This document shows positions 1 to 34,438 of a stretch of DNA of 34,438 nt, in pieces (within the stretch, counting starts at the first letter, position 1; the number at the start of each line of letters is the position of its first letter). This stretch comes from a virus: the IMG/VR virus record IMGVR_UViG_3300025759_000031; one strand, 5' to 3'. The position numbers were made by a program, and so were the translations under genes. The notes beneath the pieces are model-generated. The model had not been told where the DNA came from, ran no database searches, and was given only the letters and a program-made list of their open reading frames with translations.

Positions 1-127
1 GTCCAAAACTCATCTTTCCAGCTAGACGCAGACGCGTCAGCCATTTTGCTTTCCCAATCTGCGCCATTTTGTATAACCTGCATCTTAGCCTCATGCTTAG
101 CTTGAGACTGTTGTTGCTTATTGCCTA
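1..127. repeat. Terminal direct repeat, copy 1: 127 bp identical to 34312..34438 (circular-assembly overlap)
   Basis: Base-by-base comparison of 1..127 with 34312..34438 shows no mismatch. The repeat cuts through an ORF, so it behaves as a circularisation overlap rather than a functional element. Confidence 0.95.
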
Positions 128-176
128 GCCATGTTTTAGCTAAGCCAGCAACTGGGCCTATCAATGCTTGCAACAT
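1..176 (-). CDS. Holin-like membrane protein, 5' portion; the gene crosses the circular junction and continues at 34311..34110
   Basis: ATG at 176 lies 4 nt after the upstream stop (180..182). The frame through position 1 is continuous with 34311 once the duplicate is removed (176+202 nt = 126 codons). The joined product is 125 aa, MLQALIGPVAGLAKTWLGNKQQQSQAKHEAKMQVIQNG..., with hydrophobic segments FWTIVLAVPLFALGWSII and WYQYLLFLAVSASFGI. The N-terminal part resembles my recollection of the 3-TM GTA-type holin family. Confidence 0.55.
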   Translation of the reverse strand, partial: MLQALIGPVAGLAKTWLGNKQQQSQAKHEAKMQVIQNGADWESKMADASASSWKDEFW

Positions 177-179
177 ACA

Positions 180-467
180 TTACCTCATTAGGTAAACAAT
201 GAGTGAAGCGGCGGTTGTTATTGAAATCCAAAACATCCTTTCGCCAAATCGCAAAGAGTTTGAGTTGGTTAGTACGTTATTAGTCAGACCTTTAATATCT
301 TCTGTATGACCATCAATTTGTTTTTCATGCCGTTCAAGTCGCTTAAATATAGATAACAACCTTTCTTCAATCCGAGCAAAATTAGCCACTGTATCTGACA
401 GCTTATCTAGCTTGTCTTCTATTCTTTCAAGCCTTTGTTCAGTCACCGCTATAAACCTTTCCATCAT
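180..467 (-). CDS. XhlA-like coiled-coil protein with a C-terminal transmembrane anchor (lysis-associated candidate)
   Basis: Internal start MMERF at 467 with AGGA upstream; the longer 551 start would overlap the neighbouring gene by more than 100 nt. The product has heptad-like ERLERIEDKLDKLSD...IEERLLSIFKRLERHEKQI followed by the hydrophobic tail MFWISITTAASLIVYLM. Confidence 0.5.
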   Translation of the reverse strand: MMERFIAVTEQRLERIEDKLDKLSDTVANFARIEERLLSIFKRLERHEKQIDGHTEDIKGLTNNVLTNSNSLRFGERMFWISITTAASLIVYLMR

Positions 468-885
468 TACACCGATCCTGCCATTCAATTTCTTCAAATG
501 ACAAAATACCAGTTGGCTCGTAGTAATCGCACATGTCGTAAGCGCCGTCATTGTTAATATCGCACTGCCTTTGCCATGTAACCATATTAAACGTCAATCC
601 TTCCGACCAGGGAATATAGCTTTCACACCACTGTGCGCTGCCTATAACGCCAACGCCGCCTGTCTCAACATGCACATGATCTTTCTTTGTATTCGGCAGC
701 GTTAAATGAAAAAGAATATCGCCTCGGCTGTAGGCTTTTGTGTAATAAAGCTTAGAATAATGACTAACGTACACTTTTTCATTGTCTTTAACCGTGTATT
801 GGCTGCCATCATCATACAAAATTACTGTATCTGCCGAAACAAACATTGTTGTTACAACAGATACAAAAGCCAATATGTTTTTCAT
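439..885 (-). CDS. Secreted cysteine-containing protein of unknown function
   Basis: 148 aa with a signal-peptide-like N-terminus MKNILAFVSVVTTMFVSA/DT and no lipobox. Several Cys residues sit in the mature part. There is a 4-nt ATGA-type overlap with the upstream gene. Confidence 0.6.
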   Translation of the reverse strand: MKNILAFVSVVTTMFVSADTVILYDDGSQYTVKDNEKVYVSHYSKLYYTKAYSRGDILFHLTLPNTKKDHVHVETGGVGVIGSAQWCESYIPWSEGLTFNMVTWQRQCDINNDGAYDMCDYYEPTGILSFEEIEWQDRCNDGKVYSGD

Positions 886-1352
886 CCTGCGCTCCTTATA
901 ACTGATATCGTTGCATAAATAATTCCACTCGAAAGCATTAAAGCAATAATCATTGCTGAAACATCTAACATTCTTCTTTGCCTTCTCCGTTGTTTATAAA
1001 TTATTCGCTCACGTTTTGCCCGTATTTCTCGACGCATTTGCATCATTTCTTTATACGCTTCTACTCCGTAAGACCAGGTAATTAACTCCCGTATTTGCTT
1101 TTCTTGCTCCTCTACTTTCTTTTTTGCAATAACGCTGTTTAATGCTTGTTGCTCAACAGATTCGCCATCAAACAACTTTTTAAACAATGGCGGCTTTTCT
1201 GATTCTTTTTCTGCTTCTTTAATATCGGAAACCAAGCCATACCAATGACCAAGTTTCTGAGCAACATGTTCAATCTCAGCACCTCTGTTTACTAGCGTCT
1301 GTATCCCTTTGAAGGTTGTAGACGCCATAGCAATTAAAGAAAGAGGATCCAT
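882..1352 (-). CDS. Tail-anchored membrane protein, unknown function (lysis-cassette neighbour)
   Basis: 156 aa with a charged helical middle, a KQRRRQRR stop-transfer-like patch, and a single C-terminal hydrophobic helix VSAMIIALMLSSGIIYATISVI. Confidence 0.6.
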   Translation of the reverse strand: MDPLSLIAMASTTFKGIQTLVNRGAEIEHVAQKLGHWYGLVSDIKEAEKESEKPPLFKKLFDGESVEQQALNSVIAKKKVEEQEKQIRELITWSYGVEAYKEMMQMRREIRAKRERIIYKQRRRQRRMLDVSAMIIALMLSSGIIYATISVIRSAG

Positions 1353-1360
1353 TCATTAGA

Positions 1361-1672
1361 TTACCAAGAAACGCCAGTGCCAGACGTAGGTGTAGCTTGC
1401 TCTGCAATCTGTGCATCAATAGCCGCCTCTGTAGCCGCTACTTGCTCGTCACCCAGAGCCGCCTTAGCCCAGCCAACAGCCATCTCTTCGGTAACATCAG
1501 CCCACTCTACAAACGACTCTCCGGGTGCCTCAAGCCCTACAGTGCCGTATGAAGAGCCAGAGTTATCTCCGTCAGTCTTTGATACACGCCAGTGTACGGT
1601 GTTGACTACGTTGGTGTGTCCGTTTTGTGAAACGGTGTAGTCCATTGCTGATACAGTCCATGTGTGTGCCAT
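1361..1672 (-). CDS. Hypothetical acidic protein directly downstream of the tail fibre
   Basis: 103-aa ORF that starts 4 nt after the tail-fibre stop. Composition is protein-like. The antisense ORF 1377..1640 is judged spurious. Confidence 0.6.
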   Translation of the reverse strand: MAHTWTVSAMDYTVSQNGHTNVVNTVHWRVSKTDGDNSGSSYGTVGLEAPGESFVEWADVTEEMAVGWAKAALGDEQVAATEAAIDAQIAEQATPTSGTGVSW

Positions 1673-1675
1673 TGT

Positions 1676-4642
1676 TTATTCTCCTTTAAGTGCCGTTACT
1701 TCGGCTTTGAGTTCGTTTACTTGTGTTGAAAGTTCTTGAATAGATTTCATCATGGCGAACATAAGATCAGTGTTAAACACGGAGTCCATCTGTTGCTCGT
1801 TGTATTCCCAAGATGCTTTGCTTACAAACTCTGGCGCAACAGCTTCAACGTCCTGTGCAATAACACCTAAGTGAAGTTTGCTGTTTTCCTCGTCCTCATT
1901 GTATCTAAAGTTTTTAACCGGAATACTGCAAAGTTTTTCAAGGTAATCACCAGATTCAACAATGTCTTTTTTGGCGCGTTGATCTGATAAATTTGAATCA
2001 AAGGCTTGATAATTACTGATTCCTCCATTTGAGGTAACCGACATCCTCAATGCGGAGCTATCTTCACAATAAATAAACTGATTACCACTGCCGTTAGGAG
2101 CCGCCGCCGAATAATCAATATTAAGGCCAAAACAGTTTGCGGTATTCGTATTTGTGTCTATCAGCTTTGCGGTATAAACGCCTGTTGCAACACTCTTACT
2201 AGCAACTAAGCGTGAACTTCCAGAGGTAGTTGTTCCAACCAGCAAGTTGCCGCTAGAGTCGATAGAAAACCTATTCGTCATGGTCACTGCATCGCCAATG
2301 GTATCCGTACCAGACGCGCTTGTCTTAAATTCTAGACTGCCATTACCAATTTCTAGGGCCGATTTTGCAAAGGAAAAATTACCCGCCGCTGAAACATATC
2401 CGTGAGAAGTAGTTGTTGATGGCTTTGCACCATAAGTCAGTGTGGTATAGCCCGATGATCTCACTGATCCAAATATGTTTAAGAGGTCATCGTTGGTGTA
2501 ATTGATCGCGTAAGCCGTAGCGCCGCTGGTAGACGAGTCGCCGGCTAGTACGGAACCACCAGCAGTAATACGCATGGCTTCTGACGTACCGCTCCCACCA
2601 CCACCGCCAGTTAAAAAGCGAATTGATCCTGTACCAGATGTTGCGCCATAACTGTGTATTGAGACTAGGTTACTGCTGTACTCAACAACGCCCGCATTGG
2701 TTTGGTGACTTGCTAAAGACCCTTTGAAAATAACACCGCCAGAGCTATCTATCGCCATGCGTGTCGCGCCAGCAGTACCAATAAGCATTTCATCGGTTCC
2801 GCTGTTGTTATGGTTGTATTGAATGAACCCCCTGTACTGCTCGTCACCTGTTGTGCCATCGGCGAAGTACAAAGCACCATAACCGCCAGACGTAGAATCA
2901 CTGACTACCGTAATACCTCCAGAAACACCAGTATCCACAACAAGCTCTGAAGCATTGCTATAAGTTGAAGGGGATGTAGTGCCAATGCCAACCCTGCCGC
3001 TGGAGTCGATAAGCATACGCCCTATTTCATTTGTGCCGAAGATCAAAGAGCGTGAAGCACTGTTGTGGTAAATGTGCATACCTGTGGCGTCTAATGCGAT
3101 TGCGCCATCGTAGCCATTGCCATCAATCCTGATCTGACCAGTGGGTGTTCCCGACATACTGATATCAGTGCCATCACCAGCAGTGAGGTTGCCATCTATG
3201 TCCACGTTCTGACTTGAGTCAATCGTAATTGCAGTGCTTGTGGCGTTGTCGTCGATGCCTGTGGAGGTAAACGTAGTAAACGTGCCTGCGGCGGCTGTAG
3301 ATGCACCAATAATTGTGTTTTCGATTGTGCCGCCAGATATGGTTAAGTCATTGGCAACATAGGTGTCAGAGATAACCGAGCCTTGCCAGGTTCCTGTGCC
3401 AATTGTTCCAACTGCCGTTATTTGCGTCTGAGAGGCATCCACAGACAAAGTGTCCGTACTAAGGGTAATACCCGTACCTGCCGTCAAAGCGGTCTTAGAA
3501 ACGCTTATAGCAGCGCTGGCGTTAACATCATCATTAACAATAACCCCAGAGCCAATAGCCGCTACGCCAGTATCGGCAATCGTAACGTCGCCAGAGACTA
3601 CATTGTCAATCCACTTTGATGTGCCTGTGTCATAAAACAAAACGGCGGCATCAGCAGGGCTTGTAACATTTGTATCTGTAAGCTCGGCAAGTGTATCCGC
3701 AGATGCAACCTGAGAATCGACATATGCCTTAATAGATTGTTGGGTAGCGAGTTGAGTTGCAGAGTCTGAAGACATATCATCTTCATCAAGAACCGCAGTG
3801 CCAGAAACGCCCGTGTTTAAAACAGGCGATGTTAGTGTTTTGTTTGTAAGAGATTGACTTCCAGTAAGCGTTGCTACCGTCGAATCAATCGCAAACGTAA
3901 CGGCATTACCAGAACCCGACGTATCAATACCAGTGCCGCCAGTAAACGTCATGGTTTCTGAGTCAAGATCAATATTTAAAGCACCACCGCTGTCAGCTTG
4001 AAAGTCTAAGTCTGATGCTGTTGCTACAGAATCAACATATGCCTTTACTGATTGCTGGCTGGGAATAGATGTAGCTGAGTCGCTAGACATATCATCTTCG
4101 TCAACAAAAGCTGTAACGCCATCAAGCACATTTAATTCTGCGGCTGTACTTGTTACTCCATCTAGTATATTTAACTCTGCGGTTGTACTTGTAACCCCGT
4201 CAAGAATGTTTAATTCTGCCGTTGTCGAAGTAACACCATCTAGTATATTTAGCTCAGCCGCAGTAGAAGTCACTCCGTCCAAAATATTAAGCTCAGCCGC
4301 TGTGCTGGTAACCCCATCTAAAATATTAAGTTCGGCTGTAGTGGATGTAACGCCATCCATAATATTAAGTTCTGCGGCAGTAGCAGTAACTCCGTCAAGG
4401 ATATTTAACTCCGCCGCAGTAGAGGTTACGCCATCAAGAATGTTTAACTCTGCCGCTGTAGCGGTAATTGCAGTCCCCGCAATAGAAAGGCTGCTTGGGT
4501 TTGACCCCACTTCGATAACAGCACCACTGCCATTTTCGGTATAAAGTCTTTTGTTTGTTAAATCAATTGCTGGTTCGCCTTGGACTAAATCACTAGCTGA
4601 GGGCGCACCCGATCCATTTTTAAGCTTAATTGTGGTTGCCAT
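1676..4642 (-). CDS. Tail fibre with nine ELNxLDGVT repeats and a C-terminal S74-type intramolecular chaperone (autoproteolytic) domain
   Basis: 988 aa. There are nine consecutive 13-aa units T(S/A)T(A/T)AELN(I/V)(L/M)DGV, and two copies of DEDDMSSDSAT...QQS(V/I)KAYVDS. The last ~103 aa, SDQRAKKDIVE...LHLGVIAQDVEAVAPEFV...coiled coil, match the endosialidase/tail-fibre chaperone signature. A GGAG RBS precedes the ATG. Confidence 0.9.
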   Translation of the reverse strand: MATTIKLKNGSGAPSASDLVQGEPAIDLTNKRLYTENGSGAVIEVGSNPSSLSIAGTAITATAAELNILDGVTSTAAELNILDGVTATAAELNIMDGVTSTTAELNILDGVTSTAAELNILDGVTSTAAELNILDGVTSTTAELNILDGVTSTTAELNILDGVTSTAAELNVLDGVTAFVDEDDMSSDSATSIPSQQSVKAYVDSVATASDLDFQADSGGALNIDLDSETMTFTGGTGIDTSGSGNAVTFAIDSTVATLTGSQSLTNKTLTSPVLNTGVSGTAVLDEDDMSSDSATQLATQQSIKAYVDSQVASADTLAELTDTNVTSPADAAVLFYDTGTSKWIDNVVSGDVTIADTGVAAIGSGVIVNDDVNASAAISVSKTALTAGTGITLSTDTLSVDASQTQITAVGTIGTGTWQGSVISDTYVANDLTISGGTIENTIIGASTAAAGTFTTFTSTGIDDNATSTAITIDSSQNVDIDGNLTAGDGTDISMSGTPTGQIRIDGNGYDGAIALDATGMHIYHNSASRSLIFGTNEIGRMLIDSSGRVGIGTTSPSTYSNASELVVDTGVSGGITVVSDSTSGGYGALYFADGTTGDEQYRGFIQYNHNNSGTDEMLIGTAGATRMAIDSSGGVIFKGSLASHQTNAGVVEYSSNLVSIHSYGATSGTGSIRFLTGGGGGSGTSEAMRITAGGSVLAGDSSTSGATAYAINYTNDDLLNIFGSVRSSGYTTLTYGAKPSTTTSHGYVSAAGNFSFAKSALEIGNGSLEFKTSASGTDTIGDAVTMTNRFSIDSSGNLLVGTTTSGSSRLVASKSVATGVYTAKLIDTNTNTANCFGLNIDYSAAAPNGSGNQFIYCEDSSALRMSVTSNGGISNYQAFDSNLSDQRAKKDIVESGDYLEKLCSIPVKNFRYNEDEENSKLHLGVIAQDVEAVAPEFVSKASWEYNEQQMDSVFNTDLMFAMMKSIQELSTQVNELKAEVTALKGE
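4112..4465 (-). repeat. Nine tandem 39-bp in-frame coding repeats inside the tail-fibre gene
   Basis: The repeat units are near-identical at the peptide level but differ at many third-codon positions at the DNA level. Boundaries are approximate. Confidence 0.85.
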
Positions 4643-4670
4643 GAACTACTCCAAGGAAAACATTGGATAT

Positions 4671-4695
4671 AAAGAAAGGGGGGCCGAAGCCCCCG
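4671..4695 (-). terminator. Rho-independent terminator after the major capsid gene
   Basis: The minus strand reads GGGGGC-TTCG-GCCCCC followed by TTTCTTT. It sits between the capsid stop (4702) and the fibre start (4642), the same relative position as the T7 terminator after its capsid gene. Confidence 0.8.
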
Positions 4696-4701
4696 TAAAG
4701 A

Positions 4702-5691
4702 TTAAGCAGATGGTAGTGCGAGCACAAACCCAGCTTCAGGACGATACACTTGGACACCATAAAGCGTGTCGGCAGTGTACAGAGTAGACAGGTACTCTTG
4801 CTTGTATTGTGTCTGTGATCGAACGGCCATTTGCTCAGCCATCACAACTGCATCAGCGTGGAAAAGCAACGCCGCGCGAGTATCAACACTTGCCGCAGTG
4901 TTAGCAGCAGCAGCTTCGATAGTCGCACAGTTAGCAGACACGTATACATCTACGCCATAAAGGTTACCAATAAGCCCGCTATTTACTACTCCGCCGTTTA
5001 CAAAGTCAGATGAAACATATCGGTCAATGCCCATAATTTCATTCCGTACTCCAGGGGGAATAACAAAATAACGATTTTCCATTGGGACATTGTTGTCATC
5101 CAACTTTTGGATCATGTCTCGGAAAAAACGATCAGTAAACTTATCACCAGCAATACCGTCAATGGTATCGTCAGTGTACTGAGTCGTTGAGTCATTAGTA
5201 TTCATAAAACAGCCAGTGTGCTGGTAGTCAGTAGGAGCTACTGATCCAGAAAATACAACTGCACCACCGTCACCAAAGCCAGTACCGCAAGAGTGCAGGT
5301 CATTATCAACCTGTACAGCCAGAGCATAACCAGCGTCTTCAGTGTAAAACTGACGCAAAGAAGACAAAGCCTGAACTTCTACAATGTCCTCAATTAAGCG
5401 CGAGTATTCAAAGTGACGGTTAATAGTAATCGTCAACTCTGACTCTGTATTGGCAATGATAGTTACCGCAGTATCAGCCGCTTTAGCATTGGCATCGCCG
5501 CGAGTAGGCTTAGGAATATGAATAACGTCACCCTTCTTGCCAGACATAGAAATGCGCTTGACAAGGGGAGCCATCTTCAAGTTCTTTTGGTAGGCAGCAA
5601 TAATTTCATCTGACCAAATTTCTGGTACAAATGTTGCCGCTTCTGTTAATGCGGTATTACCACCCGCGCCGGGATAAGTTGCTGTAGCCAT
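4702..5691 (-). CDS. Major capsid protein
   Basis: 329 aa, immediately after the scaffold-like gene and followed by a strong terminator. The N-terminal pattern ...FVPEIWSDEII...MAPLVKRI... and the size are typical of podoviral HK97-fold capsid proteins. Confidence 0.8.
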   Translation of the reverse strand: MATATYPGAGGNTALTEAATFVPEIWSDEIIAAYQKNLKMAPLVKRISMSGKKGDVIHIPKPTRGDANAKAADTAVTIIANTESELTITINRHFEYSRLIEDIVEVQALSSLRQFYTEDAGYALAVQVDNDLHSCGTGFGDGGAVVFSGSVAPTDYQHTGCFMNTNDSTTQYTDDTIDGIAGDKFTDRFFRDMIQKLDDNNVPMENRYFVIPPGVRNEIMGIDRYVSSDFVNGGVVNSGLIGNLYGVDVYVSANCATIEAAAANTAASVDTRAALLFHADAVVMAEQMAVRSQTQYKQEYLSTLYTADTLYGVQVYRPEAGFVLALPSA

Positions 5692-5708
5692 GATAGTTCT
5701 CCTTTAGG

Positions 5709-6512
5709 CTATTTAACTCGACCCTCCGCGTATGCTTTCAGTATCTCATCTGATAAAGCGTTATAACGGTCTGGGTCAGTCTTCATAAGTTTAATAATGT
5801 CAGCACGACGATAAACTTTTTTGTTTGACCTTTCCGCTGTACCTCGGGCATTGCCTGTTGTTGCTGACCTAACCGCATTCTTACGACTTGCGCGCTCTGC
5901 TATTGCAGTTTGCTGAACTATACTGCTTCGTTCTTTCCAAAGCGAAAATAGCTCATTTGCCGAATCATAATCATACGCTTGGTCTGCATTAACAAACAGT
6001 TGCGTTCTAACCTTTGATCCTTTTATCCATTCAGCAAATTTAGGGTCTTGCAAAACTTGATCCATATCAGGGTGATCTGATCTTAACTGTGCAAGAGTGG
6101 CCTGTTGTTTGTACTGTTTAGTGTACGTTTCTGCCTCTTTGATTTTAGGATGATTGTCTATAGCCCGATTAACAGCACTTTGTGGGTCAACAAAAAAATC
6201 AACATCATTTGTGTTGCTATCTTCTTGCTGTGTTTCAGGTGCTTGCTTGTTGTCGAGTTCTGTCTGAATGTATCCGTCAACTAATCTTCGCAGCTCGCCT
6301 ACTTCCGTACTCTGTTTGCCCGAAAACTTCTCAAGCTCTTGGTTCATCTGCACCAAATCTTGTACAGACTTACCACGATACTTTTCTGGAATGTCAAAAT
6401 CTTGAGGTTTCTCCTTTACTGGAGCCTCAACGGATTCTTGCGCTGTGTCCTGCAAAGCATCAGAAGATTCTTCATCTTGACGCTCATCAATAATTGTTGC
6501 TCTTGACATCAT
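5709..6512 (-). CDS. Scaffolding protein candidate
   Basis: 267 aa, acidic and helical-looking, with no Cys-rich or enzymatic motifs. It lies directly upstream of the capsid gene. Confidence 0.6.
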   Translation of the reverse strand: MMSRATIIDERQDEESSDALQDTAQESVEAPVKEKPQDFDIPEKYRGKSVQDLVQMNQELEKFSGKQSTEVGELRRLVDGYIQTELDNKQAPETQQEDSNTNDVDFFVDPQSAVNRAIDNHPKIKEAETYTKQYKQQATLAQLRSDHPDMDQVLQDPKFAEWIKGSKVRTQLFVNADQAYDYDSANELFSLWKERSSIVQQTAIAERASRKNAVRSATTGNARGTAERSNKKVYRRADIIKLMKTDPDRYNALSDEILKAYAEGRVK

Positions 6513-6542
6513 TTAAACTCATTCCGCCTAATGGTTATGGAA

Positions 6543-6788
6543 TTATTGGGCTTGACTCTCCTCTCGTTGAGCTTCCCGTCCTCGTCTTCCCGCTTCTTCA
6601 TGCTCTCGCACCCACCTAATGTGCCTGCCAGGGAAATCCCCAGTAGACCCATCCAGCACGAAATTTGATGCTGAAGCGATCTTTCTAGCATTAGCGCCAC
6701 ATCCGCACCTAGTGGCTGTGGTTCCGCCCGCTACAAACTCTTCAAATATATGACCGTTTTCGCAACGAAAGTCAAATATCTTATTCAT
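6543..6788 (-). CDS. Small zinc-ribbon-like protein
   Basis: Start MNKIFDF at 6788, overlapping the upstream stop as ATGAATAA. The protein carries FRCENGH...TRCGCG Cys/His pairs and a basic/acidic tail. Confidence 0.5.
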   Translation of the reverse strand: MNKIFDFRCENGHIFEEFVAGGTTATRCGCGANARKIASASNFVLDGSTGDFPGRHIRWVREHEEAGRRGREAQREESQAQ

Positions 6789-7029
6789 CTTCTTTTTGCA
6801 ACTCTTCAAAGTTGTTGTTAACAGTAGACTCTAAATTCAACAAAAAAGCCAAAATGTTTAGCTGGCCTTTCCGAAAATACATATCGTCACTGTCTTTAAC
6901 TGCCTCAACGCTATTAACAGAAATAGCATTGTGCTTTAACTCTTCAAGTAACTGCTTCCAACCATCGGTTGTAAACAAATCAAAATACTTGTTGTAATAC
7001 TCTTCAACTTCTTTTTCCATCGAGGCCAT
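6781..7029 (-). CDS. Hypothetical protein
   Basis: 82-aa ORF with balanced composition, in operon register with its neighbours. Confidence 0.55.
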   Translation of the reverse strand: MASMEKEVEEYYNKYFDLFTTDGWKQLLEELKHNAISVNSVEAVKDSDDMYFRKGQLNILAFLLNLESTVNNNFEELQKEDE

Positions 7030-7045
7030 TTGGTTATCTCACTAA

Positions 7046-7303
7046 TTACGCTGTCTTTTTTGCGGTTTTCCTTCTTTTGCCTGAAGCCGTTACCGCGTAC
7101 TTAATTGCTTTTGGCCCTGTCTTTTTCCGCTTAGCTGCTTCTTTTTCTGCCTTTGTCATCTTAGCGGCTACTGCTTTGGGCCTACATGCAGGATATGGGC
7201 GGCTAGATCCTTTAGCTTTTTTACGACCACATTTTTTTCCGGTCTTGATGTCAACCCACTCTTCCTTAAACCACTTTGTTAAGCCGCCTTTAGACTTAGA
7301 CAT
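7046..7303 (-). CDS. Lys-rich small basic protein; C-terminal half of a conserved small phage protein (split or frameshifted gene)
   Basis: Start MSKSKGGLTKWFKEEWVD at 7303. The upstream part of the tracked ORF (7304..7372) overlaps the better-supported N-half ORF in another frame. The tail KKAKGSSRPYPACRP...KRKKTGPK is strongly basic. Confidence 0.6.
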   Translation of the reverse strand: MSKSKGGLTKWFKEEWVDIKTGKKCGRKKAKGSSRPYPACRPKAVAAKMTKAEKEAAKRKKTGPKAIKYAVTASGKRRKTAKKTA

Positions 7304-7469
7304 AAGTGCCACCACGTTTTTTGTATTCCCGAACAAGCCACGCATTAGCATAGGCGCTAGGGTATACGTCAAATTTCTTTTTAGCTTCAGACTTTACCCT
7401 AGAGTACAGCGCCTTGTTTTTTGGCGTTGAACTGCTTTTCTTTTTAGGCAAGGTCTTTTTTGCTGCCAT
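7296..7469 (-). CDS. Small basic protein; N-terminal half (motif PSAYANAWLVREYKKRGG) of the split gene
   Basis: Hand translation gives MAAKKTLPKKKSSSTPKNKALYSRVKSEAKKKFDVYPSAYANAWLVREYKKRGGTYV*. It is below the ORF-track size cut-off. Its stop overlaps the next ATG as ATGTCTAA. Confidence 0.55.
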   Translation of the reverse strand: MAAKKTLPKKKSSSTPKNKALYSRVKSEAKKKFDVYPSAYANAWLVREYKKRGGTYV

Positions 7470-7534
7470 TACTTTTTAACCTTTTTTTTCTTTTTCTTTG
7501 GCTTTGTTGAATATGCTCCACTTCCATAGCCCAT
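7469..7534 (-). CDS. Possible 21-aa Lys-rich mini-ORF
   Basis: MGYGSGAYSTKPKKKKKKVKK*, preceded by GGGAG 6 nt upstream. Its stop overlaps the next ATG as TAATG. It is very short, so this is weak. Confidence 0.25.
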   Translation of the reverse strand: MGYGSGAYSTKPKKKKKKVKK

Positions 7535-7548
7535 TTTTATCTCCCTAC

Positions 7549-7698
7549 TTATTTGCCTTTGTGAGTTTTTTGAACTTCAAAGTTAGCAGATTGAGAAGCC
7601 CCCTTATGTGGCTTGTATCCGCCAGAAGGATTTTTCATAAGCTTATAACTATTTCCGCTTTTCATCCAATGATAACCATCAGGAGCTTTAACTTTCAT
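7549..7698 (-). CDS. 49-aa small protein (YHWM...GGYKPHKGAS motif)
   Basis: Hand translation gives MKVKAPDGYHWMKSGNSYKLMKNPSGGYKPHKGASQSANFEVQKTHKGK*. The ATG at 7698 overlaps the end of the QueC-like gene by 11 nt. Confidence 0.45.
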   Translation of the reverse strand: MKVKAPDGYHWMKSGNSYKLMKNPSGGYKPHKGASQSANFEVQKTHKGK

Positions 7699-8392
7699 TG
7701 TCAAACCTTTTAATGTGCTGCTTCATTGCATGTTGCCGCCTACAAGCATGGCACTCGCCACAGGATAAAAATCCGTCTGGCGTTTCACTTGGTCTTCTAC
7801 ACGACCAATACATTTTTTGCAACTGCTCTGGCATAGCGTAATAAACCCCAAGGCTTCTTTCAAGAGGGGTTTTGCTCATATAGTCAAATGGCGCAGCCCA
7901 AACCGGCTTTGATTGTTTATTCATAAACAAAGCACTCATGACGCCATATGCTTCTGCGCTTTCTTCCTTGCTCATGTTGTAATCGCCGGTAAATATAGCG
8001 CATACAGGCTCAGTCATTGTAGATATAACCCTTCCAGCCTGAAACAAAGCTAATGACATGTCCCTTCCCCCAGGATATTTAGCCTTGTAAGAATACAAGC
8101 AAGATGAAAACTCAAACTCTCGTTGGTTATCTTTAAGCCAGTTTATGCTTTTATGAATAGCATTTGCTTCTGCTTTAAATCTACCTTCAGAATTATCTAG
8201 GTGTATTGAGTGTATGTGTACGTTATGCTGTGTATGCTCTAGCAAGCTCCATGCTAACGACACGCTATCCATGCCGCCAGAGTACATAACTATAACCTTT
8301 TCTTTTCGTTTGGTTAAAAGCCTATGATACTTTGCTGCGGTGTCGAGAGATTCTTTTACTTTTAATTTGTAAATACTTTCTAGTTTGTTCAA
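7688..8392 (-). CDS. QueC-like PP-loop ATPase (adenine-nucleotide alpha-hydrolase superfamily)
   Basis: 234 aa with the PP-loop VMYSGGMDSVS near the N-terminus. The C-terminal Cys cluster YWSCRRP...SCGECHACRRQ resembles the QueC zinc site. Confidence 0.7.
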   Translation of the reverse strand: MNKLESIYKLKVKESLDTAAKYHRLLTKRKEKVIVMYSGGMDSVSLAWSLLEHTQHNVHIHSIHLDNSEGRFKAEANAIHKSINWLKDNQREFEFSSCLYSYKAKYPGGRDMSLALFQAGRVISTMTEPVCAIFTGDYNMSKEESAEAYGVMSALFMNKQSKPVWAAPFDYMSKTPLERSLGVYYAMPEQLQKMYWSCRRPSETPDGFLSCGECHACRRQHAMKQHIKRFDNES

Positions 8393-8416
8393 AGCTCACT
8401 CCTAATTGATTGATTG

Positions 8417-8683
8417 TTACCACTTTTTACATGACCAGTACCTAGCTGTTAGCTTGTCTGGTGGGCTTGTATCGCACTTGTGCCTTGCCCTAAACGACTT
8501 TCTTCGTGCTGGCTGATCTTTTTTAATCGTCATTTTTTGATCGCCAAATCGAATCGTTTTGGTTTTATCCCCCTTCTTGGCTACTACCACAAACTTCTTC
8601 GTTGCGTGGTTCGGTGTTCTCTTCGGCTTGTTGTATCCGCTTACGCCCGCGCGTGCCAACTTTGGATCCTTTTTCTTGCTCAT
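8417..8683 (-). CDS. Conserved small basic protein (KPKRTP...RRKSFRARH...ARYWSCKKW)
   Basis: 88 aa. The ATG overlaps the portal stop as ATGA. From memory, the motif pattern recurs in small proteins of marine phages and giant viruses. Confidence 0.65.
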   Translation of the reverse strand: MSKKKDPKLARAGVSGYNKPKRTPNHATKKFVVVAKKGDKTKTIRFGDQKMTIKKDQPARRKSFRARHKCDTSPPDKLTARYWSCKKW

Positions 8684-10707
8684 TGAATTTGCTCTCCAAT
8701 GCCTGCAATCGGACTTGGACTTGCTCCAGCTTGTCGGTTTGGTCTTGGAATGCCTTGTTGATTTGCCCCAGCAGGCTGTTGATTTCTGTTTGCGTCATTA
8801 GCATTAGGTGACTTTCCCTCCAGTTCACGCTCTTTTAAAAGCCTGTCAGCAATCTTAAGCCTGCGCTCAAACTCTTTATCTTCCGAGTCGCCTTCTTTAA
8901 GATTCCTTGTGATTGCATTAATCTTATCAATTTCCAGTTCTTGAGGCGCAATCTGCGCTTCAATCGATATCTTAGCTGCGCGAGCCTGAGACTCTGCGGC
9001 CTGACCATTAAGCGCATTTGTCTGGCTTTGTTGAAACTGCAACTGAGCCTGCTGAGCCATTTCAGCAATTTGCTGCGCCTGTGGGTTAGGCTGAGACGCC
9101 TGCTGCATTGTCGCAATAAGCTCTTCTCGGTTACTAAGATTCATGTTATCGATAATGCTTTGGATTAAAACAGGATACATTGGACTGTCCTGCTTCATAG
9201 TCTGCAATAGCTGAACTAGCTGAGTTACCTCATACTCTCTTGCAATAATTCCAAGAGTGCTGGTTGCAACAAACTTATAATCTGCAACCGGATAGTTTTC
9301 GGGATCAAACTGCATGTATCGATGAGCCGCTTTAGTTACAAACGGCAACAAAAATGACTGCTGAAAGTTAATTAAAGTACGCTTATGACGCTTAATAATA
9401 GCGCCAAGAGACATACTAATCCCAGCAGCAGTTGATTCTCCGTTAACTTGACCCGCGATGCCAGCGGAGTCAACAGCCCCTGTAGCTTGCTGTACCATTT
9501 GCTGAAGACTTGCGGCTTGGGCAAACGTGATTTGGCCCACTTGACCAAAGTTGAAAGGCTGTAAGACTTCACGCGGATCTCCATTGGTTAAAATCATCTT
9601 GCCGGGGCGCACTTCTGGCTTAGCACCCCTTGGAAGCCTTGTTGCATCTACTGCAATCATTGGGTGAATTGTAAGGCTTAACGCATCTATGCGAGCGCGA
9701 AGCTCTGTATCAAGCGCTTTTTGGCTGTTATAGCCTTTTTCACATACACCACGACCCCAAAATCTTCCTGGCACTACATCCCAAGGAAAAGCAACAACAG
9801 GTCTATCACCCATCATGTATGGATTTTTAGATGCTTTAAGTAATGTTCCGCCATTTGCTATAACAACAATAGCCTCAACATACTTTGAGTCTTCTTCAAC
9901 CTCAATATCTTCGGCTTCTAAAAGCTCTCTTGGAACAAGGCCATAATACTTTGTTAATCGAACTTTATCGTCGTTATATATCGTAAAGTCTTGGTCTGGC
10001 TCAAGATCAGAGTCTGGGGCCGCCGATTCGATTGGCCCCTCCATGTAAGCGCCCTGCTCTTGCAGCAACTCAACGGTGTGCTTGCTTACAAACTCATCAA
10101 CTGCCACGCCATAAGCGTCATCAACTGATGTTGCCACGGGATCAATAAGAAAATTTTGCGGAAGTACAGGCTTAAGCTTTACAACAACTCTGTCAGTAAT
10201 ATTTACACCAACCGCCTGAAGGTCGCCACCCATGATCGGCTCAGACGCTGGAGCCATTTCTTTAATTTCCTCAATGACCACTTCGCCAATGCCAGTTCCG
10301 AATACAGCCGAGTTAATAAGACACTCTGCAACAGCCTTTCGCACCATGCAGGCTTCAAAATCTTCTCCAAGCTTTTTGCGTAAATACAAAACATCTTGCT
10401 TTTGACCGTCAGTGAAATCATCAGCAATGTCAAACCACTTTCCACGACCAAAGGTAGCCTCCTCAAGCTCTGCAACATTTGACTCAACCGCCTGTTGCAG
10501 CGCAGGAGCAATAATTCTGGATCTTTCAGATGCTCTTTGAGAGTCCGATGGATCCCACTGACCGCGCCAAAGTCTATAATACTCTTCAAACTTGTCTTCG
10601 TAGTTTGACTCATAGTAATCACGCCAGTTTTCACACTTGGTCATAACCCATTCTGCAAGAGATTCTTGAATCATTATTGGGTCTGGATTGTAAATATCTT
10701 CTGCCAT
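8680..10707 (-). CDS. Portal protein
   Basis: About 675 aa, immediately downstream of TerL: terminase stop TAA, one nt, then ATG MAEDIYNPD at 10707. It has a long Gln/Ala-rich helical C-terminal region like barrel-bearing portals. Confidence 0.8.
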   Translation of the reverse strand: MAEDIYNPDPIMIQESLAEWVMTKCENWRDYYESNYEDKFEEYYRLWRGQWDPSDSQRASERSRIIAPALQQAVESNVAELEEATFGRGKWFDIADDFTDGQKQDVLYLRKKLGEDFEACMVRKAVAECLINSAVFGTGIGEVVIEEIKEMAPASEPIMGGDLQAVGVNITDRVVVKLKPVLPQNFLIDPVATSVDDAYGVAVDEFVSKHTVELLQEQGAYMEGPIESAAPDSDLEPDQDFTIYNDDKVRLTKYYGLVPRELLEAEDIEVEEDSKYVEAIVVIANGGTLLKASKNPYMMGDRPVVAFPWDVVPGRFWGRGVCEKGYNSQKALDTELRARIDALSLTIHPMIAVDATRLPRGAKPEVRPGKMILTNGDPREVLQPFNFGQVGQITFAQAASLQQMVQQATGAVDSAGIAGQVNGESTAAGISMSLGAIIKRHKRTLINFQQSFLLPFVTKAAHRYMQFDPENYPVADYKFVATSTLGIIAREYEVTQLVQLLQTMKQDSPMYPVLIQSIIDNMNLSNREELIATMQQASQPNPQAQQIAEMAQQAQLQFQQSQTNALNGQAAESQARAAKISIEAQIAPQELEIDKINAITRNLKEGDSEDKEFERRLKIADRLLKERELEGKSPNANDANRNQQPAGANQQGIPRPNRQAGASPSPIAGIGEQIQ

Positions 10708-10708
10708 A

Positions 10709-11959
10709 TTAATATCCCGATACCACATCTAAAATTTCGTGGTCGTCAATTTCATACTCGTAATCGTATGCAACTTGAGCCAGCTGGTCTATGTAAGCCA
10801 GCGCATCTACTAAGTCATCATGCGTTAAGGCATCTGGAAACTGAAATAGCTGGTCAAGAAACCGCGTATTCCACTCTCCCTTGCTTAAAGTAACATAACC
10901 ATTTTCAAAACGCCCCTGCAATGCCCACATGACCCTGTCGGTTTTCTTTTTATTTCCATGAGTTAACTCTTCAACACGAAAAAACATACCATATCGTTTC
11001 ATAAGGTCTGTTAACGGGGACATTACTGCTTGTTTTGCTATGCCACGCTCAATTCCTACACTAATAGGGCGATAATCCCTTACAGCCTGAAAGATCTTCA
11101 TTGCTGTTTCATTTAAATCCCAGCGCCCATAAATAATGTTTTCTATAAACCATCCATCTGGGTTTACTTTTGCAACCGCAATAGCGGTTTCATCTAGGTT
11201 AGTGCTTTTTGTGCGCTTCTTGTTAACGTCCTCAAAGCCAGCAAGGTCAACTGCTATATAATAATCACCCTCATCTGGGCAATTACCAAACTTAACCCAG
11301 TCCTCTTTAAACATTTCAGAGCCTCTAGCCTCAAAAGAAGCCATAAACTCCTGCCTAAACGCATAACTTGACATTGATTTCTTTGCAATATCAATCTCAT
11401 TAGGGTCTAGTATAGGATTATCATAGCTTGTAAAGTGCCAGCCCCTATAAGTTTCGTCATCTCCAAGCTCTGAATACTTATAAAGATCGTAAAAGTGGTT
11501 TCGACCCATCGGAGTGCCAATAAAAAGCGCCTCGCCCTTTTGATCTGCTAGTGCTGGGCGCAATATTTGCTCCCAAACATCAGGCTTCATGTCGGCATAC
11601 TCGTCCATTACGAGGTATTTTAAAGACACACCCCGCATTGTTTCGGGTCTATCTGCACCTTTAAGGCTGATTGTTGCTCCATTTACAAGTTTAATCTGTA
11701 GGTTATTAATATGAGAGCCTGATATAACTGGATGACCTAACTCTAGGAGAGTTTGCCACATGATATCCCTGGCCTGCCCCTGAGTTGGGGCCACATAAAA
11801 GACATGACCCCTATCGGCCTGAAGGCCATTAATGATTAACAGCCATGCGGCCAGCCTAGATTTGCCTGTGCGCCTACCTGCGGCAACTACCTTAAAGCGA
11901 GTAGGATCAGAATATACATCCTGCTGCCAAGGCAATAACTCTACATTTAAATCAGACAT
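10709..11959 (-). CDS. terL: Terminase large subunit
   Basis: 416 aa with Walker A VVAAGRRTGKS and Walker B-like LVMDEYAD. The C-terminal nuclease-like region includes AVDLAG and DDLVDAL. Confidence 0.9.
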   Translation of the reverse strand: MSDLNVELLPWQQDVYSDPTRFKVVAAGRRTGKSRLAAWLLIINGLQADRGHVFYVAPTQGQARDIMWQTLLELGHPVISGSHINNLQIKLVNGATISLKGADRPETMRGVSLKYLVMDEYADMKPDVWEQILRPALADQKGEALFIGTPMGRNHFYDLYKYSELGDDETYRGWHFTSYDNPILDPNEIDIAKKSMSSYAFRQEFMASFEARGSEMFKEDWVKFGNCPDEGDYYIAVDLAGFEDVNKKRTKSTNLDETAIAVAKVNPDGWFIENIIYGRWDLNETAMKIFQAVRDYRPISVGIERGIAKQAVMSPLTDLMKRYGMFFRVEELTHGNKKKTDRVMWALQGRFENGYVTLSKGEWNTRFLDQLFQFPDALTHDDLVDALAYIDQLAQVAYDYEYEIDDHEILDVVSGY

Positions 11960-12297
11960 TAGGAAAAGTTTACAAGCGTAGATGGAGCTTCAAGAAGGTC
12001 AAGCGTTACTGCAAACTCAACATCACCTGATGATCCCGTTTGAGCCTTGATCTGTTCTCCCGACTGCATAACAAATATTCCGCTAGAAAACTCTTCCCTG
12101 TCGTTACTGCCAATGTTTTTAGCGTCGAGTAGGTGAAGCTCGTCAGTGCCGTCGTCAAAGTACAGGGTGCAGGCATTTGTTGATCCGCCATTATTAGCCA
12201 CCAGCAAATAACTTACATGAGCAACAAATCCTGCTGGAACTGTTAAAATAACAACCTCTGCCGTGCTGGTAACTGTTGCGTGCCTAGTGTATAGCAT
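11959..12297 (-). CDS. Hypothetical beta-rich protein
   Basis: 112-aa ORF whose start and stop each share a nucleotide with neighbouring genes, in operon register. Confidence 0.55.
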   Translation of the reverse strand: MLYTRHATVTSTAEVVILTVPAGFVAHVSYLLVANNGGSTNACTLYFDDGTDELHLLDAKNIGSNDREEFSSGIFVMQSGEQIKAQTGSSGDVEFAVTLDLLEAPSTLVNFS

Positions 12298-12641
12298 TAT
12301 TGATATGTCCAGACTACGGGCTGACTTGTCCGAGTATCCACATGAATAAACGTCTTGGCTACCCCAATCCCCGTAAATCCCATATTAAAAGCAGTAATTA
12401 GTAGTTTAAAGCGATCTACCCCATTGCTGACGTATATGTCTGCGGCTATACCCTTTGTATGCATGCCTGGGTGCTCTTTCTTAGCTTCAAGGCTGTGGGA
12501 TGGATCGCGGTATCCTGATGTAATCGTAAAGGGAAACTTGCACTCATGCCGTAATTCATCAAGCTTTTCAAGAAACTCAGGGTTCATTTTATTTTCCCCT
12601 GTTTCCTGACAGTTAAACTCTTCAATATTAAAGTACTTCAC
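12297..12641 (-). CDS. Peptidase M15-family endolysin (zinc D-Ala-D-Ala carboxypeptidase / L-Ala-D-Glu peptidase type)
   Basis: 114 aa with FTITSGYRDPSHS...H...GIAADI...FIHVDTR, the H-x-D / SxHxxGxAxD / H pattern of M15 cell-wall peptidases. Confidence 0.8.
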   Translation of the reverse strand: MKYFNIEEFNCQETGENKMNPEFLEKLDELRHECKFPFTITSGYRDPSHSLEAKKEHPGMHTKGIAADIYVSNGVDRFKLLITAFNMGFTGIGVAKTFIHVDTRTSQPVVWTYQ

Positions 12642-13059
12642 CAGAGTCCCCGTCTATTGTGGTCTGGTTAATGGTGGGGCTATCAGATACCTCAGCCATT
12701 CCAACGCCCGTAATGTTAATTTGAATGGCAGATTTACCACCACTTTGTACCACGTCCTTCTCAAATGCGGCTACAGGTAAGATTCTATCCATTACCAGCT
12801 TCCAAGCTGCGGCTTGATTCTTGTGGTCATGGTCAAGTGCCGCATCAAATATAGTATCCAGCACCCTCCTAGACTTGGGGGACGCCAGCATACGAGCCTT
12901 ATACTCGTTAATAATTCCCGCGTCACCCTTGGGCCTGCCTATCTTTCCCCTGCCACGGCGGGAGTTACTAGCTAAGTCTTTTTGTGTTGGCCTGCCCGAT
13001 GATTGGGTTCTTTTTTTTGACTTATCATCTATGGGTACAGGTATCTCTGCATTATCCAT
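12628..13059 (-). CDS. Terminase small subunit candidate
   Basis: 143 aa with a basic N-terminus RRGRGKIGRPKGD, then ...AALDHDHKNQAAAWKLVMDRILP. This pattern resembles small-terminase/DUF5681-type proteins. It lies two genes upstream of TerL. Confidence 0.45.
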   Translation of the reverse strand: MDNAEIPVPIDDKSKKRTQSSGRPTQKDLASNSRRGRGKIGRPKGDAGIINEYKARMLASPKSRRVLDTIFDAALDHDHKNQAAAWKLVMDRILPVAAFEKDVVQSGGKSAIQINITGVGMAEVSDSPTINQTTIDGDSGEVL

Positions 13060-13198
13060 CGTCTTCTTTACTGTCCTTTGCTAGCTCAATAAGCTCGGTT
13101 AAAGATTCCTCAATAGCAGATAAGCTATCCGAAAGCAAAAAAAGGCTGTTGGTCAGCCTTTCTATTTGGTCGTGGATATCAATGTCTTCAACAGGCAT
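13052..13198 (-). CDS. 48-aa acidic helical mini-protein
   Basis: Hand translation gives MPVEDIDIHDQIERLTNSLFLLSDSLSAIEESLTELIELAKDSKEDDG*. Start overlaps the upstream stop as TAATG, and its stop overlaps the next start as ATGGATAA. Confidence 0.4.
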   Translation of the reverse strand: MPVEDIDIHDQIERLTNSLFLLSDSLSAIEESLTELIELAKDSKEDDG

Positions 13199-13395
13199 TA
13201 CTTGCCCATCATAATAATAGAATATCCACCCATACCCTTGGATTCAGTCTCTTCTGGTGTAGCCTTGGCATCATGCATGGTAGAATAACCCGCATCCTGC
13301 ATAGACTTAACCTGCTTCTTAGACTTCTCGCACATTGAATAGTAATCAATAGAGCGATATTCAACGCTATCTCTGGGATCTGGCTTCTCGTTCAT
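13198..13395 (-). CDS. Hypothetical protein
   Basis: 65-aa ORF with an ATGA overlap to the upstream mini-ORF. Confidence 0.5.
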   Translation of the reverse strand: MNEKPDPRDSVEYRSIDYYSMCEKSKKQVKSMQDAGYSTMHDAKATPEETESKGMGGYSIIMMGK

Positions 13396-13559
13396 TTCTT
13401 TTTCTTTCTCCTGGGCTTAGGCACCGCCTCTTGTGGCGTCCTTGGCGGTTGCCGGTCTGGCGGTCTAGGTGGGTTGTAACCCGCCGGTCGCCTAGATCCC
13501 CGCAATCCTGTTCTTGTCCCGCTTCCCCGAACTGTCCTTCCTGATCTTCGTACTGGCAT
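13392..13559 (-). CDS. 55-aa Arg/Pro-rich, extremely basic protein; first gene of the late operon
   Basis: Hand translation gives MPVRRSGRTVRGSGTRTGLRGSRRPAGYNPPRPPDRQPPRTPQEAVPKPRRKKKK*. A strong GAGGAGAG RBS precedes it, and its stop overlaps the next ATG as ATGA. It is GC-richer than its neighbours. Confidence 0.45.
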   Translation of the reverse strand: MPVRRSGRTVRGSGTRTGLRGSRRPAGYNPPRPPDRQPPRTPQEAVPKPRRKKKK

Positions 13560-13750
13560 AAAACTCTCCTCGTTTATTTTAAATAAGGCTTATTAAGCCC
13601 GCCTTACCCCCCCTATCCTATACTAATTCCACATAACCGCAATAGTGGTACTTAGAACAAAATGGAATATACAGCCAAAAGGTTATTCTTAAAGGGTTCC
13701 AGCCTTTTCAGTTTTGCCGTTTTTTGTATCTGGGTGGGAACTATATATTT

Positions 13751-14400
13751 GGCCGCCGCTGCCGTCGCCCCCCCGCCGAGTAAATTCGACCCACCTGTGT
13801 CTGCTGGGTAGTAGTGTTCGATGTGGCATCGAGCCGACTGGAGCCGATCCGCTGAGAGAGCCGAGTGAGAGAGCCGACAAAGCATCCCCAGAGCCGGTTG
13901 GTTACATCTGCATCCCTATCCAGCTGGAGCGCAGCGACTAATACCACCGCCGTCGGCTCCCGCGACTAATCGGGGCGAGCAGAGTGCAGTTCGGCAGCTT
14001 GCCACCTGTCTTCGCCTACCATTCCCATCCGACGGAGGAGCGGGCCGGCCTTCAACCATCATCACGCTTTCGGTCTCCGTTTTCCGTTGGCATTCGACCC
14101 TTGGCGTTGTTCCACGCACCCTCGGCTGTTTCCGACGCCCAAGTACCATAAACGGTCATTTCCTCAGTCGATAGATTTGTACTCGTCGTAGCCTGACATC
14201 CGTAACGAATCCACAGCCCGCACCTGTTCGCAAGGGCCGCGAGAATAACGGTTTCCCGCTGACTCAGTTCCCGCTTCAGCCCGCAAGCGGTCTGGCGTCC
14301 ACAGAGTCACCGTGACCCTCCGCGATTCACGCTCAACTACCCCCTTGCAACCAGGCACAGCCTGTGGAGTTCTACTCCTGTCGGCAACGACACAAATCAA
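13751..14400. ncRNA. GC-rich, ORF-free, helix- and repeat-dense island: candidate large structured ncRNA, structured leader, or origin (strand undetermined)
   Basis: Hand count for 13741..14400 is C~226, G~165 of 660 nt (~59% GC), against 40-48% in spot-checked lines elsewhere. The only ORFs are mutually overlapping 60-80 aa frames with R/P/G/A-rich, non-protein-like translations. Several long-range and local complementarities are listed in the findings. Confidence 0.35.
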
Positions 14401-14418
14401 TCAACTGAGGAAATAACC

Positions 14419-14760
14419 ATGGCACTTAACATCGAAAACAACCAAGGGCTTGCCTTCCACAACACCAAGGGCCTCATGCGCAACGAAAAAGCTCCGACCT
14501 TCAAGGGCGAGATCATGTTTGAAGGCCGACGATTAGAGGTTGTCGTCTGGGAACGGCAGACAAAGACAGGCAACAAGATGCTGTCGATGGCAGTCGAGGA
14601 CGCCCACGCCGCTCAGATCGAGCGAGCCGAGAGGACGCTGAATTACCTTCGCAACAAAAGCGAAGGCGACGAGCCAGAGCGAGGCGACGACATGGTGAAG
14701 GTCGACGAGTCACAGGACGATCACATCAAGCGAACAGCCGCCAAGAAGAAGGTGGCTTGA
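14419..14760 (+). CDS. DUF736-like small protein; first early gene, GC-rich codon usage
   Basis: 113 aa with a GAGGAA RBS. The pattern ...NEKAPTFKGEIMFEGRRLEVVVWERQTKTGNKMLSMAVED resembles DUF736 proteins of alphaproteobacterial conjugative elements, recalled from memory. Third codon positions are mostly G/C, unlike the rest of the genome. Confidence 0.6.
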   Translation: MALNIENNQGLAFHNTKGLMRNEKAPTFKGEIMFEGRRLEVVVWERQTKTGNKMLSMAVEDAHAAQIERAERTLNYLRNKSEGDEPERGDDMVKVDESQDDHIKRTAAKKKVA

Positions 14761-14766
14761 TTAACC

Positions 14767-14790
14767 AGGGGCTTCGGCCCCTTTTTTCTT
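14767..14790 (+). terminator. Rho-independent terminator
   Basis: A-GGGGC-TTCG-GCCCC-T followed by TTTTTCTTT, directly after the 14760 stop. Confidence 0.8.
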
Positions 14791-14806
14791 TCGTAAGGAG
14801 TGAGTT

Positions 14807-14947
14807 ATGGAGACTGTATTTATCTGGTGTTTAAACAAGGATGACGGTGTGCACGTTGTGCAGCCTGAATTGACGACAAAAGATGATGACGTAGCTGATG
14901 ACGACCTGCCGCCACTGTCTTCACTTGGCGAGTTATTGGCAGATTAG
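14807..14947 (+). CDS. 46-aa acidic protein
   Basis: An AAGGAG RBS lies 6 nt upstream. Hand translation gives METVFIWCLNKDDGVHVVQPELTTKDDDVADDDLPPLSSLGELLAD*. Confidence 0.5.
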   Translation: METVFIWCLNKDDGVHVVQPELTTKDDDVADDDLPPLSSLGELLAD

Positions 14948-14957
14948 CTCGCGTTTC

Positions 14958-14984
14958 ATGCCCCCCGCACAAGTGAGGGGGCAT
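14958..14984 (+). other. Stable GC stem-loop without a U-tract
   Basis: ATGCCCCC (14958..14965) pairs with GGGGGCAT (14977..14984) across an 11-nt loop. The following sequence is not T-rich. Confidence 0.5.
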
Positions 14985-15015
14985 TCAACCCTCGCAATTA
15001 TTAAAGGATTTGGTG

Positions 15016-15189
15016 ATGTTTAAAATTCTTCCAGAGATTTATTTGGTAACAGGAATTGGGTTTTGTATTCATGGCCTGATGACGATGGATAATCAACACG
15101 TTTTGTATGGCGTTGGTTTGTTTACGTTGGCAATGGTAATGATTGCCGCACTGATATTTGATGTTGACTTAAAAAAAGAGAGGCAATAA
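15016..15189 (+). CDS. 57-aa two-helix membrane protein
   Basis: MFKILPEIYLVTGIGFCIHGLMTMDNQHVLYGVGLFTLAMVMIAALIFDVDLKKERQ*. The stop abuts the next ATG as TAAATG. Confidence 0.45.
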   Translation: MFKILPEIYLVTGIGFCIHGLMTMDNQHVLYGVGLFTLAMVMIAALIFDVDLKKERQ

Positions 15190-15531
15190 ATGTCTAATAC
15201 AAATAGCTTATGGGGAGATGATGAATATTGTTATGACGTAGGTAGCAATTACATTATTCACTGTGGGGATTCAGACCTGGCAATTGATGACACGCTGGAT
15301 TCACATCGTATGCATTGGTGTGAGCATCTAGTTACTGGCGCTGGTTATGTACGCTGGACACCCCACAAACTTAACCAGTTAGCTAGGTTATACATTCAAT
15401 CGCAAACCCAACGTACGCATTTAGACGCCAAAGGTAGAGAGTTAATTGACCAAGTTACCGAAGCGTTCTGGGGATGCACCATGAAAGAAGCAATCACGTT
15501 AGTAGGCAAAGGAGAAGCCCATGGGACTTGA
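15190..15531 (+). CDS. Hypothetical protein
   Basis: 113-aa ORF in the early operon, overlapping the next gene by 11 nt. Confidence 0.6.
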   Translation: MSNTNSLWGDDEYCYDVGSNYIIHCGDSDLAIDDTLDSHRMHWCEHLVTGAGYVRWTPHKLNQLARLYIQSQTQRTHLDAKGRELIDQVTEAFWGCTMKEAITLVGKGEAHGT

Positions 15532-15931
15532 CCAATATGCATTTAGTGCACCAGAAGCGTTGACTGTCGAGAAAGATGAGGATGGTCGGTTAGCAATTAA
15601 AGGTGTTCATGGTGAGGAATTTCAATGGCGAAAGCATGCCAAGCTGCAAGAGTTTTTTGAAGGGCGAGTAGCTAGTGGAAGGTTAGTTCCCATGATCCAC
15701 GACGCTGACTTTAATTGTAATCCTGTGCTTTTGGATATAGGAATCATTGATGATCTTGAAATGGCATTAAAGACTAGGACAATGCCGTCGTCTGGAGGAG
15801 GATGTTTTTATGGTCATCAATTTCAGGATGAATCTGCTGATGACTATAAAGAACAAGACTTAAAGTTTTGCGCATGGGCCAGGGAAGAGATCTCGGGAGG
15901 TGACTATGTCTACTACGACTGTTGGTGGTAG
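15521..15931 (+). CDS. Conserved phage protein of unknown function (MGLDxY ... WRKHxxL family-like)
   Basis: 136 aa. The N-terminus MGLDQYAF and EFQWRKHAKLQEFF match a pattern I recall from many phage hypothetical proteins. Confidence 0.6.
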   Translation: MGLDQYAFSAPEALTVEKDEDGRLAIKGVHGEEFQWRKHAKLQEFFEGRVASGRLVPMIHDADFNCNPVLLDIGIIDDLEMALKTRTMPSSGGGCFYGHQFQDESADDYKEQDLKFCAWAREEISGGDYVYYDCWW

Positions 15932-16088
15932 GTGTGTCAACTGCGGCGAGGTCAACACGCTGGGTGATTGTTGTCCAATCTGCGCTTCATTCGATTGCGA
16001 TGTCTGCGGAAAGCAGATTGATTTCGACGACGACATCTACTGCGAAAAGACTGATCGCAGGATGTGTATCAGCTGTTCAACAAAGTAA
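15906..16088 (+). CDS. Cys-rich zinc-finger mini-protein
   Basis: ATG at 15906 sits 5 nt after GGGAGG. It has four CxxC-type pairs (CVNC, CPIC, CDVC, CISC). Confidence 0.55.
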   Translation: MSTTTVGGRCVNCGEVNTLGDCCPICASFDCDVCGKQIDFDDDIYCEKTDRRMCISCSTK

Positions 16089-16091
16089 AGT

Positions 16092-16120
16092 TTGCATACC
16101 TTTTAAAAGGTTGGTAAACT
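16092..16120 (+). promoter_or_regulatory. Sigma70-like promoter candidate upstream of the ArdC-like gene, with a palindromic spacer
   Basis: TTGCAT (16092..16097), a 17-nt spacer, then TAAACT (16115..16120). The spacer contains the perfect palindrome ACCTTTTAAAAGGT, and AAAAGGTTG recurs 20 nt downstream. Confidence 0.35.
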
Positions 16121-16173
16121 TCGCAAAAGGTTGAGGGGTTTCCCTTGGCCTTCCTTCAATCAAGGAGTGTTTT

Positions 16174-17010
16174 ATGTCTAACAAATTCAAGCGCATTGTC
16201 GCCTTGGTGTCTGAAGCCATGCAAGATGAGTTAACTTGGCGGAAGACCTGGCAGTCGCAGTCTGGCCTTCATCAGAATTGGATTAGCAAGCGGCCTTATT
16301 CTGGGACCAATCAAATTACCACGATGATATCCGCGTGGAAGAATGATTATAAAAACCCGTATTGGGTAACGTACAAGCAAGCGCAGGATCTTGGCGGCAA
16401 CGTTAAGGGGCAGACCGCTACACCTGCAATTTTCTACGGCACTGGGGAGGACAAAGACAACGAAAAAACCTACAAGTTTGCCAAGCTATACAACCTCTTT
16501 AATCTTGAGCAAATAGGCATTGAGGTTCCGCCTATTCAATTAAGGCAGACAAAGCTTGAGCGTCCATATGAGATGGCTGATGCGTTACAAGTTAAGGTTG
16601 ATTCTAATTCATCTCACAACCCTTGTTATTCACCTGTAACAGACAAGATAAAGATGCCGATGCCTGGGCAGTTTGAGTCTGACGATTCACATCAATCCAC
16701 TTTTTACCATGAGTGTATTCATTCAACTGGTCACAGCAAACGACTTGATCGTGAGTTAACAGGCATGTTCGGCAGCGAGGACTATGCAAAAGAAGAGCTT
16801 GTTGCTGAGCTTGGCAGTGTCTTCTTGTGTGCAGAGCTTGGTGTTCAATACAACATAGAGCAACATGCTAGTTACATTCAGTCATGGCAAAAGGCTATTG
16901 AGTCTGATGCTAATTACCTACTGACTGCATCATCTGCCGCACAAAAAGCAGCTGAGTATTGCATGAGTCAGTTCCGAATGATGCGACAGTATGACAATGA
17001 AGCTGCGTGA
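16174..17010 (+). CDS. ardC: ArdC-like antirestriction protein (N-terminal ssDNA-binding domain plus C-terminal zincin-like metallopeptidase)
   Basis: 278 aa. The N-terminal part has ...PYSGTNQI...YWVTYKQAQDLGGNVKG... and the C-terminal part has FYHECIHSTGH...EELVAELGSVFLC, which is the HExxH-type motif and layout typical of ArdC. Confidence 0.8.
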   Translation: MSNKFKRIVALVSEAMQDELTWRKTWQSQSGLHQNWISKRPYSGTNQITTMISAWKNDYKNPYWVTYKQAQDLGGNVKGQTATPAIFYGTGEDKDNEKTYKFAKLYNLFNLEQIGIEVPPIQLRQTKLERPYEMADALQVKVDSNSSHNPCYSPVTDKIKMPMPGQFESDDSHQSTFYHECIHSTGHSKRLDRELTGMFGSEDYAKEELVAELGSVFLCAELGVQYNIEQHASYIQSWQKAIESDANYLLTASSAAQKAAEYCMSQFRMMRQYDNEAA

Positions 17011-17022
17011 TCTCGGCTGGAA

Positions 17023-17052
17023 CCGGCCCCCATCCGTGGGTGGGGGGACCGG
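17023..17052 (+). other. GC stem-loop after the ArdC-like gene (terminator-like but no U-tract)
   Basis: CCGGCCCCCA (17023..17032) pairs with TGGGGG-GA-CCGG (17041..17052), with a 2-nt bulge and an 8-nt loop. Confidence 0.4.
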
Positions 17053-17085
17053 ATTCCCGCCTCAATCAATTAATTGGAGTTGCTA

Positions 17086-17448
17086 ATGACAGATTTTAGT
17101 TTGGAATACGTTGCAAAAGTTTGCCCTGAGCTTGTTAGGTCTGAAGTAGAAGCAGTGCATGACCATGTGCTTGACACTCACAGACCAAATGAGATTTACC
17201 CTGGCGTTGTAAAGCAAGCTGCAAGGAGTTTGTTTCCATATCAAGCTGCACCAGCTGACAATGTTAGGTTTATTGATGGACGAGATTCAATTAATGCGGC
17301 TGTTAATTTGCTTCGGCAAGTTGATGAGTTGCTTTCACGTACAAAAAACAATGATGATGTTGCGCAAGTTCAGCTAGATGTGCAGTGTTGTATTCATTAT
17401 TTGAGCGCTGAGGTTTCGCGAATGGAGTCTACAGATGGGGCAGTCTAA
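17086..17448 (+). CDS. Hypothetical protein
   Basis: ATG at 17086 follows GGAG. The tracked 17074 start is a TTG. The product is 120 aa. Confidence 0.6.
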   Translation: MTDFSLEYVAKVCPELVRSEVEAVHDHVLDTHRPNEIYPGVVKQAARSLFPYQAAPADNVRFIDGRDSINAAVNLLRQVDELLSRTKNNDDVAQVQLDVQCCIHYLSAEVSRMESTDGAV

Positions 17449-17644
17449 AAGTACGGAGCTTTATTACCCCCAAGTTTTGTGCAAAGGTTATTTTAATTGG
17501 TGCAAAGCCAATGATGAGCGCCCAACTTTTGAAATGATGCACGAATTTATATGTGAAGTTCAAGGATTTAGCGTTCTTAAAAAAGATTATGGCCCAAAGT
17601 TTCAATCAATTAAGGAGGCAATTGATGAATTGGATAAGAGCTAA
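17435..17644 (+). CDS. Hypothetical protein
   Basis: 69-aa ORF that overlaps its neighbours in operon style. Confidence 0.5.
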   Translation: MGQSKSTELYYPQVLCKGYFNWCKANDERPTFEMMHEFICEVQGFSVLKKDYGPKFQSIKEAIDELDKS

Positions 17645-17888
17645 GCGAGTAGAAGAAAGGTTAAACGAAAAAATACAAAACCTTAGAGACTTGCGCGCAC
17701 ATAACATAAAAGAAATGAGGCGCTATTCTCGGTCCCCGTATTACTCCAAACATACCATGTGTGGAAATATGGAGTATTTTCATAAGGGCAGAGAAACAGC
17801 ATTTGATTTGTCAATAGAAATTATTGAGATGATTAAGTCATCCATTGATAGGGAGGTGGTAAATGCAGATACATTGGGAGCACCCTAG
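17625..17888 (+). CDS. Hypothetical protein
   Basis: Start MNWIRAK at 17625, preceded by AAGGAGG. The tracked longer start lies inside the previous gene. Confidence 0.5.
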   Translation: MNWIRAKRVEERLNEKIQNLRDLRAHNIKEMRRYSRSPYYSKHTMCGNMEYFHKGRETAFDLSIEIIEMIKSSIDREVVNADTLGAP

Positions 17889-18072
17889 CTTAGAGGTAAC
17901 TGTAATTCTTTATTATGAGCCTGGAACTAGAGGCGATCCGCCCTGCGCAGAGATTGATAAGATCTATGCAAATGGCAGGTTTCCAGAAAAGGATATCTCT
18001 TGGCTTTTCAATCAAGACCACATAATGGACCAGTTCTGGGACATAAGACCTGACTTGGAGTGTATGTTATGA
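17863..18072 (+). CDS. Hypothetical protein
   Basis: 69 aa with a GGGAGG RBS. Confidence 0.5.
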   Translation: MQIHWEHPSLEVTVILYYEPGTRGDPPCAEIDKIYANGRFPEKDISWLFNQDHIMDQFWDIRPDLECML

Positions 18073-18491
18073 GTAACAGTAACTTTAACGAAAATGCAGC
18101 ATGCAACAATCTTAAGTGGACAAAGCAAGATAATGATTTGTTTTATGAGCTTATGAAAGCAGGTAAAACATATGGACAGGTTGCTGTTGCGCTTGGCAGA
18201 TCTCAAAGATCTATAGAGAATCATGCTTATAAAATGAGATTGCAAAGAAGAAAGCTGGGTATAAGTGATGCTGACCTTTATGCCAATAGACCACGGCGTA
18301 AAAAATCAGCAGTAAACATTGACAAAATTCATCAAAAGTTTCCCAAACAATCTGAGCCTAAAGCTGTTGAAGTCGAGGGTGCATTGTTTGATAAAAGAAT
18401 CGGCAACTTGCTGATATGGACAGCCGTACTTACTGGCGGATGTCTTTTAGCCTTGGTCACTATGACCATTATCTTAATATCAATTGCTTAG
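18069..18491 (+). CDS. Myb/SANT-like HTH protein with a C-terminal transmembrane anchor
   Basis: The ATG overlaps the upstream stop as ATGA. The protein has WTKQDNDLFYELMKAGKTYGQVAVALGRSQRSIENHAYKM followed by the hydrophobic tail LLIWTAVLTGGCLLALVTMTIILISI. Confidence 0.55.
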   Translation: MSNSNFNENAACNNLKWTKQDNDLFYELMKAGKTYGQVAVALGRSQRSIENHAYKMRLQRRKLGISDADLYANRPRRKKSAVNIDKIHQKFPKQSEPKAVEVEGALFDKRIGNLLIWTAVLTGGCLLALVTMTIILISIA

Positions 18492-18500
18492 GAGGCAATT

Positions 18501-18725
18501 ATGAATATCGAAAAGAACATTCCAATTCCTGCCCGTGGACGATCTGGCAAGTGGCAACAGCTAGGGCAGCAGATGGATATTAACGATTCTGTTTTGTTAA
18601 CAACTAAAGAAGCTAATTGTTTTAGGTTTGCATTAACAAGTAGCGGATTTAAAGTTGTAACAAGAGCAGAGGGGGACAATGTTAGGGTGTGGAAAACAGA
18701 GGCAGAAAATGTCAACGGCGCTTAG
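18501..18725 (+). CDS. Hypothetical conserved small protein
   Basis: 74 aa with a GGAGG RBS. It shows the pattern IPIPARGRSGKW...DSVLL...RVWK. Confidence 0.55.
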   Translation: MNIEKNIPIPARGRSGKWQQLGQQMDINDSVLLTTKEANCFRFALTSSGFKVVTRAEGDNVRVWKTEAENVNGA

Positions 18726-18930
18726 CTACCGCAACTGTGATTCATGTGATGAGCTTTACCTCGATAACGGGGTAGAGCTTATTCATGCTAACAATAAAAT
18801 TGAAGATGGCCCTAACGAGATATGGTGTCATCATTGCCTGGATAATTATTTGGATCATCAATCAAAATATTACGATGAGCCTGACGTAAGTGAGGCTGAT
18901 GAATGGCATGACTTCGATCCTGATTGCTAG
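18709..18930 (+). CDS. Cys/His-rich small protein
   Basis: Start MSTALSY at 18709 after GAGG. It carries CDSC ... CHHC pairs and an acidic tail. Confidence 0.5.
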   Translation: MSTALSYRNCDSCDELYLDNGVELIHANNKIEDGPNEIWCHHCLDNYLDHQSKYYDEPDVSEADEWHDFDPDC

Positions 18931-19083
18931 TACAGTCAAGCGTGTCCAGGGCTTACACTCCTAGCCTGATTGAGTCGGTTGGCGGCGTCCCGATGGACAA
19001 AATCGCCGCTCCCCTCCGATCCTCCCGCTGCGGTGAGCTTGCAGGTTGTTGCTGCGATGGCAGGGCTGGCACTTCCACCCTAT

Positions 19084-19317
19084 CTAGCTGAGCGATGGTG
19101 CGACTTCTGACAGCCCCTCCGGAGCGGTTGATGGGACGGTGCTCTCCGGTTCCAATGCCCCTTCGATGGCACTGCGGGTGGTGAATGGCTTGCCCTTGGC
19201 ATCGACCATATATTTAATCCCCTGCTTTTCTAACACGCGAATAAGTTTGGGCGTGGTGTAAGCCTTGAAGATGTCAAAAAGTTGACGGTAATACAGGTAT
19301 TCAGATTGATCGTTCAT
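19084..19317 (-). CDS. Excisionase / DUF4224-like HTH protein with a GC-rich C-terminal extension
   Basis: ATG at 19317 follows GGAGAG. TPKLIRVLEKQGIKYMVDAKGKPFTTRSAIEGAL fits the DUF4224/Xis-type pattern. The last ~35 codons lie in a GC-rich patch. Confidence 0.5.
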   Translation of the reverse strand: MNDQSEYLYYRQLFDIFKAYTTPKLIRVLEKQGIKYMVDAKGKPFTTRSAIEGALEPESTVPSTAPEGLSEVAPSLS

Positions 19318-19330
19318 TAGACTCTCCAAG

Positions 19331-19354
19331 TAAAAAAGCCCCGACAAGCGAGGC
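19331..19354 (-). terminator. Rho-independent terminator candidate between the SSB-like and Xis-like genes
   Basis: The minus strand reads GCCTCG-CTTGT-CGGGGC (one G-U pair) followed by TTTTTT. Confidence 0.5.
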
Positions 19355-19377
19355 AAAGCATGGTTTTTAAATTAAAA

Positions 19378-19647
19378 CTACCAAGGCACATCTTGTGTTG
19401 ACGATGCGGGTGGTTTTGTGTCCTCCGACGGCTTCCACATATTACGCTCAGCATACCATTTGCCAGAACGACCCTCTTTGATTTCTATGTTAATCCATTC
19501 CATATCTGGATCATTTTTTTTCTGCGTTGAAATCCATGGGCCTAACTCATCAAGCTTTAATGACAGCTTAAGCTTTACAAAGTCTGGCGCATTGCCATCG
19601 GGAAGCTTAACAATCATTCCATCAACAAAGTTTTTTTCTTCACTCAT
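19378..19647 (-). CDS. Putative ssDNA-binding-type partner of Erf (function tentative)
   Basis: 89 aa, two genes downstream of erf in the same operon. The C-terminal tip ...SSTQDVPW is reminiscent of SSB acidic/aromatic tails. No firm family assignment. Confidence 0.35.
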   Translation of the reverse strand: MSEEKNFVDGMIVKLPDGNAPDFVKLKLSLKLDELGPWISTQKKNDPDMEWINIEIKEGRSGKWYAERNMWKPSEDTKPPASSTQDVPW

Positions 19648-19883
19648 TGTATATTCCTATTTGGATTAGTTTTCATTACCCTATTTTCATAGGTAGTAAA
19701 AATGCCACCCTTGGATGGCGCTAGGTTTAATGCCTCCTTAACATGATTTGGAGTATCTTCAACAATATCCCGAAGAAGATTCCATTCTTCATTAGCAACT
19801 GCGCTTTTAACATCACAAACAAAATCAAAGTTTTCACGCACTGATTCCATGTACGCAATAAACTCTTCATATGTTTCTACCAT
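19644..19883 (-). CDS. Hypothetical protein
   Basis: 79-aa ORF with overlapping junctions to both neighbours. Confidence 0.55.
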   Translation of the reverse strand: MVETYEEFIAYMESVRENFDFVCDVKSAVANEEWNLLRDIVEDTPNHVKEALNLAPSKGGIFTTYENRVMKTNPNRNIQ

Positions 19884-20287
19884 GCTCTTTTAGATCCTGA
19901 CTCTGCTTTGTTTCCATCATCGTCTTTATCTGCACCAATACCTAAAGCCATAGATAAACTATATCTTTTAGCGTAAGTGACGGCGCTACCAAAACTCTGA
20001 GCTGTTGGCTTGTCTGCCCTAACAATCATCTTGCCAGCGCTTAATGACTCGCCATGCCCATGCAGTACAGTTTCGATACAGGCTCCGACCTCACACTCAT
20101 GACTGATCTGCTGTATGAAAATCCCTTTGTTGTTGAGGTGCTCTTTTGCATAATCCCACAGCGCTTCAAAGGGAACGTACTGGCTTTTAAAATGAGGGTT
20201 GGTTGCTGATGCTTTAGCGTGTGACAGTTCGCGCTGTACATCCAGAAGCAAATAAAGCAGATCGCCGGTGGTTTTTTTATCGTTCAT
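19877..20287 (-). CDS. erf: Erf-family single-strand annealing recombinase
   Basis: ATG at 20287 follows AAGGAG. NPHFKSQYVPFEALWD...TVLHGHGES...AQSFGSAVTYAKRYSLSMALGIGADKDDDGN matches the ERF superfamily signature. Confidence 0.8.
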   Translation of the reverse strand: MNDKKTTGDLLYLLLDVQRELSHAKASATNPHFKSQYVPFEALWDYAKEHLNNKGIFIQQISHECEVGACIETVLHGHGESLSAGKMIVRADKPTAQSFGSAVTYAKRYSLSMALGIGADKDDDGNKAESGSKRAW

Positions 20288-20334
20288 TCCTGACTCCTTG
20301 ATTGACCGAAAAGAAGGATGACACATTTGATAAC

Positions 20335-20406
20335 ATTCGTCAACCTTTGTAAACATTAAAAAACATGGCGGTAATTGTTGACAGGTTCGGCACCTTCCGT
20401 CAAGAT
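20335..20406. promoter_or_regulatory. Divergent promoter/operator region between the erf operon and the ATPase gene
   Basis: The plus strand has TTGACA (20378..20383), 17 nt, then CAAGAT. A facing TTGAC on the minus strand forms TTGAC-N16-GTCAA symmetry, and there is a third TTGAC on the minus strand near 20338. Confidence 0.35.
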
Positions 20407-20439
20407 TGAGGGTTCCGGTCTTAGCTTAAGGGGAGCTAT

Positions 20440-21624
20440 ATGCAAGATGATTGGGCGCTGTATTGTCTGGAAGAAAGCAGACGAAATCTACAGCCATCCA
20501 CTACAACAGCTGAGAAGCCCGTCAATGGCTCTACAGTAAACAATCAGTTAATCAATGGGGAGTCACATGCCCCAGTTAAATCGTCCTTGAGCAGGCTTAT
20601 AGACGCCTCAGTTAACGGGCGAATAAAAGAAATAGAAGAGCGGCTTGCCAAGGAGAGGGATGTAATTCCTGGCATGGTTACGACAGGCACTGTCACTTTG
20701 GTCTACGCTCCAAGTGGCGCAGGCAAAACTGTCTGGATTCTTGGAAATCTTTTTCAATCTATTAGAAATAATTTAATTAGCGGATCTGACGTCATATATT
20801 TTAATGAGGACGATGGCGCTAAAGGCGTCCTTCAGAAAGCAAAGCTTGGCAAAGATCACGGAATAACCATGGTGACTTTGGCAACCTCGCCAGATCCAAG
20901 CCTTCGCACAACTGCCGACGCCTTGCGATTGCTGAATATGATTCGGCTTGAGGGCGAGGCCGATGGAAAAATAATTATTTGCGACACCCTAAAGAAGTTT
21001 GCCCCAGTGCTTAACAAGGCTGACATGCGTGAGGTTTTGCACGTATTCAGGGAGTTTGCCGCAGCTGGCGGCACAGTTGTATTGCTTGGTCATTGCAACA
21101 AGCATCGGACAATGGATGGCAGACTTGTATATGAGGGGGTTGGCGATCTTAAAGCTGACGTTGACAACATGTTTGGCCTTGATCCGCTTAATGATAAGTT
21201 TTCAGAATGGCAAGAGCTTTTAGTAATTAATGAAAAAGATAGAAGTCAGGTTAGTTTTGAGGGTGGGTTTAAATATAAGCAAACAGGAATGTTAGTCGGG
21301 TATTCAGAATCAGTAGACTCTGTAGAATTTATGAGTCCCGACGATATATCAGGCTTAAAAACAAAACAGCGTGGTCAAATAAACATTGGGAAAGCGTTAA
21401 GCAAATATGAAGATGAGTTTGTTTTATTGCAAAGCGTTATGAAAGATGGTCGCTCATATTCGCAGTCAGATTTGTTTGGCTTGTTAAATGATGACGACAT
21501 TAATCCAAATGGATGTTCAAGAAAAACACTGCGGACATGCATAGATTTACTTAAAGATAACTATCTTAAGCTAGAGCGACGAGGTGCACATGGTAAAAAG
21601 TTTTACCGATGGCAATCTTTCTAG
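20440..21624 (+). CDS. RecA-fold AAA ATPase (plasmid RepA/DnaB-like helicase or replication initiator candidate) with a C-terminal wHTH-like region
   Basis: 394 aa with Walker A YAPSGAGKT, Walker B IIICDT, and then LLGHCNKH. A GGGGAG RBS precedes it. Confidence 0.65.
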   Translation: MQDDWALYCLEESRRNLQPSTTTAEKPVNGSTVNNQLINGESHAPVKSSLSRLIDASVNGRIKEIEERLAKERDVIPGMVTTGTVTLVYAPSGAGKTVWILGNLFQSIRNNLISGSDVIYFNEDDGAKGVLQKAKLGKDHGITMVTLATSPDPSLRTTADALRLLNMIRLEGEADGKIIICDTLKKFAPVLNKADMREVLHVFREFAAAGGTVVLLGHCNKHRTMDGRLVYEGVGDLKADVDNMFGLDPLNDKFSEWQELLVINEKDRSQVSFEGGFKYKQTGMLVGYSESVDSVEFMSPDDISGLKTKQRGQINIGKALSKYEDEFVLLQSVMKDGRSYSQSDLFGLLNDDDINPNGCSRKTLRTCIDLLKDNYLKLERRGAHGKKFYRWQSF

Positions 21625-21627
21625 CAT

Positions 21628-21744
21628 CCAGTTTGCCCAGGATGCCCAGTTTGCTTCTAATGCCCATGGTTTAGGGGGCCGGTTCCCCTTGCCCGCCCCC
21701 TTTTTTATGGGCACGCAGGGCATCTTGGGCATTCTGGGCATTCT
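21628..21744. promoter_or_regulatory. Cluster of short repeats flanking a terminator (candidate operator/promoter array)
   Basis: CCAGTTTGC occurs twice (21628, 21646) and ATGCCCA twice (21642, 21660). The inverse (T/A)GGGCA(T/C) occurs four times (21708, 21717, 21726, 21736), the last three as near-tandem GGGCAT(C/T)(T/C)T units. Confidence 0.45.
21673..21707 (+). terminator. Rho-independent terminator
   Basis: GGGGGC (21674..21679) pairs with GCCCCC (21695..21700), followed by TTTTTT. Confidence 0.7.
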
Positions 21745-21747
21745 GAT

Positions 21748-21840
21748 ATGAACGATTTAGGAGAACACATCATCGCGTTAGTTGCGGTTATCCTAATTAC
21801 TATTAGTTTTCAAATCATCGAAATGTGGAGCGTGTTATGA
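21748..21840 (+). CDS. Possible 30-aa hydrophobic mini-ORF
   Basis: MNDLGEHIIALVAVILITISFQIIEMWSVL*. Its stop overlaps the NinB-like ATG as ATGA. No clear RBS. Confidence 0.25.
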   Translation: MNDLGEHIIALVAVILITISFQIIEMWSVL

Positions 21841-22256
21841 CAGATGGACATCAATGGCTTGTAGACCATAAAGATAAACTTGATTTCTTTATTGCATTTA
21901 TTACTGCGGAACTTCAATCTGGCAGTCACCACCTATACTCAATTAAACCAGCTGGAAGAAGCGAAAAGCAAAACAATGCAATGCACTTGTGGTTTAGGCA
22001 GATTGCTGAAAAGTTAAATGATGGCGGCTACCACGCTACTCATCCATTCAACAATGAAGTTGAAGTACCTTTTACCGAGGTGCTTGTAAAAGAAATGCTG
22101 TACAAGCCCGTCATCAAAGCTATGTACGACAAAAAATCTACATCAGGGCTGTCTGGAAGGGAGCTTAGCGAAGCCGCAGAGGTGCTTGTACGGTGGCTTG
22201 CAGAACATAAAGGATTTCTTGTGCCATTCCCAAGCGAACTAAAGGAGTCAGCATAA
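21837..22256 (+). CDS. ninB: NinB/Orf-like recombination mediator
   Basis: ATG at 21837 follows GGAG. RSEKQNNAMHLWFRQIAEKLND ... STSGLSGRELSEAAEVLVRWLAEHKG parallels lambda NinB (RSLDQNRKLWACLGDV ... STSRMRVGEFAELLELIQAF). Confidence 0.65.
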   Translation: MTDGHQWLVDHKDKLDFFIAFITAELQSGSHHLYSIKPAGRSEKQNNAMHLWFRQIAEKLNDGGYHATHPFNNEVEVPFTEVLVKEMLYKPVIKAMYDKKSTSGLSGRELSEAAEVLVRWLAEHKGFLVPFPSELKESA

Positions 22257-22639
22257 TGGCTATTAAAAGAGAAGCTTGCGATGTGTGGTTTAGCAAGTGT
22301 GTTCGACACAGAGATCAACATCGCTGCCAGTATTGCTTTGGAGAGGGCACGGACTGCGCTCATATTTATGGAAGAGCACGAAAGTCTGTGCGTTGGAGTA
22401 TGGATAACGCAGTTACACTATGCCGATACCACCACAATTGGTTTGGATCCAATCCAGTTGCCTTTACTGATTGGCTAACAAAGTTATATGGATCTGGACA
22501 TATGGATATCTTGCGAGAAAAAAGCAACGCAGTACTTAAAACAAATAAAATTTTGCGTAAGGAAATTAGCAATCACTACCGTGCTGAGTTTAGAAAAGCA
22601 GAGGCTGAGCTTGGCTATGAAATTGTAAGCTGGAATTAG
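22256..22639 (+). CDS. NinG/Rap-like or HNH-type structure-specific endonuclease candidate
   Basis: 127 aa with CQYC...CAHIYGRA...RWSMDNAVTLCRYHHNWF, a Cys/His pattern. It lies immediately after the ninB-like gene with an ATG/TAA overlap. Confidence 0.5.
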   Translation: MAIKREACDVWFSKCVRHRDQHRCQYCFGEGTDCAHIYGRARKSVRWSMDNAVTLCRYHHNWFGSNPVAFTDWLTKLYGSGHMDILREKSNAVLKTNKILRKEISNHYRAEFRKAEAELGYEIVSWN

Positions 22640-25600
22640 TCTTCATCTGGCAAGCGCTTTTGAGTCATCATCCCGCCGACTTCTGCAAGCGGCTCAATTC
22701 CAAAACGCTCTCCGACGTTGCGAGATGTCCTGCCTATGTCCCTAACTAGCGGTAGCTCTGATGCAAGTCGGGCTACCGGATACTCTCTATCTATTACCCC
22801 AACAGTAGTGCCTGCAATGTCGAACGGCCTTGTGACTGTTATTGGCAATAGACCTTGAGCAAACGTAAGCATGATCCCGTTTTCTTTTATTTTGCCGAAT
22901 TGGTAATCATTAAGTCCAAGCGTATTGGCTGTTAGTAATGATGCCCATGCATCCCCATACCCTCGCGCAAGACCGCCGGCACTTGCTTCGCCATCGCCAA
23001 ACAAGAACTGCCTGCCCTCATTAATAACCGCATAACCACCAGCCCCATAAACTGCGTAGCGGCCCAGGAACTCTGCGGCTTTTTCTGGCTTGCCTGCTTT
23101 TATATTGCCGACTACCTCGCGGAGCGCGAGCGCTTGCTGCTTAACCACGAAGCCCCTCAATGCCCACAAAGGTCTGAGGTTTGGATGACGCGCCCATGCT
23201 GATGGCCTGCCTGCCCCGCTAATTAACTGCTGTTGACCAAGCCCAGCAAACATAAGCTCTTCAACAAGATCCTTTCCCTTGCCTGTATATTTTTGCCAAT
23301 CAATTCCATGTCGTTGCAATTGATCAGATAAAATATCTAGCTCTGCTTTGTTAAAATAAAACCCCCAGCTTTCCTTAAGAGTGCCAGCGCGAGCATCGTC
23401 AGCAGCACTTTTTAATACGCCACGCATAACCCCTTGCTTTCCAACTCTATCCATTGCAGCAAAACCAGAGCCTTTCATTAAAAAGTTAGCAGTGTTTCGC
23501 ATTTTTTCTGCGGTTGTAACCATCCAGTTTGTTGAGTCACTTGCTTGATCGTTAATAATATTTACAAACTCACCCATTGTTTGGTTGTCTAAACCCATCT
23601 TTTTAAGATCTGCGTTTGGCACTTTCTTAAATGGGGTGGCAGCTTTTAACCCTTCTCTAACTGCTCCGCCTCCATACTTGGCTCCAAGCAACGGAATGTC
23701 TGCAAGGTTAAGAACAGCCGACAATGGACCAGCTAGAGTTAATGCGTATGCCAGGGAATTTGCTGCTTGAATTAGTGGGTGAGGCGCTTTGGCTTGCCCC
23801 ATGATTGACTCGGTTATTTCTTTGACAGCAAAGGTTGCGCCTTGTTCGCTAATGCCTTTCTTTATTAACGTAAACTTTAATGCGTCCATAAACTCATCAG
23901 GCGTTAATGGATCAGTAGCTGCTTTACGAAGATTTGTAGTAAGCAGCATAGGGTCGGTTGCCATTTCGCCCGTAGATTCAATAACCATTGACGACCTGTC
24001 TAATGCTTTTTGCTTGCGGGGGCCAGCCTTATAGTCATCAATGCGAACCCCAAATTTTCGTTGTAACTCTGCCATTCGCTGCATTTTAAATATACGCCGC
24101 ATGTCAGAAACAATTGGATTTTCATAAGCTAAAGGATCGGGCCTGCTTGGGTCTGACTCATTAAGATATGAGCCGCGAGTTCTTTGCTCAAACGCAGGGT
24201 CTTCAAACATCTTTTCAATTTCTGCGTCTGTCATGCCCTCCTGTTTAAGCTTGTCACGATACCCTCTGTTTCTAGTATGGAGATAAGTAAGATCCCCAAA
24301 GTTAGCGCCAAATACTTTCCCGTTTAGCTCGTCGTTTTTCTTTTTGCTATAGCCAAGATATCGCTTAAGAACTTTCATGTGATCGGCATTAAGCTCTCCA
24401 GATAACTCTTGCTCAATTCGCTTTATTGATTCATTAAAGTTTTTTCCTAAGTCACCTTTTCCATAATCAAGCAAGACTCCCTTTGCTCTGGTGCTTTCAT
24501 TAATTATTTTAATTACAGGAACAAGCTCTTCCGACAGGTTGTCTAGCTCTTTGTTGACGATGCGCAGCGCAGCTTCATCCGATGCCTGATGACGACCCAT
24601 AACTTCTGGGCCAACCTCACGACCAAGGCGGTCCGATGTGCCAGTAAGCTTGTCGTTATAAAAGTTACGCAATGCCCCCTTTAGCCCCGTCCATAACTCA
24701 CCAGCAGTCTGCGCCTCAGACAATGGCTTTATTGCATAAGCAGGGTTATCAACCTCTGTATATATGGCGGCATCTTCTGCTTCATTAATAGCTCGCTCAG
24801 CGGCTTGTTTATCAATATCATAAGCCTCTTCTGCAATATCATCTGCTTGGGTTTTTAAACCCCCATTTGCCTTTGGGGTTATAGCGGCATCAACAACCTT
24901 GCCAAGAGCTAAACCTGCAAGACCGCCAAATGCTGCAAGTCCAGCACGCTCTTCAAAAGTTTCTCCAGTGCCTGCGCCATACAAAGCGCCTTCTGCAAAT
25001 CCTGCTTTAGCAACACTAGCCCCTGCTTTTGTTAAGCCTTTCACAAGCAGCCCGCCTGAAGGGACAGCCCCAAGAACTTCAAGCGGCAAAGCAAGCCCAG
25101 CCATTTCTGGGTTTTTGCGCTTCCACATTTCCCTGGCTACTTCGTATTCTGCCTTGGCTTGACTGTATTCAATGCCCTCTTTTGCCGACCTAGCTTTAGC
25201 AACAAGCTCGCCAAGAAATCCAAATGTTATGCCTTCACCAAACTCAGTAAGCAATCCACGGACATTGTCTTGGCTTTCCTTTGCTCTGCGCTGGGCAATT
25301 TTGGCTGCAAGATCCATTGTTTCATCAGAAAACTGCGGCGTAGTAGGCGCAGCTTGCGCAGATTTTTTTAAAGAGTAAAAATAATCAACTGCGTCTTTGC
25401 CTCCCTCCATCTGCACAATAGACCTTACAACCCCAGAAACTTGATTTTCAGAAATTAAATCGTCGGGGTTTATGCCTAACTCTTTGCTAACAAAATCAAC
25501 ATAACGTGATGTTTCATTTTCACTTGGCGGAGCATACTTATTAAGAAACTCAGAAAGAGTTAACCCTCTAGTTTGCGTATCAAGAACAACTTGTTTTTCT

Positions 25601-25830
25601 AGTGCTTTAAGCCCAGCTTGAGGTGTATCAAAAGATGCAAACCCCCCTTCACCTTTTTGTGCGCCTGATTGCCCAGCCATTCTAAGGTTTCCAGGATTGT
25701 TATTTCGCACAGACAAAGGCGCATCATCAAGCAGCTCTTCTGGTATAACAGAAACAGCACTGTCTTTAACGCCAAAGCGACGCTTAACGATAGAATCTAA
25801 AAGAGCCTGGCTTTCAGCTGGCAATGCCAT
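22636..25830 (-). CDS. Large internal-virion / ejection-type protein with an N-terminal NNPGNLR motif domain
   Basis: About 1064 aa from the ATG at 25830, which follows AAGGAA just after the upstream stop; the tracked 25893 start is a TTG inside the previous gene. RNNNPGNLR...GGFASF...GLKALE is a motif I associate with virion-borne cell-wall-active domains. It is the last gene of the late operon. Confidence 0.6.
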   Translation of the reverse strand: MALPAESQALLDSIVKRRFGVKDSAVSVIPEELLDDAPLSVRNNNPGNLRMAGQSGAQKGEGGFASFDTPQAGLKALEKQVVLDTQTRGLTLSEFLNKYAPPSENETSRYVDFVSKELGINPDDLISENQVSGVVRSIVQMEGGKDAVDYFYSLKKSAQAAPTTPQFSDETMDLAAKIAQRRAKESQDNVRGLLTEFGEGITFGFLGELVAKARSAKEGIEYSQAKAEYEVAREMWKRKNPEMAGLALPLEVLGAVPSGGLLVKGLTKAGASVAKAGFAEGALYGAGTGETFEERAGLAAFGGLAGLALGKVVDAAITPKANGGLKTQADDIAEEAYDIDKQAAERAINEAEDAAIYTEVDNPAYAIKPLSEAQTAGELWTGLKGALRNFYNDKLTGTSDRLGREVGPEVMGRHQASDEAALRIVNKELDNLSEELVPVIKIINESTRAKGVLLDYGKGDLGKNFNESIKRIEQELSGELNADHMKVLKRYLGYSKKKNDELNGKVFGANFGDLTYLHTRNRGYRDKLKQEGMTDAEIEKMFEDPAFEQRTRGSYLNESDPSRPDPLAYENPIVSDMRRIFKMQRMAELQRKFGVRIDDYKAGPRKQKALDRSSMVIESTGEMATDPMLLTTNLRKAATDPLTPDEFMDALKFTLIKKGISEQGATFAVKEITESIMGQAKAPHPLIQAANSLAYALTLAGPLSAVLNLADIPLLGAKYGGGAVREGLKAATPFKKVPNADLKKMGLDNQTMGEFVNIINDQASDSTNWMVTTAEKMRNTANFLMKGSGFAAMDRVGKQGVMRGVLKSAADDARAGTLKESWGFYFNKAELDILSDQLQRHGIDWQKYTGKGKDLVEELMFAGLGQQQLISGAGRPSAWARHPNLRPLWALRGFVVKQQALALREVVGNIKAGKPEKAAEFLGRYAVYGAGGYAVINEGRQFLFGDGEASAGGLARGYGDAWASLLTANTLGLNDYQFGKIKENGIMLTFAQGLLPITVTRPFDIAGTTVGVIDREYPVARLASELPLVRDIGRTSRNVGERFGIEPLAEVGGMMTQKRLPDED

Positions 25831-25840
25831 TGCTTGTTCC

Positions 25841-27382
25841 TTATGGTCGTCTACTAGAAAATAAACCTTCTCGTTCCTTTTCTCTTCGCTCAACCGCTGT
25901 GCTGTAACTTTGTTTTATGGCACTTGAAACGGACTGCATAGCCTCCGATGGCGTCAATGAAGAGCTAGAAATTCTAGGGTTAGTTACAGCTTCCGATGGT
26001 TTTTGTGATGCAGCAGCGCTTGAGGTTGGGCCTGTTGTCTTTGGTTTTCCTTGAGACCCTTGCCGATCAAAGGCAGCTATAGCGCCAGCAAGCGCAAGCT
26101 CAGCTTCTTTTTGCGCAACTGCTCTAGCCTCTTCTATTTCTTCTTTTGACAAACCGCTTAAATCTCGACCACCAAGAATGCTGTTAGTTAAGTCTGCAAC
26201 ATCCCTAGCATCAGCTTGGTTTTTATTAGCAAACGCTTTGGAGCGATTCATTTCGTCTGGAAAGTTTTCATATAGCCAAGCATTAACTTCGTTGGGTATA
26301 TCTTCTTCAGCTAACCCAGCAATGCGACCCATTAAATTTGTTACTTGATCTGGATCTTCAAGCAAGTCTTCAATCCGAGTTGAAATATCTCTATTCCAAA
26401 GAAAGTCAACATAATCACCCTCTCTAGCAATAAGATTCAGCTGAGCCTTGGCTATTGCCTCTGCTCTTGGTTTTTCTGGAACAGAAACTGGGCGCAATGC
26501 TTGCGCTAATTCCAGTTTGGCCTGTTCTACTTTAGCGGCGTTGTAAACTTTTCTTGCTAAAGGACTGGTAAAATCTGTAATTGGTAGCTTGAGCCCTTTT
26601 GCGTCAGCTATTTCTTCGCTGCTTAATGGCCCTACCTCACTTAAAATTTGTTTAATTTCAAGATCAGCCTTTGTTGCTGCCCGCATTTTTTTCTCATTAT
26701 TTTCAACAGCCTGACCAAGACCTTGGGAATTTAACGATGATACCAACTGGCTATATTGATCGCTGCTTGGGTCAAGGCTTGCTAGCGCAGCTTCTGCCGC
26801 TTCCACTTTTTTTGTTCTAATCGCGGCATCTCTCTCAAAAGCTTGTATATCTGAGTTATATTGTATTGTTGCTGCTTCAGTTGCAGCGCCGGTATTTTGT
26901 TTCATAAGAGCAAGCCGATCTTCAAGTGCGCCCTGAACTTTTGCCCTTTCCATGTATTCTTCATTAGTCATAGGAGCAGTTGAGTTATTCATTTCCTCAA
27001 TAGCTTGCTCAGTTTTAAGAATAGACATGGCGGTATTGGTTTGCGCTGTTTTTTGGGTAGCTGCACGCCTGCCCTGTATGTTTTCAAGCCCCGCTGTAAT
27101 TGCTTGACGAGCCTGTTCATTTTTAGTTTGCGGCAGCAAAGCATTAAGCTCATCGCCAAGTCCCGTAAGCATTCTCATGTCGCCTGTTTCTTGAGCAACC
27201 TGTGCTTTACGCAACAACTCAATAGTAGCTTCTTGCGTGGATCTTGCTTCAGCTTCATCCGCTCGCCTTTGAGCGCCAAGCATTCCTGCGCCAATGCTCA
27301 TGCCAGCTGCGCGAGCAAAGTTAGGCTCAGCAAGACTGCCTAATACGGTAGAGCTTAATCTTAAATTTGGACTATAAGCCAT
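25841..27382 (-). CDS. Internal-virion-type helical protein
   Basis: 513 aa, Ala/Glu/Gln-rich and helical-looking. It lies between the S74-domain protein and the 1064-aa protein. Confidence 0.5.
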   Translation of the reverse strand: MAYSPNLRLSSTVLGSLAEPNFARAAGMSIGAGMLGAQRRADEAEARSTQEATIELLRKAQVAQETGDMRMLTGLGDELNALLPQTKNEQARQAITAGLENIQGRRAATQKTAQTNTAMSILKTEQAIEEMNNSTAPMTNEEYMERAKVQGALEDRLALMKQNTGAATEAATIQYNSDIQAFERDAAIRTKKVEAAEAALASLDPSSDQYSQLVSSLNSQGLGQAVENNEKKMRAATKADLEIKQILSEVGPLSSEEIADAKGLKLPITDFTSPLARKVYNAAKVEQAKLELAQALRPVSVPEKPRAEAIAKAQLNLIAREGDYVDFLWNRDISTRIEDLLEDPDQVTNLMGRIAGLAEEDIPNEVNAWLYENFPDEMNRSKAFANKNQADARDVADLTNSILGGRDLSGLSKEEIEEARAVAQKEAELALAGAIAAFDRQGSQGKPKTTGPTSSAAASQKPSEAVTNPRISSSSLTPSEAMQSVSSAIKQSYSTAVERREKEREGLFSSRRP

Positions 27383-27385
27383 TGT

Positions 27386-28702
27386 CTATCTCCAAATGCC
27401 TGTGTAATCAACTTGGTAGTAACCGCTGTCATGCAGGCTTACTCGGTCAGGATGTGTCTTTATAAGCTCCTGGGCCAACACGCCAACTTCAGAGCCAAGC
27501 TCGCCAAGCTTGTTAGCTTTGTCATTCCAATCCCACTTGTAAATATTAAAGCCTTGTTGGTTTGTGCCAACAAACTCAACATTGTCTTTAAGCCGAACAT
27601 CTGATATTTGTTTTATGATGTTATTAACAAAGTCAAACAACCCGCCACTACCGCTACTTGCACCAGCCGCTAATACGCCGGCACCAACATTGCCAATTAA
27701 ATTAGCCTGACCAAGACCTGACGCAAGTGCCGCATCTACCCCTGTCATAGTTGCTTCACCAAACATTCCAGTACCAAACTGTTGAGCTTGCTGAGCCAGC
27801 TTGCTGGTAGCAATGCCCTGCTGAAGTGCATTAAGTGACATAGCTTCTGGTACAAACGCGCCTTTAGTGGCGGCAAGTGCTTGCTGAAGTTGAGCGGCAT
27901 TAAGAGCTTGTTCTCCGCTAAGCATTCCCAGGCCGGCATCGGCAAACTGAAGCCCTCTGGTCTGCCTTCCAGTAATTAGATCTTGTGCGGCCTGCCCAAG
28001 CCCCGCTCCGGTTGATGCAAACTGCGTTCCCAGCTGACCAGCTAACTGTCTTTCCGCCTGGGATTGCTGCATAGCTTGAATCATTGCCGTGTTTTGGGCT
28101 TCGGCTCTTGCCTTGTCTAAAGACAATTGCTCTGGCGTTCCACCATAAAGGTTTGTAGAAACTCCAAGCCTTCCTTGAGATGCCAGCCGCTCTTCCAATT
28201 GAAGCCTTTGCCGTTCTTCTTCTGGTGTCTGAGCCGCCCTTATCCTGCTATAAATGTCTTGCTCTCTTACAGTTGGATCTGCCATTGCCTCATCCATCAA
28301 AGCATAAGACCCTAACAATCCTTGTCTTGCGGCTTTTTCTGTCGGCAGCAACGTAGGAAGATTTCTTGATAACTCTGGCGCAGACCTTCCTAAAAAATCT
28401 AACCCCATAGCCCCAGTTTGAACAGATCCAAAAGCAGGGCCAATGTTAAAAAGCGCCTCTCCAAGCAATGCATCTTGAACCTGTTTAGCAGTCCCAGTTG
28501 CTCCAGCCGTTAAGCTTCCCCCAGCGCCAATAGAAGACCTGCCAGTTCCTGTTGATACAGTAAATGGTTGAAACTTAGACTGAGCTAAAGCCAGGCTTGC
28601 AAGAGTGTTCGCATCTGTTTGAGCCGCAGCACCAACATCTCCAAGCTTGTTATAAGCCGCATTAATCGCGGCTAACCCAGTTATATCACCAAAAAGCGAC
28701 AT
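27386..28702 (-). CDS. Ala/Gly/Gln-rich protein with a C-terminal S74-type intramolecular chaperone domain (tail needle or central-fibre candidate)
   Basis: 438 aa. The last ~72 aa, SDVRLKDNVEFVG...GVLAQELIKTHPDRV, repeat the SD-R-K ... G(V)(I/L)AQ(D/E) signature seen at the tail-fibre C-terminus. Confidence 0.6.
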   Translation of the reverse strand: MSLFGDITGLAAINAAYNKLGDVGAAAQTDANTLASLALAQSKFQPFTVSTGTGRSSIGAGGSLTAGATGTAKQVQDALLGEALFNIGPAFGSVQTGAMGLDFLGRSAPELSRNLPTLLPTEKAARQGLLGSYALMDEAMADPTVREQDIYSRIRAAQTPEEERQRLQLEERLASQGRLGVSTNLYGGTPEQLSLDKARAEAQNTAMIQAMQQSQAERQLAGQLGTQFASTGAGLGQAAQDLITGRQTRGLQFADAGLGMLSGEQALNAAQLQQALAATKGAFVPEAMSLNALQQGIATSKLAQQAQQFGTGMFGEATMTGVDAALASGLGQANLIGNVGAGVLAAGASSGSGGLFDFVNNIIKQISDVRLKDNVEFVGTNQQGFNIYKWDWNDKANKLGELGSEVGVLAQELIKTHPDRVSLHDSGYYQVDYTGIWR

Positions 28703-28956
28703 CAGTACGTCCCTCCATCTATGGTGACTGTATCAGCGCTTCCTAGACTAGCAACCACATTTCCAGTAATTGTTAGGTTTGGAACTGTCACCGTTCCTGT
28801 AAAAGTTGGCGAAGCAAGATCTGACTTGGTTGCTGACGCTACGGCAATAGCATCAAACTCTGCGTCAAACTCACTGCCTCTAATAATTTTATTGGTATCG
28901 CCAGAGGGCAACGTGTCCTTAGCGCCAAAGCTAGTAGTTTTAGTGTAATTGCTCAT
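28702..28956 (-). CDS. Short tail-fibre-like protein
   Basis: 84 aa. SFGAKDTLPSGDTNKIIRGSEFDAEFDAI and LASPTFTGTVTVP are motifs common at tail-fibre N-termini. Its stop shares one nt with the next ATG. Confidence 0.55.
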   Translation of the reverse strand: MSNYTKTTSFGAKDTLPSGDTNKIIRGSEFDAEFDAIAVASATKSDLASPTFTGTVTVPNLTITGNVVASLGSADTVTIDGGTY

Positions 28957-30470
28957 ACTGTTTTACCCATTAACGCTAGTACGTTTATTTCTTGAACAGA
29001 CAAAGCTGCTCCGTTTATTGCCGACTCAAGGCCAATTGTAACTACCCCGCCATTACCCGTCCCCTGCACTGACCTTCTAGTAATTAGTAGGCCGCCAGTG
29101 TATTTGCCAATGCCATACTCACTAACGCCAAAAAATGCAGGATCTTGATCGCCAACATTTATTTCGTAATTAGAAAATGCTGTTTCAAAATCATATGCCC
29201 ATTTAACAAACACAGTTCCGTCGTTAAGACCAACCAAGGTAGGCCGTATTTTTTTTAATAATTTTATACGGCTTGGATCTCCAAATGTTAACCCTGGACT
29301 AAAGTACCGAAACTGATAGCTTGAAGAGTTGTCTTGATAACCATCATACGTCCCAATACCGTCAGCCGTCCCTATGTATAAAGTCCCATCTTTACCGCGC
29401 TCAAAAGATTTATGTCCCGCAGACGTCCACCGAGTAACACGATATGAGTTGTTTTCAAGTCTTACTTTAAGATCAAAACAATAAACAGTTTGTTGGTTTG
29501 GAAAGCAAATTAAATAAAAAGAATTTTCAGGGCTATAAACAGATGCAAATGGTTTTGTTTCTGCACTAATTACTTCTATAAGCTCTGTTTTAATATTAAC
29601 GCTAAGGTCAGATAGCGGCAAAGACTTTTCTTGTATTGTTCTTCCCAAGCTGCGAAGCCCAGAGTTAGACAAAAACAGCACATCAGTTCCAATGCTTTGT
29701 ATAGAGTCGCGGTCAATGCAGCCTACGCCAGATACAGTGTCTGCTAAATTCATTACCGCAGGCGTATCAGCGTTTTGGTAAACTAAAGTGCTATGCTCTC
29801 CAAAAATAACAAGCAAATTATTGTGCGCCGCCAAACCCACAACAACATCATGACCATCAGGCCATGCTTTAGATACATTAATTGAGCCACTAGATCCGCC
29901 AGTAAAGTCCACGCCATCTAAAAGGTCAGACCAATACACAGTTTGAGACTCAGAAGCATTGTCAGTTATCCATAAGCGCCCAAACGAGGCTATTGCTTCA
30001 TTGCACTTTAACGTAGCTGACGTTGTTGTACTGGTAACTGTGCCAAAAGTTCTTAAGCCTGTTGCGTTATCATAAACAAGAGGATCAAAACCCCTTTGAA
30101 AAAAATATGCTTTGTTGTTGAAGTTAACAATTTTCCAGTTGTTAGCATTAATTGTGTATGAGCCTGGAGTAACGTCAACTAACGTTGTCGTTCCGGTCAT
30201 TATCTTATTGTTGCCGGCGCTAAAAATTACCTCATTGCCAGACTCATCATAAAAATGATGGATCTTGTGTATGTAATCAGATCCCAACTCTGTTTTGTTT
30301 GTTGTAATAACGTCTATGCCTTTTCGCGCTGCAATACGCCCGCGCTTGTCAATTACAGCATTGTCTGCAACATCTGCAAATGACGGATCCTGTGCTAATG
30401 GGGAGTCTTCTGTATTAACTCCCTTAAAGCCTGGGGCAATTAAGTCAATGCTTTGTAATGGCTGGGCCAT
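28953..30470 (-). CDS. Tail tube/nozzle protein candidate (tail tubular B-like position)
   Basis: 505 aa, beta-rich. It has the N-terminal motif FKGVNTEDSPLAQDPSFADVADNAVIDKRGRIAARKG and follows the adaptor-like gene. Confidence 0.45.
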   Translation of the reverse strand: MAQPLQSIDLIAPGFKGVNTEDSPLAQDPSFADVADNAVIDKRGRIAARKGIDVITTNKTELGSDYIHKIHHFYDESGNEVIFSAGNNKIMTGTTTLVDVTPGSYTINANNWKIVNFNNKAYFFQRGFDPLVYDNATGLRTFGTVTSTTTSATLKCNEAIASFGRLWITDNASESQTVYWSDLLDGVDFTGGSSGSINVSKAWPDGHDVVVGLAAHNNLLVIFGEHSTLVYQNADTPAVMNLADTVSGVGCIDRDSIQSIGTDVLFLSNSGLRSLGRTIQEKSLPLSDLSVNIKTELIEVISAETKPFASVYSPENSFYLICFPNQQTVYCFDLKVRLENNSYRVTRWTSAGHKSFERGKDGTLYIGTADGIGTYDGYQDNSSSYQFRYFSPGLTFGDPSRIKLLKKIRPTLVGLNDGTVFVKWAYDFETAFSNYEINVGDQDPAFFGVSEYGIGKYTGGLLITRRSVQGTGNGGVVTIGLESAINGAALSVQEINVLALMGKTV

Positions 30471-30478
30471 GACTAATC

Positions 30479-31138
30479 CTATGGTGTATAAAAGATTGTT
30501 TCTTCAGGGTGTTTTTGTGCATCTAGCGCAATAGCATCAGACAAGTATTTATCTGCAATAGAAAAGTATTCTGCTGTTGATGTTCCTCCAGTTTCACCCC
30601 GCTCTCTAGCTAACAAAGCAACCGCCAAATGAATGACAGGCTGGCTAGGAACCGCAAGCGTGTCATCATCGCCGCTCAATGCGGTTTTGCGTATAACAAT
30701 TCTAGACTTTAAGGAGTACACGCCATCTGGCTTGGGGTAAATATCAATTTGCGTGTCACCATTTGCATCAACCCCGTTGTATGTGTAGTACTCGGGCGCG
30801 CCTGACGCTGGGGTTTGGACTAAAAACTTATCATCAAACCAGTTCTGGGTTTGATATTCCATTCTTAAATTAGAGGTGTCGTTGATTATATTTAACACTT
30901 TTCCTTTGTCACCGCTCCCTGTTAACGAATAAGTAAAGTCCCCAGATGACGTTGTAATTGTTAATGGCGAGCCTGACGTAGTTCTTAGCGCAGACCAATC
31001 CCATGCCGATTCAACAATTTCTTTTGCATCATTTACAAAATCACCCACCATCGTGCTGTAAGTATCGTTTGTAACAGTTGGAACTGTATCTTCGCGCAGC
31101 CGTCTTAATACATTGTTAACTAAATTTAAATATGTCAT
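30479..31138 (-). CDS. Head-tail adaptor / tail tubular A-like protein candidate
   Basis: 219 aa. The N-terminus MTYLNLVNNVLRRLRED is typical of podoviral adaptor-type proteins, and it lies directly upstream of the nozzle candidate. Confidence 0.45.
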   Translation of the reverse strand: MTYLNLVNNVLRRLREDTVPTVTNDTYSTMVGDFVNDAKEIVESAWDWSALRTTSGSPLTITTSSGDFTYSLTGSGDKGKVLNIINDTSNLRMEYQTQNWFDDKFLVQTPASGAPEYYTYNGVDANGDTQIDIYPKPDGVYSLKSRIVIRKTALSGDDDTLAVPSQPVIHLAVALLARERGETGGTSTAEYFSIADKYLSDAIALDAQKHPEETIFYTP

Positions 31139-34107
31139 GTAAACATTCCGCCAGAATTTCGCTTAATAACGTCGTCAAGAATCTCTCCTGAACTCATGTT
31201 TTCCAGCTTAGCAACGTAATCTTCATTAAACACATTAAGATCTTGCATTTCTGGAACTTGAAAATTTAATCGATAATCAAAGTTAGTGGCTTTTGGTACA
31301 GAAGATAACCCGCCAGAAGATCCTCCCCCATCATCCTTGTCGCCAAAGCCAAATGCCTCCATTAAAGCATCTTCCCCTCCAGGATCTTTATCTGCATTTT
31401 CAGGATCTTTTGTCCCAATAACATCAAGTGCAGGCTCTGGATCTTTTGTTGCTATTTCTTCGTTTGCATCCTCCCCGCCTTCCTTGTCATCTCCAGCGCC
31501 TAACTCTGGCTCTTTTTCTTTTGCCTCTGTTTCAGCGTCCTTCCCATTAATTATTTCGTAAACAGTTTCAGCGTCTTTTATAGGATTAGCGGCAGCTTCT
31601 TCTTGAGTCTCGCCATCCTTGTCTTCATTAAGATCTTCGTCACCTTCTCCGTCTTTTGTTGCTGGATCTTGGGTTTCGCCAGGATCTTTATTTCCAATTA
31701 AATCTTGATAGGTTTCGGCATCCTTAACGGGATTGTTTAATATTTCAGCCTCTGTTTCACCATCTTTATTATTAGGATCAGTGTCTTCAGTTTCGCCATC
31801 TTTTACTTCTGGGCTATCTGTTTCTTGCTCTCCATCTTTTCCATCAATAACATCAGCACCAGTCTCTCCATCCTTGGTCGGATTGTTTTCTCTTTCTTCT
31901 TGGCTTTCTCCGTCTTTAACTGGATTATTTTCTCTTTCTTCTTGGGTTTCGCCGTCTTGCCCGCCATCTTTGTTATCAAAAATAATATCAATGATGTCTT
32001 GGAAAAACCCCTCAGAGTCTTTATCGGCAATATCTTCATCTTCAGACTCCCCGTCTTTTGTGTCAGGATCTACGTCCTCTGATTCGCCATCACCGTCGTC
32101 ATCACCGTCACCATCATCACCATCTTTTGTATCAGGATCTACGTCTTCTGTTTCTCCATCCTTAGTAGTGTCTGCAAAGGCGGTGTCTTCTGCGTCTTTA
32201 TCAATGCCTGCATTATTTGCAACATTTTCTGCTGTATCTTTTTCTAGCTGCTCAGCTGCATCGTCATCTTTGTCTTTTTCTGCTTGTTCATCGCCTTCTT
32301 TTTGTGCATCTTCTGCATCAGTATCTTTTTGTTGTTTCTCAGCATTATCTTTTTCGGTTTGCTCCCCTTCTTTTTCTGCCGACTCAGCATCTTTTCCGCT
32401 TTGTTCTGAATCTTTTTCTTGCTGCTCTACCTGATCCTTTTGATCTTGCTCGGCCTGTGCATCTTTATCTGCCTCAGCGTCTTTATCTTTTTCAGCAGAC
32501 TCATCAGCATCCTTGTCTTTTTCTGTTTCTTCTTGAGCGTCCTTGTCTTTCTCGGCGCTTTCGTTATTTTTCTCTTCGTTTTCTGCATCTTTTTCTGCCG
32601 ACTCGGCATCTTTTTCTTCTTGCTCTGTTGCCGCATCCTTTTCTTGCTGCTCAGCATCATCGTCTTTGCGTTTTTGCTCTGAGTCTTTTTCGTCTGTTTC
32701 GGCCTGATCTTTATCCGCCTGCTCAGCATCCTTTTCTTGTTGCTCTGCTTGAGTTTCCTTGCTGTCTTTTTCGCCTTGCTCAGCATCTTTTTCTTTCTTT
32801 TCTGACTGAGCGTCCTTATCCGCCTGCTCAGAATCCTTGCTTTCTTGCTCCGCGTCCTTTTGGTCTTGCTCAGCTTGATCTTTGCTTTGTTGTTCAGAAT
32901 CCGCATCCTTTGCGGCTTGCTCTGCATCTTTGTCTTTTTGCTCAGCAGAGTCCTTTGCTTGCTGCTCAGCCTGTTCGTCTTTTAATTGTTGCTCTGCATC
33001 CTTTTGATCTTCTTCTGCGTCCTTTGTTTCAGTTTCAGCATCCTTGTCTTTTTCGGCATCTTCTGCATCTTTTTGTTTTTCTTCTGCGGCATCTTTGTTC
33101 GATTGCTCAGTATCTTTGTCAGCCTGCTCAGCATCCTTGTCAGACTTTTCAGCAGCATCTTTTTCGGATTGTTCAGCTTGATCTTTGTCGGCCTGTTCAG
33201 CCTCGTCTTTTTCTACCTGTTCGGCATCATCTTTTTGCTGTTGCTCAGCGTCATCTTTTTCTTGTTGCTCTGCTTGATCTTTTTCTAACTGCTCAGCCGC
33301 ATCTTTGTCAGCCTGCTCCTGGGCATCCTTATCTGCTTGTTCTGCGTCCTTATCAGTTTTTTCAGCCGCATCTTTTTTTTCCTGCTCAGCCGCATCTTTG
33401 TCTGCATTTTCGGCTTCTTTGTTTGTTCGCTCAGCCTCATCTTTTTGCTGTTGTTCAGCCTGGTCTTTTTGATTCTGCTCAGCCTCATCCTTAGCAGTTT
33501 GCTCAGCCTCATCCTTTTGATCTTGCTCCGCATTATCCTTTGCAGCATTTTCAATTTCTTTGCTAGATTGCTCAGCATCTTTTGCTTCTTGCTCAGCATT
33601 ACTGTCCTTAACTTTTTGCTCAGAATCTTTTTCTTGCTCTTCTGCGTCTTTGTCTTTTTCTGATTCTGTATCTTTAGCCTCAAGCTCCGCGTCTTTATCT
33701 TTTTCGTCTTCAGCAAAATCTTTTTCTTGTTGTTCTGTATCCTTTGTAGCTATCTCCGCATCTTTATCTATTTCAGAATCTTTGTCTTTTTCTGTTTCGG
33801 CTTGATCTTTTTCTAGCTGCTCTGCCGAATCGTCGTCAGTAGTATCGTCATCTACATCAGAATCTTTTTGATCTTGTTCTGCATCCTTGTCATTTTGCTC
33901 TGCTTCATGAAGCTTTAGTATTGCTGCATAACGCTCAATTAGCTGTATTCTGCTTAAGCCTTGAGTGTTAAAAGTTGCAAAACCTGGAGCAACGCCAAGA
34001 TCAATAAGATCGCGAAGCATTTTGTCAGCTGCTCGTTTGTAATGCAGATCATCTTCAAGTTCTTTTATTGCCTCTTCTGAGCTGTTTCCGCCATCAAACA
34101 ACCCCAT
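31135..34107 (-). CDS. Hyper-acidic low-complexity repeat protein (KD-periodic polyampholyte) with short non-repetitive termini
   Basis: 990-aa uninterrupted ORF, with ATGA-type coupling to the downstream adaptor-like gene. Roughly aa 75-640 are units like (E/D/Q)KDxAEQx. Roughly aa 640-900 are KDGE(T/S)...NP(V/T/I)KD units plus a DGDDGDGDDDGDG run. The N-terminal ~70 aa and C-terminal ~60 aa look like ordinary protein. Confidence 0.75.
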   Translation of the reverse strand: MGLFDGGNSSEEAIKELEDDLHYKRAADKMLRDLIDLGVAPGFATFNTQGLSRIQLIERYAAILKLHEAEQNDKDAEQDQKDSDVDDDTTDDDSAEQLEKDQAETEKDKDSEIDKDAEIATKDTEQQEKDFAEDEKDKDAELEAKDTESEKDKDAEEQEKDSEQKVKDSNAEQEAKDAEQSSKEIENAAKDNAEQDQKDEAEQTAKDEAEQNQKDQAEQQQKDEAERTNKEAENADKDAAEQEKKDAAEKTDKDAEQADKDAQEQADKDAAEQLEKDQAEQQEKDDAEQQQKDDAEQVEKDEAEQADKDQAEQSEKDAAEKSDKDAEQADKDTEQSNKDAAEEKQKDAEDAEKDKDAETETKDAEEDQKDAEQQLKDEQAEQQAKDSAEQKDKDAEQAAKDADSEQQSKDQAEQDQKDAEQESKDSEQADKDAQSEKKEKDAEQGEKDSKETQAEQQEKDAEQADKDQAETDEKDSEQKRKDDDAEQQEKDAATEQEEKDAESAEKDAENEEKNNESAEKDKDAQEETEKDKDADESAEKDKDAEADKDAQAEQDQKDQVEQQEKDSEQSGKDAESAEKEGEQTEKDNAEKQQKDTDAEDAQKEGDEQAEKDKDDDAAEQLEKDTAENVANNAGIDKDAEDTAFADTTKDGETEDVDPDTKDGDDGDGDDDGDGESEDVDPDTKDGESEDEDIADKDSEGFFQDIIDIIFDNKDGGQDGETQEERENNPVKDGESQEERENNPTKDGETGADVIDGKDGEQETDSPEVKDGETEDTDPNNKDGETEAEILNNPVKDAETYQDLIGNKDPGETQDPATKDGEGDEDLNEDKDGETQEEAAANPIKDAETVYEIINGKDAETEAKEKEPELGAGDDKEGGEDANEEIATKDPEPALDVIGTKDPENADKDPGGEDALMEAFGFGDKDDGGGSSGGLSSVPKATNFDYRLNFQVPEMQDLNVFNEDYVAKLENMSSGEILDDVIKRNSGGMFT

Positions 34108-34109
34108 GA

Positions 34110-34438
34110 CTACTTACCAGCCTTTAGTTTCATGAGCTTGTCAGCACCACGTATTCCAAATGACGCAGATACTGCAAGAAACAATAGATACTGATACCAA
34201 TCTGGAAGAGTATCCAAAGCAGAAAAACTGTCATGAACCCTATCAACAATAAAAGGGTCGTCAGCAATGATGCTCCAACCAAGAGCAAATAATGGCACTG
34301 CGAGAACAATTGTCCAAAACTCATCTTTCCAGCTAGACGCAGACGCGTCAGCCATTTTGCTTTCCCAATCTGCGCCATTTTGTATAACCTGCATCTTAGC
34401 CTCATGCTTAGCTTGAGACTGTTGTTGCTTATTGCCTA
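34110..34438 (-). CDS. Holin-like membrane protein, 3' portion plus duplicated segment; same gene as 1..176
   Basis: The tracked ORF 34110..34394 begins at the internal Met MQVIQNG. The frame stays open to the window edge and joins 128..176 across the circular junction. Confidence 0.55.
   Translation of the reverse strand, partial: GNKQQQSQAKHEAKMQVIQNGADWESKMADASASSWKDEFWTIVLAVPLFALGWSIIADDPFIVDRVHDSFSALDTLPDWYQYLLFLAVSASFGIRGADKLMKLKAGK
34312..34438. repeat. Terminal direct repeat, copy 2 (identical to 1..127)
   Basis: Exact 127/127 identity on manual comparison. Confidence 0.95.

What the first reader, a model, noticed from the sequence alone, without database searches (positions are those of the whole stretch)
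13751..14400. About 650-nt GC-rich, ORF-free, helix-dense island between the divergent late and early operons: candidate large structured RNA
Composition changes abruptly at about 13750, from roughly 40-48% GC (spot counts elsewhere) to about 59% (hand count: C~226, G~165 in 13741..14400). C exceeds G on the plus strand, so the minus-strand transcript would be G-rich and G-U-tolerant. The only ORFs are five mutually overlapping 60-80-aa frames with Arg/Pro/Gly-rich nonsense-like translations.

Complementarities I could verify by hand:
- A long-range closing stem: 13751-GGCCGCCGCT-13760 pairs with 14039-AGCGG(GC)CGGCC-14050, stacked on 13762-CCGTCG with 14030-CGACGG. Together they enclose about 260 nt.
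- A hairpin at 13816..13834: GTTCGAT / GUGGC loop / ATCGAGC.
- 13840-GGAGCCGA could alternatively pair with 13953-TCGGCTCC.
- 14100-CTTGGCG pairs with 14136-CGCC(C)AAG, enclosing the hairpin TCGG-CTGTTT-CCGA.
- A hairpin at 14216..14237: GCCCGC...GCaaGGGC.
- 14271-CCGCTT pairs with 14285-AAGCGG.
- Two adjacent tight hairpins at 14351..14366 and 14366..14378, just before the RBS at about 14408.

Short motifs recur in direct orientation: CCACCTGT / GCACCTGT (13791, 14002, 14220), GCGACTAAT twice (13934, 13962) and TTCCCGCT twice (14253, 14268). The island plus the GC-rich, G/C3-biased DUF736-like gene and its terminator form a roughly 1.04-kb cassette of foreign composition (13751..14790).

I see no hallmarks of tmRNA, RNase P RNA, group I/II introns or tRNA, and there is no adjacent RT, TnpB or IS110-type gene. 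If it is an RNA, it is not one I can name. Its size class is that of the large ornate RNAs, several of which are phage-borne.
Basis: partly seen in the sequence, partly recalled or inferred. Interest (0 to 1): 0.8.

Follow-up and report, generated by a model that had tools for sequence, protein, structure and literature searches.

The report
Strand-specific giant hairpin before phage SSB gene
The GC-rich "empty" stretch is not one big 650-base RNA: its right half is one arm of a conserved, strand-specific hairpin of 270-590 bases that overlaps the start of a small DNA-binding-protein gene, and it belongs to an uncatalogued family that in bacteria sits before ssb-type genes next to plasmid transfer genes, much like the single-stranded-DNA promoters of conjugative plasmids.

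Summary
**Observation.** It is correct: GC is 0.59 against 0.44 for the genome, there is no real ORF, and every listed helix exists in the window.

**Interpretation.** It is only partly right.
- The left part (13753-13993) varies between relatives and shows no fold signal.

**What is conserved.** One long imperfect hairpin is conserved.
- The core is 14150-14422. The outer arms, 13994-14149 and 14423-14581, reach 163 nt into the downstream gene.
- It folds far better than shuffled sequence (z -10 as RNA, -11 as DNA, minus strand).
- It is supported by covariation: 48 of 96 pairs show compensatory changes, and no shuffle out of 500 reached this.
- It is strand-specific. Mismatches are G·U/G·T on the minus strand, which is the template strand of the gene.

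**The family.** The apex motif is AATCGCGGAGGGTC…GGAAACCGYTATT.
- It defines a family that is absent from Rfam.
- It occurs in marine phages and in Alphaproteobacteria.
- There it precedes SSB and DUF6876 gene starts and lies about 310-330 nt upstream of DUF736 genes.
- One contig carries three same-strand copies pointing toward a nikA/mobC gene.

**Best reading (about 0.4).** It is a new, non-canonical class of Frpo/ssi-like single-stranded-DNA hairpin signal, here carried by a tailed phage.

**Rivals.**
- A sense-strand mRNA leader that hides the ribosome-binding site.
- A minus-strand RNA.
- A selfish palindrome.

The parts
13706..13752 (+). Nearly invariant block (CTTTTCAxTTT..TTTTTTGTATCTGGGTGGGAACTATATAT). 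It ends exactly where GC jumps. It is a candidate rightward promoter or regulatory site; its function is inferred only.
   Evidence: It is conserved in 9 aligned relatives (A3) and unique in the genome. It does not pass the sigma-70 consensus scan.
13753..13993 (.). GC-rich variable spacer. It is not part of the conserved structure.
Evidence: Relatives differ here by indels of more than 100 nt. It folds no better than shuffles on either strand. It does not extend the inverted repeat.
13994..14149 (-). Left outer arm of the hairpin. It pairs with 14423-14581 inside the coding sequence. It looks like a frameshifted mirror copy of the gene's 5' end but is non-coding.
   Evidence: Inverted repeat. 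Pairs covary with codon changes in the gene. The mirror reading has stops and frameshifts. There is no codon periodicity, and indels are 1, 2, 4, 5 and 7 nt long.
14150..14243 (-). Core hairpin, left arm. It includes the anti-Shine-Dalgarno segment 14154-14180.
   Evidence: MFE and z-scores. It is more conserved than third codon positions of the gene. Covariation.
14244..14256 (-). Apex motif, 3' half on the minus strand: GGAAACCGTTATT.
   Evidence: It is invariant across phage clades and bacterial copies. It lies within the R1 model match at 14239-14332(-).
14257..14313 (-). Variable apical insert, itself a small stem-loop (CCGCTT/AAGCGG at 14271-14290).
   Evidence: Among relatives its length ranges from about 10 to about 110 nt.
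14314..14327 (-). Apex motif, 5' half on the minus strand: AATCGCGGAGGGTC.
   Evidence: Same evidence as the other half. A model built from bacterial copies only hits the window once, here, with 28.4 bits and E 3.3e-4.
14328..14422 (-). Core hairpin, right arm. On the + strand it is the 5' leader, the Shine-Dalgarno sequence (14407-14413) and the ATG (14419) of the downstream gene.
   Evidence: I2: 27 nt, 89% complementary; helices 4-5 covary.
14423..14581 (-). Right outer arm, lying inside the coding sequence (codons 2-55).
   Evidence: (I1, I3, I5).
14419..14760 (+). Gene for a small DUF736-like / ssDNA-binding-like protein (113 aa) with foreign GC3.
   Evidence: It matches phrog_18154 'single strand DNA binding protein' at 4.9e-6. 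It has no Pfam or NCBIfam hit. The low-confidence model weakly resembles the Pur-alpha/PC4 ssDNA-binding folds. GC3 is 0.72.
14767..14790 (+). Intrinsic terminator-like hairpin after the gene.
16174..17010 (+). ArdC-like anti-restriction / zincin gene in the same rightward early block.
   Evidence: Pfam ArdcN 2.9e-19 and MPTase-PolyVal 9.3e-38.

Best explanation
**Shown.**
- The right 40% of the island, together with the first 163 nt of the next gene, forms one long imperfect hairpin. The core is 14150-14422 and the full extent is about 13994-14581.
- The hairpin is conserved by compensatory change and is much more stable on the minus strand. That strand is the template strand of the rightward SSB-like and ArdC genes.
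- Its apex carries an invariant two-part motif. This motif defines a family found in marine phages and in alphaproteobacterial mobile elements and chromosomes.

**Inferred.**
- The element works as folded single-stranded DNA, like the Frpo/ssi single-stranded-DNA promoters or priming signals of conjugative plasmids.
- When the template strand is single-stranded, the hairpin forms a pseudo-duplex that recruits the transcription or priming machinery. This would switch on the ssDNA-binding and anti-restriction genes just downstream.
- In the phage, the single-stranded state might arise by end resection after injection, during rolling-circle or lagging-strand replication, or during recombination.
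- In fully duplex DNA the signal is off. Any read-through sense mRNA would carry both arms and so bury its own ribosome-binding site.
For: **Structure**
- z-scores are -10.4 (RNA) and -11.4 (DNA) on the minus strand.
- On 16 loci, 96 long-range pairs are 94.6% paired, against 83% in shuffles and 40-44% when slid.
- 48 pairs show compensatory change, against 29 in shuffles and 13-14 when slid. None of 500 shuffles reached this.

**Strand bias**
- Alifold energy is -199.6 on the minus strand and -104.5 on the plus strand.
- In an unbiased arm-to-arm alignment, transition mismatches are G·T on the minus strand 26 times and on the plus strand 6 times in the window. The bias is the same in all 16 loci and in most of the bacterial and viral copies found by the pattern scans; three short extracts show no bias or a slight reverse one.
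- With DNA parameters the energy is -79.8 kcal/mol on the template strand and -53.7 on the sense strand. Only the template strand passes the < -75 kcal/mol criterion used to mine ssDNA promoters in PMC12672017.

**Comparison with a real ssDNA promoter**
- Frpo1 and Frpo2 of F show the same polarity of bias and a similar size. Frpo2 lies in the intergenic region upstream of ssb.

**Context of family members**
- The start codon lies 72-96 nt from the motif on the opposite strand, both in the phages and for the SSB (PF00436) and DUF6876 genes.
- True DUF736 genes lie 307-331 nt downstream in sphingomonads.
- In L073, three copies sit on one strand. Each lies just before a gene, and all point toward a nikA/mobC gene. 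This is the layout of the F leading region.
- Other copies lie near T4CP, ParA and ParDE genes.
- In Novosphingobium, terminators flank the hairpin and leave no room for an ordinary promoter.

**Window gene content**
- The downstream genes are an SSB-like gene and ArdC, a typical leading-region set.
Against: - No canonical -35/-10 is reconstituted. The sigma-70 scan of 13300-15000 finds nothing. My manual search for CTTGAC/CTATAT-type or TTGACA/TATAAT-type boxes in either arm found none. The only -10-like hexamer (TATTYT) is not conserved at its last position across the family.
- The carrier is an ordinary tailed dsDNA phage, with terminase, portal and HK97-type capsid genes. No ssDNA entry stage is known for such phages.
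- The pairing extends 163 nt into the coding sequence and includes the Shine-Dalgarno sequence. A promoter does not need this, and it fits an mRNA-level role.
- Roseobacter chromosomal copies lie between convergent genes or next to housekeeping genes, with no gene in the expected orientation.
- There is no sequence similarity to F's Frpo, and the R1 model has no hit in F.
- G·U and G·T bias cannot tell RNA from DNA.
Confidence: 0.4

Rival explanations
1. Sense-strand mRNA leader. Rightward transcripts start near 13752 and carry both arms. The hairpin then hides the Shine-Dalgarno sequence and the start codon of the SSB-like gene. It could also offer a long duplex for RNase III. Translation or stability would be controlled at the RNA level, possibly by the ssDNA-binding protein itself.
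For: - The SD/ATG segment is the best-paired part of the stem: 27 nt at 89% complementarity. Its pairs covary without breaks.
- A nearly invariant promoter-like block ends at 13752.
- The + strand fold is still strong (-108 kcal/mol, z -8.7).
- The start codon sits at a fixed 72-96 nt from the motif in many family members.
- On the + strand there is a GNRA-capped local hairpin at 14379-14392 (GCAA in one phage clade, GAAA in the other).
Against: - Mismatches are systematically A·C on the sense strand and G·U on the other strand.
- Many of these are conserved across clades. This is the opposite of what selection on the sense RNA predicts.
- In sphingomonads the hairpin is 307-331 nt from the DUF736 start. 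A terminator-like stem lies between them, and no promoter lies upstream.
- Some chromosomal copies have no downstream gene.
Confidence: 0.25
2. Minus-strand non-coding RNA. A structured RNA of about 270-590 nt is transcribed leftward. It acts either as an antisense regulator of the SSB-like gene start or as a leader or processing site of the leftward late operon.
For: - The minus strand is the better folder, with many conserved G·U pairs.
- The GC skew of the island matches that of leftward-transcribed genes.
- Roseobacter copies occur in varied orientations, as free-standing RNA genes would, and carry extra conserved flanks.
Against: - No promoter is seen on the minus strand to the right of the hairpin. 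One would have to sit inside unrelated coding sequences in each family member (SSB, DUF6876, DUF736-like).
- There is no terminator after the hairpin on the minus strand.
- In Novosphingobium a terminator lies immediately upstream of the hairpin in that orientation.
- The antisense part is locked in the RNA's own stem.
Confidence: 0.15
3. Selfish or relic palindrome. The element is a MITE-like repeated palindromic element, or a decaying inverted duplication of the gene's 5' end, with no function of its own.
For: - The left outer arm reads as a frameshifted copy of the gene's N-terminus.
- Several copies occur per genome or MAG, in unrelated chromosomal sites.
- The cassette has foreign composition.
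Against: - The core is more conserved than the coding sequence.
- Individual pairs covary while the mismatches stay fixed. This argues against both decay and gene conversion.
- Position and orientation relative to gene starts are fixed in phages and mobile elements.
- Stability is strand-biased.
Confidence: 0.08
4. One reading: one large ornate structured RNA of about 650 nt spanning 13751-14400.
For: - High GC, no ORF, and many local helices in the window.
Against: - The whole-island z-scores are not significant.
- The left 240 nt are variable and unstructured.
- The closing stem is not conserved.
- The conserved structure extends beyond 14400 into the gene.
Confidence: 0.02

Closest known systems
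Frpo / ssi single-stranded-DNA promoters of conjugative plasmid leading regions (F Frpo1/2, ColIb-P9 ssi1-3, pESBL classes 1-3)
   Same: - It is a long imperfect stem-loop of about 270-330 nt.
- It lies directly upstream of ssb-type and anti-restriction genes.
- The structure is stronger on the template (T-) strand.
- The DNA folding energy is below -75 kcal/mol.
- In a mobilisable element (L073) several copies lie in one orientation, each before an operon, and all point toward the transfer origin side.
- Supporting calls: 99-103 and 109. Literature: PMC11541004, PMC9849209, PMC12672017.
   Different: - There is no sequence similarity.
- No canonical -35/-10 is reconstituted.
- The pairing runs into the coding sequence.
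- The conserved feature is an apical internal-loop motif.
- The hosts are Alphaproteobacteria.
- This copy sits in a tailed dsDNA phage, which has no known ssDNA entry.
Single-strand origins (sso) of rolling-circle plasmids and the minus-strand origin of filamentous phages
   Same: - They are orientation-dependent long ssDNA hairpins. Host RNA polymerase or primase recognises them to prime the complementary strand (from my own knowledge of the literature).
   Different: - Those lie in non-coding regions of ssDNA replicons.
- No RS_B or CS-6 motifs are conserved here. A TAGCGT occurs in the apex of some phage copies but is not conserved.
mRNA leader hairpins that sequester the ribosome-binding site, and RNase III sites of phage early mRNAs (for example T7 R0.3)
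   Same: - It lies upstream of the first early or anti-restriction gene.
- The SD and AUG lie inside a stem.
   Different: - It is five to ten times longer.
- The wobble bias is on the wrong strand.
Large ornate phage-borne RNAs (GOLLD, ROOL, HEARO and similar)
   Same: - The size class of the island, the phage location and the absence of an ORF.
   Different: - There is no Rfam match at any threshold tried.
- The architecture is a single hairpin, not a multi-domain fold.
- It overlaps a coding sequence.

Membership tests
ssDNA promoter (Frpo/ssi type) | A large stem-loop on the transferred/template strand with strong DNA folding energy (< -75 kcal/mol in PMC12672017). | tested here: met
   The energy is -79.8 kcal/mol (z -11.4) on the minus (template) strand, against -53.7 on the plus strand. 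F Frpo2 gives -79.4.
ssDNA promoter (Frpo/ssi type) | It lies upstream of leading-region-type genes (ssb, anti-restriction), with the hairpin strand as their template. | tested here: met
   In the window the downstream genes are SSB-like and ArdC. In relatives they are SSB, DUF6876 and DUF736. L073 has three copies that point toward nikA/mobC.
ssDNA promoter (Frpo/ssi type) | The stem reconstitutes canonical -35 and -10 boxes (plus an UP element). | tested here: not met
   The consensus scan finds no site in 13300-15000. Manual inspection of both arms in phage and bacterial copies finds no conserved box pair.
ssDNA promoter (Frpo/ssi type) | Sequence homology to known Frpo/ssi. | tested here: not met
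   blastn against the F leading region gives only chance hits at E = 4. The R1 model has no hit in F.
ssDNA promoter (Frpo/ssi type) | It is active on ssDNA, silent as dsDNA, and the element enters the cell single-stranded. | not testable with these tools
   This needs in vitro transcription on ssDNA and in vivo time-resolved RNA-seq. The carrier here is a tailed dsDNA phage.
New hairpin family defined here (apex motif AATCRCGGAGKGTC...GRAAACCGYTATT) | The two-part apex motif sits at the tip of a long hairpin, and the motif strand is the better folder. | tested here: met
   The window has exact motif halves at 14314-14327 and 14244-14256 on the minus strand. A model built from bacterial copies only hits 14239-14332(-) at E 3.3e-4. 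Strand bias.
Rfam families (GOLLD, ROOL, HEARO, OLE, raiA, 6S, tmRNA, RNase P, introns) | A covariance-model match. | tested here: not met
   There is no match at gathering score in the window. There is none with E <= 10 in 13400-14900 apart from two chance hits. There are none in bacterial relatives, apart from a spurious hit to a plant miRNA precursor, plus one chance hit (E 0.95) elsewhere in L064. ARAGORN finds nothing.
DUF736 (PF05284), for the downstream protein | A Pfam HMM match. | tested here: not met
   There is no hit even at E <= 10. The resemblance is only at motif level (KAPxF...W...LS..V.D). True DUF736 genes do follow the same hairpin in sphingomonads.
Protein-coding gene or pseudogene in the island | A conserved ORF, codon periodicity, and indels in multiples of three. 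| tested here: not met
   The mirror reading has stops and frameshifts. Variability by phase is 0.22/0.21/0.19, against 0.12/0.04/0.16 in the real CDS. Indels are 1, 2, 4, 5 and 7 nt long.

The most novel reading that the evidence does not exclude
This would be a previously undescribed, widely distributed class of single-stranded-DNA-state signals of Alphaproteobacteria. It is a non-canonical analogue of Frpo, defined by an apical internal-loop motif rather than by -35/-10 boxes. Tailed dsDNA phages have captured it and kept it under selection. That would imply that such phages sense a single-stranded state of their own genome (end resection after injection, or replication or recombination intermediates). 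They would use that state to switch on ssDNA-binding and anti-restriction genes.
Probability: 0.3. Interest if true: 0.85.

Novelty: new variant of a known kind. Interest (0 to 1): 0.68.

Why it matters
**If the functional reading holds**
- ssDNA promoters are known only from enterobacterial plasmids and are recognised by canonical promoter boxes. A sequence-unrelated family would extend the principle to another bacterial class. This family has strong covariation, a clear strand polarity and the same gene partners (ssb, anti-restriction, DUF736).
- It would give a searchable signature for leading regions and anti-defence islands in Alphaproteobacteria.
- Its stable presence in a clade of marine tailed phages would raise a testable question: when is a dsDNA phage genome single-stranded early enough for this to matter?

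**If the functional reading fails**
- The element is still a robust, uncatalogued structured family that could be added to RNA and DNA motif libraries.
- It points to an alphaproteobacterial (probably Rhodobacterales-type) host for this uncultured phage group.

Tried and rejected
- **Rfam.** I scanned the window at gathering score and at E <= 10, and the bacterial relatives as well. Nothing real turned up.
- **tRNA/tmRNA.** None found.
- **blastn.** The island has no match in phage or plasmid collections. A tblastn of the protein against phages also finds nothing.
- **Whole-island folding.** Not significant.
- **Decayed or divergent paralogue in the left arm.** Rejected: there are stops and frameshifts, no periodicity, and indels that are not multiples of three.
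- **Extension of the inverted repeat into 13753-13993.** None found.
- **Second copy in the window, including the second GC-rich island at 18931-19200.** None found, and there is no fold signal there.
- **Sigma-70 or alphaproteobacterial promoter boxes in the arms.** None is convincing (and manual reading).
- **Other known motifs.** I considered a CS-6-like TAGCGT in the apex, a CcrM GANTC site, a kink-turn, a hammerhead core and 6S RNA from memory. I dropped each because it is not conserved or does not match.
- **Protein annotation.** Pfam, NCBIfam and PDB sequence searches of the 113-aa protein find nothing.
- **Protein structure.** The AlphaFold model has low confidence (pLDDT 58). Its Pur-alpha/PC4 matches are not significant.
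- **Physical genome end near 13750.** This could not be tested. The 127-nt terminal overlap only shows a circular or terminally redundant assembly.
Full report
**1. The window.** The first and last 127 nt are identical, so the 34.4-kb window is a complete circular or terminally redundant assembly.
- It is a tailed dsDNA phage. It encodes a large terminase, an SU10-type portal, an HK97-type capsid, tail fibres and an internal transglycosylase protein. An Erf-type annealing protein and an ArdC-like protein are also present.
- No RNA or DNA polymerase was recognised.
- Leftward structural genes end at 13559. A rightward block starts at 14419.

**2. Checking the observation.**
- The composition claim is exact. 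13741-14400 contains C 226 and G 165, giving GC 0.592 against 0.443 for the genome.
- Only short overlapping ORFs occur in the island.
- The next gene (14419-14760) has GC3 of 0.72, against about 0.39-0.47 in four other genes. The 'foreign cassette' remark therefore holds.
- As a unit, however, the 650 nt fold no better than shuffled sequence (z -0.36 and -1.28).
- The left part, 13753-13993, has no fold signal either.

**3. What is actually there.** A self-comparison shows a large imperfect inverted repeat centred near 14287.
- The inner 273 nt (14150-14422) fold into a single long hairpin.
  - As RNA, the plus strand gives -108 kcal/mol (z -8.7) and the minus strand -145 kcal/mol (z -10.4).
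  - As DNA, the plus strand gives -53.7 (z -7.1) and the minus strand -79.8 (z -11.4).
- The base of this core pairs the Shine-Dalgarno sequence and the ATG of the next gene with an anti-SD segment at 14154-14180. This helix is 27 nt long and 89% complementary.
- Pairing continues outward. 13994-14149 pairs with 14423-14581, which is the first 163 nt of the coding sequence.

**4. Relatives.**
- Protein-guided scans returned 36 loci from marine viral and metagenome contigs, several of them duplicates of the same contig, in two clades.
- Most relatives with enough upstream sequence keep the inverted repeat. The most distant ones keep at least the core hairpin.
- The core is more conserved than the coding sequence. 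Long invariant blocks flank a variable apical insert of about 10-110 nt.
- The region 13826-13990 cannot be aligned between relatives, which differ by indels of more than 100 nt.
- A nearly invariant block ends at 13752, exactly at the GC jump. It is unique in the genome. It may be a promoter, but it fails a sigma-70 consensus scan.

**5. Covariation.**
- On the plus-strand alignment of 14 loci, RNAalifold predicts 143 pairs. Of these, 34 show compensatory double changes, including pairs between the left outer arm and codons of the gene.
- On a minus-strand alignment of 16 loci from both clades, I tested 96 long-range pairs.
  - They are 94.6% paired, against 83.3% in column shuffles and 40-44% when partners are slid.
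  - 48 pairs carry compensatory changes, against 29 in shuffles and 13-14 when slid.
  - None of 500 shuffles reaches the observed values.
- The left arm is not a gene.
  - The mirror reading has stops and frameshifts.
  - There is no codon periodicity.
  - Indels are 1, 2, 4, 5 and 7 nt long.
- Fixed mismatches combined with pair-by-pair covariation argue against both simple decay and gene conversion.

**6. Strand polarity.**
- In an arm-against-arm DNA alignment that scores both transition types equally, mismatches are G·T on the minus strand far more often than on the plus strand. In the window the counts are 8 against 0 in the core and 18 against 6 in the outer arms. All 16 loci show the same bias.
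- Alifold energy is -199.6 on the minus strand and -104.5 on the plus strand.
- The same 96 pairs are 94.6% paired on the minus strand and 82.1% on the plus strand.
- Several G·U pairs are conserved across both clades.
- The functional strand is therefore the minus strand, which is the template strand of the rightward genes.
- This bias cannot distinguish RNA from DNA.

**7. A wider family.** The apex carries two invariant halves on the minus strand: AATCGCGGAGGGTC (14314-14327) and GGAAACCGTTATT (14244-14256).
- A gapped pattern built from them finds 17 viral contigs and 19 bacterial contigs. The bacterial hits include Sulfitobacter, Rhodobacter, Tropicimonas, Psychromarinibacter, Novosphingobium, Sphingomonas and several MAGs.
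- In the copies with enough flanking sequence, the motif sits at the tip of a long hairpin. The motif strand folds better in all but three short extracts.
- A covariance model built from the bacterial copies alone hits the window exactly once, at 14239-14332 on the minus strand (28.4 bits, E 3.3e-4).
- No Rfam family matches any of these loci.
- The library search found no paper that links Frpo-type elements with Alphaproteobacteria.

**8. Context of the family.**
- In the phages, and in several bacterial mobile-element loci, a gene starts 72-96 nt from the motif on the opposite strand. These genes are:
  - the DUF736-like phage protein;
  - a canonical SSB (PF00436);
  - a DUF6876 protein;
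  - small 'IWxNE...FYSV' proteins.
- In Novosphingobium and Sphingomonas, true DUF736 genes lie 307-331 nt downstream. Terminators flank the hairpin and leave no room for an ordinary promoter.
- Contig L073 has three copies on one strand. Each lies immediately before a gene (ssb, an unknown ORF, DUF6876), and all point toward a nikA/mobC gene.
- That is the layout of the F leading region, where ssb and psiB point toward oriT and traM.
- Other copies lie near a type IV coupling protein, ParA and ParDE.
- Roseobacter chromosomal copies do not fit this pattern. Some sit between convergent genes or next to pheT, and they carry extra conserved flanks.

**9. Comparison with real ssDNA promoters.** According to PMC11541004, PMC9849209 and PMC12672017, Frpo/ssi elements share these features:
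- They are large stem-loops on the transferred strand.
- They reconstitute -35/-10 boxes.
- They lie before ssb, psiB, ardA and similar genes.
- They are active only as ssDNA.
- They are mined with a DNA folding threshold of -75 kcal/mol.

F's Frpo1 and Frpo2 show the same polarity of bias as this element.
- With RNA parameters, the T-strand gives -273 and -243 kcal/mol, against -243 and -215 for the sense strand.
- Frpo2 gives -79.4 kcal/mol as DNA, nearly the same as the -79.8 found here.

The differences are clear.
- There is no sequence similarity.
- I could find no promoter boxes.
- The pairing runs into the coding sequence.
- The carrier is a dsDNA phage.

**10. Verdict.**
- The structural statement is well supported: a conserved, strand-specific hairpin that belongs to a new family linked to ssb-type genes.
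- The mechanism is inferred. I favour a Frpo/ssi-like single-stranded-DNA signal (about 0.4).
- The rivals are a sense mRNA leader that sequesters the ribosome-binding site (about 0.25), a minus-strand RNA (about 0.15) and a selfish palindrome (about 0.08).

Noticed in passing
window 1-127 and 34312-34438: The first 127 nt are identical to the last 127 nt. The window is therefore a complete circular or terminally redundant phage genome of about 34.3 kb.
   Followed up: partly
window 18931-19200: A second GC-rich island (GC 0.60) lies between convergent genes. It partly covers the 3' end of ORF 19084-19356(-). It shows no unusual folding and carries no copy of the hairpin motif.
   Followed up: partly
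window 31500-33900: AT skew is extreme (-0.4 to -0.7 on the + strand) inside the 990-aa ORF 31135-34107(-), which has no PHROG hit.
   Followed up: no
window 14379-14392 (+ strand): There is a local hairpin TGTCG-GCAA-CGACA in the sense leader. Its loop stays GNRA in both phage clades (GCAA in one, GAAA in the other). It competes with the long hairpin and could matter for an mRNA-level role.
   Followed up: partly
window 13580-13625: A conserved GGGC...GCCC hairpin is followed by CCCCCCCTATCCTATA just upstream of the first leftward gene. It is unique in the genome and may be the leftward promoter or leader.
   Followed up: partly
L061, L064, L067, L068, L074, L075 (Sulfitobacter and related contigs): Chromosomal copies of the hairpin share a closing helix GGAGCCGCC/GGCGGCTCC. 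They also share an extra conserved 3' flank (GGTGAGCCTGMAGC ... GCGATGAGCGCAGCGAAGAG). Several copies occur in a single MAG, in varied gene contexts such as xthA/HNH and pheT. This is not explained by the leading-region model.
   Followed up: partly
L066, L077, L072 (Novosphingobium, Sphingomonas): The hairpin is boxed in by terminator-like stem-loops on both sides. It lies 307-331 nt upstream of a true DUF736 gene, which seems to have its own AT-rich promoter region.
   Followed up: partly
L009, L016, L022, L025, L034, L084 (related contigs): Several metagenome contigs of relatives begin inside the hairpin or right next to it. This may reflect assembly breaks at the inverted repeat.
   Followed up: no
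window 22256-22639 (+): A 127-aa protein has a weak match to the HNH part of the IscB model (NF040563, E 5.4e-4, far below the cutoff). It is probably just an HNH endonuclease.
   Followed up: no
whole window / host: The hairpin family occurs otherwise in Rhodobacterales and Sphingomonadales, and the cassette is GC-rich. Both suggest an alphaproteobacterial host, and capture of the cassette from a conjugative element.
   Followed up: partly
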